Source: an uncultured Clostridia bacterium (GTDB lineage: Bacteria; Bacillota; Clostridia; Christensenellales; QALW01). From it: a DNA stretch of 64,000 nucleotides. This document shows positions 1 to 64,000 of the stretch, piece by piece; position 1 is the first letter of the stretch, and the number at the start of each line of letters is the position of its first letter. The stretch is taken from NCBI GenBank assembly GCA_934465535.1, contig CAKSKV010000001.1:167974-231973 (forward strand), read 5' to 3'. The notes under the pieces are model-generated. The model saw only the letters and a program-made list of their open reading frames with translations, did no database searches and was not told the DNA's origin. The translations under genes and the position numbers were made by a program.

Positions 1-1
1 A

Positions 2-802
2 ATGAAACTTATAATGCTGGGTACCGGCAATGCAACGGCTACGGAATGCTATAATACCTGCTTTGTGCTTAAGGATGAGAAAAAATATTTTCTGGTGGAC
101 GGAGGCGGCGGAAGCCAACTGCTGCACCAGCTGAAATGCGCAGGCATTGCATGGTATGATATACGGGAGATTTTTGTAACGCATAAGCATATTGATCATC
201 TTTTGGGCATTGTGTGGATGGTAAGGATGATATTGCAGAATATGAGCCGCGGCACATATGCAGGGGAGGCCTTTATATACGGTCATGCCGAGGTCATAAC
301 GCTGCTTGAGAATATGGCGCGCGCTTTATTCAGCGAAAAGGAAACGGCCTTTATAGGTTCGCGCCTGCATCTTGTGCAGGTGAAGGACGGCCAAGAGAAG
401 ACAGTTATCGGACATGCCGTAACCTTTTTTGATATAGGCTCGGATAAAGCAAGGCAGTTCGGTTTTTCCATGCAGCTTTCAAAAGGCGAAAGGCTTGTTT
501 GCTGCGGCGATGAGCCGTACAGAGCCTGTGAAGAAAAATATGCAAAGGGCTGCAAATGGCTTATGCACGAGGCGTTTTGTCTGTATTCGCAGGCGGATGT
601 GTTTTTGCCGTATCAAAAAAAGCATTCCACAGTGGCCGATGCATGCAGAACCGCACAAAGCCTTCAGGTAAGCAATTTGGTGCTGTATCATACAGAGGAT
701 AAAAATATTGCTCAAAGGAAAACGCTGTATACCGCCGAAGGCAGAGAGTTTTACGGCGGACACCTTTATGTTCCCGACGATCTTGAAACGCTGGAGTTAT
801 AA
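2..802 (+). CDS. MBL-fold metallo-hydrolase (HxHxDH motif HKHIDH)
   Basis: 266-aa ORF; metallo-beta-lactamase fold motifs (TGNATATE..., HKHIDH). Confidence 0.7.
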   Translation: MKLIMLGTGNATATECYNTCFVLKDEKKYFLVDGGGGSQLLHQLKCAGIAWYDIREIFVTHKHIDHLLGIVWMVRMILQNMSRGTYAGEAFIYGHAEVITLLENMARALFSEKETAFIGSRLHLVQVKDGQEKTVIGHAVTFFDIGSDKARQFGFSMQLSKGERLVCCGDEPYRACEEKYAKGCKWLMHEAFCLYSQADVFLPYQKKHSTVADACRTAQSLQVSNLVLYHTEDKNIAQRKTLYTAEGREFYGGHLYVPDDLETLEL

Positions 803-991
803 ATGCGGTTTTAATTGAAACGGCGAAGTTTTAATATAAAAGTTCAATTTAAGTAAAAAATGATAAAACGGCAGTTGTCAAAAATCCGCCTCAATATGGT
901 GCGGAGGGACAGCTGCCGTTTTTTATTATGTGTCGGTTTTACAAAAACAGTGCGGCGTAAGGGTACATGCGCCCTTTTACGCATCATGGGA

Positions 992-1720
992 TCATCGCTT
1001 GATCTCGGCTGCACGCCGAAGCTCTGCAACCTCGCCGTTTTGAATTATGCCGGAATGGTTGAAGCTGAAGCAGTGCTCCGGCGATATTATTACATGGTCG
1101 TACACCCGCACATCTATGGTATTGAGCGCCTTTACGATATCGCGCGTCATTTCGACATCCTGACGGCTGGGTGTCGGGTCGCCGCTTGGATGGTTGTGCA
1201 TAAGTATAACACTGTGAGCCTGTGCGCTCAGACATTTTTCCACAACAAGCCGCGGATAAACGGTTACGGAATCGATGGTTCCCTTGGCAAGCTCCACCGT
1301 GCGCAGCAGCTTGCATTTGCTGTCAAGGCAAAGCAGATACATGCATTCATATTTTATGCCCTGATACAGTGACTGACCGTATTTGAATACGGCGCCGGTG
1401 CTGTTAAGAAACTGCTTTTCCCGTATTCTGTCCAGCTCATACCGCTTTGACAGGCGCGATATAAGGGAGAGCAGCACGGCGCTGTTCTGACTTATTCCCT
1501 TTATCATACAAAGCTCATCCACGGTTGCATCGGCTACCGCGCTGAAGGAACCGAAGGTATCCAATACGCGGTGCGCAAGTTCGTTGACATCACGGCGCGG
1601 AATGCTGTAAGTAAGCAGAAGTTCTATAACCTCATGGTCTGCAAAGGCGTCCAATGAGGCATCTATATATCGCTGTCTCAGTCTTTCTCTGTGCCCTTCG
1701 TGAGAACATTTTTCACTCAT
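992..1720 (-). CDS. radC: RadC-family JAB/MPN domain protein
   Basis: HNHPSGDPTPSRQD JAB motif; N-terminal HhH region; start taken at MSEK (ORF extends to 1759). Confidence 0.75.
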   Translation of the reverse strand: MSEKCSHEGHRERLRQRYIDASLDAFADHEVIELLLTYSIPRRDVNELAHRVLDTFGSFSAVADATVDELCMIKGISQNSAVLLSLISRLSKRYELDRIREKQFLNSTGAVFKYGQSLYQGIKYECMYLLCLDSKCKLLRTVELAKGTIDSVTVYPRLVVEKCLSAQAHSVILMHNHPSGDPTPSRQDVEMTRDIVKALNTIDVRVYDHVIISPEHCFSFNHSGIIQNGEVAELRRAAEIKR

Positions 1721-1949
1721 GCTGTTTGGCCTCCCCGTATTGCCTGAAAGTATTGCCATATGCCGTTATACACTTATGCTGAATATTTTACTACATTTCA
1801 AAAGCAATTTCAAGACTGAATTTACAAAACCGGTGCGGTTTCGTCAAAAGATTGCAAAGGGGATTTGCAGCACGAATAGAAATAATTATAACTGACGGAT
1901 AAATATGTAAGCATGGCCGCGGCAGCGGCTTAAGGATGGTGAAACTGTT

Positions 1950-2276
1950 TTGTACGGAACAATTGAAAGCAGAAACGATTTTGTCGTATATCTGGACGGA
2001 GAGCTTGATCATTGCCGCGCCGAGGCGCTTAGGGATCAAGTGGACAAGACGCTGGAAAATGTCAGCTGCAAAAGGGTCATATTTGATATGTCACAGGTGA
2101 CATTTATGGACAGCTCGGGAGTGGGCTTTCTGATAGGCCGATATAAAAAGCTCATACCCAAGGGGTGCATAGTTGCGCTTCGCGGAGCAACGGACGCAGT
2201 GGACAGAATACTGGATATTTCGGGGATATATAAGATCATCCGTTTGTGCAATGAACAGGAAAGCAAGGTCGGATAA
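1950..2276 (+). CDS. spoIIAA: anti-sigma-F factor antagonist SpoIIAA (STAS domain)
   Basis: STAS motif FMDSSGVGFL; first gene of spoIIA operon; TTG start per ORF track. Confidence 0.85.
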   Translation: MYGTIESRNDFVVYLDGELDHCRAEALRDQVDKTLENVSCKRVIFDMSQVTFMDSSGVGFLIGRYKKLIPKGCIVALRGATDAVDRILDISGIYKIIRLCNEQESKVG

Positions 2277-2356
2277 AATATTATGCGTTCCCTAAAATAG
2301 GCTATCACAGGAAAAAATCTGATCCCACAGCAATGCGGGACAGGCGGAGGGATAAA

Positions 2357-2806
2357 ATGAAAAACGGAAAAAATTCAATGAAGCTGGAGTTTTATGCAAG
2401 CCCGGAAAACGAGACATTGGCAAGAGTGTGCATAGCGGCATTTGCATCGAGGCTTAACCCGCCGGTTGAAAAAATAATTGAAATTAAAACGGCGGTCAGC
2501 GAGGCGGTTACAAACGCTGTTGTGCACGGGTACGGCTCCGATGGAGGCGCGGTCACATTGTCGGCATACATAAGGGGGAATACGCTGCATATATCCGTAA
2601 GCGACAGAGGAAGGGGCATTGAGGATGTTGAAAAAGCCATGCAGCCCTTTTATACCACCGCGCCGGAGTATGAACGCTCCGGCATGGGCTTTTCCGTTAT
2701 GGAAAGCTTTATGGACAGCGTAAGGGTAAAATCCGTTCCCGGCAAGGGAACCACCGTTAAAATGAGTAAGGTAATCAACGAGGTCTCTGATGACACAAAA
2801 GCTTGA
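2357..2806 (+). CDS. spoIIAB: anti-sigma-F factor / serine kinase SpoIIAB
   Basis: HATPase motifs (EAVTNAVVHGY, DRGRGI); N-terminus MKNGKNSMKLEF matches B. subtilis SpoIIAB start; overlaps sigF. Confidence 0.85.
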   Translation: MKNGKNSMKLEFYASPENETLARVCIAAFASRLNPPVEKIIEIKTAVSEAVTNAVVHGYGSDGGAVTLSAYIRGNTLHISVSDRGRGIEDVEKAMQPFYTTAPEYERSGMGFSVMESFMDSVRVKSVPGKGTTVKMSKVINEVSDDTKA

Positions 2807-3524
2807 TTATGGCAGCGAGAATTCCCGGGAATTGCTCGCTGCGGCCAAAAACGGCGATAAACAGGCGGCGGATAAGCTGGTAGAGCTTAATACGCCTCTT
2901 GTAAAATCAATGGTGCGGCGGTTTTCGTGCTGCAGCCAGGCCGATCGCGACGATCTTATGCAGATAGGCTTTGTGGGACTTATAAAGGCCATAAAGGGCT
3001 TTGATCCCACATACGGAGTAAGGTTTTCCACCTATGCCGTTCCGATGATAATCGGGGAAATAAAGCGTTACCTGCGGGACGGCGGAGCAGTGCGTATAGC
3101 GCGCTCGATCAAGGAGCTTAGGCAGCGCATAAAGGCCTTTACGGCGGAGTATGCATCAAAAAACGGAACCGAGGCCACGCTGGATGAGGTGTGCGGCGCT
3201 TTGGGGTGCAGCCGGGAAGCCGCGTTGGAGGCATTGGAATCGGGCAATGCCGCCGTTTCTCTGGAGCAGCCCATATTCGGCGACGGAACTCAGGACTGCC
3301 TTATGGACAGACTGGAAAGCAGAAGCGGCCCGGATGCGCTGGATATAATCCAGCTTCGTCAGTGTCTGAATGAGCTTACAAAAGAGGAAAAGCAAATAAT
3401 TGCAATGCGCTATTTTGAGGACAGGACGCAATCTGCCATAGCTGCGGTGCTGGGGACTTCGCAGGTGCAGGTGTCAAGAATGGAAAGCCGGATAATAAAA
3501 AAACTGAGGGCAAGAATGAAATAG
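2790..3524 (+). CDS. sigF: sporulation sigma factor SigF
   Basis: sigma-70 regions 2-4; third gene of spoIIA operon. Confidence 0.9.
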   Translation: MTQKLDYGSENSRELLAAAKNGDKQAADKLVELNTPLVKSMVRRFSCCSQADRDDLMQIGFVGLIKAIKGFDPTYGVRFSTYAVPMIIGEIKRYLRDGGAVRIARSIKELRQRIKAFTAEYASKNGTEATLDEVCGALGCSREAALEALESGNAAVSLEQPIFGDGTQDCLMDRLESRSGPDALDIIQLRQCLNELTKEEKQIIAMRYFEDRTQSAIAAVLGTSQVQVSRMESRIIKKLRARMK

Positions 3525-3842
3525 AATCATAGTGTTTCCGGCTTTTTGAAAGCATCGGCGCACTGCCGTACTGACGGCGCTGAGAAGCAAAAGCACATGT
3601 TTTGATTAAACGGTGCAAAAATGAGTATAATAACCGCACGGAGGCTTTCGCGCGGTTTTTATTTTATGCGCGAAGGCCGGTGCAAAAAATCTTGAAACCA
3701 CGCCGAAGAAAGGAAATAAGCACGGCAATGAACAAAAATGCAAGGCAAAGCAGCGCCTGTATAATTGAAGCGGCTCAGGGGCTGTGGAACGGGCTGAATC
3801 ATGAGGATAAGGATATATATATGCAGGGACAAAGCTATAAAC

Positions 3843-4307
3843 ATGAAAGGAACCGGTAAAATGAAAAGCGGCAAAAACAATAACAGCTATGCCGAATATG
3901 TTGAAAGGATATCGCCTCCGAGCCATGTACTGCGGGATTGTTTGCGTGCCTTTTGGGTGGGAGGCGTCATATGCTGCATAGGTCAGAGCATTACATTGCT
4001 GCTCTCTGCGGTGCTGCCGGAAAAGGAGGCTGTGTGCTGGAGCTCGATACTGCTTGTGTTTTTGGGAGCATTGCTTACGGGCATCGGGCTGTATGCCAAA
4101 ATCGGCAAATATGCAGGCGCGGGCAGCATAGTGCCTATAACTGGCTTTTCCAACAGTATTGTGGCTTCCGCCATTGAATTCAAGCAGGAGGGGCTGGTTA
4201 TGGGGGTGGGCAGCAAGCTGTTTACGGTGGCGGGGCCGGTGCTGGTTTACGGTATATCCGCCTCCGTTATTGCCGGAGTTATATATTATATTTTCGGATT
4301 GTACTGA
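3843..4307 (+). CDS. spoVAC: stage V sporulation protein AC
   Basis: 4-TM protein with SIVPITGFSNSIVASAIEFKQEG motif typical of SpoVAC; start uncertain (ORF from 3801). Confidence 0.8.
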   Translation: MKGTGKMKSGKNNNSYAEYVERISPPSHVLRDCLRAFWVGGVICCIGQSITLLLSAVLPEKEAVCWSSILLVFLGALLTGIGLYAKIGKYAGAGSIVPITGFSNSIVASAIEFKQEGLVMGVGSKLFTVAGPVLVYGISASVIAGVIYYIFGLY

Positions 4308-4409
4308 TATATCAATTAAAGCGTGCCGTATTGCGGTATGAGAAGACCGAAAAAACACCTAAAAAGGCAGCGCTTTTACAGCAATGCAAAAGGACGGAAT
4401 AAAAGAAAA

Positions 4410-5417
4410 ATGACCGGAAAGCAAACCGTTATTATAAAAAACGGGGTATATATTACCTGCGGCTTTACCTGCGTGGGGCAAAAGGAAAGTCAGGGGCCGT
4501 TAGGCGAATATTTTGATGTGTGCCTTAAGGACGATAAATGGGGGGAGCGTTCCTTTGAAAAGGCGGAGAGAAAAATGTTCAAGGCGGTGCTGCACGGATG
4601 CATGAAAAGAGCCGGTACATCGGCACCGGAGGTGGACGCGGTTTTTGCGGGAGATCTGTTAAACCAGACAATAAGCGCGTCTTTTTCGGCGTTGGATTTT
4701 GACGGGTCGTATATAGGCCTGTACGGTGCGTGCTCAACCATGGCGCTTAGCATGGGGCTTGCCGCCTGCATGATAGACGGAGGCAGCATAGACAGCGCGG
4801 TGTGCGTTACCGGCTCGCATTTCTGCACTGCGGAAAGGCAGTACCGTATGCCGCTGTATATGGGAACGCAGCGCACGCCGACGGCGCAATGGACCGTTAC
4901 GGGAACGGGCGGAGCATATCTTAGCCGAAAAAACACCGGAGCCTGCATAAAAGCGGTAACATACGGCAGGGTTATGGATGAGGGAATCAGCGATGCAAAC
5001 AATATGGGGGCGGCTATGGCGCCGGCTGCGGCGGATACGATAAAGCGGCATTTTGCGGCAACAGCGACAGCGGCGGAGGATTATGATGCCGTTGTTACCG
5101 GGGATCTTGGCAAGCTGGGCAGAAGAATATGCGCAGAGCTGCTGCAAAGAGATAAAATAGTGCTTGGAGAAAAGCTGATTGACTGCGGGTGCATGATATA
5201 TTCGGAAAAGCAGGATATGCATATGGGGGGCAGCGGGTGCGGCTGCTCGGCGGCGGTGATGAATGCCTGCATTATACCCAAAATACGCACAGGTGCGCTT
5301 AAAAGGGTGCTTTTTGCGGGTACAGGCGCGCTTATGAGTCTGACCAGCTCCATGCAGGGGGAAAATATCCCTGCGGTAGCGCATGCCGTGCAGATAGAGC
5401 ACTGCGCCGTGCAGTGA
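4410..5417 (+). CDS. spoVAD: stage V sporulation protein AD
   Basis: thiolase-like SpoVAD family; follows spoVAC; start at MTGKQ. Confidence 0.8.
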   Translation: MTGKQTVIIKNGVYITCGFTCVGQKESQGPLGEYFDVCLKDDKWGERSFEKAERKMFKAVLHGCMKRAGTSAPEVDAVFAGDLLNQTISASFSALDFDGSYIGLYGACSTMALSMGLAACMIDGGSIDSAVCVTGSHFCTAERQYRMPLYMGTQRTPTAQWTVTGTGGAYLSRKNTGACIKAVTYGRVMDEGISDANNMGAAMAPAAADTIKRHFAATATAAEDYDAVVTGDLGKLGRRICAELLQRDKIVLGEKLIDCGCMIYSEKQDMHMGGSGCGCSAAVMNACIIPKIRTGALKRVLFAGTGALMSLTSSMQGENIPAVAHAVQIEHCAVQ

Positions 5418-5495
5418 AGGGCAGGATAAAAAGCATTAAAAATGCAAAAAAACACGCAGAAAAACCGCTAAAAACAGTAAAAAACAGGTGGAAAA

Positions 5496-5864
5496 ATGGA
5501 TATTTTTTTAACTTATCTTAAGGTGTTCGCGGTGGGCGGAGCAATATGCGCAGTGTGCCAGATGATAATTGACAAAACAAAGCTTACCTCTTCGCGGATA
5601 CTTGTGGGACTGGTGACCATGGGAGTGCTGCTCAGCGCACTTGGCATTTACGGTCCGTTTGCGGAGTTTGCAAAGGCGGGGGCCACCGTGCCGCTGCTGG
5701 GCTTCGGACACTCGCTTTTTCAGGGGGTGCTGGAGGGAATAAGGGAAAGAGGCTTGCTGGGAGTGCTGACCGGGGGAGTTACCGCTACGGCGGGAGGAAT
5801 TGCGGCAGCGGTGTTTTTCGGCTATGTCAATGCTCTCATATTTGATTCCGGCACCAAAAAATAA
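5496..5864 (+). CDS. spoVAE: stage V sporulation protein AE (AEB-type)
   Basis: small membrane protein homologous to SpoVAEB; third gene of spoVA cluster. Confidence 0.8.
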   Translation: MDIFLTYLKVFAVGGAICAVCQMIIDKTKLTSSRILVGLVTMGVLLSALGIYGPFAEFAKAGATVPLLGFGHSLFQGVLEGIRERGLLGVLTGGVTATAGGIAAAVFFGYVNALIFDSGTKK

Positions 5865-6150
5865 CGCTTGATTTGCGCCGTTATAAATTGCACAGTTATA
5901 AAAAGAATCGGGCAGCAGTTGCTGCGCCGTAAGTACAAAATTGCATCACCCCGTGTCGGCTTTGACGCGACGGGGTGTTTTTTTATGCCGATAACAGCGA
6001 ATATTCGACCGAAAATGGTTTTTTGCTTGTTTGCCCGCGGGCGATTCGCTCGCAATTTAGCCGGAATTATGATAAAATATTTATAATACGGTTGGCTTTG
6101 GATATAACGGTTTTGCGGGCTGCTGAAGCCGCAAAAATAAGGAGAGCGCG

Positions 6151-6996
6151 ATGCGTTTTATGATACCCGACAGGGAGATATGCGTTGAAAAAATCAGAAT
6201 TCCTTCAAAGGGGCGTAAAATGCCGGCGCTGGTGCTGTATCCAAAGCAAAGGCCCGAACCGGCAACGGGGGTGTTGTGGATCCACGGCGGAGGTTACATA
6301 ACCGGGATGAAGGAAATGGTGCATATGTCAAGAGCTGTCGACCTTGTTAAACGCTTCGGCGCGGCGGTGATATCGCCGGGGTACCGCTTGGCGCCGTTTT
6401 CGCCCTATCCGGCGGCTGCGGAGGATTGCTATGCGGCGCTGTTGTACCTTAAGGAGCATGCTGCGGAAATAGGCGTGCGCGAGAATCAGATAATGGTTGG
6501 CGGAGAAAGCGCGGGCGGCGGGCTGTGCGCTGCGGTATGCATAATGGCGCGGGACAGGGGAGAGGTAAATGTGGCGTTTCAGATGCCGCTGTACCCCATG
6601 CTGGATGACAGGGATACGGAAAGCTCAAGAGATAATCACGGCAAGGTGTGGAACACACGAAAAAACCATATGGCATGGCGCTGCTATCTGCGCGGACAGG
6701 ATAGGGAGAATTTATCCCCTTATGCAGCGCCGGCGCGCCTTGAGGATTTTTCCGGTCTGCCGCCTGCATACACCTTTGTGTGCGACGGCGAGCCGTTTTA
6801 TGCAGAGACGATGGGTTATGTACAAAAGCTCAGGGTCTGCGGCATTCCGGCGGAGGCGGATGTATATCATTCCGATATGCACGCCTTTGACATGCTGCGG
6901 CCCGGACTTGAGATAAGCCGTGAGGCGGTAAGGCGGTTTGGCGAACGGTTTGCTTATGCGCAGGCGCATTATTTTGCGCCGCAAAAGAAAAGGTAA
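6151..6996 (+). CDS. alpha/beta hydrolase (HSL-type esterase/lipase)
   Basis: HGGGY oxyanion motif and GESAGG nucleophile elbow. Confidence 0.7.
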   Translation: MRFMIPDREICVEKIRIPSKGRKMPALVLYPKQRPEPATGVLWIHGGGYITGMKEMVHMSRAVDLVKRFGAAVISPGYRLAPFSPYPAAAEDCYAALLYLKEHAAEIGVRENQIMVGGESAGGGLCAAVCIMARDRGEVNVAFQMPLYPMLDDRDTESSRDNHGKVWNTRKNHMAWRCYLRGQDRENLSPYAAPARLEDFSGLPPAYTFVCDGEPFYAETMGYVQKLRVCGIPAEADVYHSDMHAFDMLRPGLEISREAVRRFGERFAYAQAHYFAPQKKR

Positions 6997-7099
6997 ACGG
7001 GGATGCTTGCGCGGCAAGCGCAAAGAAGGGGCTTATAGCTTATCAAATATATAAAATCAAAAGCGGTCGGATAAAACGCAAATTAAGGAGACGGCGTAT

Positions 7100-7537
7100 A
7101 TGAACGATAATGAAATAGGACGGCAGATGTATGAAAGAGCGGCGGAATTTGTAAACCGAAGATTTCCTTCCGGATGGGGCGGCTGCGCGGTAGCCTATAC
7201 ACAGGAGGGACAGTATCTGATATCAGTAGCGTTGGAGTGCTTCAACAGCGGTGCGGGGTTATGCATGGAAACCGGCGCGATGTGCCAGGCGCAGAAGCTG
7301 GATCTGCGCATAACACATTCATTATGCATTTCAAGAGAAGACACGGGCGAAGAATTCAAAATACTGACTGCGTGCGGCATATGTCAGGAAAGGCTCAGGT
7401 ATTGGGGAGAAAATGTAAAAGTAGCAGTAACTAACCCGGAGAATAAAATTATATTCAAAACATTGGCGGAGCTGTCGCCATGTTATTGGGGAGAGGCGTT
7501 TCCGAAGGAGGAACGGGAGGAATATGATAATCGGTGA
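7100..7537 (+). CDS. cytidine/deoxycytidylate deaminase-like zinc-binding protein
   Basis: CME...ACGICQE motifs resembling CAE/PCxxC deaminase zinc ligands. Confidence 0.5.
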   Translation: MNDNEIGRQMYERAAEFVNRRFPSGWGGCAVAYTQEGQYLISVALECFNSGAGLCMETGAMCQAQKLDLRITHSLCISREDTGEEFKILTACGICQERLRYWGENVKVAVTNPENKIIFKTLAELSPCYWGEAFPKEEREEYDNR

Positions 7538-7625
7538 GGCGGCGTATTTGTAAAAGAAGCTGCGTTTTACAAGATAAAAAGCAATTCTCGGCTTTGTTAT
7601 AAGCCGACAGCATATAAGGAGAAAA

Positions 7626-8102
7626 ATGTTCAGAGAGATAAGAAACAGAAAAAAGGAAACGGATATTAAGACGGCGGAGGCGCTGCTGATAAACAGCCGC
7701 ATTGGTGTTTTGGCCGTAAACGGCGACAACGGCTACCCGTATGCGATACCGATCAATTATATCTATGATAAGGATGCCCGGAAAATATATTTTCACGGGG
7801 CAAAGGCAGGGCATAAGGCAGACGCTTTGCGTGCTTGTGATAAGGTGTGCTTTACCGTTTACGGAAAGGAAACCGTAAAAGAAGAGGCATGGGCACCGTT
7901 TGTGCAAAGCACGGTGGTGTTCGGCAGGTGTCGGTTTATAAAGGAAGGATCTGAGGCGGAGGCACTGCTTGGCCGTTTGGCAATGAAGTATTACCCGGAT
8001 GAGCAGACGGTACGGGAGGAAATTGCCCGCGCGGGCAAGGCGGTACAGATGTTTGAAATAGAGGTAGAGCATATCAGCGGCAAGGAGATACAGGAGCGCT
8101 GA
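7626..8102 (+). CDS. pyridoxamine 5'-phosphate oxidase-like FMN-binding protein (NimA-like)
   Basis: PNPOx split-barrel family sequence features. Confidence 0.7.
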   Translation: MFREIRNRKKETDIKTAEALLINSRIGVLAVNGDNGYPYAIPINYIYDKDARKIYFHGAKAGHKADALRACDKVCFTVYGKETVKEEAWAPFVQSTVVFGRCRFIKEGSEAEALLGRLAMKYYPDEQTVREEIARAGKAVQMFEIEVEHISGKEIQER

Positions 8103-8216
8103 GCCGCCGGCGGGCGGGGCTGCATTGTGCCGATGTGATGAAGCAAGGGCGGAGATTGCCGATGCGCCGGCAAAGGCACGCAGCTGCACGGAACAAAGGA
8201 AACGGAAGGCAGCGTT

Positions 8217-8963
8217 TTACCGCGCGAGATATTCGTCAAATTCCTCGCGGCTGCCGTTAAAGACATTCATATTCATATCGATAAAGCGTTCCCTGCCGTT
8301 ATAGCCCTTGAGGCGGGCGCGGTCGTTATATTGCCAAAAGCGCCAGCTTTCCTTTGGGCTTACCGGCAGGTATACGCTGCGGATCCAAAGGTCGCAATCG
8401 TCAAAATCAGAGCCGAGAATGCTGTTTTTTGCCGCCTGCGTGGTGTAGATGACGGGGGTTTTATTATAAATACGGCGCAGACCGTCCACAAAGCCGCGCA
8501 GCTCGCGCTTTACGGCGGCTGCATCAATGTCGCGGGCAGAGCGGAAGCTGCCGTAAAATTCAACATCCACAACGGGAGGAAGCATGCCGGAAAGGTCACC
8601 CGTTACGGCGTGAAAATGCTCAAGCTGCGTGGAGAACGGGGATTCAAAGCTGAAAAAATGGTATGCGCCCGCCGCGAGTCCCGCGTCTAAAGCGCCTTTA
8701 ATGTTTGCGGCATATTGAGGATCGGTGTACGATGAGCCCTCGGTGGCCTTTATAAAGGCAAAGGAAATGCCCTGAGAAGCAAGCAGCGGCCAGTCGGCCT
8801 GCCCTTGGTGGGCGGAAATATCCACGCCCTTTACGGGATATTTACTGCCCGGCTCGTTGAAACGGAGAATGCCCTGGAAAAAGAGCACAAGGATAAGCAG
8901 GATGACTGCAATGACGGTGCACGATGAAATAAGCAGCCAAAGCCGCGTTTTACGCTTTAACAT
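8217..8963 (-). CDS. GH25 family lysozyme (muramidase), membrane-anchored
   Basis: GVDISAHQG...FAFIKATEG GH25 motifs; N-terminal TM helix; strong RBS AAGGAGA before ATG at 8963. Confidence 0.8.
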   Translation of the reverse strand: MLKRKTRLWLLISSCTVIAVILLILVLFFQGILRFNEPGSKYPVKGVDISAHQGQADWPLLASQGISFAFIKATEGSSYTDPQYAANIKGALDAGLAAGAYHFFSFESPFSTQLEHFHAVTGDLSGMLPPVVDVEFYGSFRSARDIDAAAVKRELRGFVDGLRRIYNKTPVIYTTQAAKNSILGSDFDDCDLWIRSVYLPVSPKESWRFWQYNDRARLKGYNGRERFIDMNMNVFNGSREEFDEYLAR

Positions 8964-9238
8964 ACAGGTCTCCTTGGAATTGCGGCAAAAGCCGATTTGC
9001 ATAAGTATAGCATATAACGCTTATAAAAACAATACCGCGGCACAAAGACCGTAAAAAGCGAAAAAGGGCATTTGCCGATTTGCGCCGCCTGAGGTACAGC
9101 AAAGAGAGGAAAAGAGTTGAAAATTGCCCGGCATTGTGGTATTATATTAACCTGATAATGCTGCGCAAAATTGCATGTCGGCAAAGTTTTTTGCCGCCGG
9201 AGCAAAGAAAAGCGCATATAACGGAAAAGAGGCTTTTT

Positions 9239-9991
9239 ATGAAGGACAATATACCCGCCGGGAGCGAGGATGTTAAAGAGCGGGAAAAACTGAAGGAGAC
9301 GGCTTGCACGGCAGGGGAGGCTGCATCGGATGCACGGGCCTGCACGGAGGAAAACGCCTTAGTAAACGAAAACGAAACGGAACTGTACGGCGACGAAACG
9401 AAGCCTTCGGAAGGCAATGCGGCATCAGGGGGCAGCGGCACTTTTTCCGAGGAGATAACGGGAATTGATACCTCCTTTGAGCAGAGCGTACGCAAGCCGG
9501 ATTACACGCAGGACAAAAAGCGGTATCGGCTTTACAACATAATGATGTATGTAAGCATTGCGGCGGCGGGCATGGGAGTTGTTTTCCTGCTGCTGGGCGC
9601 ATATGTTTTCGGAGCGGCGGATATTGTGTTCTGGGCGGGGCTTACGGTGCTGTTTTATCATCTTAAGGACGGCGCCGTGATTGAATACGATTATGAATTT
9701 TCCGACGGCGCACTGCGTATTGCGCGCATAAGCAACGGTGAAAAGCGCAAGGAGCTGCTTTGCGCGGAGTGCGGAAAAATTGAGAGCATTGCGCCGCTTA
9801 ATACGGAAGATATCAAACGCATGGCAGAGACGGGAGAACGCAAAATAAAGGATTATTCCCTTAATGAAGACAGCAGGAAATACTGTGTGCTGTGCAGCGT
9901 TAAAAATGAAAAGCTGGCTGTGATATGGGAACCGAAGCAGTCGCTTCTGCGCCTTATACGCCGCGAGATGCCAAGGTCGGTGACGCTATGA
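9239..9991 (+). CDS. hypothetical membrane protein (acidic N-terminus, 2 TM, Cys-containing C-terminal domain)
   Basis: ORF with TM hairpin; start at MKDN; no recognised family. Confidence 0.5.
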   Translation: MKDNIPAGSEDVKEREKLKETACTAGEAASDARACTEENALVNENETELYGDETKPSEGNAASGGSGTFSEEITGIDTSFEQSVRKPDYTQDKKRYRLYNIMMYVSIAAAGMGVVFLLLGAYVFGAADIVFWAGLTVLFYHLKDGAVIEYDYEFSDGALRIARISNGEKRKELLCAECGKIESIAPLNTEDIKRMAETGERKIKDYSLNEDSRKYCVLCSVKNEKLAVIWEPKQSLLRLIRREMPRSVTL

Positions 9992-11112
9992 TGTATTTTG
10001 ACAACTGCGCAACGACGCAGGTTTTTGATGCGGCTGCGGATACGGCGCTGAGATTTATGAAAAGGGATTATTTCAACAGCTCCGCACCGTATACGGCGGC
10101 GCTTTTTAATGAAAAGGAGCTGCAGCGCGCACGCAGCGCGGCGGCGGCCACCATCGGAGCCGGCGAAAAGGAGCTGTTCTTTACATCGGGGGGGACGGAG
10201 AGCGACAACACTGTGCTTTTCGGTGCGATTTCAAGGCAGCGGGATCGCATTTTGATATCTGCAACCGAACATCCGGCGGTATATGAGGCCGCAATGAGGA
10301 TGAAAACGCGCGCTGCAAGGATAACGGTGCTGCCGGTTGACGGAAACGGCGTTGTAAGCGCACAGGCACTGGAAAATGAATTGGATGATAAATGCGCGCT
10401 TGTAAGCATAATGCATGTAAACAACGAAACGGGGGTTATAAACCCCATAAAGGAGCTGGCGGAGCTGACGCACAGGCTGTCTCCGGGATGCATATTCCAC
10501 AGCGACGGGGTACAGGCGCATATGCGCATAAAGGTAAATGTAAAAGAGCTGGGCGTGGATGCATATTCCGTGAGTGCGCACAAGGTGCATGCCCCAAAGG
10601 GGGTGGGCGCACTGTATGTGGCGCGGGGAACGCGCATTGAACGGCTTTTTGAAGGCGGCGGGCAGCAGGACGGCTTCAGGTCCGGCACGGTGAATCTGCC
10701 GGGGATAGCGGCGTACGCAGCGGCGCTTAAGGAATTTGAGGATGTCCGCGCCGTTGACAGAATAAAAGAAATAAAGAATATATTCCTTACGGAGCTTAAG
10801 GGCTGTGTTATAAATTCAGCGGGGGCGCAGACGGCGCCGCACATTGTAAGCGCGGCATTTCCGGGGCTTCAGGCTTCCACGCTGCAGAATGCGCTGGAGG
10901 AAGCGGGAGTGATCGTGGGAAAGGGCAGCGCATGCTCCTCGCGCAGCAGCCGTATTTCAAGAACGATGGAAAGCATGGGGCTTGATAGAAGTATTGCACA
11001 GGGAACGGTGCGCATAGGAATAGGCGCGCTTAACACAAAGGATGAGGCGGCGCAGGCGTGCCGGATTATAAACGAAATTTCCGCAGGATTGTTGAGGTTC
11101 AAAAGAAGATGA
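9988..11112 (+). CDS. cysteine desulfurase (NifS/IscS family, class V aminotransferase)
   Basis: PLP-dependent desulfurase motifs (SAHK, GSACSS); ATGA overlap with thiI. Confidence 0.85.
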   Translation: MMYFDNCATTQVFDAAADTALRFMKRDYFNSSAPYTAALFNEKELQRARSAAAATIGAGEKELFFTSGGTESDNTVLFGAISRQRDRILISATEHPAVYEAAMRMKTRAARITVLPVDGNGVVSAQALENELDDKCALVSIMHVNNETGVINPIKELAELTHRLSPGCIFHSDGVQAHMRIKVNVKELGVDAYSVSAHKVHAPKGVGALYVARGTRIERLFEGGGQQDGFRSGTVNLPGIAAYAAALKEFEDVRAVDRIKEIKNIFLTELKGCVINSAGAQTAPHIVSAAFPGLQASTLQNALEEAGVIVGKGSACSSRSSRISRTMESMGLDRSIAQGTVRIGIGALNTKDEAAQACRIINEISAGLLRFKRR

Positions 11113-12281
11113 GCAGCTGTATATTGGTAAAGGTGGGAGAGGTGCACTTAAAGGGACTTAACCGCCCGTATTTTGAAAAAAAGCTTGCAGAGCACATCAG
11201 GGCGGCGGTGCGCCCCTTCGGCGGCAAGGTGAACAGCGCACAGAGCAGAATATATGTGCATAATATAAGCGATGAGAATATGGAGGCGGCAACGGAGCGC
11301 CTGCGCAGGGTGTTCGGAATTCATGCGCTTTCGGTGGCAACCGAGGCGGAAAAGGATATTGACGCGCTATGCAAAGCCGTGATTGAGGTGATGGCGCAGC
11401 AGGGAATAACCAAGGGCAGCTTCAAGATAAAGGCGCGCAGAAGCGATAAGCGCTTCCCCATGGAATCGCCGGAGATATGCGCGCATATCGGCGGGGCTGT
11501 ATTGGAGGCGTATCCCGAGATGAAGGTGGATGTGCATGATCCGCAGCACACGATAGAGGTGGAGATACGGGAAAAGGCGTACATATATGCCTCCAGTATT
11601 CCCGCCGTGGGCGGCATGCCGGTGGGCACAAACGGAAAGGCGATGCTGCTGCTTTCCGGAGGCATTGACAGCCCGGTAGCGGGATATATGATAGCCAAAC
11701 GCGGCGTGGTGCTTGAGGCGGTGCATTTTCACAGCTTCCCGCACACATCGGAGCGGGCAAAGCAGAAGGTTATTGATTTGGCAAGGGAGCTTTCGGCTTA
11801 CTGCGGCCCGATAAGGCTGCATATTGTAAGCTTTACAAAGCTTCAGGAGGCGATATACAATAACTGCCCGGATAAGACCATTACGGTGGTAATGCGGCGG
11901 TACATGATGCGTATAGCACAGCAGATAGCAAAGCAGAACGGCGCGGCCGCGCTTATTACGGGGGAGAGCATAGGCCAGGTGGCAAGCCAGACCATGGAGA
12001 GCCTGTGCTGCACTGATGCGGTAACGGATATTCCGGTGTTCCGTCCGCTTATAGGCATGGACAAGCTGGAAATTATGAACAGAGCCGAGGAAATAGGTAC
12101 ATATAAAACCTCCATTTTGCCCTATGAGGATTGCTGTACGGTGTTTACGCCCAGGCATCCGGTTACACATCCCACATTAGAGCTTATGGAGGAGGCGGAG
12201 AAATGCTTTGACGGGCAGGAAATGCTTAAAGAGGCGATAGAAACCGCAGAGCTTATGGAGATACGCCCGGAGCAGGCCTGA
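11109..12281 (+). CDS. thiI: tRNA 4-thiouridine synthase ThiI
   Basis: THUMP + PP-loop (SGGIDSPVA) ; canonical nifS-thiI pairing. Confidence 0.85.
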   Translation: MSSCILVKVGEVHLKGLNRPYFEKKLAEHIRAAVRPFGGKVNSAQSRIYVHNISDENMEAATERLRRVFGIHALSVATEAEKDIDALCKAVIEVMAQQGITKGSFKIKARRSDKRFPMESPEICAHIGGAVLEAYPEMKVDVHDPQHTIEVEIREKAYIYASSIPAVGGMPVGTNGKAMLLLSGGIDSPVAGYMIAKRGVVLEAVHFHSFPHTSERAKQKVIDLARELSAYCGPIRLHIVSFTKLQEAIYNNCPDKTITVVMRRYMMRIAQQIAKQNGAAALITGESIGQVASQTMESLCCTDAVTDIPVFRPLIGMDKLEIMNRAEEIGTYKTSILPYEDCCTVFTPRHPVTHPTLELMEEAEKCFDGQEMLKEAIETAELMEIRPEQA

Positions 12282-12562
12282 TACGGTGCTTTTCGGCAAA
12301 AATGAAGGCGCGTAAGGGGCTGCTGATTGTGCAAAACGGAAGCCTCTGCCGGGTGCCTTTTAATAGAGAAATAAATCATGGTGTTATTGATATGCGCTTT
12401 GAAAGCATTCGGCTTTCGGGCGCATATTCTTTTACGCAGCGGCGGTGTGTTTTGCACAACAGCGTTTTTCGGGATATTACAAGCTATACAATAATCGGGC
12501 GCGGGCAAGGCGGAAGAATGCTCGTGCTGAGGAGGTGCCAAGCGGCGCAAAGGCCGCGAGGA

Positions 12563-14908
12563 TTATCCGGCGCGCACAAGTCTGCTGGCCTTGCCCAAAA
12601 GCGGTGAGCCGTCGGCGGCGGTGATCTCCGCATGCTCGGAAACGGCATAATAGCGGGCAGAAGCATCGGCGGTATCCAAAAGAGAAAGCGTTTCGCCGCT
12701 TTTGCCGCGCAGCACGCCTATAAGCCTGTGATTGCCGTTTTCCGTTCTGTATATGCGGTAGAGAGTGTAGGAATTGCGCGCGGTTATGGTTACGGTATTG
12801 CCGTTTTCGCCGTGCAGGGCAAAGATATCGCAGGCCTCCGGGGCGCGGTAATAGGAGGAGTAGTTCTGCGGCCGGGTGTCGTTTGTGAAAAGCTCCGTTA
12901 TTCTGTTTTCCTTGGGTGTAAGATCGGTTGCCAGCTCAAGAGAGCCTCGCAAGAGCGCTCGTGCATCAAGCGTGGCGCGGACTATGCCGTCGGGGACGCG
13001 GTCCGGCTCGGGGGCGCAGCGGCTGCGCGAAAAGGCGAACAGCCGCGCTGCCATTTCGGACGGATATTTGCTGCCGGTTGCGCTGTCGGGCAGGCAGTGA
13101 GCATCATCCGTGGTGTCAAAGCCCTGCCATATGGCAACTGTCAGCCGGCTGTCATATGCTGCCACCCATATATCCGAGTTTGTATCTGCGCTGCGGGATG
13201 CGGTGCCGGTTTTGGCGCTGACCCCGTTTAGGGCAGAAAGGGGGCTTCCCGGCTTTTTTGCGGCGTCTTTTAATATATCGCTGATGATATATGCCGTTTG
13301 CGGTGAAAACACACGCTTTTGCTCGCCTGCGGCGCGCTTATAGAGCACCGTGCCGTCTGCCGAGGTTACCTTGCGGACAAAATATGGGGAGGCACGCAGT
13401 CCGCCTGCTGCAAGGCATTGATAGGCGGAGGCAGCCTCCATGGGGCTTATGCCGTAGGTAAAGCCGCCCAGCGCCAGTGCAAGCCCGTTATCGGCAGGGT
13501 CGAAGGTTATGCCCAGAAGGCGGGCATAACTTTTTGCGACATCGATTCCGCAGGAGGAGAGTATTTCCACGGCGGGAACATTCAGGGATTTTACAAGGGC
13601 AGTGCGTGCGGTTACCGCGCCGTAGTATTTATCGTGAAAATTATTCGGGCTGTAACCGTCAAAATCTTTTTTTTCATCAACAAAAACCGTAGCGGCGGTG
13701 ATTTTTCCGGTTTCCAGCGCGGGGGCATATACAAGCAGCGGCTTTATCACGGAGCCTGGACGGCGGCGGGCGGAAACGGCGCGGTTAAAGCACAATCGCG
13801 CGCAATAGCTGCGTCCTCCCTCCAATGCAAGCACGGCGCCGGTTTTTGAATCAAGACACACGGCGGCGCATTCCGTCTGCGCGGAAGGAAAGAGAGAATC
13901 CTCCTTAAGCAGACCGCTGAGGGTGTCGGCAAGCCCGGAGTCAAGAGTGGTGTATATGGAATAGCCGCCGGAGAGCAGCTCGTCTGCGGAAAGCGAGGTG
14001 AGGACAGCGGCACTTTGCAGTGCACAATCGGCATAGTAGCCGTAGTTGTAGTCAAAATATGAGCATGGAACGGTTTCAAGCGGTGTTTTAAGCGCAAAAT
14101 TAAGAGCGGCAAGGTCGATCAGACCGTTTTTGTACATAAGCTGAAGCACGGTGTTGCGGCGGCTTGTGCAGGCGCTTGGGTGCGCGGGGGAATAAAGCGA
14201 CGGGGCCTTAACCGTGGCTGCAAGGGCGGCGGATTCGGGAAGGGTAAGTTCGGAGGCACTTTTGTTAAAGTATGTCCGCGCGGCGGCTTCTATGCCGTAA
14301 GCGCCGTTTCCGAAATACACATAATTGAGGTACATCTGCATTATTTCCTCTTTTGAAAAGCGGGCTTCCAACTGACAGGCAAGCAACGCCTCCTGTATTT
14401 TTCTCGAAAGCTTTTTTGTGCCGGAAAGATGACTGTTTTTTATCAGCTGCTGCGTGATGGTGCTGCCGCCCTGTTTGTAGCTGCCGGATTTTATATCCGT
14501 TAAGGCCGCTGCGAATATGCGGCGCAGGTCTATGCCGTTATGGCTGTAAAAGCGGGCATCCTCCGCTGCGACAAAGGCATTTTTTACATCTGGGGGAAGC
14601 TCGGAGAGTTCGATGAATATCCGGCGCTGACTGCCGCTTGCGGTAAGGGCCAGTTCGTCGTCGGAGTCGTAAATGCGCAGGCTTTCCGGAATATCGGTTA
14701 TTGCCTGAGGTGAGAGATCCACCATGGGAAAATTTTTGAAAAACAAAAGCAGCGCAAGGAGAACAAACGCTGTTATGCACAGATAGACAAGCAGCAGCTT
14801 TATAAAAAATGCTGCGCCGATATCGCCGTACAGGACGCAGGAGCAGTCCGTTTGAGTATTTGCGCCGTTTGCGCGGGATAAATATGTTTTTTTGCGAGGC
14901 TGTTTCAT
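12563..14908 (-). CDS. class A penicillin-binding protein (transglycosylase + transpeptidase)
   Basis: GT51 motifs (EDARFYSHNGID, GGSTITQQ), SxxK (SVIKP), KTGT; N-terminal TM anchor. Confidence 0.85.
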   Translation of the reverse strand: MKQPRKKTYLSRANGANTQTDCSCVLYGDIGAAFFIKLLLVYLCITAFVLLALLLFFKNFPMVDLSPQAITDIPESLRIYDSDDELALTASGSQRRIFIELSELPPDVKNAFVAAEDARFYSHNGIDLRRIFAAALTDIKSGSYKQGGSTITQQLIKNSHLSGTKKLSRKIQEALLACQLEARFSKEEIMQMYLNYVYFGNGAYGIEAAARTYFNKSASELTLPESAALAATVKAPSLYSPAHPSACTSRRNTVLQLMYKNGLIDLAALNFALKTPLETVPCSYFDYNYGYYADCALQSAAVLTSLSADELLSGGYSIYTTLDSGLADTLSGLLKEDSLFPSAQTECAAVCLDSKTGAVLALEGGRSYCARLCFNRAVSARRRPGSVIKPLLVYAPALETGKITAATVFVDEKKDFDGYSPNNFHDKYYGAVTARTALVKSLNVPAVEILSSCGIDVAKSYARLLGITFDPADNGLALALGGFTYGISPMEAASAYQCLAAGGLRASPYFVRKVTSADGTVLYKRAAGEQKRVFSPQTAYIISDILKDAAKKPGSPLSALNGVSAKTGTASRSADTNSDIWVAAYDSRLTVAIWQGFDTTDDAHCLPDSATGSKYPSEMAARLFAFSRSRCAPEPDRVPDGIVRATLDARALLRGSLELATDLTPKENRITELFTNDTRPQNYSSYYRAPEACDIFALHGENGNTVTITARNSYTLYRIYRTENGNHRLIGVLRGKSGETLSLLDTADASARYYAVSEHAEITAADGSPLLGKASRLVRAG

Positions 14909-15070
14909 CTTCCACCGTCCGTACAGAATTTTTCCGTATTATTATGCCCGTATAGCGGATTTTTTTGCACAGGAATGTATTATGATGTGCTTTTGCGCCG
15001 AATATTGCTTCGGAAAAGGCGGGCGCGGCGGAATTTAAGCGATGCAGGCGGCTGTTTTGACGGTTTGCAC

Positions 15071-15099
15071 TTTACCTTGACGGAATTTTTTGCTATAAT
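15071..15099 (+). promoter_or_regulatory. candidate sigma-A promoter for rlmD-like gene (TTTACC-17-TGcTATAAT)
   Basis: sequence match only. Confidence 0.4.
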
Positions 15100-15177
15100 T
15101 TAAGCTGTATATACATACACGGAGTAAGGGTACCGTATGTTTTGCGGATGTATCCGCGCTGAAAGGTTTGGGACTAT

Positions 15178-16542
15178 ATGAAAAAGAATGAAGAAGTGCT
15201 TCTTACGGTGGACAGCATGGCAAATACGGGGGCAGGGGTTGCCCGCAATGATTCCATGGTGGTTTTTGTGCCCGGCGCGCTGCCGGGCGAAACGGTAAGG
15301 GCGCGGATAATAAAGGTAAATAAGAACTATTGCATAGGGCGGCTTGAGCAAATAATTACGCCTTCGCCCCACAGACGGGAGCCTGCATGCAAATATTTCG
15401 GGCGCTGCGGAGGGTGCGTTATGCAGCATCTGGAATACAAGGCGCAGCTGGAGTCCAAGAAAAAGGAAACGGAGCAGGTGCTCAGGCGCATATCCGGGCT
15501 GCCCTTTGAGGTGAGCGATATAATGGGGATGTACGATCCGTATCACTACCGCAACAAGGCGATACTGCCTATCGGCAGGGATGAAAACGGCAATATAGCA
15601 ATAGGCTTTTATGCTTCAAGAAGCCACAAGATAATTGATATGGACAGCTGCGCCATTCAGAGCATGGATATAAAGCCATTTGTTCAGGCGGTAAAGAGGC
15701 TTGCGGAAAGCACGGGAACCACCGTTTATGACGAGGTGAAGCATTGCGGCTCGCTGCGGCAGCTTATGCTTAGACGAAGCATTATAAAGGGCGATATCAT
15801 GGCGGTGCTGGTGGTAAATGAGGAGCTTAAGCAGCCGGAAATGTGGGCAAAGGGTCTGCTTGAGGCAGGAGCGTGCAGTGTTTGGAAGGATATAAACACG
15901 GAAAAAGGCAATATCGTGCTTTCGTCCAAATGCGAATTCATGGCGGGCAGAGAGGATTTTGAGGATGATATCGCCGGGGTTCACTTCAATCTTTCGCCGC
16001 TGTCCTTTCTTCAGGTAAATCACCTTCAGGCGGCGGTGCTTTACGGAATTGCAACCCTTTACGGAGGGCGGCGGGACGATTCCGTACTGGTGGATGCCTA
16101 TTGCGGTACCGGAATACTTACGCAGATAATGGCAAGGTTCTGCGGCCGTGCGGTGGGGGTGGAGATAGTGCCGGATGCCGTGGAGGATGCCCGAAGAAAT
16201 GCGCTTAAAAACGGAGTGAAAAATGTTGAATTCATTCAAGGGGACTGCGCAAAGGAGCTGCCCTCCCTTATAAAGCGGCTGGGCGATGTAAAGGTGCTTA
16301 TTCTGGATCCTCCGAGGGCGGGCTGCGACAGTGCGATACTGGAGGCGCTTACGGAAAACCCGATAGAGCGCGTGATATACATATCCTGCGACCCGGCAAC
16401 GCTTGCGCGGGATGCCGCAGTGCTGGCGCGGGGCGGATACAGCCTGGGGCAGACCAAATGTGTGGATATGTTCCCCCAAACGGCGCACATAGAAACCATC
16501 TGTTATTTTGATTATAAAAAAGAGCGGGACTGGGCTGTGTGA
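15178..16542 (+). CDS. 23S rRNA (uracil-C5)-methyltransferase RlmD/RumA family
   Basis: TRAM domain, 4Fe-4S Cys cluster (CKYFGRCGGC), SAM MTase fold. Confidence 0.8.
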   Translation: MKKNEEVLLTVDSMANTGAGVARNDSMVVFVPGALPGETVRARIIKVNKNYCIGRLEQIITPSPHRREPACKYFGRCGGCVMQHLEYKAQLESKKKETEQVLRRISGLPFEVSDIMGMYDPYHYRNKAILPIGRDENGNIAIGFYASRSHKIIDMDSCAIQSMDIKPFVQAVKRLAESTGTTVYDEVKHCGSLRQLMLRRSIIKGDIMAVLVVNEELKQPEMWAKGLLEAGACSVWKDINTEKGNIVLSSKCEFMAGREDFEDDIAGVHFNLSPLSFLQVNHLQAAVLYGIATLYGGRRDDSVLVDAYCGTGILTQIMARFCGRAVGVEIVPDAVEDARRNALKNGVKNVEFIQGDCAKELPSLIKRLGDVKVLILDPPRAGCDSAILEALTENPIERVIYISCDPATLARDAAVLARGGYSLGQTKCVDMFPQTAHIETICYFDYKKERDWAV

Positions 16543-16638
16543 TGCGCGCAGAAGGGGAAGAATGCGTATTTTGGGCGCACTGAGCGCGGTACGGGTATAA
16601 GGGCAGCAAACGGCAAAGAACTTAAGGGGGAAAAACAA

Positions 16639-17799
16639 ATGGCGGGAATGTCGTGGGAGCAATATTACGAAGGCTTTTATGAGTGGAGTTTCGGCACGCA
16701 GCGGCGCTATCTTGCGCGTCTTGAAAGCTACGGCAGCGGCGCGCAGACTGCGGAAATAGCCGCAGAGCTGGCAGATGCCGGCGACGGGGGACCGGCAGCG
16801 GCGAAACGGCTTATCACGCGCGCGGCGGAAAACGGAGTGTGCTTTACGGCAGAGGATATTATTGAAATGGCTGAGGTCAATATAGAGGAGGATACATTAA
16901 AGTATGCTCTTGCGACAGTGCGCGAGCCGTTTACAGGTGGCCAAATAGTTACTCTTTCAGATTATTTTGATGAAGATGTGCTGGAAAAGCTTATTAAGGA
17001 CAAGCGGGGCGGTTTGACGCCGGAAGAGATGAGCAGTATAGATGACAGAGATATGGCGGACGGAAAGCTGGCAAGAGCCATGGCGGCGGCGGAGCCGCGG
17101 CTTTCACCGGTACAGATTTCGGCGTTAATGTATGCGCTGGATGAAGAAACTCTCTCGCGGGCGGTGACGGAGTCAAAGGAGCCGTTTACGCCGGAGCAGA
17201 TCACGGAGCTTACGGATTATGTGAGCCAAGAAGCACTGAGCGAAGCGGTTATGAGGGCAAAAGAGGCGTTTACGCCCGAGCAGGTGACGAATCTGTTATA
17301 TTATGTGGACGAGGAGGCGCTGTCAAAGGCGGTAAGAAGCACAAAAGCGCCGTTTACGCCCAAGCAGGTTATGGAGCTTGTTGACAATGTGGATGAGGAT
17401 GCGCTTTCAAAGGCCGTAAGAAGCGCAAAAGAGCCGTTCATGCCCAAGCAGGTTATGGAGCTTATTGACAATGTGGACGACGGTGCGCTTTCAAAGGCCG
17501 TAAAAAACACAAATGGAAAATTCACCAAAGCGCAGCGGGAAGAGCTGGAGGACAGCGGCGTCTGCTTTTCAAACGGTATTTTTGAGGACACGGACAGCGG
17601 CAAAGAAGGCGGAGAGCCGGTTCATGAGTTCGGAGGGGGATGTCTGCTTGGCTTGCTGGGTATTTTTCTGAGTTCGTCAAAGAAGGAGGATAGACCATCA
17701 TGCCATGACAGCGCTCCGCACTATGGATACCGCTACGGAAGATGGTATTACGGAAACGATCACAGCTATGGCTGTGAAAAGGAAAAGAAGAAAAAGTAA
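16639..17799 (+). CDS. hypothetical protein with ~8 tandem 28-aa repeats and C-terminal TM/Tyr-Gly-rich tail
   Basis: repeat unit xALSKAVxxxKEPFTPEQVxELxDYVDEE encoded by 84-bp DNA repeats. Confidence 0.55.
   Translation: MAGMSWEQYYEGFYEWSFGTQRRYLARLESYGSGAQTAEIAAELADAGDGGPAAAKRLITRAAENGVCFTAEDIIEMAEVNIEEDTLKYALATVREPFTGGQIVTLSDYFDEDVLEKLIKDKRGGLTPEEMSSIDDRDMADGKLARAMAAAEPRLSPVQISALMYALDEETLSRAVTESKEPFTPEQITELTDYVSQEALSEAVMRAKEAFTPEQVTNLLYYVDEEALSKAVRSTKAPFTPKQVMELVDNVDEDALSKAVRSAKEPFMPKQVMELIDNVDDGALSKAVKNTNGKFTKAQREELEDSGVCFSNGIFEDTDSGKEGGEPVHEFGGGCLLGLLGIFLSSSKKEDRPSCHDSAPHYGYRYGRWYYGNDHSYGCEKEKKKK
16890..17570. repeat. about eight tandem 84-bp repeats inside CDS 16639..17799
   Basis: units starting 17149, 17233, 17317, 17401, 17485; last units ~90% identical. 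Confidence 0.6.
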
Positions 17800-17830
17800 A
17801 CCGGCTTTTGTGAAGCAAAGGAGATAACAT

Positions 17831-18685
17831 ATGCTTTTATCGGTGGAAAACTGGCATACAAGGCGTGCCTTCGGCGATGAGGGAGCGGTGGAGACGATAG
17901 CCCGCGCCGGGTTTGACGGCATTGACTATTCCTTTAACGATATGTTTGACTGGGATGAGGCAATTTTGGCTCCGGGAGCGGCAGGCAGGGCGGAAAAGCT
18001 GCGGCTGTGCGCGGAGAAAAACGGGGTGCGCTTTATTCAGGCGCATGCGCCCTTTCATTTTCTCTACGGAATGGAAATGTCGGAAAGCGAGCGGGAGTTT
18101 TACAGCATAGTGCGCGCGATGGAGCATGCATCGTGGCTGGGCGTGCCGGTAATCGTGGTGCACGGCATAGATGTGCCGGGCTATGTTGATGTGTTTGATT
18201 ATAACGCGCGTTTTTACAATGCGCTTGAACCTTACTGCAGAAGGTTCGGCATAAAGGCGGCGGTGGAAAACCTGTTTGAGTATTATGCCGACGGCACGGT
18301 AACCGGGGTGAAATTCGGCACTGCGCAATCCTATTGCAAAATGATAGATATGCTGGACCCGGAGTGCTTTACGGGATGCGTGGATGTGGGGCATGCATGC
18401 CTTACCGGCAACCGCCCCGGAGACTTTATAAGAAGCGCCGGCAGGCGGGTGGGCTGCTTGCATATGCACTGTAATGACGGTAAGCGGGATATGCATATGC
18501 TGCCCCGTCTGGTGCCGTTTGAATGGGAGGATATTATGAGTGCGCTTGATGAAACGGGATACAGCGGCGCATTTAATTTTGAGCTGATAGGGTATTTGGG
18601 CAGGTTTGAAAAGGAGCTGCTGCCTCAGGCGCTGCAATTTGCCTCTGCGGTGGGGCGCAGGCTTATTGAAATGCGCAGGCAATAG
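17831..18685 (+). CDS. sugar phosphate isomerase/epimerase (xylose isomerase-like TIM barrel)
   Basis: AP endonuclease 2 / TIM-barrel family features. Confidence 0.65.
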   Translation: MLLSVENWHTRRAFGDEGAVETIARAGFDGIDYSFNDMFDWDEAILAPGAAGRAEKLRLCAEKNGVRFIQAHAPFHFLYGMEMSESEREFYSIVRAMEHASWLGVPVIVVHGIDVPGYVDVFDYNARFYNALEPYCRRFGIKAAVENLFEYYADGTVTGVKFGTAQSYCKMIDMLDPECFTGCVDVGHACLTGNRPGDFIRSAGRRVGCLHMHCNDGKRDMHMLPRLVPFEWEDIMSALDETGYSGAFNFELIGYLGRFEKELLPQALQFASAVGRRLIEMRRQ

Positions 18686-18871
18686 CGTAAAGCCGGACAT
18701 ATGATGCGGGGAATATCAGAAATATCCGGCTGCTGATGTTTCGGAGCGTCAACTTAGCTCTTGAAGTATATCCGTATTCATGGTATAATTTATGCCGTAT
18801 TTATATTCGGCATGTGATTTTATGTGTTCCGCCGTGCCGATTACGGGTGCGCGGTCTGAGAAAGGATAAAA

Positions 18872-21019
18872 ATGTACGGTAGCTTTTGGGGAACGCTGCT
18901 TGCGGCGCTGTATATTGCCGCTTTTGCTGCGGGAGGAATATTTATAGCCGGGCGGGTGTTTTACAGGGAAACGGCACCCTTTAGGCTTATGATGGGAGGC
19001 GCGGCGGGGCTTATTCTGCTGCAATGGCTTCCTGCACTGTTTTCGTTTTTTATGGGCTTCGGGCTGTGGTCGCACTTTGCGGCGTTTTTGCTTTTGGCGC
19101 TGCTGACGGCCGGTGCGGGGCTGCTTTTGCATAACCGTCCGGTTTTCCGCATAAAACGCCTGCTTAAAGGCGATGTTTTGATGCTGGTGTTGGCAGTCGG
19201 CGTTTTCGCGGTGTTCACGGCGGCGCTGATGAGCCATACCGTGCCGCTTTTCGGGGACGGCTCCATGCATACCGGGCAATGCACATACGGCGATATGAAT
19301 ATGCATTTGGGCTTTATTACAAGCATTGCGCGTCAGGGCGTTTTTCCTCCGGAATATTCCATACTGCCCGGAACAAAACTGTGCTATCCGTTTTTGTGCG
19401 ACAGCATTTCCTCCAGCCTGTATATATTCGGCTGCTCGCTGCGTTTTGCTTATATTGCGCCCATGCTGCTTGCCATGGCAACAGTTATGGCCGGCGTTTA
19501 TTATTTTGCTTTCAGCTGGCTTAAGGACAAATCCAAGGCGACTCTTGCATGGACACTGTTCTTCTTATGCGGCGGTTTCGGATTTATCTATTTTATGGAC
19601 AGATGGCGCACCGAGCCGCAGAATTTCCTTCGTATATTCAGTGAGTTTTATCAAACACCCACAAATCTTACCACAGAGGGAAACATACGATGGGTGAATG
19701 TAATAGCCGATATGCTGCTGCCGCAAAGGGCGACGCTTTTCGGCTGGGCGCTGCTGTTTCCCACTCTTACGGTGCTTTATAAGGCAGTGTTTGAAAACAG
19801 AAGGGAATACTTTATTCCCGCCGGAGTATTGGCGGGGGGAATGCCGATGGTGCATACCCATTCCTTTTTGGCTGCTGCGCTTATAAGCGCCTGCTGGCTG
19901 CTTGCGGAGCTTACAAAAAGAGCAATGCAGATGCCAAACGGCGTAAAAACGGTAAAAACGGCCTATGCGATGGCGGCAGCGGGAACGGTTGCAGGCTTTG
20001 TTCCACTGATAATCTGCGCCTTCAGGGGAGCGGTGCCCGATTCCGCAGCTATCGCCTTTCCGGCTCTCGGGCTTGTGGCAGGGCTGTTTGCAGCGGGCGT
20101 TGTCCTGCTTGTACGGTGTCTTGCGGGCGGATACTTTAAGGAATTTGCCCGTACATGGCTTATATATCTTGCCATTGTGCTGGCATTTTCGCTTCCGCAG
20201 CTTATAACATGGACCTTTGCGCAGGTAGGCAGGGGCACCATGCTCAGAGGGCATTTCAATTGGGGAAATATCAACGACAGCTATGTGTGGTTTTATATAA
20301 AAAATATCGGCGTTGCGGCGCTGCTTGCAATACCGGCTTTTCTGCATTACAAAAAGGAATTTCCGGTGGCGGCGCCGTCGCTGCTGATATTGTTTATATG
20401 CGAGTTTGTGGTGTTTCAGCCCAATGTATACGACAACAACAAGCTGCTGTATGTTGCTTATGCCATAGCGGCCTGTCTGGTTGCGGGATACATGGTGGAT
20501 ATATACCGCCTGCTGCGGGAAAAGAATATCGGCGGGCGCAGAGTGATTGCGGCGGTGACGGTGTTCCTGTGCGTGTTTTCCGCGGTACTCACTTTGGGGC
20601 GCGAGGTAGTGTCGGATTATCAGCTGTATGCAAAGGAACAGGTGCAGGCGGCGGAGTTTATTGAAAAGAACACCCCTGCAGATTCCGTGATTCTTACCGG
20701 AACGCAGCACAACAATGCGGTTTCTTCGCTTACGGGAAGAAACATAGTATGCGGGGCGGGGACATTTCTTTACTATCACGGTGTGGATTATCAGGGCAGG
20801 GAAGCGGATGTAAAAACGATGTATTCCGACCTTGAAAATGCGGAAGAAATGCTGCAAAGGTACAATGTGGATTATGTGTATATAAGTCCGCAGGAGGTGT
20901 CGACATACAGAGCGGATGCAGCTTGCCTTAAGGATAAATATCCGCTTGTTTACAGTAAGGACGGCGTTTATATTTATGCCGTAAGCCGGCGTGCGCAAGA
21001 GGCGTGTGCGGGAGAATAA
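18872..21019 (+). CDS. large polytopic membrane protein with C-terminal soluble domain; function unknown, my guess is a GT-C/YfhO-like glycosyltransferase
   Basis: 715 aa, ~14 predicted TM helices. Confidence 0.55.
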   Translation: MYGSFWGTLLAALYIAAFAAGGIFIAGRVFYRETAPFRLMMGGAAGLILLQWLPALFSFFMGFGLWSHFAAFLLLALLTAGAGLLLHNRPVFRIKRLLKGDVLMLVLAVGVFAVFTAALMSHTVPLFGDGSMHTGQCTYGDMNMHLGFITSIARQGVFPPEYSILPGTKLCYPFLCDSISSSLYIFGCSLRFAYIAPMLLAMATVMAGVYYFAFSWLKDKSKATLAWTLFFLCGGFGFIYFMDRWRTEPQNFLRIFSEFYQTPTNLTTEGNIRWVNVIADMLLPQRATLFGWALLFPTLTVLYKAVFENRREYFIPAGVLAGGMPMVHTHSFLAAALISACWLLAELTKRAMQMPNGVKTVKTAYAMAAAGTVAGFVPLIICAFRGAVPDSAAIAFPALGLVAGLFAAGVVLLVRCLAGGYFKEFARTWLIYLAIVLAFSLPQLITWTFAQVGRGTMLRGHFNWGNINDSYVWFYIKNIGVAALLAIPAFLHYKKEFPVAAPSLLILFICEFVVFQPNVYDNNKLLYVAYAIAACLVAGYMVDIYRLLREKNIGGRRVIAAVTVFLCVFSAVLTLGREVVSDYQLYAKEQVQAAEFIEKNTPADSVILTGTQHNNAVSSLTGRNIVCGAGTFLYYHGVDYQGREADVKTMYSDLENAEEMLQRYNVDYVYISPQEVSTYRADAACLKDKYPLVYSKDGVYIYAVSRRAQEACAGE

Positions 21020-21095
21020 AAAATATGCAGGGCTTTTGTGCAAATTTGCATCAAACGGTGCGCAAGGGCGGTGTTTATGATTTTCGGGGGCAAAA

Positions 21096-22112
21096 ATGAC
21101 GGTTAATAAGGACAGCAGAATTGTAAGCGACGGACGCGCAACGGTTATAGGCTCCGGAAGATGGGGCTCGTTTATAGCGTGGTATCTGCGCAGTATCGGG
21201 CGCGAGGTGATGATATACGGGCGCGGAGATTCCGAAAATTTTCAGCGGTTTTGCCGCGAACGCGGAAACAGTTATGTTCGGTTTGGTGATGGGGTAAGCT
21301 TTACTGCGGATCTGAAGCGGGCGCTGCGGTTTTCAAATGAAATTTTTATATCCATATCGGCGCAGCATCTGCGAAGCCTTATGAAAAACATAGCGGAGGC
21401 CGGTTTGCCTGAGGGCAGCGTATTGCTGCTTTGCATGAAGGGGCTGGAGGAAAGCACGGGGGAAAGGCTCAGCAGTATTGCATCAAAGGAATTGGGCTCA
21501 CGCAAGCAGGATATAGCCGTATGGGTGGGGCCGGGCCATGTGCAGGATTTTCTTGCGGGCAAGCCCAATTGCATGGTTATTGATTCGGCGGATTTTAACC
21601 TTACCTGCCGCATGACGGAGGAGCTCGGAAGCCGGCTTATACGCTTTTACCGGGGCGATGACCTTATCGGCAACGAGATCGGGGCTGCCGCAAAAAATGT
21701 TATAGGCATAGCGGCCGGAGTGCTTGACGGCATGGGAATGACGGCGCTGAAGGGGGCGCTTATGTCAAGGGGTGCGAGAGAGGTCGGAAGGCTTATTGCC
21801 GCTATGGGCGGAAGGGAGATAACCGCTTACGGGCTTGCACATTTGGGAGATTATGAGGCCACGCTGTTTTCGCCGTTCAGCCATAACCGCGCTTACGGCG
21901 AAAGCCTTGCCAAGGGCGAAAAATATGCGGCTTTGGCGGAGGGCGTGGCTACCTGCCGCGCAATAAAGGTGTTAAGTGATAAAACAGGGGTGGAAATGCC
22001 CATATGCTCGGCACTGTATGAGGTGCTGTTTGAGTCTGCAAACCTTGAACAGGCTATGGGGGCGCTGTTCTTGCGCGATGTGAAAAAGGAATTCTGGGAT
22101 GAAAAGGTATAA
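21096..22112 (+). CDS. NAD(P)H-dependent glycerol-3-phosphate dehydrogenase-like
   Basis: Rossmann GSGRWGS motif and GpsA-like C-terminal domain. Confidence 0.65.
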   Translation: MTVNKDSRIVSDGRATVIGSGRWGSFIAWYLRSIGREVMIYGRGDSENFQRFCRERGNSYVRFGDGVSFTADLKRALRFSNEIFISISAQHLRSLMKNIAEAGLPEGSVLLLCMKGLEESTGERLSSIASKELGSRKQDIAVWVGPGHVQDFLAGKPNCMVIDSADFNLTCRMTEELGSRLIRFYRGDDLIGNEIGAAAKNVIGIAAGVLDGMGMTALKGALMSRGAREVGRLIAAMGGREITAYGLAHLGDYEATLFSPFSHNRAYGESLAKGEKYAALAEGVATCRAIKVLSDKTGVEMPICSALYEVLFESANLEQAMGALFLRDVKKEFWDEKV

Positions 22113-22215
22113 AGCATATGACGGTATAAGCGCCGCAGAGGAAGAGCGCGATGGATGCGCAGGCGGCAGGGGCGGCGTCGGGGGTATCACGAAAGCGGAT
22201 GCGGACGGGCGGCAA

Positions 22216-22545
22216 ATGAATGCATTTGAAAGAATATACCGCGCCGTGGAGCTTATACCGGAGGGCTGTGTGGCCTCGTACGGTGTTATAGCGGCGCTTG
22301 CGGGAAATCCTCGCATGTCGCGTATTGTGGGATACGCCCTGCATGCAAATCCCGATCCCGAAAGAATAAAATGTCACAGAGTGGTGTTTGCGGACGGTTC
22401 ATTAAGCCGAGCCTTTGTGTTCGGCGGTGAAAATAAGCAGAGGGCTCTTCTTGAGGCGGAGGGTGTGGGCTTTTTGCCAAACGGAAAGGTGGATATGAAA
22501 AAATATGCGTTTTTTTCGCAGGAATATTCAAAAAAGAACAGATAA
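22216..22545 (+). CDS. MGMT-family (methylated-DNA-protein-cysteine methyltransferase DNA-binding domain) protein
   Basis: KCHRVV active-site-like motif; start at MNAFERIY (ORF extends to 22099). Confidence 0.6.
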   Translation: MNAFERIYRAVELIPEGCVASYGVIAALAGNPRMSRIVGYALHANPDPERIKCHRVVFADGSLSRAFVFGGENKQRALLEAEGVGFLPNGKVDMKKYAFFSQEYSKKNR

Positions 22546-23500
22546 AAGCGGAAAATTCTCAGCAGCGGTGCTGTTTATATGCTGTGTGCTGCTGTGCGCC
22601 TGCACTCCGGGAGGGGCAACAGAAAACATAACGCATGATGTAACCACTCCGTTTATTCAGCAGGGCACGGTTATCGACCCGGTGCGCGGACGCTTTATTC
22701 AGGTGGACGAAGTCATATATTTTGCGGCATCGGACAGCATACAGTTCTATAACACAAAAACAGGGGAGTACGGACTTGCGGCAATTGCGGATACACCGTG
22801 TGAACTGAGTTTTTACGGCGGGAAGATAATATACAGATGCGTTTCCGCACGGGAAAACTATGAGCCTTCGGAATACGCAGTGTGCTCGTTTGATATTTCA
22901 TCGGGACAAACAGCGGTGATTACTGCCGGGGAGATAAGCTTTGCTGCCTGCGGCGCCGAAGGGGTATTTTACATAAGCGGCAACCGGCTGTTGTGCATAA
23001 AGGACGGAGCAAGCAGCATGCTTTTTGAGGGCGAACTGGTTTCTCCGCAGTTTTGCGGCAGAAATGTTGTTCTGGGCATGGACGGCGATATATGTATTTT
23101 GGATACGGACAGCGGAAATGTGAAGATTATCGGCCCGAAGTGCTATCCGCAGGAGCTGGTGGGAGCGCAGGATTTTGTGCTGTATGCCGCGGCGGAGGAC
23201 AGCAGCGCTGTTAAATACCCAATACAGGGCGGGGAAAGCGAGCGTTTGCCCTTTGAGATATGGGGCATAAGCACATATAACGGCAGCTGTTACAGGCTTG
23301 TAAACGAAAACGGATTCCGGCTTGTGAATGCAGAGGACGGCAAGAGCATAGCGGAGCTTGGCGCGCTTCAAAGCTGCTCATATCCGTTTTACGGTGAGCA
23401 GTGGATATATTTTCTTGTAGGGTCCGATGATTATTTCGGGCTTATACGCATTTCGTGGGACGGAAAAACAACGGAGCAGCTGCTGCAATCGCAGGGGTAA
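22505..23500 (+). CDS. putative lipoprotein with beta-propeller-like repeats (DUF5050-like)
   Basis: signal peptide plus LLCAC lipobox; repeated YxxxDxxIYF motifs. Confidence 0.5.
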   Translation: MRFFRRNIQKRTDKSGKFSAAVLFICCVLLCACTPGGATENITHDVTTPFIQQGTVIDPVRGRFIQVDEVIYFAASDSIQFYNTKTGEYGLAAIADTPCELSFYGGKIIYRCVSARENYEPSEYAVCSFDISSGQTAVITAGEISFAACGAEGVFYISGNRLLCIKDGASSMLFEGELVSPQFCGRNVVLGMDGDICILDTDSGNVKIIGPKCYPQELVGAQDFVLYAAAEDSSAVKYPIQGGESERLPFEIWGISTYNGSCYRLVNENGFRLVNAEDGKSIAELGALQSCSYPFYGEQWIYFLVGSDDYFGLIRISWDGKTTEQLLQSQG

Positions 23501-23623
23501 GCTTTTCGGACGGGCAAATAAAGCGGAGTTCTTAAAATGCGGGCATTGCGCGTGCAGGGAAGTCCGTAAAAAAGCGGCGCTGCGGCTTGAAAATGCCGGG
23601 TGGGAGTATTGAATATAATAATA

Positions 23624-23660
23624 AAACCGACGGTGCCGGTATGCACTGTCGGTTTTATAT
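23624..23660. terminator. bidirectional terminator between lipoprotein gene (+) and pfkA (-)
   Basis: AAACCGACGGTG/CACTGTCGGTTTT stem with A-run and T-run on either side. Confidence 0.6.
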
Positions 23661-23695
23661 ATTGGATATGCGGTCTGAAGACGCATAATTAAAAA

Positions 23696-24661
23696 TTACA
23701 TGGAGAGCACATTTGCAAGATTGTAAAGATTGTAATTAGGCTCTTTTTCTATTTTAAGCGCGGCGTGAATATCCATGGAGAATATCTGATCGTCCTTAAT
23801 TCCCACAACCTGACCGCCGATGCCCTTATCAAGCAGATTTACGGCGTAGAAGCCGAACATACTGGCAAGCTGAGTGTCGCGCGCCGAAGGAGCGCCGCCG
23901 CGCTGGATATGGCCAAGCACGGTGGCACGCGCCTGCATGCCGGTGCGTGCTTCTATGGTTTTGCTCAGCTCATGACCGCTGCCGCAGCCCTCGGCAAGCA
24001 GCACGATGGAGGCCATTTTGCCGCGTTCCTTGCCGCGAAGCAGGGTGGCGCAGACATCGTCGATATTCCATTCCTTCTCCGGAATAAGAATGCACTCGGC
24101 GCCGCCCACAAGCCCGGAATACAGCGCAAGATCGCCGCATTTATTGCCCATAACTTCCACTACGCTTACGCGGTCGTGACTGGTCATTGTGTCGCGAATT
24201 TTGCGTATTGCTTCAAGAATGGTGTTAAGCGCGGTATCAAAGCCCAGAGTATAATCGGTATAAGCAAGGTCGTTATCTATGGTGCCTGGAATACCTATGG
24301 CCGGTATGCCGTAGTTTGTAAGCACCTGTGCGCCTTGGAAGGAGCCGTCGCCGCCAATAACAACAATGCCCTCTATGCCGTGCTTGCGGATGTTTTCAAG
24401 AGCGGTTGCCTGACCTTCCTTGGTTTTGAATTCAAGGCAGCGCGCGGTTTTAAGCATGGTGCCGCCGCGGTTTATAATGTCGCCCACGCTGCGCAGATCC
24501 ATATCAAACATCTGATCCTCGATTAGCCCCCAGTAGCCGCGTTCTATTCCTACCGGAGTCATGCCGTGATAAATAGCGGTACGCACAACGCTTCTTATGC
24601 AGGCGTTCATGCCCGGAGCGTCACCGCCGCTTGTGAGTACACCGATTTTCTTCATATTCAT
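23696..24661 (-). CDS. pfkA: ATP-dependent 6-phosphofructokinase
   Basis: MKKIGVLTSGGDAPGMNA N-terminus, PFK family throughout; start ambiguous among 3 ATGs (24655/24661/24667). Confidence 0.9.
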   Translation of the reverse strand: MNMKKIGVLTSGGDAPGMNACIRSVVRTAIYHGMTPVGIERGYWGLIEDQMFDMDLRSVGDIINRGGTMLKTARCLEFKTKEGQATALENIRKHGIEGIVVIGGDGSFQGAQVLTNYGIPAIGIPGTIDNDLAYTDYTLGFDTALNTILEAIRKIRDTMTSHDRVSVVEVMGNKCGDLALYSGLVGGAECILIPEKEWNIDDVCATLLRGKERGKMASIVLLAEGCGSGHELSKTIEARTGMQARATVLGHIQRGGAPSARDTQLASMFGFYAVNLLDKGIGGQVVGIKDDQIFSMDIHAALKIEKEPNYNLYNLANVLSM

Positions 24662-25260
24662 CACCATTCCTTAACGATAAAAGGCTGATCGAAAGCAGCG
24701 CTCATATCAGTATTTATGCCTCTTTTCGTAACAGTATATCAAATATAATGCGTTTTGCATAGTGATTTTGTATCGAAAAACAGTAATTTCCTTCATTTTC
24801 AGTACAGATTCATAACATGTATTGCATTTGGGATCGGTTCGTAAGCGGGCGGCAATGCAGCCTTGCGGTGGGGAGAAAGTGTCGCAGATTTGTTTAGGGG
24901 CATTGAGACAAAACGACTCACATTCAAATACAGTGGTGGCAAAAAATGTTTTTCATATGTGCTGGTGGTAAAATAATTACAAATTTATTATCAAAAGGAC
25001 GAAAAATTATTAAAAAAACTTAAAAAAGTGCTGTACAAATGGATTTATACATTGTATAATAAGAATGTGAAAGATGAGTTCCCCCTAAACTCGTTTTTTC
25101 ATGATACTCCTTTATATTATGTGCAAGGCATACGGTTCCCCCCATATGTCTTGCGCGCAAAATATGCGCGATGCGCTTGTTATAGCAGCCTTTGCTGCAA
25201 GAGCCGTACAGTCGGAACTGTGCGGCTTTTATTTTTTTATTCTTCTTAAGGCTTAGCTTG

Positions 25261-25311
25261 AAAAAATGCAAAGACGGAGGATTTACCCGTACGGTAAAAC
25301 CGCCGTCTTTG
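25261..25311 (-). terminator. terminator hairpin downstream of HTH-protein gene (minus strand)
   Basis: CAAAGACGG/CCGTCTTTG stem followed on minus strand by U-run (plus-strand AAAAAA 25261..25266). Confidence 0.5.
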
Positions 25312-25377
25312 TGCTGCCGTAAATTGCTTTTGTTGAATATCGGCATCATGCTTTGCTCAAATCGCGGGCTGCTTTTA

Positions 25378-27117
25378 TTATTCTTCCTTCATGGGCGGGA
25401 CAAAGTTTTCTATTGCGCTGCGCAGCTTGGGGTGACGGATAACAAAATGGATAGCCGGCGCATTGCCCTTGGAAACGATAACAAACTGCTTTTCGTGAAT
25501 GAAAATCTGAAGATTGCAAAATGCAAAGGCCGAATTTTCCTTGAGTATATAATTCGGGTGTGTGTCTGCAAAAAGTTCGGTTTGCTTGAGGTGGGCGGCG
25601 TACTCCTCAAAGCTGTATGCGATATTATTTTGCGCAAACATTCCGGACAGCTCAAGCACGGGCGGTTTTTTACTGAATTCATCTGCGGTAAGAGCGGGTA
25701 TTTCGTCCGTGACGGTGTTTTTTTCCAAAACGGATAAAATGCGCTGCCTGTAAGCGGCCGCATATTTGATTATTGCCTGCTGCTGCGCCGCATCGATGCC
25801 GCGGCGCGTGAGCATGTCGGCAAGCAGCTCCGGGCTTATTGTATACAGCGGCAGCGTGGAAAGAATGGCACGCCGTGCACCTGGCTTTTTAATATCGGAA
25901 AGCAGAAAGGTGTTGAATTCGTTTTCCCGCTCACTGCGGTAGATATCCATAAGCGGATATGCATCGGCAAGCATTTCCTGAGCGCGCCTGCGGTAATATT
26001 CCAGCTCGCGCTTTGATTTGGTAAGATAGTATCTGCCGTCGGAGTGATACCCGGCAATTGCCTCCCCGGTAAGTGCGGCGGCGCCCGAAACCTTCAGAAG
26101 GTGCAGGAAAATGCCGTTCTGCGCGTTTTTGAAATAGTATGGAGAGATTTGTCCGGTCATATACATCGGAATCCAGCTTTCAAGACCCAGCATCATTTCG
26201 TCAAAAGAGCGGTCGATATTGTGTATCTGGTACAGATGCAGCCCCTTTTTCAGCATCATGGCCATGCCGAACATCCATTTTTTTGCGAAATCCTCGTTCT
26301 TGGCCATCTCCCTCATGGGCATATCGCTGTACATTATTACAGCCTCGTCGGATTTGGAAAGCACGGTGGCCTTCAGAAAATCCAACTCGCTTTCCATCAT
26401 TTTCGATATGCCGTTGTAGGTTTTGCCGGACGGCAGCTGAAAGGGCGCGGAAGAAACTTTGAGCTCGTTGAAACGGATTATGTTTATATATTCATTAAGA
26501 TCAAATTCATCAAGGCGGTTAAGAAATTTTGATATGCTTCCGTCCGCGGTGTCATGCTCCGATTGACTGAGCAGCCAGCTTTTAATCAGGGTATACCGCG
26601 GCGAAATATCTCGGATGTCATCCGGATCACAGTCTATAAGCTCGGCCACGGCGGAAATTTCGGGCTGCGTCTGCATCTCTCTTGCAGTAAAGGCGGCAAT
26701 GGCGGAGGCGAACTGTTCGCAATCGCCGGGGTTTCTTGAGCCGCTGCGAATTCGGAAAATTGCGGAAGGGTCGTAGTTGGTATACTGACACAGGCGCGTA
26801 AGATTTATATTAAGCGCCGTAATGAGCATGTTGAAGTTTTTGCGCAAGCTCTCTCTGTCGGCGGAGATAAAATCCTCGCAGTCAATAAAGGCTTGCTTCA
26901 CGGAGGCTGCCGTTATGCCTTGTATTTCTTTTTTTGCCGCAATTTCGGCAATGGCGGAGCATAATTCCTCAAAGGCGCTGCTGTCCGATTCGGGAATACG
27001 CTCGCAGTTTCTGTATCGGCTGAGGGTGGCTTGGGAAATGCCGGAGAGCGTACATAATTCCTTGGCCGTGCAGGAGGTTTGAGAGATATATGCGTTTAGC
27101 TGCTCGTTGAATTTCAT
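25378..27117 (-). CDS. XRE-family HTH domain protein with large uncharacterised C-terminal region
   Basis: N-terminal HTH (ELCTLSGISQATLSRY); 579 aa. Confidence 0.6.
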   Translation of the reverse strand: MKFNEQLNAYISQTSCTAKELCTLSGISQATLSRYRNCERIPESDSSAFEELCSAIAEIAAKKEIQGITAASVKQAFIDCEDFISADRESLRKNFNMLITALNINLTRLCQYTNYDPSAIFRIRSGSRNPGDCEQFASAIAAFTAREMQTQPEISAVAELIDCDPDDIRDISPRYTLIKSWLLSQSEHDTADGSISKFLNRLDEFDLNEYINIIRFNELKVSSAPFQLPSGKTYNGISKMMESELDFLKATVLSKSDEAVIMYSDMPMREMAKNEDFAKKWMFGMAMMLKKGLHLYQIHNIDRSFDEMMLGLESWIPMYMTGQISPYYFKNAQNGIFLHLLKVSGAAALTGEAIAGYHSDGRYYLTKSKRELEYYRRRAQEMLADAYPLMDIYRSERENEFNTFLLSDIKKPGARRAILSTLPLYTISPELLADMLTRRGIDAAQQQAIIKYAAAYRQRILSVLEKNTVTDEIPALTADEFSKKPPVLELSGMFAQNNIAYSFEEYAAHLKQTELFADTHPNYILKENSAFAFCNLQIFIHEKQFVIVSKGNAPAIHFVIRHPKLRSAIENFVPPMKEE

Positions 27118-27162
27118 GGGCTACGCTCCGTTACGGTTAATATGTTTATAAAACCGACTTTA

Positions 27163-28032
27163 TTAGGTGTGCTGTTTGCCTTTTTCAAAGTACATGAACT
27201 CCGCAATGTGCGCAAAATTATCAAGGGAAAGCTTTTCGCCGCGCACGCTTAAATCAAGCCCGCACTGAGTGAGGATTTTTTCCGTATCCTCGCGCGAAAG
27301 GGAAAAGGCGTGCATCAGATTATTGGCATAGGTTTTTCTTCTCATGGCAAAGGCGGCATGCATAACATCGAAAAACAGCTTTTCATCATGTACGCTTACT
27401 GCCGGTGCGCTGCGGCGCGAAAGGGTTATTACCCTGCTTTCCACCTTTGGCGGCGGAAAAAAGCAGGCGGCAGGCAAGCGAGTGCGCAGCCGCGGTATGC
27501 AATAATACTGCACGGCGCAGCTGAGGCTGCCGTATTCCGCCGTGCCGGGCGCGGCGGCCATTCTGTTTGCCACCTCGCGCTGCACAAGAACGGTAAGGCT
27601 GTCGTAGGGCAGGCCGCTTTGCAGCAGGCGCATAATTATGGGAGTTGTTATGTAATATGGGAGGTTTGCCACCAGCTTGAAGCCGGGGGTGAGATGCTGA
27701 TGATACAGCTCCTCGAGATTGAGCTTGAGAAAATCGGCGTTTATTACCTCGGCGTTGAAGCCCTCCAGAGTTTCCGCAAGTACGGGCAGCAGGGTTTTGT
27801 CGATCTCCACCGCAGTAACGCGGGCGCCGCGTTTTGCCATAACACGGGTAAGAGTGCCGGCACCCGGCCCTATTTCCAGCACGGTGTCGCCCTTTTTTAT
27901 ATCGGCATCATCGGCAATTGCCGACAAAATGCGCTCATCACAGAGAAAATTTTGGCCAAGGCTTTTGGAAAAGCCGAATCCGTGCTTTTGCAGCAGGTCT
28001 TTTAAGGTAAGACCGTCAAGTTTTTCTATCAT
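27163..28032 (-). CDS. rsmA: 16S rRNA (adenine1518/1519-N6)-dimethyltransferase
   Basis: LGQNFL and EIGPGAGTLT motifs; RBS GAGGAG before ATG 28032. Confidence 0.9.
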   Translation of the reverse strand: MIEKLDGLTLKDLLQKHGFGFSKSLGQNFLCDERILSAIADDADIKKGDTVLEIGPGAGTLTRVMAKRGARVTAVEIDKTLLPVLAETLEGFNAEVINADFLKLNLEELYHQHLTPGFKLVANLPYYITTPIIMRLLQSGLPYDSLTVLVQREVANRMAAAPGTAEYGSLSCAVQYYCIPRLRTRLPAACFFPPPKVESRVITLSRRSAPAVSVHDEKLFFDVMHAAFAMRRKTYANNLMHAFSLSREDTEKILTQCGLDLSVRGEKLSLDNFAHIAEFMYFEKGKQHT

Positions 28033-28343
28033 TATACTCCTCACTGCCGTTTGATATATGCCTGAATGCAGTTAAAAATTATGGTTTCTGAAAGGTAAAA
28101 CGGTGTGTAATCGTCTGTTCGTGCCGCCGATGCTGCTTTTGCGCCGTGACCGTAAAAATGTGCAGAACATAAAGCGGCATGCAGATATAATCACATTATG
28201 AATTATACACTATTGCCGCCCATTGTGCAATAAGATATAAACGGCGTGTTTTTTGAGGTGCACCAAAGAAGGCGCACAAACGCACACTATGAGAATTAAG
28301 CTGTCATTAAAGCGGGAAGAAAAGGGTTTTATGAAAAAATATA

Positions 28344-28378
28344 TTGACAATGTAAAGCCGGAATGATAACATTGTCAA
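28344..28378. promoter_or_regulatory. palindromic operator candidate upstream of feoAB (TTGACAATGT-N15-ACATTGTCAA, centre contains AATGATAAC Fur-box-like core)
   Basis: 10-bp perfect inverted repeat overlapping a TTGACA -35-like hexamer. Confidence 0.4.
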
Positions 28379-28455
28379 ACAAAAGTTAGTACGGACTAAC
28401 AATACCGGAGCGCAAAAAATGCAATACGGATAAAACGGCAGGGGGAATAAAGCAC

Positions 28456-28692
28456 ATGACCTTAAATAAACTTGAAGTAGGAAAAACAGCGGTAATACGC
28501 AGTGTGGGCGGCAAGGGCGAGCTGCGCCTGCGTTTGCTTGATATGGGGCTTATACCGCGTACACGGGTGAAAATGCAGAAGATAGCGCCCATGGGCGATC
28601 CGCTTGAGATACAGGTGCGCGGGTATGAGCTTACGCTTCGGGCGGAGGATGCAGCGGGCATAGAGATAGAACCGGAGGAGGAAAAGGCATGA
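28456..28692 (+). CDS. feoA: ferrous iron transport protein A
   Basis: FeoA SH3-like domain; overlaps feoB start. Confidence 0.85.
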   Translation: MTLNKLEVGKTAVIRSVGGKGELRLRLLDMGLIPRTRVKMQKIAPMGDPLEIQVRGYELTLRAEDAAGIEIEPEEEKA

Positions 28693-30698
28693 TATTTGCG
28701 CTTGCGGGAAATCAGAATTGCGGCAAAACCACGCTTTTCAACGCACTTACCGGATCTAATCAGCATGTGGGGAACTTCCCCGGCGTTACCGTGGATCAGA
28801 AAAGCGGTACGATAAAGGGCGTAAAGGATTGCTCAGTTGTGGATCTGCCCGGTATATATTCTTTGCGCCCGTATACCCAGGAGGAGATTGTCACAAGGGA
28901 TTTTGTAATTGACGGAAAGCCCGACGGCATTATTAACATAGTTGACGCCACAAATATAGAGCGCAATATGTATCTTACTTTGCAGCTGCTGGAACTGCGT
29001 GTACCTATGGTGCTTGCACTTAACATGATGGATGAGGTACGCGCAAACGGCGGCACGGTGGATGTGCAGAAAATGAGTCAGGCGCTTGGGATTCCGGTGG
29101 TTCCGATAAGCGCAGCCAAGGGCGAGGGTATAAGCGAGCTTATTGATAAAGCCGTGCAGACTGCCAAAAGCCGAACGCTTCCTGCGGTGTCCGATTTCTG
29201 CGACGATGCTTCGCCGGTTCACAGATGTATTCATGCAGTAATTCATTTGATTCAGGATCATGCCGATAATGTCGGGATTCCGGCGCGCTTCTGTGCGGTT
29301 AAGCTCATAGAGGGCGATAAGGAAATGGAAAAGCGTTTGGAGCTTGATAAAAACGAAACCGAACTGCTGGAGCACTGCGTGGTGGAAATGGAGGACGCTA
29401 CGGGCTTTGACCGCAATGAGGCGCTGGCGGATATGCGTTATACCTTTATAGAAAAGGTAACACAGAGTGCGGTAGTTAAATGCCATGAGAGCAGGGAGCA
29501 CAGCCGCAGCGTTAAGATCGACCGTGTGCTTACCGGCAAATACACTGCATTGCCCGTGTTTTTTGCAGTGATGCTGTTAGTATTCTGGCTTACATTTGAT
29601 GTTATCGGACAACGGTTGTCTGATTTGCTTTCCCTCGGCATAGATGCTTTATCCGCAGCCGCAGACAAGGGGCTTACGGCATACGGCATAAATCCTGTGG
29701 TGCACAGCCTGATAATTGACGGCATTTTTACCGGAGTAGGCAGCGTGCTGAGCTTTTTGCCCATAATAGTTACTCTGTTTTTCTTTCTGTCCATTCTTGA
29801 AGACACGGGGTATATGGCACGCATTGCCTTTGTTATGGATAAGCTGCTGCGGCATATCGGCTTATCCGGGCGCAGCTTTGTGCCGATGCTTATAGGCTTT
29901 GGCTGTACCGTTCCCGCTATTATGGCTACAAGAACGGTATCCAGCGACCGCGACCGTAAAATGACCATTCTGCTTACCCCCTATATGAGCTGTTCGGCAA
30001 AGATACCGATTTATGCCGTTTTCAGTGCGGCCTTTTTCCCCAAGCACGCAGCGCTTGTTATGATAGGGCTGTATGTTACCGGCATTATATTGGGGATCAT
30101 TGTGGCGCTTATACTTAAAAACACCGCCTTTCGCGGCAATCCGGTGCCTTTTGTTATGGAATTGCCGAATTACCGCCTTCCTTCGTTTAAAAGCGTTATG
30201 CTGCTGCTTTGGGAAAAGGCAAGGGATTTTCTTGAGCGTGCCTTTACTGTGATTTTTGTTGCCTCCATAGTAATATGGTTTTTGCGCACATTTGATACAA
30301 AACTCAATGTCGTGGAGGATTCCTCGCAAAGCCTGCTTGCGCTTGTGGGGCGCTTTATTGCTCCGGCCTTTGCGCCGCTCGGCTTTGGCGATTGGCGTGC
30401 CGTTACTTCGCTCATTTCCGGCTTTACGGCCAAGGAAGCGGTTGTAAGCACTATGGCGGTGCTGATGGGCACAAGCGTAAATGAGCTGGGCGGAGCGCTT
30501 TCCGCACTGTTTACGCCGCTTTCGGCGCTGAGCTTTTTGGTGTTTACATTGCTTTATACGCCCTGTGTTGCGGCAATTGCCACCGTGCGGCGCGAGCTTC
30601 ATTCGCGCGGCGCAACCTTGGGAGTGGTGCTTATGCAGTGCGGGGTTGCATATCTTGCGGCGCTTGCCGTTTGGCAGATAGGAAGTCTTTTTGTATGA
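28689..30698 (+). CDS. feoB: ferrous iron transport protein B
   Basis: N-terminal G-domain (GNQNCGKTTLFN) and polytopic permease. Confidence 0.9.
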   Translation: MIFALAGNQNCGKTTLFNALTGSNQHVGNFPGVTVDQKSGTIKGVKDCSVVDLPGIYSLRPYTQEEIVTRDFVIDGKPDGIINIVDATNIERNMYLTLQLLELRVPMVLALNMMDEVRANGGTVDVQKMSQALGIPVVPISAAKGEGISELIDKAVQTAKSRTLPAVSDFCDDASPVHRCIHAVIHLIQDHADNVGIPARFCAVKLIEGDKEMEKRLELDKNETELLEHCVVEMEDATGFDRNEALADMRYTFIEKVTQSAVVKCHESREHSRSVKIDRVLTGKYTALPVFFAVMLLVFWLTFDVIGQRLSDLLSLGIDALSAAADKGLTAYGINPVVHSLIIDGIFTGVGSVLSFLPIIVTLFFFLSILEDTGYMARIAFVMDKLLRHIGLSGRSFVPMLIGFGCTVPAIMATRTVSSDRDRKMTILLTPYMSCSAKIPIYAVFSAAFFPKHAALVMIGLYVTGIILGIIVALILKNTAFRGNPVPFVMELPNYRLPSFKSVMLLLWEKARDFLERAFTVIFVASIVIWFLRTFDTKLNVVEDSSQSLLALVGRFIAPAFAPLGFGDWRAVTSLISGFTAKEAVVSTMAVLMGTSVNELGGALSALFTPLSALSFLVFTLLYTPCVAAIATVRRELHSRGATLGVVLMQCGVAYLAALAVWQIGSLFV

Positions 30699-30910
30699 TT
30701 ATGACTGCGGCGGATTACATTGTTCTTGCAGTAATATTTGCGCTGGCAGCAGCGGCACTGGTGCGCTGCCTTAGCAAAGGAGGATGCAGTTGCGGCTGCT
30801 CGGGGGGCTCGGGCTGTCCGGGGTGCGCCAATGGTCAAAGCAGACGCTGTGAAAGCTGTAAAAGCTGCAAAAATAAGAAATACGGCGAGGAGAACAAACA
30901 GAATAAATAG
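30695..30910 (+). CDS. FeoB-associated Cys-rich membrane protein
   Basis: TM helix followed by CSCGCSGGSGCPGC Cys cluster; ATGA overlap with feoB stop. Confidence 0.6.
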   Translation: MIMTAADYIVLAVIFALAAAALVRCLSKGGCSCGCSGGSGCPGCANGQSRRCESCKSCKNKKYGEENKQNK

Positions 30911-31163
30911 TTCTTGAAGGCCGTACGCATTATTGCTTATTCGGAAGTGTATGCTTTTGATGAGCATGGGCGTACGGTTTTCATATAATGCATATATGAT
31001 GACCGAAATGAAGCTTGCGCCTGCTTATGTGTCGGATGCAGCATAAAGTGCCGGCGGCGTGAAAACAGAGAATGTGCAGGCGTGTAAAAGAAAGAGACGG
31101 ACAAACTTAAGACCGTACTTTTCGGGTTTTAATGCCGAAATTCGGCAAAATTCGATTACATTC

Positions 31164-31192
31164 TTTACAACGGCACCGTTAGGTGGTATACT
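31164..31192 (+). promoter_or_regulatory. candidate sigma-A promoter for SPFH/Zn-ribbon/TPM cluster (TTTACA-17-TGgTATACT), ~125-nt leader
   Basis: sequence match only. Confidence 0.45.
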
Positions 31193-31319
31193 GAAACGGA
31201 TAACAATTCCGAAGCCTTACCCGATGGGCGCGGGCGAACATACCCGCTGCTGCAAGTCGTCATCCGGCAAAGGCGATATCGGAATTTATAAAATCAAATA
31301 TTTTTCGGAGGTTGCGGTT

Positions 31320-32681
31320 ATGGGTCTTATTAAAGCAGGCATAGGCGCCTTGGGCGGAACTCTTGCGGATCAGTGGAAGGAATTCTTCTATTGTGAGGCG
31401 CTTCCCAAAGAGGTGCTTGTTACCAAGGGACAGAAGGTTATAGGAAACCGTTCTTCAAACACCAAGGGCAGCGATAATATAATTACAAACGGTTCGGGAA
31501 TTGCGGTGGCGGACGGCCAGTGCATGATGATCGTGGAGCAGGGCAAGGTGGTAGAGGTATGCGCCGAGCCCGGTGAATTTACATACGATTCCTCCACGGA
31601 GCCCAGCATTTTTTCCGGCAGCCTCGGTCAAAGCATAAAGGAAACCTTCAAAACCATAGGCAAGCGTTTTACATACGGCGGGGACACGGGCAAGGATCAG
31701 CGGGTATACTACATAAACACCAAGGAGATAATGGAAAACCGTTTCGGAACGGCAAACCCCGTGCCTTTCAGGGTTGTTGATTCCAAAATCGGGCTGGACA
31801 TCGATGTGGCCATACGCTGTTCCGGCGTTTATTCCTACCGCATTGAGGACCCGATTCTGTTTTATACAAATGTATGCGGTAATGTAAGCAAGGAATTTAC
31901 AAGAGACGAGATAGACACTCAGCTCAAGCAGGAGTTTATAAGCGCGCTTCAGCCTGCCTTCGGTCAGCTTTCGCAGATGGAGCTGCGCCCCAACCAGATA
32001 GTGCTGCATAATACCGATCTGGAAAATGCCATGAATAAAACGCTGTCCGAAAAATGGGGAGAGCTGCGCGGATTAAAGGTGGTAAGCATTGCAATGGGTT
32101 CCGTAACGCTGCCCGAGGAGGATGCGGAGCTGATAAAGCAGGCGCAGAGGACCGCTATCATGCGCGATCCCAACATGGCGGCGGCCACCCTTGTGGGCGC
32201 GCAGGCCGATGCAATGAAGGCGGCGGCTTCAAACGAAAACGGCGCAATGACAGGCTTTATGGGAATGGGAATGGCGATGAACGCAGGCGGCGGCAACGCG
32301 CAGAATCTTTTTGCAATGGGACAGAGCCAAAATGCTGCGTCCGACAGCTGGAAATGCTCCTGCGGAAAAACCGTAAGCGGCAATTTTTGCCCCAACTGCG
32401 GTGCGAAGAAGCCGGAGGCGGTTAAAAAGGAAGGCTGGAAGTGCTCCTGCGGTGCCGAGGCTTACGGAAAATTCTGCCCCGAGTGCGGCGCGAAACGCCC
32501 GGAAAGCGGGACATGGACCTGCTCCTGCGGCGCGATAAATAAGGGAAAATTCTGTTCGGAATGCGGTGCTAAAAAGCCCGAAGCAGAAGCAAAACGCCGC
32601 TGCGGCAAATGCGGCTGGGAGCAGGAGGATATGACCAAAACTCCACGCTTCTGCCCTGAGTGCGGCGCACCCCTGGAGTAA
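31320..32681 (+). CDS. SPFH/band-7 family protein (YdjI-like) with four C-terminal zinc-ribbon repeats
   Basis: N-terminal MGLIKAGIGALGG band_7_1-like domain; C-terminal 4x W[KT]CSCG...FCxECGAK[KR]PE; ORF-track start 31059 rejected. Confidence 0.65.
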   Translation: MGLIKAGIGALGGTLADQWKEFFYCEALPKEVLVTKGQKVIGNRSSNTKGSDNIITNGSGIAVADGQCMMIVEQGKVVEVCAEPGEFTYDSSTEPSIFSGSLGQSIKETFKTIGKRFTYGGDTGKDQRVYYINTKEIMENRFGTANPVPFRVVDSKIGLDIDVAIRCSGVYSYRIEDPILFYTNVCGNVSKEFTRDEIDTQLKQEFISALQPAFGQLSQMELRPNQIVLHNTDLENAMNKTLSEKWGELRGLKVVSIAMGSVTLPEEDAELIKQAQRTAIMRDPNMAAATLVGAQADAMKAAASNENGAMTGFMGMGMAMNAGGGNAQNLFAMGQSQNAASDSWKCSCGKTVSGNFCPNCGAKKPEAVKKEGWKCSCGAEAYGKFCPECGAKRPESGTWTCSCGAINKGKFCSECGAKKPEAEAKRRCGKCGWEQEDMTKTPRFCPECGAPLE

Positions 32682-32757
32682 GCTTTTTTAGATGCATTTA
32701 TTATAAGCCCGGGTATCAGGCATGCCCGGGCGATCTGCTTGTTAAGGAGGATGAGCT

Positions 32758-33843
32758 TTGACTGTATTACAGGAATATAAATGCCCGTGCTGCGGCGGGG
32801 CGATAGAGTTTGACAGCTCTGTTCAGAAAATGAAGTGCCCGTATTGCGATACGGAATTTGAGATGGAAACCCTTAAAAGCTATGACGAGGAGCTTAAAAG
32901 CGAAAAGGGCGACGATATGCGCTGGGAGGCTCCGGGCAGCGGTCAGTGGAATATCGACGAGGAGACGGGACTGCGCTCATATGTATGCAAGTCCTGCGGA
33001 GGCGAGATAATCACCGACGCAAACACGGTGGCAACATCCTGCCCGTTTTGCGACAACCCCGTGGTGCTGATGCAGCAGGTGGCGGGTACGCTGCGCCCGG
33101 ATTATGTTATTCCCTTCAAGCTGGATAAAAAGGCAGCTAAAGAGGGGTTGGCGCGGCACCTTACCGGCAAGCGGCTGTTGCCGAAGGTGTTCAAGGATCA
33201 GAACCATATTGATGAGATAAAAGGCGTATATGTGCCGTTTTGGCTTTTTGATACAAATGCCGATGCCAATGTGCGCTACCGTGCAACAAAGGTGCGTTCA
33301 TGGAGCAGCTCAGATTACGATTATACCGAAACAAGCCATTTTATGGTGCTGCGGGGCGGCAATATAGCCTTTGAGCATGTGCCGGTGGACGGATCGGTAA
33401 AAATGCCGGACGATCTTATGGAATCCATAGAGCCGTATGATTTTTCGGAGGCGGTGGATTTCCAAACGGCATACCTTGCAGGATATCTTGCGGATAAATA
33501 TGATGTTTCTGCGCAGGACAGCGAGGAAAGAGCCAACAAACGCGTAAAAACCTCTACGGAGGAGGCGTTTGCAGGGACGGTCAACGGCTATACAACAGTG
33601 AATGTTGAGCAGAGCAATGTACATTTGAGCGACGGCAGCACCAAATATGCGCTGTATCCGGTGTGGCTGCTGAACACCACATGGAACGGACAAAAATATG
33701 TTTTTGCAATGAACGGTCAGACCGGGCGCTTTGTGGGCGATTTGCCGGTGGATAAAGCGGCAGCGCGAAAATGGACGCTTGGGCTTACTGCACTGTTCGG
33801 AGTTATCACATACGGGCTTGCATGGCTTATACATCTGCTGTAA
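32758..33843 (+). CDS. zinc-ribbon membrane protein (YdjG-like)
   Basis: two CxxC...CxxC zinc ribbons, C-terminal TM helix. Confidence 0.55.
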   Translation: MTVLQEYKCPCCGGAIEFDSSVQKMKCPYCDTEFEMETLKSYDEELKSEKGDDMRWEAPGSGQWNIDEETGLRSYVCKSCGGEIITDANTVATSCPFCDNPVVLMQQVAGTLRPDYVIPFKLDKKAAKEGLARHLTGKRLLPKVFKDQNHIDEIKGVYVPFWLFDTNADANVRYRATKVRSWSSSDYDYTETSHFMVLRGGNIAFEHVPVDGSVKMPDDLMESIEPYDFSEAVDFQTAYLAGYLADKYDVSAQDSEERANKRVKTSTEEAFAGTVNGYTTVNVEQSNVHLSDGSTKYALYPVWLLNTTWNGQKYVFAMNGQTGRFVGDLPVDKAAARKWTLGLTALFGVITYGLAWLIHLL

Positions 33844-33855
33844 GGGGGAAAGGGT

Positions 33856-34731
33856 ATGAAAAAAACATTTGCGGCCGTTTTGACGGCGGTGCTGCTTTGC
33901 CTTTCCTGCGTGCTTTGCTTTGCGGCAGAGGGGGAAAACGGCGGAAGTGAAAGCCTTACCCGTATAGCGGATCAAGCCGGTCTGCTTACGGAAACTCAGC
34001 GTGAGAAAATAGAGGATAAGCTTGCAGAGGTGCGGGAAAACCGCGATTTTGACATAGTGATAGTTACTGCGGAGTCCGCTCAGGGCAAATCCGAAATGGA
34101 TTATGCGGACGACTTCTTTGATTATAATGGCTACGGCTGCGGCACGGGCAGGGACGGCGTTCTGCTGCTTGTAAACATGGGCTCGCGCAAAACATGGATA
34201 TCCACGCGCGGCGAAGGCATACGGGTGTTCACCGATAAGGGCATAGAATGCATACTTTCCTCCGACGGAATAAGCAGCTATCTTTCGCGCGGGGATTATT
34301 ACGGCGCATTTGAGCACTTTATTGAGCTTTGCGACGATTTTATAGCCGCGAAAAGGTCCGGAAAGCCCTATGATATTGATAACATGCCGCCATGGAGCAC
34401 TCAGAGCGGCGACGGCATTTCGGACGGCGAATCAGAGGGGCTGTCACTTGTATGGATACCGCTTTCGTTAATTATCGGCTTTGTTATCGCCCTTTTGGTT
34501 GTGGGCGGCATGAAAAGCAAGCTCAAAAGCGTACATATGAAGGCGGCGGCCGATGATTATATCGTAAAGGACAGCATGAATATAACCCAGAGCAGCGATG
34601 TGTTCCTGTATAAAAATGTGGTTAAAAGAGCGCGCCCCAAAAACGATTCATCATCGTCCTCCCGCGGCGGAAGCAGCACCCATACCTCTTCATCTGGTTC
34701 TTCGCACGGCGGAGGCGGGGGCAGCTTCTGA
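33856..34731 (+). CDS. TPM-domain (TLP18.3/Psb32/MOLO-1 phosphatase-like) membrane protein, YdjH-like
   Basis: signal peptide, TPM domain, TM, Gly/Ser-rich tail. Confidence 0.65.
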   Translation: MKKTFAAVLTAVLLCLSCVLCFAAEGENGGSESLTRIADQAGLLTETQREKIEDKLAEVRENRDFDIVIVTAESAQGKSEMDYADDFFDYNGYGCGTGRDGVLLLVNMGSRKTWISTRGEGIRVFTDKGIECILSSDGISSYLSRGDYYGAFEHFIELCDDFIAAKRSGKPYDIDNMPPWSTQSGDGISDGESEGLSLVWIPLSLIIGFVIALLVVGGMKSKLKSVHMKAAADDYIVKDSMNITQSSDVFLYKNVVKRARPKNDSSSSSRGGSSTHTSSSGSSHGGGGGSF

Positions 34732-34782
34732 GAAAATCAACAGCCATAAAAGCGCGCAGCGCTCGCTTATGCTATATAAAGC

Positions 34783-34818
34783 AAGTACAGACGGCATTGC
34801 CGTCTGTACTTTTTTAAT
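34783..34818 (+). terminator. rho-independent terminator after TPM-domain gene
   Basis: AGTACAGACGGC/GCCGTCTGTACT stem plus TTTTTT. Confidence 0.65.
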
Positions 34819-34991
34819 ATCAACATCTAGACGCATAAACTAAACAAAATCGCGGCTTTGCCGTGCGCTTGCTTCGGATATCAAAGAAGTCGATTCAGTG
34901 CGGGAAAATAAGCAAAAGCCGGTGCTTTACGCACTTTTTATCGGGTGAGTGAAAATACATTAAAAGAATTTAATAAAAATCAAAAAAACGC

Positions 34992-35020
34992 TTTACTTTA
35001 GCGCGGTGATGTGCTACAAT
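34992..35020 (+). promoter_or_regulatory. candidate sigma-A promoter for amino-acid ABC operon (TTTACT-17-TGcTACAAT)
   Basis: sequence match only. Confidence 0.45.
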
Positions 35021-35083
35021 AGCAGCGTAATAAATCAAAGGCCGACGGAATTATCGCTTCGGCGGAAAATCAGGAGGATTAAA

Positions 35084-35869
35084 ATGAAAAAGAAACTGTT
35101 TATGCTTGTACTGCTTGCGGTAATGACACTGGGCCTTTTTGCCGGCTGCGCAAAGCAGGAGGAATTTGTTGTGGGCTTTGACGCCAGCTTCCCGCCGTAC
35201 GGATATGTTGAAAACGGCGAATATGTAGGCTTTGATATCGACCTTGCCAAAGAGGTTGCAAAGCGCAACGGCTGGAATATCAAGCTTCAGGCAATCGACT
35301 GGAACAGCAAGGATTTTGAGCTTAACTCCGGCACCATCAGCTGCATCTGGAACGGCTTTACCATGAACGGCCGCGAGGATAAATACACCTGGACCCGCGC
35401 TTATGTGGACAACAGCCAAGTGGTGGTGGTTAAGGCGGACAGCGGCATAAACGAGCTTTCCGACCTTGCGGGCAAAACGGTGGCGGTGCAGGACGATTCC
35501 TCCGCATTGGCGGTGCTGACAAATACCGAGGATAACGATGAAATGCTGGCCCTTGCCGCAACCTTTAACAAGCTTGACAAGGTGGGGGACTATGATACCG
35601 CCTTTATGAACCTTGCCTCCGGCGCGGTGGACGCCATAGCCATGGATATCGGCGTTGCCAAGTTTAAGGTTAAGGCGGGCGGCGACAAATACAAAATACT
35701 GGATAAGCAGCTTGCAAGCGAGCAGTACGGTGTTGGCTTCAAGAAAGGCAACACACAGCTGCGCGATAAGGTGCAGGCAACCCTTGACGAGATGATAAAG
35801 GACGGCACCTTTATGCAGATAGCTCAAAAGTGGGGGCTTGAGGACTGCGTTATAAACGAGGTAAAATAG
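35084..35869 (+). CDS. polar amino-acid ABC transporter substrate-binding lipoprotein
   Basis: lipobox LFAGC; SBP_bac_3 family; RBS AGGAGG. Confidence 0.85.
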   Translation: MKKKLFMLVLLAVMTLGLFAGCAKQEEFVVGFDASFPPYGYVENGEYVGFDIDLAKEVAKRNGWNIKLQAIDWNSKDFELNSGTISCIWNGFTMNGREDKYTWTRAYVDNSQVVVVKADSGINELSDLAGKTVAVQDDSSALAVLTNTEDNDEMLALAATFNKLDKVGDYDTAFMNLASGAVDAIAMDIGVAKFKVKAGGDKYKILDKQLASEQYGVGFKKGNTQLRDKVQATLDEMIKDGTFMQIAQKWGLEDCVINEVK

Positions 35870-35979
35870 CCACCGGGTGTAAGAGGGTGTCCGGGTGTCC
35901 CCGGACACCCTTGCCCGTGCTGCGGCAGGCGGCCGCATAAATTGATAATTCGGAAGGACAGCGGCGCGGCCGCACGGTT

Positions 35980-36642
35980 TTGCTTATGGATTTTTGGAAT
36001 ATATGTTTGCAGCTTGCGGAGGGAATGCTGACATCCCTTGCGATATTTGCCCTTACGCTGATATTCTCGCTGCCGCTTGGTCTGCTTGTGGCCTTTGCGC
36101 GCAAGTCAAAGCATGCATGGCTGCGCGTGCCCGTAAAGGTGTACATTTCCGTTATGCGCGGCACTCCGCTTATGCTGCAGCTGCTTATAGTGTATTTCGG
36201 GCCGTATCTTATATTCGGGGCAAAGCTCAGTGCGGATTACCGCTTTCCGGCTACTATTATCGCATTTGCCGTAAACTATGCGGCATATTTTGCGGAAATT
36301 TTCCGCTCCGGCATAGAATCCGTTCCGACGGGGCAGTATGAAGCGGCGCAGGTGCTGGGGCTCAGCCGCCGCCAGTGCTTTTTCCGAGTGATATTCCCTC
36401 AGGTAATAAAGCGTGTGCTGCCGCCCGTTACAAACGAGGTAATAACCCTTGTAAAGGATACCTCCTTGGCTTATGCCATTGCCGTTACCGAAATGTTCAC
36501 TCTCGCAAAGCAGATAGCGGCGGCGGAAAGCTCGCTGCTGCCCTATCTTGCCGCAGGGATATTCTATTATATCTTCAATTTCCTTGTGGCCTTTGCAATG
36601 GAGCGCGCGGAGCGCGCCTTTGACTACTATCAAACCAAGTGA
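35980..36642 (+). CDS. amino-acid ABC transporter permease
   Basis: His/Glu/Gln/Arg/opine permease family EAA loop. Confidence 0.85.
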   Translation: MLMDFWNICLQLAEGMLTSLAIFALTLIFSLPLGLLVAFARKSKHAWLRVPVKVYISVMRGTPLMLQLLIVYFGPYLIFGAKLSADYRFPATIIAFAVNYAAYFAEIFRSGIESVPTGQYEAAQVLGLSRRQCFFRVIFPQVIKRVLPPVTNEVITLVKDTSLAYAIAVTEMFTLAKQIAAAESSLLPYLAAGIFYYIFNFLVAFAMERAERAFDYYQTK

Positions 36643-36652
36643 GGTGACGGCA

Positions 36653-37408
36653 ATGATACTGGAAATAAAAAATATCGTAAAGCGCTTTGGCGAAAACGAA
36701 ATATTAAAGGGGGTTTCCCTCAGTGTTGATAAGGGGGAAACGGTGGCCGTCATCGGGCCGTCCGGCAGCGGAAAAAGCACCCTTCTGCGCTGCGCGACCG
36801 CTCTTGAAAGGGCCGACAGCGGCGAAATACTCTATAACGGCAAAGCGCTTATGACCATGAACGGCGGCGTTCCCGTTTTTGCCAAGGGGGAGGAGCTTGC
36901 CCGTATTCGCGCCAGCTTCGGGCTGGTGTTTCAGAACTTCAACCTTTTTCCGCATATGTCGGTAATGCAGAATATAACCCTTGCGCCCACCCTTACGCGC
37001 GGCGTGTCAAAGGAGGAGGCAAAGCAAAAAGCCCTGTCGCTTTTGGAGCGCATGGGGCTTGCGGATAAGGCGGCGGCCTACCCCTGCGAGCTTTCCGGCG
37101 GGCAGCAGCAGCGTGTTTCCATTGCGCGCGCTTTGGCCTTGAACCCGGATATCCTCTTTTTTGACGAGCCTACAAGCGCGCTGGACCCGGAGCTTACAGG
37201 GGAGATACTTGCCGTTATACGGGAGCTTGCGGCATCGGGCATGACCATGGTGGTGGTTACGCACGAGATGAGCTTTGCAAGGGAGGCAGCGGACCGCGTG
37301 GTGTTCCTGGACGGCGGCAGCATAGCGGCGCAGGGGCGGCCGGATGAGGTTATGGATAACCCGGCAAACGAGCGCCTTAAGGCCTTTCTTTCCCGTTTTG
37401 CCCGCTGA
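36653..37408 (+). CDS. amino-acid ABC transporter ATP-binding protein
   Basis: Walker A GPSGSGKST, signature LSGGQQQR, Walker B; start at MILEIK. Confidence 0.9.
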   Translation: MILEIKNIVKRFGENEILKGVSLSVDKGETVAVIGPSGSGKSTLLRCATALERADSGEILYNGKALMTMNGGVPVFAKGEELARIRASFGLVFQNFNLFPHMSVMQNITLAPTLTRGVSKEEAKQKALSLLERMGLADKAAAYPCELSGGQQQRVSIARALALNPDILFFDEPTSALDPELTGEILAVIRELAASGMTMVVVTHEMSFAREAADRVVFLDGGSIAAQGRPDEVMDNPANERLKAFLSRFAR

Positions 37409-37432
37409 AACGCCGGCAAAGAAATATAAAAA

Positions 37433-37476
37433 GCGTCGGGAGGGCAGCATAACCCCCTCCCGGCGCTTGTGTGTTT
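37433..37476. terminator. bidirectional terminator between ABC ATPase gene and end of TIR operon
   Basis: GCGTCGGGAGGG/CCCTCCCGGCGC stem flanked by A-run upstream and T-rich run downstream. Confidence 0.6.
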
Positions 37477-37522
37477 ACAGTCTTTTACGGCATTTCGGGC
37501 GGCATCGCGCCCGTGGTTGTTA

Positions 37523-38170
37523 TTATGCTGCTTTGCTTTTGTATGATTTATAAAACATCCTGTCATTAAATATCTTTTTGATTGGCTTTGGTAAACGCGG
37601 GCATTCCTCAATAGCTAATTCCAGCACTTTCCTTGGACTGATGCGCTTGCGGTTAGCTAATGCAACCGCGTCAATTGCAGATACTTCTGTTTTGCAAGCG
37701 TCAATAAGGCGTTCCATAAACCGCGGAAAACTGTCAATATACTCTTTTTTAATGCCGTAGTTGATATCTATGTAATTGTAATTTGAAAAATTTAAGTATT
37801 TTTTCGAACCGGATGTCGAATTATTCTGCAAAACAATTATTTCCGGCTCGCCGGAATATCTCCAGTTTGAAAGCCGTCCCCGCAATTCATCACAGGCTTC
37901 CGTAAAACACTTGTCGCTGTATTGCCATTTTTGATTATCTGTTCCGGGAATCTCCGTCACATCGGAATAATTACGGCCAAAATTCGGAGAATATCCAAGC
38001 CAATAAATTGAACAGTATTTTTTTGAACGATAGTGAAGATAATTGATTTTTTTGATATATTCTTCAGCACTCGAGTCGGAGGGCTTCACCAATAACAAAA
38101 CGATTACATGATTTCCTTCAAGTAATTTTTCTTGTTTTTCAATACCCGCTATGTTATTTATCGGATACAT
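37523..38170 (-). CDS. hypothetical protein, low-GC, last gene of the TIR operon
   Basis: ORF with RBS GGAGAA before ATG 38170; AT-rich codon usage unlike neighbours; no family recognised. Confidence 0.45.
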   Translation of the reverse strand: MYPINNIAGIEKQEKLLEGNHVIVLLLVKPSDSSAEEYIKKINYLHYRSKKYCSIYWLGYSPNFGRNYSDVTEIPGTDNQKWQYSDKCFTEACDELRGRLSNWRYSGEPEIIVLQNNSTSGSKKYLNFSNYNYIDINYGIKKEYIDSFPRFMERLIDACKTEVSAIDAVALANRKRISPRKVLELAIEECPRLPKPIKKIFNDRMFYKSYKSKAA

Positions 38171-38269
38171 CTGATTCTCCTTTTTTCCACACAAATTTAC
38201 TTAATACTTTTTGCAATTTATAGGTATGTCCAGATGACAAATAAGGGCAATAGCCTAAAAGTATTTGCT

Positions 38270-41074
38270 TTATTCATTTTTCATAGAGTCAAGATCAATC
38301 CATAAGGCGGGACGAACACCGCAACCGTCACTGGTGACAAATCCGTTACTTTTGTAACAGAGGCCACCGGAAGAGGACATGACAAAAGCAGCGTAGTAAG
38401 GGCCGGTGAGCGACCGCAGCCACCACGCATCAGCACCACTACCTGCTGCGTGTGCTTTTGCGTAAGCTGTAAAGGCGCATTTTCGTGCATGGTTATCACT
38501 GAAGTATTTTTCCACTTCGTTGTAACTGAGCAGGAATACTTTATCCGTTGTTGCATTGCCGGGATCTGTGTAGTAGTTCAGAATTTTATCGACAGATACG
38601 GTGCTGCTTTGAATCAGCGCCCTTTCTTCTTCGCTGAATGCCTCATTAAGAAAAGAGTCATTCAGCCATTTGCGAAGAGAGCATTGCTCCCATGTGATGG
38701 CTTTTCTTGTTTCGTAGTATGGCTTTTCGTTGTAGGGCTGGAAGTCAAGAACTTTATTGCTTATGACAAGTATTTTATTGCTTTCCTTTGCTAAAACAAG
38801 CCATTCAATATCTTCTGCGCCGTTAGAAGTGACATTATCCTGTTCATAGGTTCCGAAAGTAAATTTATCTCCAATAGCTAAAAGCTGTTTGCATTTTGTT
38901 TTTATGTATTCACATTTTTCTTTGCTGTCTTTATAGGAAATATCTTTCAGAAGTATATAGGCGGATTCATAATCGCCCGAATCTATACATTTAATGGCTC
39001 TGTCATATTTGCTTGCGAAGATGGTGTCGATGTCGTTGATTTCTCTAAGCAGGGTGTACGCAGAATCGAAATTGCCGGAATCGAGCAGCTTCATAGCTCT
39101 GCTCCGTTTGCTGGAAGCTATGGTTTCGCTGTCGCCGATTTCTTCAAGCAGGGTGTACGCAGAATCGAAATTGCCGGAATCGAGCAGCTTCATAGCTCTG
39201 CTCCGCTTGCTGGAGGCTATGGTTTCATTGTCATCGATTTCTTTAAGCAGGGCGTATGCGGAATCGTAGTCTTCCGATTCAAGCAGCTTCATTGCGCGGT
39301 TATACTTGCTAACTTTGATATCATCATCTTTGTTTATTTCTTCAAGCAAGGAATAGGCGGAATCGTAATCTCCCGATTCCAGCAAATTCATCGCTTTGTT
39401 ATACTTCAGCTGCGGAATAATGACCATGTTCAGCACGATTACAAAGGCTATGCAGACACATAAAACGGGAGTGGCAATGGCAGCAAACTTTTTGAGCCGT
39501 TTTGCCCTTTTTGCGGCGGCAATTCGCTTTTCTTCTATCCGTTTTTGGCAGGCGTATATTTGGCTGTCGGCATCCCGCCAGCCGGGAATGGTCTTAAATA
39601 TCGCTATTGCTTCCTCGTATGAAGCGGTGTTCCCGACGGCCCTCCTTGATATTGCAGTGGTGTACAATGCGTCCTTGCGGCAGCTTTCCGCTTTTTCAAG
39701 GCATTGCGCGGCAAGTGCGTCGGCATCGCGGAAGCCGGAAATGCTTTTGAACAGCTCGGCTCCTTTAAGAAAGGCATTTTGCGCCGCAGCGGACTTCATA
39801 ATGCCGCATGCATTGTTATAAATTGCGCTCTTACGGCGCGTTTCGTTGCGCTCGTTTATAATGTCTATATATCCGCGCAGCTCCGTATTCAGCGCTTCAT
39901 CGCCAAAGCGGAGAATTTTTAAGTAGTTTTCGTTTTTGTCAAACGGCTGCGCGCAGTCGCTCAGCTGCCCGCGCTTTGGAACCTGCAGCTCCGCCATCAG
40001 CTTGCCCAGATACGCCTGTGCATTTTTCGGGTCTATATCCAGCACCTTTTCGCAGTAGGTGTCGGCGTCGGACCATTTGCCGTCCTCAAGGAAAAGAAAC
40101 GTCCGTTCCAGAAGGGGCGCAGCGCCCGTGCTGCCCGCGGCTGCCGGCGCGGCAGGCTTTGCGGCGTTTTTTTGCCCGTCGGAGGATACTATCTTTTTTA
40201 TACCCCGTATAAGGTCCTGCATAAAGCCTAACTTGCCCATATCCTGCGCCTGAAGGTGGGAGAATTCCTCGGGCAGATCGTAGGGGTCCATGTCCTTATA
40301 GGCGGGAATAAGCATTTTTTTGGCGCCGTTTTTAATAAGCGCAAGGTAACGGCTCCACTCGTTTTTTACCCATACGGCGTTGAAATATTCCGGCCTTGTG
40401 CCCAAAACCACCATGACCTTTGCGCTGTTAAGGGCGGCGAATATGTACGGCTCGTAGGCGGAGCCCAGCTTGTCCTCCAGAGTAATACGGCTGAAGAACA
40501 CCTTGAAGCCCTCCTGCGTCAGCTGGTGGTAAAGGTCGTTTGCCAGCACGCTGTCGGGCGTTCTTGCACCGCGGCTGTCGGTTTCCTTATAGCAGATAAA
40601 TACATCAAAGGGCTCCTCCTTCTGTGAAATTGCAAGAATGCCCTTTTGAATTTCATTTATTGCCTTGGCCTCGGCTTCGTAAATTTCCTTTTGGGCGGCG
40701 TCGGCGCAGCGCAGAGCGGATTTGTAGTTATCATCGTCAAAGACGGAGGTAAACTGCGCCCTGTTCACCGTGGGAATGCGCTTGCCGGTGGCCGGGTCCT
40801 CCACATATTCAATACCGTAGCGGCAAAGCACAAGGGACCAATAAGCCTCGGCGTCGGTGCTGTCCTCGGCCAGAATCTGTTCGTATATGCTCATTGCCTT
40901 GTCGTATTCGTTATTGCGGCGGAAATGATTTGCCCGGTCATACAGGTTTGCCTTTTTATCGTCGTCAAGGCGGGGAAGGGTCTGCTTGGTGCCGCAGCTG
41001 TCGCACACGGCAACTGTGTCGCCGGGATTAAATTCCAGTGTCCCGCCGCACATTTTACATTTGAAGATTGCCAT
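38270..41074 (-). CDS. type II membrane protein: N-terminal Zn-ribbon + TIR domain + TPR-like region, single TM, 5 tandem 33-aa repeats, C-terminal DUF6273-like extracellular domain
   Basis: TIR motifs DVFICYKE, VMVVLGT, WVKNEW (putative catalytic Glu); TM AIATPVLCVCIAFVIVLNMVII preceded by KRAKRLKK; ATG 41074 overlaps upstream stop (TAATG) with RBS AGGAG. Confidence 0.8.
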   Translation of the reverse strand: MAIFKCKMCGGTLEFNPGDTVAVCDSCGTKQTLPRLDDDKKANLYDRANHFRRNNEYDKAMSIYEQILAEDSTDAEAYWSLVLCRYGIEYVEDPATGKRIPTVNRAQFTSVFDDDNYKSALRCADAAQKEIYEAEAKAINEIQKGILAISQKEEPFDVFICYKETDSRGARTPDSVLANDLYHQLTQEGFKVFFSRITLEDKLGSAYEPYIFAALNSAKVMVVLGTRPEYFNAVWVKNEWSRYLALIKNGAKKMLIPAYKDMDPYDLPEEFSHLQAQDMGKLGFMQDLIRGIKKIVSSDGQKNAAKPAAPAAAGSTGAAPLLERTFLFLEDGKWSDADTYCEKVLDIDPKNAQAYLGKLMAELQVPKRGQLSDCAQPFDKNENYLKILRFGDEALNTELRGYIDIINERNETRRKSAIYNNACGIMKSAAAQNAFLKGAELFKSISGFRDADALAAQCLEKAESCRKDALYTTAISRRAVGNTASYEEAIAIFKTIPGWRDADSQIYACQKRIEEKRIAAAKRAKRLKKFAAIATPVLCVCIAFVIVLNMVIIPQLKYNKAMNLLESGDYDSAYSLLEEINKDDDIKVSKYNRAMKLLESEDYDSAYALLKEIDDNETIASSKRSRAMKLLDSGNFDSAYTLLEEIGDSETIASSKRSRAMKLLDSGNFDSAYTLLREINDIDTIFASKYDRAIKCIDSGDYESAYILLKDISYKDSKEKCEYIKTKCKQLLAIGDKFTFGTYEQDNVTSNGAEDIEWLVLAKESNKILVISNKVLDFQPYNEKPYYETRKAITWEQCSLRKWLNDSFLNEAFSEEERALIQSSTVSVDKILNYYTDPGNATTDKVFLLSYNEVEKYFSDNHARKCAFTAYAKAHAAGSGADAWWLRSLTGPYYAAFVMSSSGGLCYKSNGFVTSDGCGVRPALWIDLDSMKNE
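38845..39335. repeat. five tandem 99-bp repeats inside the TIR-protein gene (encode 33-aa repeats SGxFDSAYxLLxEIxD...)
   Basis: period-99 recurrence of AAGCAGGGTGTACGCAGAATCGAAATTGCCGGAATCGAGCAGCTTCATAGCTCTGCTCCG at 39047, 39146, 39245; two units ~95% identical. Confidence 0.7.
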
Positions 41075-41523
41075 TATACTGACTCCTTTTTGATAATATT
41101 TATCCAAGATAGCAAAGTATCTTCATAGAGAATGATTCTTGCTTTTTCGTAGCCTTTATAGTTGGAAAAATAATAAATTCGCGTCTTTTTGTAACATCTT
41201 ACATTAAAACTGCCGTGCGCTAACGCGTTTCTAATAGCGGAAAATAGGGAGGAAACCACTCCGTTTTCATCATTTGCTAAAAATACGCAATACTCGTCCG
41301 GATATGTAATTGCTTCGCATTTTCTGAAATTTGAAGGTAACTCGCTTTTTTTGCTTGGCATATAGTTGCCCTTCAAGCTTGGGGTTGCGGCCTGTAAAAG
41401 ATTGTTCTTTAGTTTGGTAAAAGAAGGAGATCTGCTGTATCCAAGCTGTTTGAAAGTTTTTCCTCTGTGGCTCTTTCCTTCAACAGGACATTCAAATAAA
41501 TAAAACTGAATGATTTTTTGCAA
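41074..41523 (-). CDS. small HEPN-like protein (Rx4H motif IRNALAHG)
   Basis: Rx4H motif typical of HEPN RNases; AT-rich; start uncertain (TTG 41523 or ATG 41361). Confidence 0.4.
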   Translation of the reverse strand: MQKIIQFYLFECPVEGKSHRGKTFKQLGYSRSPSFTKLKNNLLQAATPSLKGNYMPSKKSELPSNFRKCEAITYPDEYCVFLANDENGVVSSLFSAIRNALAHGSFNVRCYKKTRIYYFSNYKGYEKARIILYEDTLLSWINIIKKESV

Positions 41524-41579
41524 GTTTTTATTTGATATGCTTGAAGGTTCTGTGAAATTTGTGCAATACTTAGCGTTTT

Positions 41580-42278
41580 TTACTTCATCGCCTTACACTT
41601 TCCGTTTCGCTCTGCCAGAGTATCCAGCAGGCTTTGCGCCGCCTCTGTCGCGCCCTGACCGGCGTTTACGGCATTTTCAAACGCCTTGAATTCCTTTTCA
41701 AGCTCCGCCTCAATCGCGCTTAATGCCTCGCTGCTTACGGGGTCGGAATATCGCAGCGCCTCATATACCTTTTTTGCCGCCGCTTTTTCGTCCGGGTTTT
41801 TGGCTTTGGCAAGCAGCGTTTCGGCGTTTACTGTTAAAAGCTTTATAAGCTGTGTCTGCGCTTTTACCTTTTCTTCAACGGCATCGGCAGCCTTTCCCGC
41901 CCAATCGGCACGGACAACGGCCGCTGCGGTAACGGCTGCGGCAATCAGGCACACAACGGCGGCAATCCATGCGGGGCAGCCCGGAATAAGCATAAGCGCT
42001 CCGCCCAGCACCAGCATAACAATCAACCCCGCGTAGCTGACGGTTATAAGCGGCAGATTGTAAAACAGCTTTTTAAGGTTCTGTGCCTTAAAGGCAAAAT
42101 ATGCGCAGACGAGATTTCCGATAAAAGCCGCGAGAATAAATCCCCACGCAATCCAGAAACGCGCATCGTAATTGACCACATATCCCGGAATTATGGGACA
42201 AACAAGAAACACGACAGCATTAAACACTACAAGCATGATTGCCCATATCAGCGCATACGATTTGAAATTCCTTTTCAT
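41580..42278 (-). CDS. membrane protein: 4 TM helices plus C-terminal coiled coil
   Basis: hydrophobic N-terminal half, Ala/Glu/Lys-rich helical C-terminal half. Confidence 0.55.
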   Translation of the reverse strand: MKRNFKSYALIWAIMLVVFNAVVFLVCPIIPGYVVNYDARFWIAWGFILAAFIGNLVCAYFAFKAQNLKKLFYNLPLITVSYAGLIVMLVLGGALMLIPGCPAWIAAVVCLIAAAVTAAAVVRADWAGKAADAVEEKVKAQTQLIKLLTVNAETLLAKAKNPDEKAAAKKVYEALRYSDPVSSEALSAIEAELEKEFKAFENAVNAGQGATEAAQSLLDTLAERNGKCKAMK

Positions 42279-42293
42279 TGTCCGTTCCTCCTG

Positions 42294-43436
42294 TTATAAA
42301 ATGCTTTTAAGCAGCTCTGCCTTCATGGCGGCGAATTCCTCATCGGTAATCAGCCCGGCGTTTTTCATCACCGTCAGCTTTTCCGCTTTTGCTTTGAATG
42401 TCGCCATATCATCGGCGGGTTGTGCTGCCTGCTGCGGCTGAGCCGGCTGCGCCGCTGCGCTTACGGCGTTATTTACTGCGCCGCCCACCATGCCGCTTAC
42501 TGCGCCGCCGACACCCGCCATTGTGCCAAAGCCTATTCCCATATTGGTAAACTGACCAACCGCCTCGTTCTGCGCCGCCGTCTGCGCCACATCAAAGCTG
42601 CGCTCCTGCGCGTATGTATAGCCCTCCTGCGCCCGCTTTGTGGCCTGCGCCTGAGAATCTATCACTATTTTCTGCGCCTCTGTCTGGGCGTTTATGATAT
42701 CGGTCTGCTGCTTAAGCTTGGCTTCGGCAATATCCGCATACTGGCGGAAATGCAGCTCCTTGAATTTTTCATACTGCTTCTCGCCGTCCGGCTTTACTAT
42801 GGTGGTTACAAAAAATCTTTCCAGCGCAATGCCGTAATCGGCAAAGTCCGGAATAAGAAGCTTATGCAGATTCTCGGAAAAGGCCGTCAGGTTTTCGTCA
42901 ATTTCAAAAATATTTATGGAATTTGCCCGTATGACCTGAGCGATATATGTTTTTACCCTTGTCATAAGAAAAGCACGGAAAAAACCGGTCAGCTGCTGCT
43001 GCCCCAAAAAGCTTTCCGTTCCCACAAGCTTTATAAGCAGCCTGCGGCTGTCCTGCACGCGCAGGCTCATTTCGCCCGATGCGCCTATCGAAATGGGGAA
43101 GCGGTATGTTGGGTCGATATACTGTATTTTGGAATCGGTTCCCCATTTGATAGCCATCTGCTCGGTTTTGTTTATAAAATAAACCTCGCAGTGGAATGGG
43201 GTCTTATCGCCGACGGTGCGGTTGAGCAGCTTTCCGATTTTTGGTATGTTCTGTGTTTCCAGCGTATACCTGCCCGGCCCGAACAGGTCAAGCGCCTGCC
43301 CGTTCATGAAAAATACGGCTTCCTGCGATTCATGCACGATAAGCTGTGTAAGAGTGTTGAAATCTTCGCATGGGTGCTTCCAGATGAAGGTGGAATTATC
43401 CCCCTCGTATTTGATTACATCTGCAATTTGTGCCAT
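42294..43436 (-). CDS. SPFH/band-7 (YdjI-like) protein with C-terminal SHOCT domain
   Basis: band_7_1-like core; C-terminal GLITDEEFAAMKAELL SHOCT motif; RBS GGGAGG before ATG 43436 (ORF-track extension to 43553 runs into the inverted repeat). Confidence 0.7.
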   Translation of the reverse strand: MAQIADVIKYEGDNSTFIWKHPCEDFNTLTQLIVHESQEAVFFMNGQALDLFGPGRYTLETQNIPKIGKLLNRTVGDKTPFHCEVYFINKTEQMAIKWGTDSKIQYIDPTYRFPISIGASGEMSLRVQDSRRLLIKLVGTESFLGQQQLTGFFRAFLMTRVKTYIAQVIRANSINIFEIDENLTAFSENLHKLLIPDFADYGIALERFFVTTIVKPDGEKQYEKFKELHFRQYADIAEAKLKQQTDIINAQTEAQKIVIDSQAQATKRAQEGYTYAQERSFDVAQTAAQNEAVGQFTNMGIGFGTMAGVGGAVSGMVGGAVNNAVSAAAQPAQPQQAAQPADDMATFKAKAEKLTVMKNAGLITDEEFAAMKAELLKSIL

Positions 43437-43452
43437 TAAAATACCTCCCTGT

Positions 43453-43483
43453 AACATAATCTGCATTATGTTGTAGTGCAAGT
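43453..43483. repeat. left arm of perfect 31-bp inverted repeat (AACATAATCTGCATTATGTTGTAGTGCAAGT)
   Basis: exact reverse complement of 43737..43767. Confidence 0.9.
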
Positions 43484-43670
43484 AAAAAAAGATCGCAGTG
43501 CCCGTAAAAAAATTTGTCACAAAAACCGTGCAAAATAAAAAAAGGCGCAGCAAAGCAGGCCTTTTCGAAAAAAGTTGAAAAAATAACGCGAAAAGGCTTT
43601 TTCGGCATGCCTGATTTTTGACGGCGGGGGCAGAAGCGACTGTTTTTTTTGGTCAAATATTTACAAACTA

Positions 43671-43699
43671 TTTACAAAGTGCCCCCATTATGCTATAAT
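43671..43699 (+). promoter_or_regulatory. near-consensus sigma-A promoter inside invertible segment (TTTACA-17 bp-TGcTATAAT), currently firing away from the SPFH/TIR operon
   Basis: -35 TTTACA 43671..43676, 17-bp spacer, extended -10 TGcTATAAT 43691..43699. Confidence 0.6.
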
Positions 43700-43736
43700 T
43701 AAGCATATAATGATGTTGTTTGTCATACTCGTGGGA

Positions 43737-43767
43737 ACTTGCACTACAACATAATGCAGATTATGTT
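43737..43767. repeat. right arm of perfect 31-bp inverted repeat
   Basis: exact reverse complement of 43453..43483. Confidence 0.9.
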
Positions 43768-43792
43768 GCTTCTGCTGCGCGGTATGGCTTTT

Positions 43793-44635
43793 TTATATTA
43801 TCAGATGCAGGTTCTCCATGCGGCGGCGGTGTTCTGCACCGGAGGATATAATATATATACGCGTGGTGTTTATGCTGCTGTGACCCAGAATATCGGCAAG
43901 CTTTGCAAGGTCTTTTTCGATCTCATAAAACAGCCGGGCAAACAAATGCCGCAGATTATGGGGAAACACCTTTTTCGGGCTGACATTTGCCCGCGTACAC
44001 AGCGCTTTCATCTCCCGCCAGATATTTGTTCGGTTAAGCGGCTTTCCCAAACGCGTTATAAATATCATACCCTCCTTTATTCCTTTTTTTGCAGCATACT
44101 TAAGCAGCTTTTGCCGCAGCTCCTTCACAAGGAAAACCGAGCGCGTTTTTCCCTTGCAGCTAACAAGCGCTTCGCCGCGTTTTGCCGCATCCACCGTTAT
44201 ATGCTGCAGCTCGCTTACCCGTATGCCCGTGCTGCACAGCGTTTGCAATACAAGGCAGAGCCGTTTGTTGCCGGAATGCCGCGCCGCTTCGCACAGCCGC
44301 GTGTATTCGGCCTTTGTAAGTTCCTTTTCCTCGGAACAGAACGCTTGCTGCTGAAGTGATACCGATTTTACCTTCAGGTCATGCCAGCCCATAAGGGAAA
44401 ACAGAACATTCAGGCTTGTGAGCATTGAATTAACACTGCGCACGGAATAGTTATCCCGCAGCCGCTTTTTGTACGCAATAACAGTTTCCTTGGTAACGGG
44501 GCCGCTTTGGGCATAGCGCGAAAACGCCGTTGCATCGCGGATATATTTTTCCACCGTTGCGCCGCTTCGCTCCTCAAAGATAAGATGCTTTTTGAATCCG
44601 GCAATGGCATTTGCCGTTATAAACCGCTCTTTCAT
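43793..44635 (-). CDS. tyrosine site-specific recombinase (phage integrase/XerD-like fold)
   Basis: HxxR (HNLRH) and C-terminal LGHSSINTTRIY catalytic Tyr motif. Confidence 0.85.
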   Translation of the reverse strand: MKERFITANAIAGFKKHLIFEERSGATVEKYIRDATAFSRYAQSGPVTKETVIAYKKRLRDNYSVRSVNSMLTSLNVLFSLMGWHDLKVKSVSLQQQAFCSEEKELTKAEYTRLCEAARHSGNKRLCLVLQTLCSTGIRVSELQHITVDAAKRGEALVSCKGKTRSVFLVKELRQKLLKYAAKKGIKEGMIFITRLGKPLNRTNIWREMKALCTRANVSPKKVFPHNLRHLFARLFYEIEKDLAKLADILGHSSINTTRIYIISSGAEHRRRMENLHLII

Positions 44636-44924
44636 TTCAGTTTACCTCCGGATATATTTAATTTTTATTTTATCAGAAAAAACTTAAGGCGAAAATATGC
44701 GCAGCAGGCCGCATTAAAAGCGCAAAAGCCTGCGCATAGTCCCACAAATGGACGCAGACTTGCCTTAACCTTTGAAATCAGCGGCGGAGGCAAAAGCGCG
44801 GGCGGGCAAAACAAGTCAGGATTCGTCCAAAGCCGCCAAAGGAAATTAAAGGGGAATGCGGAATTATTTATGGCAAACAAAGGAAGCGGAGCATATGCGC
44901 TCAGAGGAAAGGACGGACAGACAA

Positions 44925-45716
44925 ATGGGAAAGACGCTGGTAGTGACATCGGGCAAGGGCGGCGTGGGGAAAACTACGGTTACGGTAAATGTAGGGGCGG
45001 CCCTTGCAAAGGAGGGCATGAATGTGCTGCTTATAGATGCGGATCTTGGGCTGCGCAATCTTGACCTGATGATGGGGCTGGAAAACAGAATAGTGTATGA
45101 CATAGTGGATGTGCTGGAGGGCAGATGCCGGCTGCGGCAGGCGGTGGTGCGCAGCAGACAGGAGGAGCGGTTGGCCATGCTTCCCGCATCGCAGACGCGT
45201 AATAAAAATGCGCTGGAAAAGGGGCAGATGAGGGCGCTTATTGAGGAAATACAGGACAGCTATGACTATGTGCTTACAGATTGCCCCGCCGGCATAGAGC
45301 AGGGCTTCTGCAATGCCGTGGAGGGGGCGCAGGAGGCGCTGCTCGTATGCACTCCGGAGGTGGCTTCGGTACGGGATGCCGACAGAGTGGCGGGGCTGCT
45401 TGCCGTAAGCGAGACGGATAAGGTGCATCTTATAGTAAACAGGGTAAGGGCGGATATGGTGCGCAGGCATGAAATGATGAGCGTACAGGATGTGGAGGAG
45501 ATACTGGGTCTGCACGCGCTGGGTGCGGTGCCGGAGGACCCGCTTGTTGTGCGGGCGGCAAATTTAGGCGAGCCGCTGGCGTATGCCGTGCGTTCGGCAG
45601 CGGGAGAGGAATACCGAAAAATAGCACGCAGGCTCATGGGGCAGCGTGAGCCGGAATCGGGCGGCGGAATAGGCGCTTTTATGCAGCGCATATTCGGTAT
45701 AAAGGCTGCGGGCTGA
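44925..45716 (+). CDS. minD: septum site-determining ATPase MinD
   Basis: deviant Walker A SGKGGVGKTT; start at MGKTLVV (alternative ATG 44895). Confidence 0.85.
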   Translation: MGKTLVVTSGKGGVGKTTVTVNVGAALAKEGMNVLLIDADLGLRNLDLMMGLENRIVYDIVDVLEGRCRLRQAVVRSRQEERLAMLPASQTRNKNALEKGQMRALIEEIQDSYDYVLTDCPAGIEQGFCNAVEGAQEALLVCTPEVASVRDADRVAGLLAVSETDKVHLIVNRVRADMVRRHEMMSVQDVEEILGLHALGAVPEDPLVVRAANLGEPLAYAVRSAAGEEYRKIARRLMGQREPESGGGIGAFMQRIFGIKAAG

Positions 45717-45730
45717 AGCGGGGGGATAAT

Positions 45731-46036
45731 ATGAAATACATAAGAGCGTTTTTTGAAGGGCTGTTTGCGCGCGGCAGTGCAAAAAAAGCAAAGAAAAGGC
45801 TGGAAACGGCATTGGCAGGGGACAGGCTGGCATCGGCAAGTGCTGTGGACGGGCTGAAAAAAGCAATAGAGGGGGAGCTGGCGGCTCAGGGCTGCACAGG
45901 GGAAAAAGAATATGATATTTCAAGCATACGCAAGGGGGAAAGGGTGGAGCTTACAATAAAAGTAACCCTTGCGCCCGGTGAAAAGCCTTGCAATGAGGCT
46001 TTAGTGCAGGTACTTGCTGGCAGGGCGAAAAATTAA
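45731..46036 (+). CDS. minE: cell division topological specificity factor MinE
   Basis: small protein with MinE-like N-terminal amphipathic helix; follows minD. Confidence 0.65.
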   Translation: MKYIRAFFEGLFARGSAKKAKKRLETALAGDRLASASAVDGLKKAIEGELAAQGCTGEKEYDISSIRKGERVELTIKVTLAPGEKPCNEALVQVLAGRAKN

Positions 46037-46126
46037 CAAATTCGGGGTGGATTTTTGTCGCCGTTTATGATAGAATAAATTTGCATTATTGTTATTGTGC
46101 AAATGTATTTCAGACGGGATCAAAAA

Positions 46127-47278
46127 ATGCGCTTTGATAAAAAGAAATTACAAAACATTGAATATATACTGCCCCTTATTATGCTGGCTTTGTTTCTTAT
46201 AGGCATTGTGGCCATTACCATAGCCACGGCAAACCCCTTTACGGGGGAGGAGCTTACCTTCAGCGAGATAATGGCAAACCTTGATTTTTCCGTTGTGGGG
46301 CTTCAGGGTGCCTTTTTTGCCGTCGGGCTTGTTGTTATGGTGCTTATAATGCTGGTGGATTACCGGCTGTATGCAAAGATATGGTATGCGGTTCTGGCGG
46401 CGGGCGTGGGTTTGCTTCTGCTGGTGGTTTTTTTCGGTAAGACGCGCGGCGGCACGCAGGGTTGGATATATCTTAATGCCTCGGGCTCAATAACATTTCA
46501 GCCGTCAGAGCTTGTTAAGCTGGCAATGATACTTGTGTGCGCAAAGTTTCTGGCGGACAGACCAATGGAAAGGTTTGTTGACGTTTTGCCGGCTGCCGGA
46601 GTGTTTGTGCTGATAATAGCGGTGCTGCTTTATCAGATGGATATAGGCACTACGATAGTATATGTTGCGGCCTTTGTGGGTATGGCATTTATGGCGGGCG
46701 TGAAGCTGAGGTACATAGGTGCCTTCGGCCTTGCCGGAGCGGCGTTCGGCGTGTTTGCGTGGTTTGTGCTTATGGGGGACAGACAGCGCTCCAGAATAAT
46801 AAACTTTTTCTCCGGCGGAGACGGAGATGACTTTTTGCAGCTTAACAGGTCCATTGCTGTTATAGGCTCGGGCGGTTTTGCAGGAAAAGGGTTGTTCAGC
46901 GTGGGAGCGCTGAGTCAGCTTAACTATATCCCGGTTATAGAAACGGATTTCATATTTGTTGCCATTGCGGAATCCTTCGGCTTTTTGGGCTGCTTCTTTT
47001 TGCTTTTGGTGTATGCGGCATTTATATTCCGTATGTGGTATCTTGCACGGATCACAAAGGACAAGTTCGGAGCTCTGATTATTTACGGAATTATGTTTAT
47101 GTTTATGTTTCATATATTTGAAAATATAGGCATGACCATAGGCATAATGCCCATAACCGGAATACCGCTGCCCTTTATAAGCAAGGGGGGCACAAACCTT
47201 GTAACAAACATGGCGGCAGTGGGGCTGGTGCTGTCGGTAAGGTTCCACAGAGAACTGACGGAAAAGGAGCGCATATAG
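46127..47278 (+). CDS. rodA: SEDS family peptidoglycan glycosyltransferase RodA/FtsW
   Basis: 10-TM SEDS protein following minDE as in Clostridia. Confidence 0.8.
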   Translation: MRFDKKKLQNIEYILPLIMLALFLIGIVAITIATANPFTGEELTFSEIMANLDFSVVGLQGAFFAVGLVVMVLIMLVDYRLYAKIWYAVLAAGVGLLLLVVFFGKTRGGTQGWIYLNASGSITFQPSELVKLAMILVCAKFLADRPMERFVDVLPAAGVFVLIIAVLLYQMDIGTTIVYVAAFVGMAFMAGVKLRYIGAFGLAGAAFGVFAWFVLMGDRQRSRIINFFSGGDGDDFLQLNRSIAVIGSGGFAGKGLFSVGALSQLNYIPVIETDFIFVAIAESFGFLGCFFLLLVYAAFIFRMWYLARITKDKFGALIIYGIMFMFMFHIFENIGMTIGIMPITGIPLPFISKGGTNLVTNMAAVGLVLSVRFHRELTEKERI

Positions 47279-47450
47279 CGCTTTGCCCGGGCATACCGCA
47301 CTGTCGGCATAATAAAACAAAACAAATAAAATGAGATGCTCCGTGACGGAAAAAGAGCGTGCGGGGGCGGCGATGCGTTTTTTCGCATTGCCCCTTTTCA
47401 AAAAGCTTTTTTTCGGACGGAGTTTTTTTCGGTACACAGGGCGTTCAGGC

Positions 47451-47479
47451 TTGTTTTGCGTTGAAGGCTATGGTATAAT
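47451..47479 (+). promoter_or_regulatory. candidate sigma-A promoter for dxs (TTGTTT-17-TGgTATAAT)
   Basis: sequence match only. Confidence 0.35.
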
Positions 47480-47529
47480 AAATAAAATATCGGCGGTCAA
47501 TTAACGGGGCAATACGGGAGGGGCATGTA

Positions 47530-49362
47530 TTGTACAGTATTAAAGATATAAAATCAATGACGAACGCGCAGCTCGAAGAGGCGGCGGAAAATATACGCGG
47601 CCAAATCATAGCCGCTACTGCACATAACGGCGGGCATCCGGCATCAAATCTCGGTGCGGTGGAGTTGACTGTTGCGCTGCACTGCGTGTTTGATTCTCCG
47701 CGGGACAAGATCGTTTTTGATGTGGGACATCAGGCGTATACGCACAAGCTGCTTACCGGCAGAAGCCTTGAGCATCTGCGCACGGCTAACGGAACGGGAG
47801 GCTTTCCGGATCCGGAGGAGAGCGAGCACGATCAGTTTGCAGTGGGGCACAGCGCCACTGCCGTATCGACGGCGCTGGGTCTTGCGCGGGCAAGGGATAT
47901 ATTAAAGGAAGATTACAGCGTTATAGCGGTAGTGGGAGACGGCGCCTTCGGAGGGGGAATGAATCTTGAGGCGGTAAACGACCTCGGGTACAACAAAACG
48001 CGGCTGATAATCGTGCTTAATGATAACGGCATGTCAATTTCGCGCAATGTCGGGGCAATATCCGGACATTTGGTGCGTCTGCGCACGGCGAAGGGATATG
48101 TCGGACTTAAAAGAGGGCTGGAACGCTTTCTTAAGGCAATACCGTTTGTCGGCGGGTATATTTTCAAAGCGGCTCTGAAGATAAAGAACCTTTTCCGGTA
48201 TATTCTCATAGGCAATACCGTCTTTGATAATATGGGAATAAAATACATAGGCTCGGTGGACGGGCACAATATTGCGGAGCTTAAAAGCATTTTTAAGCGG
48301 GCAAGGGAGGAAACCGTGCCGGTAGTCATCCATGTGCGCACCGTAAAGGGTAGGGGAGATGCGCGGGCGGAGCACGATCCCACGGCATATCACGGGGTTT
48401 CGGCGGCCGGGCAGAGCAAAAAGGAAAACAGCTTTACCTCGTACTTTGCCGACTGGATTGTGCAGAAGGGAAAAAACGACGGGCGGGTCTGCGCCGTTAC
48501 CGCAGGCATGACGGACAGCACGGGACTGAGAGGATTCGCAAAGGAATTTCATGAACGCTTTTTTGATGTGGGAATAGCGGAACAGCATGCCCTGGGAATG
48601 TCGGCCGGCCTTGCAAAGGGAGGGATGCGCCCCTTTGCCGCCATATATTCGACCTTTCTGCAAAGAGCGGCGGATCAGATATTTCAGGAGCTTGAGCTTC
48701 AGAAGCTGCCGGTGGTGCTGTGTATAGACCGCGCCGGCTTTGTTGGGCAGGACGGCAGAACACATCAGGGGGCGTATGATATTGCCATTTTGCGCTCTCA
48801 TGCGCTGCCGATAATGGCGCCGGCAAACGGCAGGCAGCTTTGTCAGATGCTGGAGCTTGCTTCAAATACAAAGGGACCCTGCGCCGTGCGGTATCCAAAG
48901 GGGGATGCACAAGCGTGCAGCGTACCGGAAAAAACGGAATTCGGCAAGTGGCAGCTGCTGGAGGAGGGCGGAGACGCTGCAATAATTGCTTTCGGAGCGC
49001 TGCTGCCCCAGGCGCTGGAAGCGCGAAGAATTCTGCTTGAAAAGGGAATTGAGGCGGCCGTTATAAACGCCTGCTTCATTGAGCCTGTTGATACCGAAAT
49101 GCTGCGTGCGCTCAGACAGCGCATTGTATGCGTGGCGGAGGACAACGCGGCGCCGGGCGGCTTGGGAGAGGCCGCGGCGGAATATGTTAATTGCGAAAAA
49201 TATATAAGCCTTACCGGGGAAAAGGGGCTGCCGCTGCATGATTCCGTTGCGGCGCAGCAGCACCTGAGCGGTCTTGACGCCCAAGGGATTGCCGCAGCGG
49301 TGCTTAAGGAAGCCGAAGTACAAAGAAAATGCGGCAAGCAAGGCTTGGGCGCAAATGCATAA
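47530..49362 (+). CDS. dxs: 1-deoxy-D-xylulose-5-phosphate synthase
   Basis: TPP-binding motifs (GDGAxxGG), transketolase-like; TTG start with GGGAGG RBS. Confidence 0.9.
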   Translation: MYSIKDIKSMTNAQLEEAAENIRGQIIAATAHNGGHPASNLGAVELTVALHCVFDSPRDKIVFDVGHQAYTHKLLTGRSLEHLRTANGTGGFPDPEESEHDQFAVGHSATAVSTALGLARARDILKEDYSVIAVVGDGAFGGGMNLEAVNDLGYNKTRLIIVLNDNGMSISRNVGAISGHLVRLRTAKGYVGLKRGLERFLKAIPFVGGYIFKAALKIKNLFRYILIGNTVFDNMGIKYIGSVDGHNIAELKSIFKRAREETVPVVIHVRTVKGRGDARAEHDPTAYHGVSAAGQSKKENSFTSYFADWIVQKGKNDGRVCAVTAGMTDSTGLRGFAKEFHERFFDVGIAEQHALGMSAGLAKGGMRPFAAIYSTFLQRAADQIFQELELQKLPVVLCIDRAGFVGQDGRTHQGAYDIAILRSHALPIMAPANGRQLCQMLELASNTKGPCAVRYPKGDAQACSVPEKTEFGKWQLLEEGGDAAIIAFGALLPQALEARRILLEKGIEAAVINACFIEPVDTEMLRALRQRIVCVAEDNAAPGGLGEAAAEYVNCEKYISLTGEKGLPLHDSVAAQQHLSGLDAQGIAAAVLKEAEVQRKCGKQGLGANA

Positions 49363-49536
49363 TTGTGCAGAAACGGGCTTAGAAATGCCTGATGCATGCC
49401 GCAAACGGCTGATTATGCATATTGGTGTTGAATATTTATTCATTATGTAGTATAATATGCATCCGTAAAGGCGCTGCGGTGCCGTAAAACAGGGCAAGAC
49501 GCATAGCGCGAAAAGCAATACTTTGAAAATGTCGGG

Positions 49537-50382
49537 GTGATGCCGATGAACGGAGAAAACAAAAAAACGGTTGTCGTCGGTATTTATGTAAATACAGACA
49601 GAGCGGATATGTCATTGGCGGAAAGCGTAAAAGCGCAGCTGCTTGCACAGCAGCTTAAGGCGTCGGTATTCTGCGCTCCCGGGCTTTCGGAGCAGGAGAC
49701 TGCCGAGAATTTTATACAGGGCTGCGATGCAGTGCTTGTGCTGGGCGGCGACGGTACATTGCTTATGGTTTCAAAAATCTGCGCGCGCCTTGCGGTGCCT
49801 GTTATGGGCATAAACATGGGGCGTCTTGGCTTTCTTTCGGAGGCGGAGCTTTCGGAAACGGAAAAAGCGGCCAAGGCTTTGGCAAGCGGGAATTATCTTA
49901 TCGAAGACAGAATGATGCTTTGCTGCCGTGTGGACGGCAGAGAGCTTTATGCGCTTAATGAGGTGGTGCTGCACCGCAGTACGGATGAAAGAATGATAAG
50001 GCTCAGCGTCAGCGCGGACGGGCAGGCGGTGGATCGCTTTTATGCCGACGGAGTGCTGGCGGCGTCGCCTACCGGGTCAACGGCATACAATCTATCGGCC
50101 GGAGGACCTATCGCATCGCCGGGGGCGCAGGTGATGCTGCTCACTCCCATATGTGCACATACATTAAGAGCGCGGCCGTATGTTTTTGCAGCGGAGGAAC
50201 GGTTGGCTATAAGCTCCGAGGGGCAGACGGTCATAGCCATTGACGGAGCGGAGGTATGCCGCGGGCGCAATTGCAGTGTGCAGGTGTACAGGGCGCCGTT
50301 TAGGGCAAGGTTCATAAAAATATCGCACAGAAGCTTCTATCAAAGGCTTAACAGCAAGCTAAACGAATGGAGCACAGATTAG
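49537..50382 (+). CDS. nadK: NAD kinase
   Basis: GGDGTLL motif, PpnK family. Confidence 0.85.
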   Translation: MMPMNGENKKTVVVGIYVNTDRADMSLAESVKAQLLAQQLKASVFCAPGLSEQETAENFIQGCDAVLVLGGDGTLLMVSKICARLAVPVMGINMGRLGFLSEAELSETEKAAKALASGNYLIEDRMMLCCRVDGRELYALNEVVLHRSTDERMIRLSVSADGQAVDRFYADGVLAASPTGSTAYNLSAGGPIASPGAQVMLLTPICAHTLRARPYVFAAEERLAISSEGQTVIAIDGAEVCRGRNCSVQVYRAPFRARFIKISHRSFYQRLNSKLNEWSTD

Positions 50383-50437
50383 GAGCCCGGAATAAAAAGG
50401 AAGGGGGCTGCTTTGCGCGGCCGTACAGCGGAAGAAT

Positions 50438-50899
50438 ATGAAATCGGGAAGACAGGATAGAATACTGGAAATAATCCGGGATAATGAGGTGCGCACGCAG
50501 CAGGAGCTTGCGGCGCGGCTTCGGAGCGAGGGCTTCGATGTTACTCAGGCTACCGTTTCCAGAGATATAAAAGAGCTGAATCTTATAAAGACGGCCTGCG
50601 AGCAGGGCGGCTACCGTTACAGCGTTCAGAGCGGGGTCCGTCAGGAGGAGCAGGACAGGCTGCACAGGATATTTGCAAGCACAGTGCTCGAGGTGCGCAG
50701 CGCCAACAATCTTATCGTGCTTAAAACCATGGAGGGCAGCGCGAACACCGTAGCGGTAGTGATAGACGGGCTTAATAACGATGATATTCTCGGCTGCATC
50801 GCCGGGGATGATACGATACTTATCGTTGTAAGCGGAAACGATAAAACGGCGGAGATCATCGGGCTTATTGATGAGCTCAGGGGTCAGGCGGAGGTTTAG
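50438..50899 (+). CDS. argR: arginine repressor
   Basis: ArgR winged helix N-terminus and C-terminal oligomerisation domain. Confidence 0.85.
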   Translation: MKSGRQDRILEIIRDNEVRTQQELAARLRSEGFDVTQATVSRDIKELNLIKTACEQGGYRYSVQSGVRQEEQDRLHRIFASTVLEVRSANNLIVLKTMEGSANTVAVVIDGLNNDDILGCIAGDDTILIVVSGNDKTAEIIGLIDELRGQAEV

Positions 50900-50901
50900 G
50901 T

Positions 50902-52602
50902 ATGCTTCAAAGCCTTAGCGTAAAAAACATTGCGCTTATTGACGGGATCACCGTGGAACTCTCTGACGGCTTTAATGTGATCACGGGCGAGACCGGCGCA
51001 GGAAAATCAATTCTGGTGGATTCGCTGGAGCTGCTGCTTGGCGACAGGGCGGACAAGGCGCTGGTGCGTACGGGCGCGCAGTCCGCAGAGGTTGAGGGCG
51101 TGTTTTTTGTGCGCCCGGAGGTGCGCCAAAAGGTTTTCGGGCTTCTTGATGTGCCGCCGGAGGAGGAACTGGCGGTAAGAAGAACGCTTGCGGCGGACGG
51201 ACGCAGCACCGTGCGCGTAAACGGACATGCGGTTACGCTCTCCATGCTGCGTGCAGCCATGGAGTATGTGGCGGATATATACGGTCAGCACGAAAGCACG
51301 GCGCTGCTGCATAAGGAAAATCATCTTCGTTTACTTGATGCCTATGCGCATGAAAAGCTGAAGGAACAGCTGGCAGAGTGCGCAGAGCTGTATTCGGGGT
51401 ACAGCGAAATAAAGCGCCGGCTGAGCGCCGGGTACGGAAGCCCCGAGGAAAGAGCACGCAGAATGGATATGCTGCGCTTTCAGATAGAGGAAATAGAGAC
51501 AGCCGCCATAGAGGAGGATGAAGAAGCGCAGCTGTATAAAGACAGGGAACGCTTAAGAAATGCAGAAAGAATAGCCGAAGGCATAAATGCCGCGCACGAG
51601 GCACTTAACGGTGAGGAGGACGGTGCGTGTCAGGCGCTGAGCGTTGCGGTAAAAGCCTTGCGGGAAGTGGCCGGAATGGACGAGAGTATGGCAGAGTTTG
51701 CGCAGCGTTTGCAGGATGCGCTTTACGAAGCGGAGGATATATCGCAGGAGTTGGACAATATATCGCAGTATGAGCAGGGCGAACAGAGTCTGGAAGAGCT
51801 GGAGGAGCGCATAGAGGAGCTTAAGCAGCTTAAAAGAAAGTACGGAGCCAGCCTTGCGGAGGTGGCGGAGTATGCAAAAAATGCGCGTGCCGAGCTTGAG
51901 GAGCTGGAAAATGCGGAGGATACTGTACTCAGACTGGCGTCGGATATGGATAAAACACGCACCCGCCTTTACCAATGCAGTGTCAAGCTGGACGCTATGC
52001 GCCGCGAAGCGGCAAAAGAGTTTGAAGATGCACTGTCAAAGGAGCTTAAGCTGCTGGGCATGAAAAGCGCGGTCTTTTCGGTGGAATTTGCGCCCCTGCC
52101 GCAAAAGGAGCAGGCAGTGTTCACTCCGGAGGGGATAAGCGAAGCGGAGTTTCTGTTCTCGGCAAACCTTGGAGAACCGCTTAAACCCCTGTACAGAGTT
52201 ATTTCAGGCGGTGAAATGAGCAGGTTCATGTTGGCGTTAAAGAGCATAATGGCCGATTGCGATAATATAGACACTATGGTCTTTGACGAGATAGATACCG
52301 GCATAAGCGGCCGTATGGCGCAGGTAACGGCGGAAAAGATGGCGGGAATAGCACTGGGGCATCAGGTGCTGTGCGTTACGCATCTGCCGCAGATAGCCGC
52401 GATGGCTGACAAGCACTTTTTCATATCAAAAAGCGAGCGCAACGGAAAAACCGTAACCGAACTGGAAGACTTGGACAGCGACAGACGCTGCGTCGAGATA
52501 GCGCGGCTTGCCGGAGGCGAGCTGACAAAAATCGCGCTTGCCCACGCGCAGGAAATGCTTAAAGCGGCGCAGGAGTATAAAATGCGGGCAGCAAACGGGT
52601 AA
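50902..52602 (+). CDS. recN: DNA repair protein RecN
   Basis: SMC-like with Walker A GETGAGKS and long coiled coil. Confidence 0.9.
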   Translation: MLQSLSVKNIALIDGITVELSDGFNVITGETGAGKSILVDSLELLLGDRADKALVRTGAQSAEVEGVFFVRPEVRQKVFGLLDVPPEEELAVRRTLAADGRSTVRVNGHAVTLSMLRAAMEYVADIYGQHESTALLHKENHLRLLDAYAHEKLKEQLAECAELYSGYSEIKRRLSAGYGSPEERARRMDMLRFQIEEIETAAIEEDEEAQLYKDRERLRNAERIAEGINAAHEALNGEEDGACQALSVAVKALREVAGMDESMAEFAQRLQDALYEAEDISQELDNISQYEQGEQSLEELEERIEELKQLKRKYGASLAEVAEYAKNARAELEELENAEDTVLRLASDMDKTRTRLYQCSVKLDAMRREAAKEFEDALSKELKLLGMKSAVFSVEFAPLPQKEQAVFTPEGISEAEFLFSANLGEPLKPLYRVISGGEMSRFMLALKSIMADCDNIDTMVFDEIDTGISGRMAQVTAEKMAGIALGHQVLCVTHLPQIAAMADKHFFISKSERNGKTVTELEDLDSDRRCVEIARLAGGELTKIALAHAQEMLKAAQEYKMRAANG

Positions 52603-52618
52603 TATTTAAGATAATAAA

Positions 52619-55468
52619 TTATATCGCGGCCGGGGCATTGCCCCGGCCTTTTGTGCGCCGGCAAATGCCGTGTTGTTCCTGTATTTCGACTGTATTGTTC
52701 AGCTCGTGTATTGCCGCCTGATACGAGCGCAGGGATTTCGTCTCCTGCTCATTCTGCGCTATCTGCATGAAGAGGTTGGAAAGCTCCTTGCGCGGGTTGA
52801 ACTGGTTCTCATCGCTGCGCAGCTCAAGGTGAATGTCCGGCGAAGATGTCGGGGTTTTGTTATCAAAGCTCTTGAACTGATCGCTGCCGAAGGCCACATA
52901 CACATTGGCGTTGTCGTATTTGCCCTCTACAATGTAACCGTCATAGCCCAGCACCTTGCGCACGGCATCCATAACATTTCCGCTGCCTGCGCCCGCATTG
53001 GCTATCTCCGCCAATATCTCGCTGTCGCTTTCGCTGGTGCTCATAATCATGTTTACGGTATCGGAAAGCGCCCTGTTATACCACGCTTTGGAGGGGTAGC
53101 CCATACCGCCCTGCGAATCGTAATTCAGTATTACATCGTCGCCGGTGGGGTCTAATGCCTTAAGCAGCCGTTTTACCTCCGGCGCGGAAAGCGTTACCTC
53201 GCTGTCGCTCAGCGGATTTGTAATGTTCAGATAGCCTTCAAGCAGCTGTCCGCCCTTTTTCTGATAGCCCTCCGCCATGTCCTTGTAGTCCGTGAAATAA
53301 AAGCCCTGTCCCTCGGAGCTGCCGTGCTGGCTCATGAAGTCGGCGGAGAACACATTGAATACGGCAGAGCTGCCGTGGTATACGGTTTTCAGCCGTCCGT
53401 CCTTGTCCCGCACCTGACTGTCCTTGAATTTCTCCGCCTGCGCCTTCGTCAGCTCTCTGCCCTGATTGTCCCGCAGCTCGTACAGTATATCCCGGTTGCC
53501 TTTGTCGAATGTGCCTATGTTGTCCGTCGCGGACTTGAGCTGCGTGGGGTCAAAGGCTACCCATTCAATACCGTCATGTATGCCGTCATAGCCGAGGTGC
53601 TTAAGAATATCGCTTGTCTTGATTCCGTTGTCGGCGGCATATTCGGACAGGTAATCCATAACGCGCGTCGGGGTCATCAGCTTTTGCTGCGCATGCTTTC
53701 GGTATACGCCGTCGTATGCGTCAAGGTTATGCTTAGTGGCAGCGTAAGTATTCAGCACTTCATCGGCCTGCGCTTTGGTCAATTTCATTTCAAACGGGTG
53801 CTTTATGTCCGCATAGACATCCATTCTGTTCTTGCCGTAGTCCATAAAGGCGGTCTTGCTGGAGGATATGTATATACCGTCGCCGAGCCGCATTCCCTGA
53901 TTGCTTCCGCTGCGTGCGGGGTCAAAAACAGTAAAGGTGCTGTCGGTGTAGTGGTACATCACTCGCGGCGTACCGTCGGCGTTTACCACCTTGCTTGCAC
54001 GCTTGGGATTCTTCTGCCAGTCACCGAACCAGCGCTTGAATTGCTGCGTTTGCGTAACATTTTCAAATTTTGTGTTGACAAACGAACCGGCATCGCGTAT
54101 ACTGTGAATGTAGCCATCGGTTACTGTCTTTCCACCGGGGAATTGTACCCCGGATGCATTGAACAGAGCGGTGGCGCTTTTTTTATTCAAGTAGAACAGG
54201 CGAACAGCGGTGTCGGAATCGTTAGTTATCGCGTCTGCCAAGAGTTTTGCTGCATTGGCGCGCGTATGTATGGAGGTTATGGCGTTACTGTCTATGCGCT
54301 CTCCATTCATGATGCCGTAACCCTCAATTTCAACAGCAGCAAACATAGGCTTGTTTCCGAATGACAAGTCCAATATTGCCACAATGCTGGACTGCGGCTT
54401 GGTGTTTGAAGCAATTATTGCGACAGGATTTTTCATTGCTTCTGGGATACGCTTCAGATTTGCCTCGCCGAAGTTATGATCCACTTTATTCCCCTGCAGG
54501 ACATCTTTAAGGTGCCCGGTCGCATAAGTCATGGGCAGTGCGTTCAGCCCTATTTTTTGGAACACTTCCGGTGTTGCGCCGACAATGAGTGTGTCGTATT
54601 TAGGGAATTTTCCGGCCTTGTAGTCGTCTATCTGCTGTGCAAAGGTTTTGGAATAGTCGTAGGAACGGATTTCCGACATGGTATCTTTTCCCGCGCTCTT
54701 CCTGCCTTCGTTCTCCTTTATCGCCCCCTTAAGCGCATTGTCCCACAGCTTCTGCGTTTCCTTAAGGCTGGTTTCGCTTGCCGCTATGGCGCGGGCTTCG
54801 GGGCTGGTGGCGTCAAGGTTTTCAAAGGCGGCCTTTCTGTTGGCGGAAAGCTTTTTAATAAAGCCGTCAAGCCCCGCCTTTATGCGCTGCGCAAGAGACA
54901 GGTTCTGCCGCGCCAGTTTTTCAAACACTTCACTGTTTTTCAGCATCATTTCACAGGCGGCTGCCACCATTTCTTCCTTTGCCTGTTCGCGGGTAAGCTC
55001 CTTGCCCACCTGATCTTTGTACTGCTCCTGTATGTCCTCTATGCGGTTATCTACGCTCTTTTCGCCGTACTGCTCCGTAAACCGGGACAGAACATAATCC
55101 TCAAGCAGGGAATAGGTCTGCGTGCCGGAGGCGGCTATATAGTGCGTTATTTCATGCGACGCCGTTTTCAGTATTGCACTGCCGGTTATGTCGGTAATGC
55201 TCTGCATGCCGGCATTGACGGAAACATACAGGGTATTGGTTACACCGTCGTAATGCCCGTTTTCCACTGCAAACGCGCCTGTTACATCCACGCCCGACAT
55301 AAGGGTTATGTTTATGCCGGAAACCTCGCTGACGGCCTTCAGATAGCTTACCGCGGCGGTCTGCTTGGTGGTGAGTAGAACGGATCCGGCATTGTCAAAA
55401 GCATAAGCAAGACCGGAATATATTTGAAAAATGCGTGAAACGGCATCGGAAATTTCGGCATTAAACAA
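52619..55468 (-). CDS. large orphan protein: HExxH zincin-like region plus two tandem ADP-ribosyltransferase-like modules (resembles phage/ICE polyvalent proteins)
   Basis: SHEITHY; two repeats of YH[YG]xxxxFxVF...G[IF]Y[IF][ST] with H-G-S in the second. Confidence 0.5.
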   Translation of the reverse strand: MFNAEISDAVSRIFQIYSGLAYAFDNAGSVLLTTKQTAAVSYLKAVSEVSGINITLMSGVDVTGAFAVENGHYDGVTNTLYVSVNAGMQSITDITGSAILKTASHEITHYIAASGTQTYSLLEDYVLSRFTEQYGEKSVDNRIEDIQEQYKDQVGKELTREQAKEEMVAAACEMMLKNSEVFEKLARQNLSLAQRIKAGLDGFIKKLSANRKAAFENLDATSPEARAIAASETSLKETQKLWDNALKGAIKENEGRKSAGKDTMSEIRSYDYSKTFAQQIDDYKAGKFPKYDTLIVGATPEVFQKIGLNALPMTYATGHLKDVLQGNKVDHNFGEANLKRIPEAMKNPVAIIASNTKPQSSIVAILDLSFGNKPMFAAVEIEGYGIMNGERIDSNAITSIHTRANAAKLLADAITNDSDTAVRLFYLNKKSATALFNASGVQFPGGKTVTDGYIHSIRDAGSFVNTKFENVTQTQQFKRWFGDWQKNPKRASKVVNADGTPRVMYHYTDSTFTVFDPARSGSNQGMRLGDGIYISSSKTAFMDYGKNRMDVYADIKHPFEMKLTKAQADEVLNTYAATKHNLDAYDGVYRKHAQQKLMTPTRVMDYLSEYAADNGIKTSDILKHLGYDGIHDGIEWVAFDPTQLKSATDNIGTFDKGNRDILYELRDNQGRELTKAQAEKFKDSQVRDKDGRLKTVYHGSSAVFNVFSADFMSQHGSSEGQGFYFTDYKDMAEGYQKKGGQLLEGYLNITNPLSDSEVTLSAPEVKRLLKALDPTGDDVILNYDSQGGMGYPSKAWYNRALSDTVNMIMSTSESDSEILAEIANAGAGSGNVMDAVRKVLGYDGYIVEGKYDNANVYVAFGSDQFKSFDNKTPTSSPDIHLELRSDENQFNPRKELSNLFMQIAQNEQETKSLRSYQAAIHELNNTVEIQEQHGICRRTKGRGNAPAAI
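52628..52653 (+). terminator. rho-independent terminator after recN (GGCCGGGG-cattg-CCCCGGCC-TTTTG), possibly bidirectional
   Basis: 8-bp GC stem plus T-run. Confidence 0.7.
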
Positions 55469-55537
55469 GGTGTGTGCGATTCATCAAAAATCTTATAAAT
55501 ATTAATAAAATATTCATTAAAAATATTGGGAAAACTA

Positions 55538-55566
55538 TTGACAAAAACAATTAACGGATATATACT
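55538..55566 (+). promoter_or_regulatory. sigma-A promoter of hrcA operon (TTGACA-17-TATACT)
   Basis: consensus -35 and near-consensus -10 immediately upstream of CIRCE. Confidence 0.6.
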
Positions 55567-55575
55567 TTCCTCAAG

Positions 55576-55602
55576 TTAGCACTCAAGAGGTGCGAGTGCT
55601 AA
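55576..55602 (+). promoter_or_regulatory. CIRCE operator (TTAGCACTC-N9-GAGTGCTAA), HrcA binding site
   Basis: perfect match to CIRCE consensus. Confidence 0.9.
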
Positions 55603-55654
55603 CGAAGTTTGAATGTTACATACAAACAAAGGCGAAGAAGGGAGCGGCGCGAAT

Positions 55655-56731
55655 ATGGAACTTTCGGAGCGTAAAAAGAAAATCCTTAAGACCATAATCG
55701 ACGACTATATCTCTACGGCAATGCCGGTGGGTTCAAAGACAATAGCCGAGCATATGGGCATGAGCATAAGCTCTGCAACGGTGCGCAACGAGATGAACGA
55801 GCTGGAAAGCATGGGCTATCTTGATCAGCCGCATACTTCGGCGGGCAGGATACCTTCGGACAAGGCGTTCAGAATGTATGTGGACAGCCTGCTTGAAATG
55901 ACACAGCTTACCGCACCGGAGATAAGCTTTGCAAGTGATTATTATGACGAACGGATGGTGCAGACGGAAGCGGTGCTCAAGGCGGCGGCTTCGGCCATAA
56001 GCGAAGCTACGGATTATGTATCCGTGGTTATGGCGCCAAGGCTCAGTTCGGTTACAATAAGGCATTTGCAGCTGGTGCCGATAAGCGACAATTCGGCACT
56101 TGCGGTGCTGGTAACGGATGCCGGCGTAATCAGAGATACGCCCATCGCCTTCAACACCGCAGTTACGCCGGAACAGCTTGAAGATGTAAGCAAGGCGCTC
56201 AACAATATATTTGCAGGGCGCAGGCTGACATCGGAGGATCTGAACATTCATTCCGAGATAATGCAGGAGCTTCAGGGTCAGCGCGAGGTGTTCTCACAGG
56301 TAACGGATATACTCCGCAGCCATTTGCTCACCTCGGACACCGCTTTTACGGTGGGAGGCACGGCAAAGCTGCTGAGCCATCCCGAATACAGCGATGTTGA
56401 GCGTGCCCGGGATATGCTCCAGCTGCTGGACTCCGGCAGCGAGATAGGCTCTGTGCTGAAGGAATCCGACGGCGTGGAAATGAAGGTTTCCATAGGCAGT
56501 GAAAACCGCAGCAGCCGCCTTAAGGATTGCGCGGTAGTGACCGCGAGCTACAAGATAGGCGACAGAAACGCCGGAACAATCGGCGTTATAGGGCCGGTGC
56601 GCATGCAGTATGATAAGGTAATCAAGGTGCTCTCATATATGAAGCAGTCCCTTTCGGAGGTTCTGGGAAGCTCCGGAAAGCTTATTGAAGAGGGCGGTAA
56701 GGAGAAGGAAAATGAAGAAGGAAAAAACTGA
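55655..56731 (+). CDS. hrcA: heat-inducible transcription repressor HrcA
   Basis: HrcA family; start at MELSERKKKIL. Confidence 0.9.
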   Translation: MELSERKKKILKTIIDDYISTAMPVGSKTIAEHMGMSISSATVRNEMNELESMGYLDQPHTSAGRIPSDKAFRMYVDSLLEMTQLTAPEISFASDYYDERMVQTEAVLKAAASAISEATDYVSVVMAPRLSSVTIRHLQLVPISDNSALAVLVTDAGVIRDTPIAFNTAVTPEQLEDVSKALNNIFAGRRLTSEDLNIHSEIMQELQGQREVFSQVTDILRSHLLTSDTAFTVGGTAKLLSHPEYSDVERARDMLQLLDSGSEIGSVLKESDGVEMKVSIGSENRSSRLKDCAVVTASYKIGDRNAGTIGVIGPVRMQYDKVIKVLSYMKQSLSEVLGSSGKLIEEGGKEKENEEGKN

Positions 56732-57296
56732 GAAGCCGGAAAACGAGCAGCAGGAGACAAAAGAGTCTGTGAAGGAAAACAAAAACGATGCTGCTGATCA
56801 GTATATGGATCCTGCCGAGGCCAAGGAGTGCGCAGAGTGCAAAACACAGGCTGAGGATGAGAAGGTAAAGCTTCAGCAGAAGGTGGACTATTATATTGAT
56901 ATAGCGCGCAGAACGCAGGCCGATTTTGAAAACTACCGCAAAAGAAATCTTTCTGCAAGGGCGGAAGCGCTTGCGGAGGGTAAGACCGAAACCGTCAAGG
57001 CGTTTCTTCCCGTGATTGACGATATAGACAGGGCGTTAAGCCATGTAAAGGAGGAGGATGCAATCTCCGAGGGCTTAAGGTTAGTGCGACGGCAGATAGA
57101 CAAGGCGCTTGGAAGCCTTAAAGTGGAGGAGATAGGCAGCGTGGGCGAAAAGTTTGATCCCAACTTTCACGAGGCCGTTATGCAGGTTCCGCCTCAGGAG
57201 GGGCAGGAAAGCGGCATTATTGCCGAGGTATTCCGCAAGGGATACAAAATGGGTGACAAAGTATTGCGCTACACCATGGTAAAGGTCACGGAGTAG
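56712..57296 (+). CDS. grpE: nucleotide exchange factor GrpE
   Basis: GrpE family; overlaps hrcA 3' end. Confidence 0.9.
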   Translation: MKKEKTEKPENEQQETKESVKENKNDAADQYMDPAEAKECAECKTQAEDEKVKLQQKVDYYIDIARRTQADFENYRKRNLSARAEALAEGKTETVKAFLPVIDDIDRALSHVKEEDAISEGLRLVRRQIDKALGSLKVEEIGSVGEKFDPNFHEAVMQVPPQEGQESGIIAEVFRKGYKMGDKVLRYTMVKVTE

Positions 57297-57417
57297 AAAC
57301 AGTACACAAATATAATATCTATCGCCGTTAAAAGGGCGTTGATATAAATTTCGAACAGCGTGTTCGGAACCGAAAGACAGAAAAATTAAAATAAAAAATA
57401 TATCGGAGGCATTTATT

Positions 57418-59271
57418 ATGAGTAAGATTATTGGTATAGATTTAGGAACAACTAACTCCTGCGTTGCAGTTATGGAGGGCGGCGAGCCCGTTGTAATCCC
57501 AAATTCCGAGGGAAGCAGAACCACCCCTTCCGTGGTGGCGGTAAATAAAGACGGCGAGCGTCTGGTAGGTGCTATTGCAAAGCGTCAGGCGGTTGTCAAT
57601 GCCGACAGTACGGTTATATCAATAAAAAGAGAGATGGGTACAAATTTCAAGGCGAAAATGGGCGGCAAGGAATATACGCCTCAGGAAATATCGGCTATGA
57701 TCCTTCAGAAGCTTAAGGCCGATGCCGAGAGCTATTTGGGCGAGCCGGTTACTCAGGCCGTAATTACGGTTCCTGCATATTTTTCGGATTCTCAGCGTCA
57801 GTCTACAAAGGACGCCGGCAAAATCGCCGGTCTTGAAGTGCTGCGTATCATAAACGAGCCTACGGCGGCATCGCTTGCTTACGGTCTTGACAAAGAGGGC
57901 AATCACAAGATACTGGTTTATGACCTGGGCGGCGGTACCTTCGATGTATCCATACTGGAGATAGGCGACGGCGTGTTTGAAGTGCTTGCCACAAACGGAA
58001 ATACCCGTCTTGGCGGTGATGACTTTGATAACCGCATTATCAACTGGATGGTGGATGAGTTCAAAAAGAGCAACGGTGTAGACCTTTCTAAGGACAAAAA
58101 GGCGATGCAGAGGCTTAAGGAAGCTGCCGAGAAGGCTAAGATCGACCTTTCCGGTGTCATGAGCACCAGCATAAGCCTGCCGTATATTACGGTTTCCGAC
58201 GGCGAGCCGCTGCATCTTGATATGACTCTTACAAGAGCTAAATTCGACGAGATGACGCATGACCTGGTTCAGGCCACCATTGAGCCTGTGCGCAAGGCAC
58301 TCAAGGATTCCGGACTTACGCTGGATAAGATCGACAGAGTCATTCTGGTGGGCGGTTCCACAAGAATACCTGCCGTACAGGCAGCCGTGAAGGAAATCAC
58401 CGGCAAGGAGCCGTATAAGGGAATCAACCCCGACGAGTGCGTTGCCATCGGTGCTGCTATTCAGGCCGGCGTGCTTGCAGGCGAGGTGCACGATGTGCTG
58501 CTGCTGGATGTAACTCCGTTGTCCTTGGGCATTGAAACTCTCGGCGGCGTATGCACGAAGCTCATTGAGAGAAATACCACGATTCCGGCAAAGAAGAGTC
58601 AGATATTCTCTACTGCAACCGACGGACAGACCTCTGTTACCATACATGTTCTCCAGGGCGAGCGTGAAATGGCGGCGGACAACAAGACGCTGGGCAACTT
58701 CAATTTGGACGGCATCCCGGCCGCGCCCAGAGGAGTTCCGCAGATTGAGGTAACCTTTGACATCGATGCAAACGGCATTGTCCATGTTTCCGCAAAGGAT
58801 CTCGGAACGGGCAAGGAGCAGAAGATAACCATTACCGCAAGCACCAACCTCTCCGAGGCAGAGATAGACAAGGCCGTAAAGGATGCCGAGCAGTTTGCCG
58901 CCCAGGATAAGAAGAACAAGGAAGCCATCGAGGAGCGCAATAAGGCGGACAGCTTGGTGTATCAGACCGAGCGCACGGTAAAAGAAATGGGCGACAAGCT
59001 TTCTGCCGAGGATACCGCAAAGATAAATGCGGAGGTCGAGAACACCAAGAAGGCGCTTGAAGGAAACGATACCGAAGCCATCAAGGCTGCAAGCGAAAAG
59101 CTGACTAATGTTTCTTATGAGGTGTTCGGCAAGATTTATCAGCAGCAGGCAGCTGCACAGCAGGCGCAGGGCGCAGCCGGAAACGGTGCATCGGGCGCAG
59201 ATCAAAGCAGCAATGAAGGCGGAGAAAAAGTATACGATGCCGACTACGAGGTAGTGGACGACAATAAGTAA
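57418..59271 (+). CDS. dnaK: chaperone DnaK (Hsp70)
   Basis: [18 protein letters not shown] motifs. Confidence 0.95.
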
Positions 59272-59300
59272 AATTCACGCTTTTGTGTGAGTAAGCCTCT

Positions 59301-59336
59301 GCGAAGCCGCAAAAAGCGGCTTCGCTTTGGGGTTTG
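59301..59336 (+). terminator. hairpin between dnaK and dnaJ (GCGAAGCCGC-aaaaa-GCGGCTTCGC + TTTGGGGTTT), likely partial terminator
   Basis: 10-bp perfect stem plus U-rich tail. Confidence 0.6.
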
Positions 59337-59383
59337 CGGCGTAATTTCATAATCGATATTCAGCAAAGGCGGGAGAGGATTCC

Positions 59384-60520
59384 ATGGCGGAAAAACGGGA
59401 TTATTATGAGGTGCTGGGCGTAGCAAAAACGGCCAGCGAAGACGAGATTAAAAGTGCATACAGAAAGCTTGCCAAGAAATATCACCCGGATCTTAACCCG
59501 GGAAACGCTGAGGCAGAGGCCAAATTCAAAGAGGTCAATGAGGCCTACGGAGTACTGAGCGATGCCGATAAAAGGGCAAAATACGACCAATACGGCACTG
59601 CGGATCCGCAGGCGGGAGGTTTTGGCGGCGGTTTTTCCGGCGGCTTCGGCGGGTTCGGCGGCGGTGGCTTTTCCGGCGGGTTTGAGGATATATTCGAGAA
59701 CATATTCGGCGGCTTTTCCGGTTCAAGACGCAGCAATAACGCCCCGGAGCAGGGGCGCGACCTGCGCGTTGATATAGAGCTGACCTTTGAGGAAGCGGCT
59801 TTCGGAGCCAAAAAAGAGATAAACCTTACCCGCGAGGAAAGCTGTGACGAGTGCGGAGGCAGCGGGGCCGCAAAGGGAACCACCGCAGAGGTGTGTCAGG
59901 TCTGCCACGGCAGCGGTCAGGTGAGAACCACGCAGAACACTGTTTTCGGAAGCTTTTCTTCCACGCAGCAGTGTACGGCCTGCCACGGAACAGGCAGAAT
60001 AATACGCACTCCCTGTAAAAAATGCGGCGGCAAGGGCAGAATTCGCCGTGCGCGCAGAATCAGCATAAATGTTCCTGCGGGCATAGACAACGGGCAGGCC
60101 ATTACATTACGCGGAGAGGGTGAGCAGGGTAAACGCGGCGGCGCAGCCGGAGATCTTTATGTATATTTCTCCGTAAAGCCGCATAAGCTCTTTAAGCGCC
60201 GCGGCAACGATATCTATCTTGAGGTTGCGGTAAGCTTTGCAAACGCGGCTTTGGGTGCGGAGATTACCGTGCCTACGCTGGAGGACAGCATAAAGTATAA
60301 AATACCGGAAGGCACACAGCCGGGTACGGTGTTCAGAATACGCGGAAAAGGCATTAAAAGGCTGGGCGGCAACGACCGCGGCGATATGTATATAACGGTA
60401 GGTGTTGAGGTTCCGCGCAGGCTTTCGTCAAAGCAGAAGGAGCTGCTGCGTGCTTTTGATGACAGTGTAACCGGCAATGAGCCGCAGGAAAAGAAAAGAG
60501 GAATATTCGGCGGTAAGTAA
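59384..60520 (+). CDS. dnaJ: chaperone DnaJ
   Basis: J-domain HPD, G/F-rich region, four CxxCxGxG zinc motifs. Confidence 0.95.
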
Positions 60521-60535
60521 TTTATTTACCGTATC

Positions 60536-60575
60536 AGAGCGTACTGCGCTTGCGCGGTGCGCTCTTTTCTGTTAA
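60536..60575 (+). terminator. rho-independent terminator after dnaJ
   Basis: GAGCGTACTGCGC/GCGCGGTGCGCTC stem with G-U wobbles followed by TTTTCTGTT. Confidence 0.55.
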
Positions 60576-60692
60576 AATAAAATTTCAGAAAAATGCATTT
60601 TTCGGCTTTGCTTTTTTCAAATGTGCGGCCGGGATGAAGCGGTTTGCAAAATGTATTTAAGGGCTTAATGTTTTGATGGGGAGATTTATTGT

Positions 60693-61643
60693 ATGGATTG
60701 GATCGAGCTCGTTGTAAGCACTACTCATGAAGCGGCAGAGGCGGTGGGAGGCGCGCTGTATTCCTGCGGTATCAGCTGTTGGGCTACGGAGGATAAAGCG
60801 GACCTTGAGGAGTTTATGCATAATAATACGGAGCTTTGGGATTATGTTGACCAAGAGCTGCTAAACGGTGACGAAACAGTTAAGGTGAAGGTTTACCTTC
60901 CCGATGACAGACAGGGGCGAGATACGCTTATAATGGTCAAAAGCGCACTGGAACAGCTGGGTATCAACGAAAAAGAGCTTAACACCGGCAGCCTTGCCAT
61001 GAGTGTGAACAGTGTGAACCAGGAGGACTGGGCAAATGAATGGAAAAAGTATTTTCATCCCATAGAAATCGGGAAAAAGCTGACGGTTTGCCCTTCATGG
61101 GAGGAGTATGACAATAAAGACGGCAGAAGCGTGCTGTATATTGATCCGGGTTGTGCCTTCGGTACCGGCGGGCATGCCACAACAAAGCTTTGTCTTATGC
61201 TGCTGGAAAGCATGGATTGCAGGAATAAAAAAGTTTTGGATGTAGGCTGCGGAAGCGGAATACTTGCAGTAGCGGCGCTGCTGCTGGGGGCGGACAAAGC
61301 AGTCGGAGTTGATATTGATTCGGCCGCAGTCCCGGTTGCGGCAGCCACTGCAGAGCTTAACGGCGTGCAGGAAAAGGCGGAGTTCCGTCAGGCTGATCTT
61401 GTAAAAGGGATTGCGGGCAAATATGATATTATAACGGCCAACATAGTTGCTGATATTATTATCCGGCTTACTCCGCAGATACCGGAACTGCTTGCACCCG
61501 GCGGAAAATATATTGTGTCCGGCATAATCGATGAGCGAAAGACGGAAGTGATAAAATGCCTTGAAGATAACGGGTTTGTTGTGCTTGATGCGCCGGATGA
61601 GGCGGGGTGGACGGCAATATGCACCTGCGCAGCCGGACAATGA
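60693..61643 (+). CDS. prmA: ribosomal protein L11 methyltransferase
   Basis: PrmA family with DVGCGSGIL SAM motif; follows dnaJ. Confidence 0.85.
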   Translation: MDWIELVVSTTHEAAEAVGGALYSCGISCWATEDKADLEEFMHNNTELWDYVDQELLNGDETVKVKVYLPDDRQGRDTLIMVKSALEQLGINEKELNTGSLAMSVNSVNQEDWANEWKKYFHPIEIGKKLTVCPSWEEYDNKDGRSVLYIDPGCAFGTGGHATTKLCLMLLESMDCRNKKVLDVGCGSGILAVAALLLGADKAVGVDIDSAAVPVAAATAELNGVQEKAEFRQADLVKGIAGKYDIITANIVADIIIRLTPQIPELLAPGGKYIVSGIIDERKTEVIKCLEDNGFVVLDAPDEAGWTAICTCAAGQ

Positions 61644-61726
61644 ATCTGTATTTTGTGAAAATATCGGCGTTTATACATTAATTGCTTGCTGTTTCAAAGG
61701 TATATTACACAAAAGGAGATGCGCAA

Positions 61727-62689
61727 ATGGGAAAAATCTGCGGCGGCATATTGGACAGAGTGGGAAAAACACCGCTTGTACAATTGAACTCATATTGCCT
61801 GAATATGCATGTAAAGCCGAATGTATATGCAAAGCTGGAATGTGAAAATCCGGGCGGAAGTATGAAGATAAGGGCGGCGCTGTATATTATCGAAAAGGCG
61901 GAACGCCAGGGAAAGCTCGGCGGGCATAAGGCGCTTGTTATAGAAGCGGCAGTGTACAATACGGCGGTGGCATTGGCGGTCGTATGCGCCGCAAAGCAAT
62001 ACAAGCTTGTAATAGTTATGCCGGATATAAAGGAAAAGCGGGATTATTCCCTTTTAAGGGCATACGGAGCGCAGGTGGTGCTTACTCCCGGAGCTCAGGG
62101 AATGGCGGGAGCAGGCAGAATGGCGGACGAAATGTGCAGAAGAAATCCTCACGCATTTCGTCCGCGGATATATAACAATGCTGCCGCGCCGGCGGCATAC
62201 CGCTCAGTGGCATCGGAAATATGGCGCGATACAGAGGGACAGGTGGATATTTTGGTGTGCGGCGTGGGCAGCGGCGCGGCCATAACTGGAATAGGTGAGG
62301 CGCTTAAAAGAAAAAAACGCGCGCTGCAGGTTGTGGCAGTGGAGGCCGAGGAGACAAAGCAGGCTGCCGTTATGGGAAAAAATCGGGCGGATCACGGTAT
62401 ATTCGGTATAAATAACGGAGAAATGCCGCCGCTGCTGAATGCGGATATTGTTGATGAAATATATCCTGTCAGCAGTGCCGATGCCTATTCCGGCTGTGTT
62501 AGCATAGCGGCAAACGACGGTGTGCTTGCCGGCATTTCCTCCGGGGCTGCGGTATATGCCGCCGTACAGCTTGCGCGTATCCCGGAGAATGAAAACCGTA
62601 TGATAGTGGCGTTGCTGCCCGATACGGGAGAGCGGTATCTGTCAACGGGCTTGTTTGATTGTAATGATAATTACATAGTAATGCAATAA
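61727..62689 (+). CDS. PLP-dependent cysteine synthase/cystathionine beta-synthase family enzyme
   Basis: KLECENPGGSMKIR (PLP-lysine region) and GSGAAITG glycine loop; RBS AGGAG. Confidence 0.75.
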   Translation: MGKICGGILDRVGKTPLVQLNSYCLNMHVKPNVYAKLECENPGGSMKIRAALYIIEKAERQGKLGGHKALVIEAAVYNTAVALAVVCAAKQYKLVIVMPDIKEKRDYSLLRAYGAQVVLTPGAQGMAGAGRMADEMCRRNPHAFRPRIYNNAAAPAAYRSVASEIWRDTEGQVDILVCGVGSGAAITGIGEALKRKKRALQVVAVEAEETKQAAVMGKNRADHGIFGINNGEMPPLLNADIVDEIYPVSSADAYSGCVSIAANDGVLAGISSGAAVYAAVQLARIPENENRMIVALLPDTGERYLSTGLFDCNDNYIVMQ

Positions 62690-62920
62690 AAAATAAATAC
62701 GCTGTAAATTCTGCTGATTAAGTACGAAAAGGCAGAAGGAAAGCGTTGAACATTGCGATTGATATATAATGCGGCGCGTTTTGCAGATAAATGCATTTTG
62801 GGCCGCTTTTACAACTGAATAACTGAATACAATTACCGATCGGCAGCAGAATATCTTTGTTATGCATTGATTACGAACCTTCGGCATTGGCTGTGCATAT
62901 GCTGACATGGGAGGCGCACT

Positions 62921-63277
62921 ATGGGAAGAAAGATTATTTTGCTTGTGTTCGGAATTGCTGTTCTGCTGCTGATACTGTTTGTGTTTTGCGGTGAATTAAA
63001 GCCGCTGCCCGCTGTGTTGGGCGGCGGCTTGCTGCTGCTGTTTGATCCGCTTAATTCGCGGCTTAAAAATGCTTCGCTGTTTTTCAGGGCATTTGTGTGC
63101 GGCATTATGGCAACGGGCGTACATTGTCTGTTTGTGCTTTTTAACTGGCTTCCCGCAGACATGCTGTATTCCGATTGCCGCTTCGGCTGGCTGTTTGCTC
63201 TTGCCGTTTGGACGGCGGTGTGTATTCCGACGTTGCTGTATTTTGAGATGCTAAACGGCCTTAATAAAAGGGCGTAA
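62921..63277 (+). CDS. small hypothetical membrane protein
   Basis: 3-4 hydrophobic helices; no family recognised. Confidence 0.4.
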   Translation: MGRKIILLVFGIAVLLLILFVFCGELKPLPAVLGGGLLLLFDPLNSRLKNASLFFRAFVCGIMATGVHCLFVLFNWLPADMLYSDCRFGWLFALAVWTAVCIPTLLYFEMLNGLNKRA

Positions 63278-63435
63278 AACAGGGGATAAGTGCGAAATAA
63301 ATTATATTAAGGCTTGAAATTGCAGTGCGGATATAGTATAATCAAACCGGCAGCGTCGCGTAGCGCCTGCTGCCTTTTGATGCGTTCGGAACTGCGGTTT
63401 TGACGCATAACAGAATAATTGAGAGGATCAGGTGT

Positions 63436-64000
63436 ATGAAGTTTTACAGGAAAATGCTGGTGTGGATCACCGCGCTTGCACTTGCGGCGGGGTGTGCAGC
63501 CTGCAGTCCGGCGGAAAGCGGAACTGCAAAACCGGGAGAAACAAAAAACAGCGGAGAGACGGTAAATGCGCCTAAGGATGTATCCGAAACGGCGTACGGC
63601 GACGGATATAATGTAAATATGCTTGTGGGAGTGGACCAGTTCGGCCGCACATTTGACATCACCGGCGGGACAAAATCCGACAAGAAGGTGGGAATATTCT
63701 ATTGGCCGTGGATAGGTCAGCCTGCGGCAACGGATGTTTACGATGCCACAAAAATACTTAAAGAGTACGGAAAAGATGTACTGTTTCACGAAACTTCGGA
63801 TGTATCGCCGGACGGACAGGCGCATTTTTGGGGCGAGCCGCTTTGGGGCTATTATAACAGCGCGGATGATTATGTGATTCGCAAGCAGATGGAGCTGCTT
63901 ACATCCGCCGGGATAGATTTTATTGCATTTGACACTACAAATGCCATAACCTATCGAAATGTTTATATGAAAGTGGCGAAGATCATCTCAGAGCTTATCA
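63436..64000 (+). CDS. lipoprotein (partial, continues beyond window), possibly a glycoside hydrolase-like
   Basis: ATG 63436 after GAGAGGA; signal peptide with LAAGC lipobox; open reading frame runs to window end. Confidence 0.5.
   Translation, partial: MKFYRKMLVWITALALAAGCAACSPAESGTAKPGETKNSGETVNAPKDVSETAYGDGYNVNMLVGVDQFGRTFDITGGTKSDKKVGIFYWPWIGQPAATDVYDATKILKEYGKDVLFHETSDVSPDGQAHFWGEPLWGYYNSADDYVIRKQMELLTSAGIDFIAFDTTNAITYRNVYMKVAKIISELI

Follow-up and report, generated by a model that had tools for sequence, protein, structure and literature searches.

Tyrosine recombinases of Firmicutes and Mollicutes invert short intergenic segments located upstream of surface or signalling operons. For example, the mpl promoters of Mycoplasma penetrans are inverted by Xer-like recombinases, and RecV of Clostridioides difficile switches cwpV, flgB, and cmrRST, acting at several distant sites. 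The cwpV switch operates via an orientation-dependent terminator. The fim switch (fimS) of E. coli, responsible for phase variation of type 1 fimbriae, is an OFF-biased invertible segment of 314 bp having 9-bp repeats and two recombinases, FimB and FimE. Inverton group 139 with invertase group 35 comprises intergenic invertons of Firmicutes_A (Clostridia), including the Oscillospiraceae member Intestinimonas. These have repeats of 14–26 nt, segments of ~206–228 bp, and a nearby tyrosine recombinase that is not itself regulable by the switch promoter, and their orientation ratios moved over passages (Microbiome 2025, PMC11892184). Invertons with an adjacent recombinase are already published for gut Clostridia, and the present locus adds one such switch.

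The locus lies in a 64-kb stretch of DNA (the window, analysed at its full length) from an uncultured gut bacterium, and we put the probability that it is a site-specific promoter inversion switch (inverton) at about 0.87. The parts of the switch are:

43444–43449, minus strand: ribosome-binding site GGGAGG of the first cargo gene, read directly from the sequence
43453–43483, no strand: cargo-proximal arm, 31 nt, one half of a perfect inverted repeat
43453–43472: dif-like core of the cargo-proximal arm, AACATAAT-CTGC-ATTATGTT
43484–43736, no strand: invertible segment, 253 bp, 37.5% GC, without coding capacity
43559–43597, minus strand: internal palindrome/hairpin GCCTTTTCG-N21-CGAAAAGGC, followed by a T-rich run at ~43533–43546 on the minus strand
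43671–43699, plus strand: sigma-70-type promoter TTTACA-17-TGcTATAAT, 11/12 consensus positions plus an upstream TG
43737–43767, no strand: recombinase-proximal arm, core site 43748–43767 with central GCAG
43768–43794, plus strand: arm-to-stop spacer with a weak hairpin plus T6 (43789–43794)
43793–44635, minus strand: Xer-like tyrosine recombinase, presumed invertase, 280 aa, Pfam Phage_integrase

The sequence-only reading of this DNA had proposed a perfect 31-nt inverted repeat around 253 bp, and the repeat is present as described, both arms being 100% complementary. None of 100 dinucleotide-preserving shuffles gave a matching repeat pair, even with 3 mismatches allowed, and no second switch or inverted-repeat pair of this type was found elsewhere in the 64-kb window. 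All sister strains share the outer 26 nt of the arms without change, and positions 27–31 are polymorphic. The arm core follows the dif-like pattern AACATAA-TNNNNA-TTATGTT; since the GCAG of the recombinase-proximal core is the reverse complement of CTGC, the two sites are inverted relative to each other. E. coli dif and the arm agree at 16 of 28 positions and share the inner core (CATAA-T....A-TTATG) with its 6-bp centre. Arm–arm pairing dominates the RNA fold of the whole region (z -6.5), and the fold was set aside because it reflects this pairing only.

The recombinase ORF ends about 25–26 nt past the right arm. Its product matches PF00589 with 91.5 bits (cut-off 27.1; E 6.7e-26), and the catalytic set R139, K163, H226, R229, H252, and Y261 is complete in the alignment to XerD (PDB 1a0p), which confirms the adjacent 280-aa tyrosine recombinase with catalytic motifs that had been predicted. 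The N-terminal SAM-like domain PF02899 scores 20.3 bits in the window protein (cut-off 22.3), and a match to it is recorded for most recombinase homologs at ~75% identity. The best profile matches are XerA (2.2e-36) and XerD (5.2e-31), with structures PDB 4a8e and 1a0p. All Xer equivalog scores lie below their cut-offs (XerA 125.8 against 220, XerD 108 against 329.6, XerC 98.2 against 335, XerS 53.2 against 267 bits), and so do those for the FimB and FimE invertase families (NF007371 and NF007370; 30.5 and 26.0 bits against 222 and 221). The recombinase stands beside a switch of the same design in all homologous loci and is probably the catalyst of the inversion. A link to FtsK is not known.

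Compared with these systems, the locus resembles fimS in being a short invertible segment that carries the promoter of the downstream operon (253 bp plus arms here, 314 bp there) and in a resting bias strongly to OFF. It differs in having one recombinase, which is outside the FimB/FimE family, arms of 26–31 nt with a dif-like 7-6-7 core instead of 9-bp repeats, and a non-fimbrial cargo. The XerC/XerD-dif system shares the dif-like core, and Xer proteins are the best matches of the recombinase; in contrast to the single site (11-6-11) at the replication terminus that serves dimer resolution, two inverted sites surround a promoter here and give inversion, and copies of the module are found at many loci and on mobile elements. 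The symmetric half-sites would suit a single homomeric recombinase, as with XerA, XerH, and XerS. The orientation-dependent terminator of cwpV resembles the promoter-plus-terminator design proposed below. Whereas RecV serves several distant sites, each switch of the present kind is paired with a recombinase next to it and has a centre sequence of its own. The geometry, taxon, and recombinase class fit inverton group 139, the comparison being confined to these three properties; the dif-like core, the matched variable centres, the SPFH/TIR cargo, and the spread by mobile elements are not mentioned in the accessible part of the source (PMC11892184).

The promoter proposed at 43671–43699, with TTTACA, a 17-nt spacer, and TGcTATAAT, was recovered at 11 of 12 consensus positions. 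A loose promoter scan was overall not enriched (3 found, 2.8 expected), and what gives the call its weight is that several paralogous switch types with divergent surroundings strictly conserve both hexamers in a constant position. In the window orientation the promoter faces the recombinase (cargo OFF). Inverted in silico, it occupies 43549–43521 on the minus strand, and its -10 element ends 84 nt upstream of the SPFH ATG, the same distance as in the naturally flipped contig L012; the expectation that a flip would aim it at the minus-strand operon is thus matched by a natural ON geometry. Only 16 nt lie between the left arm and the SPFH ATG (43436), and these include the GGGAGG, leaving no room for a fixed promoter. 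The promoter is probably active and would drive the operon in one orientation only.

The cargo operon, running away from the switch, consists of:

42294–43436, minus strand: cargo gene 1, SPFH/Band_7_1 protein with a SHOCT tail, 380 aa (Band_7_1, 9.2e-39)
41580–42278, minus strand: cargo gene 2, membrane protein, 232 aa, weak DUF4231 match (E 0.006, under the cut-off)
41074–41523, minus strand: variable slot with a small ORF, 149 aa from TTG or 95 aa from ATG, RNALAHG motif, 35.8% GC
38270–41107, minus strand: TIR cargo gene, 934–945 aa, with zinc ribbon, TPR, TIR_2, one transmembrane helix, repeats, and DUF6273
37523–38194, minus strand: last cargo gene, 223 aa, without family match, 37.2% GC

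The operon had been labelled SPFH/HEPN/TIR. The SPFH and TIR parts of the label stand, the latter on a TIR_2 match of 2e-11, and the HEPN part falls below threshold: the small ORF scores 15.2 bits against HEPN PF18736 (cut-off 26.6; E 0.018), has the Rx4H motif RNALAH, has no NCBIfam or PADLOC match, and is absent or replaced in sister strains. It is at best HEPN-like. The PADLOC models have no match for the SPFH, membrane, small, and 223-aa proteins and match the TIR protein in its repeat region only, with 0 stretches; Thoeris ThcB4 scores 29.6 bits (cut-off 220). A defence role is therefore a hypothesis, since the models of known defence systems in PADLOC and NCBIfam do not match the operon.

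Two hairpins accompany the promoter. The internal hairpin keeps its 8 predicted pairs in 9 of 9 diverse switches; the covariation test among these 9 found no compensatory changes, and a terminator is consequently indistinguishable from a protein-binding site. The hairpin may act as a one-way terminator that stops read-through from the recombinase gene, or as a protein-binding site. The spacer between arm and stop codon holds, in most paralogous cassettes, a canonical intrinsic terminator (GC-rich hairpin plus T5–7) facing the switch. The sequence-only reading had the promoter fire antisense into the recombinase gene; this is right as to geometry, but the T6 and weak hairpin here, and the canonical terminator in most paralogs, probably limit antisense read-through. 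The same outward-facing terminator weakens a fimE-like orientational control, in which the OFF promoter would silence the recombinase by antisense, and that idea is open only in a reduced form, as pairing with the recombinase 3′ UTR.

Both orientations occur in public assemblies. In the metagenome contig L012, from the OOIG01 sample, the segment of this locus is turned round with respect to both flanks; flipped in silico, L012 equals the sister contig L011 at 427 of 427 positions. The flanks of L011 and L012 differ by 2–3%, and the contigs come from different samples and strains. The polymorphic inner 5 nt of the arms travelled with the segment in L012, which places the exchange in the invariant outer 26 nt. 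This base-for-base match supports what had been the central claim for the DNA, a promoter inversion switch beside its own recombinase. A second cassette type is represented by L027 (ON), from sample ERZ28613787, and L029 (OFF), with identical recombinase and identical flanks; the inner segment of L027 is only ~70% identical to that of L029 after flipping, so the pair is not a clean flip of one sequence. In L067 the cargo flank lies on both sides of the switch, so that a single contig has the two junction types. It is the one hint of mixed orientations in a population, and it could be an assembly chimera.

Among ~58 assemblies, ~55 have the promoter toward the recombinase (OFF) and 2 toward the cargo (ON), a tally from a contig search that hides places with similar neighbours and hence not an unbiased sample. 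The switch rests overwhelmingly in the OFF orientation; inversion may be infrequent, or there may be strong selection against the ON state. Switching within a population may reach the frequency that phase variation implies. A metagenome scan for the flipped junction exactly as the window sequence predicts it gave no match; this is uninformative because L012 belongs to a sister strain and its inner sequence differs at the probe. Contigs that end at the switch (L002, L003, L006; L002 breaks exactly at the 31-nt arm) and an N-gap within the segment in L005 were considered as signs of mixed orientation and rejected, because Logan k-mers (k=31) are as long as the arm and coverage of the other contigs is low.

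The recombinase-plus-switch module has a common layout in 9 switch types: recombinase, spacer of 6–26 nt, arm, segment of ~224–261 bp, arm, and same-strand cargo, with type L062 truncated behind the first arm. Five of the 9 types keep both promoter hexamers at the fixed position, and three types (L060/L068, L071, L072) have only a weaker promoter, read by eye. The central 4 nt vary between cassettes (CTGC, CAAC, CCAC, CGGC, CAGT, CTAT, CAGC), and the centres match in both arms of each switch in the six spacer types with both arms sequenced. Centres that vary between switches and match within them are the expected signature of a tyrosine-recombinase overlap region.

In the mechanism that we propose, the 280-aa Xer-like recombinase would bind the dif-like core in each arm, where the half-sites AACATAA and TTATGTT would flank a 6-bp overlap, TCTGCA. 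As the overlaps are asymmetric and inverted, strand exchange would flip the 253-bp segment without excision. The segment would supply a strong sigma-70-type promoter. In the OFF state this promoter would point toward the recombinase, and the five-gene operon (SPFH, membrane, small ORF, TIR-receptor-like, and a last gene of no assigned family) would have no promoter of its own; in the ON state the inverted promoter, 84 nt from the SPFH start codon, would drive the operon. The internal hairpin and T-run would probably block read-through from the recombinase gene in the OFF state, and the spacer hairpin and T-run would restrict switch-derived transcription into that gene, both terminator roles being suggested by sequence features.

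A fixed relic would have a different history: inversion on one or a few occasions in evolution, perhaps through homologous recombination of the two arms, and an effectively fixed locus since then, with the promoter now making a short RNA toward the recombinase. The near uniformity of orientation in the tally agrees with such a history, as does the origin of L011 and L012 in different samples and strains, and OFF promoter, arm, and spacer terminator would together yield a defined transcript of ~90–110 nt in most cassette types. The arms, at 26–31 nt, are however too short for efficient RecA-dependent inversion. Their outer 26 nt are invariant, against a divergence of the inner segment of ~10% among sister strains and far more among cassettes, their centres match within a switch and differ between switches, and a dedicated recombinase, its catalytic residues intact, always lies next to them. 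The flipped state was also reached independently in two cassette types, with a both-junction contig in a third, and a strong bias to one orientation is common among genuine invertons (PMC11892184). We regard the relic as unlikely. It is more doubtful still that the flipped contigs arose from repeat confusion during assembly and that the element is a dif-like/Xer site pair or an RNA hairpin/attenuator that never inverts. Repeats do confuse assemblers: Logan contigs break at the arm, as in L002, L005 has its N-gap inside the segment, and L067 is the palindromic end of a contig; arm pairing also dominates the predicted RNA structure. Yet the arms of L011 and L012 are identical over 26 nt only, less than the final k-mers of common metagenome assemblers and much less than reads, so the L012 junctions should have needed real spanning reads. 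A crossover in the core predicts exactly the exchange of sides that the arm-end polymorphisms show in L012, no random mis-join would in addition produce the 427/427 match after a clean flip, and L027, from a different study and with a different cassette, is an independent case. An RNA hairpin leaves the adjacent recombinase and the matched variable centres unexplained.

The dif-like arms, and the frequent location of homologous cassettes on mobile elements, would also be compatible with integration/excision machinery of a small (IMEX-like) mobile element and no regulatory switch. We give this the least credence, hardly any, because the repeats do not enclose the recombinase, there is no coding sequence in the 253-bp segment, and inverted sites lead to inversion, not excision. 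Moreover, the conserved promoter of the segment has a set position and faces one arm, each copy of the module is followed at a fixed distance by a co-oriented operon, and the neighbours in the window (minD, minE-like, rodA, dxs) are core genes that are syntenic in sister strains.

With the promoter inversion switch as the preferred reading, a sequence-only prediction of an inverton has been validated from public assemblies alone, via a locus flipped base for base. An operon for TIR-domain and SPFH membrane proteins in an uncultured gut bacterium would thereby be placed under stochastic ON/OFF control, with the population resting OFF. This resting pattern is expected for costly or surface-exposed functions, for example phage defence or phage-receptor proteins. 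The arm pattern AACATAAT-NNNN-ATTATGTT beside a 280-aa recombinase gives a search rule for such switches in Clostridia.

A broader reading, which we hold tentatively and at somewhat less than even odds, is that of a portable, self-contained phase-switch cassette derived from Xer/dif, made up of one Xer-like recombinase and a ~250-bp segment between inverted dif-like sites, with a promoter one way, a terminator the other way, and a variable 4–6-bp centre as address, which would have spread through gut Clostridia and mobile elements before arbitrary operons. At the present locus its cargo would be an SPFH/TIR-receptor-like module, perhaps an undescribed immune or envelope-sensing system that is silent in most cells. 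If this is true, the variable centres could let many such switches coexist in one genome without cross-talk. The recurring compact cassette with its matched variable centres may outweigh the single locus in practical use, and may provide a set of orthogonal invertase/site pairs for engineering. The module also occurs before unrelated cargo, including LRR surface proteins, an FHA/ABC/PP2C/kinase operon, an FRG protein, and a methyltransferase-like ORF. Where the homologous cassettes sit on mobile elements, the genes found with them are relaxase, serine recombinases, and Tn916-like genes, or prophage lysis genes.

The inverton proposed by the sequence-only reading is real and well supported. Its arms lie at 43453-43483 and 43737-43767 (31 nt, perfectly complementary, 253 nt between them) and form the sole inverted repeat of such kind within the 64-kb window; no arm-pair match was found in shuffled window sequence, even with 3 mismatches permitted. 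The promoter described in that reading is present on the plus strand at 43671-43699 (TTTACA, 17-nt spacer, TG-preceded TATAAT; 11/12 consensus positions), and the adjacent ORF (43793-44635, minus strand) does encode a 280-aa tyrosine recombinase (PF00589, E 6.7e-26) having the complete catalytic set R139, K163, H226, R229, H252, and Y261 when aligned to XerD. On the opposite side, the interval between the left arm and the ATG of the SPFH gene (43436) is only 16 nt long and includes a GGGAGG ribosome-binding site. This gene is the first of a co-oriented, tightly spaced five-gene block extending to 37523, within which internal promoter-like and terminator-like sites show no excess over expectation.

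Natural inversion of the segment was found in a sister strain. Same-strain contigs identified by exact-protein look-ups (n = 5) are all oriented as the window, with the promoter aimed at the recombinase (OFF). Searching metagenome and genome collections for the arm sequence recovered seven sister-strain loci, including the Oscillospiraceae MAG CP091722.1, with inner segments about 90% identical to that of the window, and six of them share its orientation. In the exception, L012 (OOIG01004530.1), the inner segment is opposed to both flanks, which agree in direction with each other. L012 corresponds to the related locus L011 with the segment inverted: after in-silico flipping between the arms 427/427 positions agree, whereas the unflipped sequences give just 278 matches over a gapped 454-column alignment. 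Divergence of 2-3% elsewhere indicates that the two loci come from different strains and different samples. Arm identity in these strains is limited to the outer 26 nt, and the five inner positions, which differ between arms, changed sides in L012 along with the segment; the crossover must therefore lie within the outer 26 nt, which are invariant. As had been proposed, the flip places the promoter upstream of SPFH (ON), the -10 element lying 84 nt before the ATG in L012, a real ON locus, and likewise 84 nt before it in the window flipped in silico.

The recombinase belongs to a large group: its cluster at 93% identity has 296 members, and homologs of 280 aa at about 75% identity number in the thousands. 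The loci of several homologs were surveyed together with a centre-neutral arm-pattern scan of viral and mobile-element contigs. All switches recovered share one layout: recombinase, spacer, arm, segment, arm, and an operon on the recombinase's strand. The recombinase-to-arm spacer is 24-26 nt (6 nt in one cassette type), the arm core is AACATAAT-NNNN-ATTATGTT in all switches, and the segment measures 224-261 bp, its TTTACA-type promoter standing about 45 nt away from the arm on the recombinase side. The cargoes are mutually unrelated between cassettes.

Cargo operons of the recurrent recombinase-switch cassette
Giant LRR_5/Big_3/cohesin-dockerin surface proteins
FHA-ABC / PP2C / FHA / Ser-Thr kinase operon
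FRG-domain protein, then LRR proteins
ORF with a weak MmeI-methyltransferase match
SPFH/TIR operon (window)

Many cassettes are carried on mobile elements having a relaxase and large serine recombinase, Tn916-like genes, or prophage lysis genes. They often lie at the element edges (L027-L036, L038-L040, L048-L051, L056, L071), the elements being recognizable by Tn916-like Int/Xis plus FtsK and Rep, by a relaxase plus NikA-like protein and large serine recombinase, or by prophage holin and amidase. In L060 (3900-4290) and L068 (505-1215), with arm centre CGGC and only 6 nt from recombinase stop to arm, the cargo is an ORF of 236 aa that contains the motif EPACGNGNFL and matches MmeI-methyltransferase weakly (E 2.7e-4); this ORF may represent a fragment of a phase-variable DNA methyltransferase. 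In L017, L022, L023, and L024 (about 6843-9600) the start of the giant LRR/cohesin/dockerin gene is called more than 2 kb later than in L018-L021, with products of 901 or 781 aa vs 1635-1756 aa and an unchanged recombinase and switch; in these samples the gene may have suffered a disruption or rearrangement of its 5' part.

A second natural ON case is L027, where the promoter is aimed into the FHA-ABC operon. Its recombinase protein and flanks are the same as those of L029, and its inner segment, once flipped, is only about 70% identical to that of L029. In L067, a third cassette type, the contig start (1-2014) repeats 895 nt of the cargo-side flank as a perfect inverted copy, connected to it via the switch. 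Cargo flank is thus present on both sides of the switch, so that flipped and unflipped junctions occur in one contig, representing either the footprint of a mixed-orientation population or an assembly chimera. Overall, about 55 assemblies are OFF, 2 are ON, and 1 contig is mixed. Candidate explanations for this bias are the cost of expressing the cargo, directional control of the recombinase, and simply rare switching.

Classical tyrosine-recombinase core sites consist of conserved inverted binding elements flanking a free, matched, asymmetric overlap region. The half-sites AACATAA(T) and (A)TTATGTT are kept from cassette to cassette, and the central four bases differ (CTGC, CAAC, CCAC, CGGC, CAGT, CTAT, CAGC). 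Within a switch the two centres are equal and in inverted orientation, as seen in six spacer types with both arms available, and since the sites are inverted, inversion is the predicted outcome. The window 28-mer CTGTAACATAA-TCTGCA-TTATGTTGTAG matches E. coli dif, GGTGCGCATAA-TGTATA-TTATGTTAAAT, at 16/28 positions, with an identical inner CATAA-T....A-TTATG. The best profile matches of the recombinase are XerA, XerD, and XerC, every score being far under the cut-off; judged by these profiles, it is a Xer relative, and neither a housekeeping Xer nor a FimB/E-type invertase. PMC3025954 gives this dif sequence as the target of XerCD, its 6-bp centre being canonical, and the 28-mer was found in 5,424/5,426 complete E. 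coli genomes, with a median of one occurrence in each. In separate tallies by record type and by identity, the same query gave 731 further matches on plasmids and about 625 records at just 80-90% identity; the latter are presumably cer/psi-type Xer sites.

Two conserved elements suggest how the switch could be kept tight. A segment-internal palindrome, AGCCTTTTC-N19-23-GAAAAGGCT, occurs in 9/9 diverse switches; with the segment in its common orientation, a T-rich run follows it on the recombinase-sense strand. RNAalifold predicts an 8-bp stem and found no compensatory changes in it; the palindrome may act as a one-way terminator that stops transcripts arriving from the recombinase gene, or as a protein-binding site. 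The motif AAAAAGCC at 43592-43599 is part of this palindrome and recurs outside the switch at 43777-43792, just past the recombinase stop; all cassettes have it at the equivalent positions. The second element, on the switch-exiting strand of the arm-to-recombinase-stop spacer, is in most cassette types a GC-rich 6-7-bp hairpin with T5-7, a predicted canonical intrinsic terminator. In the window the hairpin is degenerate and a T6 run is kept (43789-43794). The promoter had been said to fire antisense into the recombinase gene. The geometry is correct, but given the terminator-like spacer of most types and the T6 run of the window such transcription is probably curtailed. With the switch OFF, the promoter would chiefly yield a short RNA, predicted at about 90 nt.

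The SPFH/HEPN/TIR label given to the operon holds for SPFH (Band_7_1, 9.2e-39; with a SHOCT tail) and TIR (TIR_2, 2e-11), the HEPN match being below threshold (E 0.018). An Rx4H motif is present in the 'HEPN' ORF, whose GC content is 35.8% (window 50.7%). The slot at 41074-41579, between the gene for a 232-aa membrane protein (weak DUF4231 match only) and the TIR gene, holds this 149-aa ORF in the window, an unrelated ORF of about 100 aa in L007, and a spacer of only about 70 nt in L010 and L011; as judged from these loci, the 'HEPN' ORF is an accessory insert and not a core component. From its N-terminus, the 934-945-aa TIR protein carries a zinc ribbon and TPR, the TIR domain, a single transmembrane helix with RAKRLKK ahead of it, six repeats each about 34 aa long, and, at the C-terminus, DUF6273 (3e-28). 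It appears receptor-like, with the TIR domain probably inside the cell by the positive-inside rule. The 3' third of its gene (38270-41107, minus strand) and the next gene (37523-38194) fall to 37-42% GC, suggesting that a module was swapped in. None of the PADLOC or NCBIfam defence-system models fit the operon, for which a defence role is hypothetical. The cargo of other cassettes is mostly surface proteins, and a surface or envelope role would fit classical inverton use.

Among well-known systems, the window switch is similar to fimS with FimE in layout, and to C. difficile RecV switches and mycoplasma Xer-like promoter invertases in taxon and class. What the finding adds is the natural flipped allele, the dif-like, apparently address-coded arms, the proposed promoter-plus-terminator design, and cassette portability. 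A literature search gave no paper on an SPFH/TIR operon controlled by an inverton. As reported in 2025 from a defined gut community, the Clostridia-dominated inverton group 139 (32/33 invertons from Firmicutes_A, in 17 strains, Intestinimonas among them) has repeats of 14-26 nt and segments of about 206-228 bp, is closely tied to an adjacent tyrosine recombinase group, and shows orientation ratios that shifted across passages (PMC11892184). Compared by that description, the window switch very likely belongs to the group 139 family or to a sister family.

Other repeats in the window include an imperfect inverted repeat at 29664-30038 (31 nt, 74%, 313 nt apart) and, upstream of ABC-transporter genes, a 23-nt hairpin with a 1-nt loop (34774-34820) that looks like a terminator.

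Follow-up and report, generated by a model that had tools for sequence, protein, structure and literature searches.

The 949-codon open reading frame found between recN and hrcA on the minus strand of the window (the whole stretch of DNA analysed here, 64,000 nucleotides from an uncultured Clostridia bacterium) is likely to be a relic in the chromosome, 2.68 kb from inside a phage gene, that is probably unexpressed and whose interior has been overwritten by recombination. Two further statements belong to this explanation and share its likelihood: the parent would be a giant (about 3,000-aa) polyvalent gene of a temperate phage with a P22/SU10-type portal infecting this Oscillospiraceae lineage, and the insertion of the fragment between recN and hrcA would be a single ancient event. 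A relic of this sort is an ordinary kind of object; it is the population pattern that is unusual, and it offers a clean natural case of a phage-gene relic with fixed junctions and a repeatedly rewritten interior. Module exchange between phage and chromosome in uncultured gut Oscillospiraceae can be measured here directly from metagenomes.

Position, ends and expression signals

The open reading frame runs from a TTG start to a stop codon at 52619-55468 on the minus strand, exactly where the original prediction had placed a 949-aa product. Its neighbours are housekeeping genes, dxs-nadK-argR-recN on one side and hrcA-grpE-dnaK-dnaJ on the other; it is convergent with recN (50902-52602, plus strand), as had been noted, and divergent from hrcA. 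The statement that phage and conjugation genes are missing from its flanks was borne out in the window region. An additional remark, that many endospore formers carry spoIVB-spo0A at this place, has no bearing on this locus, since hrcA comes directly after recN in the nearest relative. The locus is 100% identical across three independent assemblies, and 949 open codons at 52% G+C are far above the chance expectation.

The frame is composite and consists of a phage-derived core (52692-55375, minus strand), which is an internal piece of a giant polyvalent-protein gene and the only part homologous to it, and of read-through into the chromosomal flanks at both ends. Neither the head (codons 1-31, 55376-55468, minus strand) nor the tail (codons 927-949, 52622-52690, minus strand, ending in ...VEIQEQHGICRRTKGRGNAPAAI) has homology to the phage gene. 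The tail reads through the recN terminator region: the intrinsic terminator hairpin of recN, GGCCGGGGC-ATT-GCCCCGGCC followed by TTTTGT (52628-52648, plus strand), is situated inside the 3′ end of the frame and is also conserved in L007, a chromosome that lacks the fragment. Directly upstream of the frame lies the hrcA promoter and CIRCE region (55538-55602, plus strand), which serves the opposite strand and contains the promoter TTGACA-17-TATACT (55538-55566) and the CIRCE operator TTAGCACTC-N9-GAGTGCTAA (55576-55602). The AT-rich DNA upstream of the frame also holds a near-consensus minus-strand pair, TTGTCA-17-TTTAAT, which was read by eye and is excluded by the rules of the promoter scanner. 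The 5′ junction adjoining the head is shared with the related loci L015, L010 and L007, and indels of 1 nt and 10 nt between lineages shift the reading frame of the head; to judge by its sequence, the head behaves as a non-coding spacer beside the hrcA promoter and CIRCE. The phage-derived frame would simply run out at both ends, into the hrcA promoter region on one side and into the recN terminator on the other.

The attributes of a functional gene, its own promoter, ribosome binding site and conserved start, were not found for this fragment. In consensus-based scans, which leaderless or internal initiation would escape, no Shine-Dalgarno (SD) motif was detected ahead of any of the starts within codons 1-150 and no promoter-like site on the minus strand, and the same SD scan recovered a motif for each of recN, dnaK, grpE, dnaJ and hrcA. 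No start codon is conserved among the alleles, the product has no signal peptide, and no partner or immunity gene lies beside the frame. Most likely the fragment yields no regular product. The idea of a stranded effector or toxin, put forward in the original prediction, finds no support if an expressed protein is meant, given the lack of a promoter-like site, SD motif and conserved start. To annotate the frame as a 949-aa protein would be mistaken; the appropriate label is that of a pseudogene-like fragment, with a terminator and a promoter region for its ends.

The parent phage gene and its modules

Positions 52692-55375 of the window correspond to positions 12680-15363 of a 41-kb temperate phage contig (L019) in an ungapped alignment of 2,684 bp with 95.9% identity. 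The core represents codons about 894-1788 of a gene encoding the 2,978-aa protein P0150, and in the protein alignment residues 32-934 of the frame match residues 894-1801 of P0150 with 96.9% identity. This is about 30% of the parent gene, from which ~890 codons are missing at the beginning and ~1,190 at the end. Of the two alternatives considered originally, the evidence favours a remnant of an integrated element, in the form of an internal fragment of the 2,978-aa phage gene; the notion of a whole orphan gene had to be abandoned in view of the truncation at both ends.

The genes of L019 are arranged in the order portal - Prp - capsid - structural genes - 2,978-aa gene - holin - NlpC/P60 lysin - Bro/ANT - integrase - repressors, the giant gene closing the structural block just before the holin and endolysin. 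The phage context is similar in L011, L017 and L018. In all four contigs the parent gene is thus located among virion or late genes, as polyvalent-protein genes are, whereas the window copy between recN and hrcA has no mobile-element genes nearby. A PHROGs search returned only giant families of unknown function, phrog_21376 and phrog_22978, the latter matching the giant protein in its C-terminal part with an E value of 1e-175; the large N- and C-terminal portions of the parent carry no functional assignment. Among deposited phages and plasmids only ART-module matches of ~30% were found, and no close relative of the gene. Proteins of ~1,200 aa starting with MQAKSGS were considered as the full-length gene and rejected; they are also fragments (L019 12477-15981), for which an SD motif or promoter-like site of their own was absent.

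The first module of the core is a zincin-like putative metallopeptidase (HExxH) domain (residues 32-270, 54659-55375, minus strand). The predicted SHEITHY motif is located at residues 104-110 and proved to be the invariant motif of a widespread domain. In an alignment of 135 remote homologs (26-40% identity) the H, E and H residues of H105-E106-I-T-H109 (55142-55156, minus strand) are 100% invariant, and the glutamates predicted to lie in the downstream helix are conserved in 99% (E166) and 93% (E173). The domain accordingly appears to have the two hallmarks of zincin-like MPTases, HEXXH in a helix and a Glu in the next conserved helix. Homologs of the domain comprise 1,796 representatives, in nearly all of which it is internal to a protein of 2,300-4,500 aa. 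The domain has no match to a Pfam family; residues 1-270 matched neither MPTase-PolyVal nor any other peptidase profile of Pfam at E values up to 1, and NCBIfam and PADLOC gave no match for the frame, a 1,206-aa copy or the giant protein. A profile search of PDB sequences gave nothing but an artefact of low complexity, a hit to a designed repeat protein, Foldseek found no significant match in PDB, and the literature on the Pfam names returned only noise.

The Pfam search for ART-PolyVal that had been recommended recovered this family (PF18760) twice together with MuF_C (PF18819), the polyvalent-protein families that had been named. The MuF_C match (residues 326-431, 54176-54493, minus strand) spans profile positions 5-100 of 103 with an E value of 5e-15 and 56 bits against a cut-off of 27.6 bits. 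Iyer et al. [2017, PMC5512222] place MuF_C among the PBECR domains of RNase fold; the MuF-C of phage Mu itself is described as inactive. Both ART-PolyVal modules cover the entire profile and exceed its cut-off of 31.2 bits: module 1 (residues 497-654, 53507-53980, minus strand) with an E value of 1.7e-18 and 68 bits, and module 2 (residues 688-874, 52847-53407, minus strand) with 2.9e-24 and 87 bits. The presence of two ART modules was therefore predicted correctly, but their assignment to the H-Y-E clade was not, the active site being of the H-Y-D type. The putative active sites are H506/Y533/D628 (GYDG) in module 1, with the motifs YHYTD at residue 505 and GIYIS at 531, and H698/Y724/D843 (GYDG) in module 2, with YHGSS at 697 and GFYFT at 722. 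The H, Y and D residues are invariant in a small alignment of related modules, and the modules seem to fit the H (strand 1) - Y (strand 2) - D (strand 5) configuration described for such domains [PMC5512222]. According to Iyer et al. [2017, PMC5512222], H-Y-D is the ART type of polyvalent proteins and belongs to the wider H-Y-[EDQ] group.

The HExxH domain ends in the inter-module linker SEIRSY (residues 265-270, 54659-54676, minus strand), which has the sister linkers YELRDN (663-668) and LELRSD (881-886). Module borders throughout the family repeatedly show the motif x-E-[LI]-R, which occurs near the recombination breakpoints. By analogy with other polyvalent proteins the parent product would be packaged in the virion and delivered with the DNA, with a zincin-like HExxH peptidase, PBECR/MuF_C or LPD3, and H-Y-D ADP-ribosyltransferases as its effector modules; the peptidase may cleave its own chain at the x-E-L/I-R linkers. 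The parent represents a candidate giant virion-associated family of about 3,000 aa, uncharacterised and with at least 1,800 representative sequences, in which an invariant HExxH domain is combined with shuffled ART, PBECR and LPD modules and x-E-L/I-R linkers between them.

Alleles at the recN-hrcA site and competing explanations

The window, L015 and L010 have identical 5′ and 3′ junctions of the fragment, while the flanks of L015 and L010 differ from those of the window by dS of 0.057 and 0.20, respectively, which argues for a single ancient insertion; the fragment would have entered the recN-hrcA spacer once, in an ancestor of at least four sampled lineages. In the complete Oscillospiraceae chromosome CP091722.1 (L007) recN and hrcA are adjacent and only a ~160-bp relic is left. 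The gene is thus not universal between recN and hrcA, a point that the original prediction had asked to be checked by synteny, and the fragment is dispensable, because in L007 no more than about 50 bp of the gene and the 5′ junction survive.

The set of alleles at this site is only four or five, and a metagenome scan that found CRISPR-adjacent and phage copies yielded no further one. The same junctions enclose different interior modules, even within one species, and conserved segments bracket the variable interior. The allele of L015, which is of the same species as the window, has 1,225 aa with LPD3-type modules, and the segments that it shares (dS 0.13 and 0.07) are more diverged than the flanks. 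The allele of L010 has 1,058 aa, and its segment B (dS 0.09) is less diverged than its flanks (dS 0.20); P0054 is another allele, of 1,214 aa. The frame is open (949-1,225 codons) in every allele seen at the site, and dN/dS is 0.02-0.11 against every copy, the phage-borne ones included. Purifying selection in place is not established by these ratios, because the phage copies give the same values and recombination has replaced the interior. Low dN/dS and swaps fit the replacement of the interior by homologous recombination rather than a function in place. Recombination with related copies would repeatedly overwrite the interior by way of the conserved HExxH-domain and ART2 segments, and the incoming sequence, formerly under selection in the phage, would keep the frame open and give it a 'purified' look. 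The likely partners would be phages, whether infecting the cell or resident in it, and perhaps a second fragment in the chromosome.

Such a second fragment, longer and nested in the same phage gene, occupies a constant site in related genomes, exactly 200 bp beyond a type I-C CRISPR array, and spacers in those arrays match the same phage (34/34 and 35/35). More than 100 distinct variants of the CRISPR-adjacent locus were collected, nearly all with intact open reading frames. Its tetranucleotide signature (r 0.98) is only suggestive of an origin from a similar kind of genome. Two CRISPR-adjacent copies, L033 and L027, are interrupted, by decay or assembly error, and were left out of the evidence.

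The first alternative concerns only the origin of the fragment, which may have been captured as a stray piece by illegitimate recombination or repair, or may be what is left of a complete prophage that decayed in place between recN and hrcA. We regard the latter as unlikely, although not far-fetched. Decay of prophages by deletion is common, the parent phage is temperate (integrases are present in L019 and L011), and deletion at the same site continued in L007. However, the search for att sites or direct repeats around the insert, another check proposed at the outset, revealed only short repeats at chance level and no other phage genes or fragments, and integration of a whole element at this site is therefore not shown. 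Both breakpoints, moreover, are internal to a single gene; the integrase is 9-13 kb away from them and the ends of the L019 prophage are distant as well, and with a second nested fragment of the same gene elsewhere, two independent decays of whole prophages would be an odd coincidence.

A domesticated host gene is an improbable explanation. An overlooked promoter and start would then give rise to the truncated protein with its peptidase, PBECR and two ARTs, and this would benefit the bacterium, be it as a toxin/effector or as an anti-phage factor. The relic reading is weakened because an open frame kept across a flank dS of 0.2 would be expected under selection for an expressed product as well; the insertion has persisted over that distance with the frame intact in all alleles at the site, low dN/dS and all predicted catalytic residues (HExxH, and H-Y-D in both ARTs) retained. 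Against this, none of the expression signals was found, the N- and C-terminal extensions are flanking DNA that is frameshifted between lineages, PADLOC and NCBIfam give no match, a signal peptide and a partner or immunity gene are absent, and one lineage (L007) has deleted the fragment. Since interiors are swapped wholesale and dN/dS is low against phage copies as well, the open frame can be explained without selection in place.

It is quite improbable that the fragment is a selected recombination substrate, which could take two forms. As a module archive it would exchange modules with the phage gene or the longer CRISPR-adjacent copy, in the manner of orphan cdiA-CT/rhs-CT and pilS; as a host-side trap it would engage an incoming phage in a single crossover, integrating the phage and splitting its giant gene into two truncated copies. 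Conserved segments around a variable interior have the geometry required for cassette exchange, identical junctions with different interiors agree with it, and so do the nested fragment beside a CRISPR array with spacers against the same phage and the nearly always intact frames of its many variants. Yet any relic with homology is expected to exchange sequence passively [De Paepe et al. 2014, PMC3945230], L007 lost the fragment, and, unlike in CDI/Rhs orphans, there is no immunity gene and no adjoining expressed master copy. The wider proposal that both end-less fragments are maintained as recombination-active parts of phage-host conflict, as an archive or as a trap or decoy against an essential virion gene, is likewise of low probability; should the fragments, above all the CRISPR-adjacent ones, prove to be selected, they would constitute a new kind of host-phage interaction. 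An assembly chimera of phage reads misjoined to a chromosomal contig, conceivable for a metagenomic source with 96% identity between phage and fragment, can be practically dismissed, as the junctions are the same base for base in L001, L002, L003, L015, L016 and L010, from different studies and assemblers and on contigs of up to 313 kb, and the junction relic is present in a complete chromosome (L007).

Comparison with known systems

Orphan cdiA-CT/cdiI and rhs-CT modules and silent pilS copies are truncated copies that lack the 5′ part and initiation signals, and the module borders of polymorphic toxins are marked by VENN or PxxxxDPxGL motifs. The chromosomal phage-gene relic described here resembles the orphan modules in its truncation, in the conserved sequence on each side of the variable part and in having a border motif, in this case x-E-L/I-R. 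It differs from them in that no master gene or immunity gene is adjacent, the variable part is central and not C-terminal, and the full copy is borne by a phage.

The DNA of defective prophages recombines with active temperate phages, which leads to mosaicism [De Paepe et al. 2014, PMC3945230]. The fragment is likewise a chromosomal remnant with phage homology, here with identical junctions and swapped interiors. It is, however, one internal gene fragment and not a multi-gene cryptic prophage, and the exchange is inferred from population data.

As in phage polyvalent proteins [PMC5512222], unrelated effector domains are combined in one chain (zincin-like HExxH, PBECR-type MuF_C, LPD3 and multiple H-Y-D ARTs), and the parent gene is placed among late or virion genes of a phage or prophage. 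In contrast to those proteins, the window copy is the middle ~30% of the gene, lies in housekeeping DNA with expression signals not detected, and has an HExxH domain that does not match Pfam MPTase-PolyVal. Polyvalent architectures are known to differ widely between orthologs, as in Helicobacter jhp1044 [PMC5512222]. The T4 Alt and P1 Dar/DdrB proteins are packaged in the capsid and injected with the DNA, ADP-ribosylate host targets and may be processed by a self-peptidase [PMC5512222]. Alt is an R-S-E ART whereas those found here are of the H-Y-D type; by analogy, Alt and Dar/DdrB may serve as the model for the probable role of the parent protein.

Phage parentage of the recN-hrcA ORF

The ORF at 52619-55468 (minus strand) of the window, borne out as a frame of 949 codons starting with TTG, is a leftover piece of a polyvalent-protein gene from a phage, the remnant that the original prediction had allowed as an alternative. 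It lies between dxs-nadK-argR-recN and hrcA-grpE-dnaK-dnaJ, and the locus including the ORF is 100% identical across three independent human-gut assemblies. The predicted ART modules were recovered by Pfam as two ART-PolyVal domains (residues 497-654, E 1.7e-18, and 688-874, E 2.9e-24, both over the full profile and above threshold), together with MuF_C (residues 326-431, E 5e-15), for which Iyer et al. 2017 (PMC5512222) describe a PBECR RNase fold. The H-Y-D site, the defining feature of the polyvalent-protein ART in the same work, is found in the first module as H506/Y533/D628 and in the second as H698/Y724/D843. The SHEITHY motif (residues 104-110) lies within the first 270 residues, for which no family match was obtained in Pfam, NCBIfam or PADLOC.

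The nearest proteins (1,192-1,206 aa, 97% identity) align exclusively with ORF residues 32-929, and DNA homology to the phage-gene copies has exact limits at 52692 and 55375. These proteins of about 1,200 aa were rejected as the whole gene because in the IMG/VR contig L011 their sequence forms an inner part of a 2,854-aa ORF. When the HExxH domain served as query for remote homologues, a protein of 2,978 aa (P0150) was recovered that has the module order of the ORF: HExxH domain (894-1132), MuF_C (1188-1293) and two ARTs. Its residues 894-1801 correspond to ORF residues 32-934 with 96.9% identity, and positions 15363-12680 of L019, the 41-kb temperate phage contig encoding it, match window 52692-55375 over 2,684 bp, gap-free, with 95.9% identity. 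In L019 a block of P22/SU10-type portal, Prp protease, capsid, more structural genes and a PG-binding protein precedes the giant gene, which is succeeded by holin and NlpC/P60 endolysin, and after the lysis genes come Bro-N/ANT, a tyrosine integrase and HTH repressors. A similar arrangement occurs in another phage copy, L017, and in the more distant prophage L018. The C-terminal third of the giant protein matches phrog_22978 (E 1e-175), and no close relative of its gene was found among the deposited phages and plasmids searched. From the 2017 framework (PMC5512222) and the gene position we infer that the parent protein would be delivered by the virion and would process itself at the linkers between modules.

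Integrase type varies among close phages with the giant gene: L011 carries a large serine recombinase (1-1782) directly upstream of it and L019 the tyrosine integrase (25783-26835), suggesting that the lysogeny region also exchanges modules. The HExxH domain also defines a very large family of unannotated proteins of 2,300-4,500 aa (P0150-P0293) with uncharacterised N- and C-terminal thirds, the majority of those scanned being devoid of any Pfam domain (P0152 and P0155 have none).

Ends and expression signals of the fragment

Both ends of the ORF are made of chromosomal sequence. The terminator region of recN supplies its last 23 codons (…VEIQEQHGICRRTKGRGNAPAAI), with the hairpin GGCCGGGGC-ATT-GCCCCGGCC and T-run at 52628-52648 on the plus strand, and its first 31 codons occupy the spacer adjoining the hrcA promoter (TTGACA-17-TATACT, 55538-55566) and CIRCE (55576-55602). 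The alignment of this 5′ spacer from four genomes revealed 1-nt and 10-nt indels altering the frame, so that the apparent start is a different, unrelated codon in each lineage. An SD-like motif is missing ahead of the TTG and of every in-frame start within the first 150 codons; the same check detected one for each of recN, dnaK, grpE, dnaJ and hrcA. The promoter scan gave no minus-strand site for the ORF; TTGTCA-17-TTTAAT was seen by eye upstream on the minus strand, and weak transcription is therefore possible.

Inside the fragment, on the plus strand, lies a sigma-70-like site (54075-54103, TTGACA-17-TATACT, 11/12 positions), which could drive antisense transcription in the phage gene or be there by chance; its hexamers are identical to those of the hrcA promoter, and the site is conserved in a CRISPR-adjacent copy (L005 11206-11178). 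The listed 372-aa hrcA ORF is probably over-extended (55613-55654): the ATG at 55613 is without SD motif, and that at 55655, with GGAG 10 nt upstream, yields the 358-aa HrcA called in public assemblies.

A nested second fragment at a CRISPR locus

Another, longer piece of the giant gene (L019 12477-15981), containing the window's segment, resides at a different fixed chromosomal site. All copies beginning MQAKSGS… show the order cas3-cas5-cas8c-cas7-cas4-cas1-cas2 – CRISPR array – fragment – UDG, the fragment starting 200 bp past the last repeat of the type I-C array (199 in L014) and running in the array's sense direction, with the UDG gene convergent (L004 9801-13579; L005 9526-13346; also L006, L012-L014, L020-L024, L026-L028, L030 and L031). 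The tetranucleotide signature of the CRISPR-locus flanks correlates with that of the window (r 0.98; 0.99 for the flanks of the related chromosome L007), and unrelated Firmicutes reach 0.3-0.4. The fragment occurs in more than 100 distinct variants (1,004-1,653 aa) that have identical ends and differ in length and modules, and nearly all retain an intact ORF; neither a promoter-like site nor an SD motif precedes the start of the CRISPR-adjacent copy. Interrupted copies are seen in L033 (5800-9500, about seven frame changes) and L027 (2186-5224, one); the cas genes of L033 also appear frameshifted and the coverage of L027 is only 4x, therefore decay and assembly error are indistinguishable there.

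Spacers of these arrays match the intact phage (L019, L017) at 34/34, 35/35, 30/30, 31/33 and 32/34 positions (L004 9055-9088; L014 7483-7515, 8642-8674, 8709-8743 and 9460-9493). Their targets lie in portal, capsid, structural and integrase-side regions and none in the gene segment retained in the chromosome, as would be expected if self-targeting were avoided.

One insertion with exchanged interiors

Scanning species-representative genomes with RecN led to the complete chromosome CP091722.1 (Oscillospiraceae MAG; L007), about 93% identical to the window in the flanks, in which recN and hrcA are adjacent. A relic of ~160 bp (L007 9797-9960) remains between them: about 50 bp of phage gene, reading …AAGCAGA-TGCCGCCGTAAGCTATTTGAAGGCCGTCAGTGAGATTTCCGG…, joined to the common 5′ spacer. 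The ancestor therefore bore the insert, and ~2.65 kb were deleted later. Base-identical 5′ and 3′ junctions occur in two more lineages, L015/L016 of the window's species (flank dS 0.057) and L010 (flank dS 0.20). The insert is one ancient insertion. The proposed check for att or direct repeats around it gave none that is att-like, nor were other phage genes found at its borders and surroundings.

Module content varies at this single site: the window allele (949 aa) has MuF_C, ART1 and ART2, those of L015 (1,225 aa) and L010 (1,058 aa) have LPD3-type modules and a first ART different from the window's, and a further allele, P0054, has 1,214 aa. Segments common to the window and L015, one species, have dS 0.13 and 0.07, above the overall flank value of 0.057; against L010, segment B has dS 0.09, below the 0.20 of the flanks. 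dN/dS is 0.02-0.11 in all comparisons, phage-borne copies included. Breakpoints fall close to module borders bearing a recurring linker (…MSEIRS…, …DIRYELRD…, …HLELRSDEN…) at residues 265-270 (window 54659-54676), 663-668 (53465-53482) and 881-886 (52811-52828). The pattern, x-E-[LI]-R then D/S/G (…GSMSEIRSY…, …PDIRYELRDNQG…, …SPDIHLELRSDEN…), is common to all family members; it could serve as a target for cleavage by the HExxH peptidase, as a hotspot of recombination or in both roles.

The population pattern deserves attention: the junctions are fixed, the interiors are swapped, and a sister fragment lies next to a CRISPR array directed against the donor phage. It leaves a small chance that both fragments are selected players in phage-host conflict. 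Most likely, the relic ORF is unexpressed and kept readable by recombination. The simplest reading is that the interior was swapped by homologous replacement via the conserved HExxH-domain and ART2 segments, and the frame would therefore stay intact without selection on a product made at recN-hrcA. Documented cases of such replacement involve defective prophages and temperate phages (PMC3945230).
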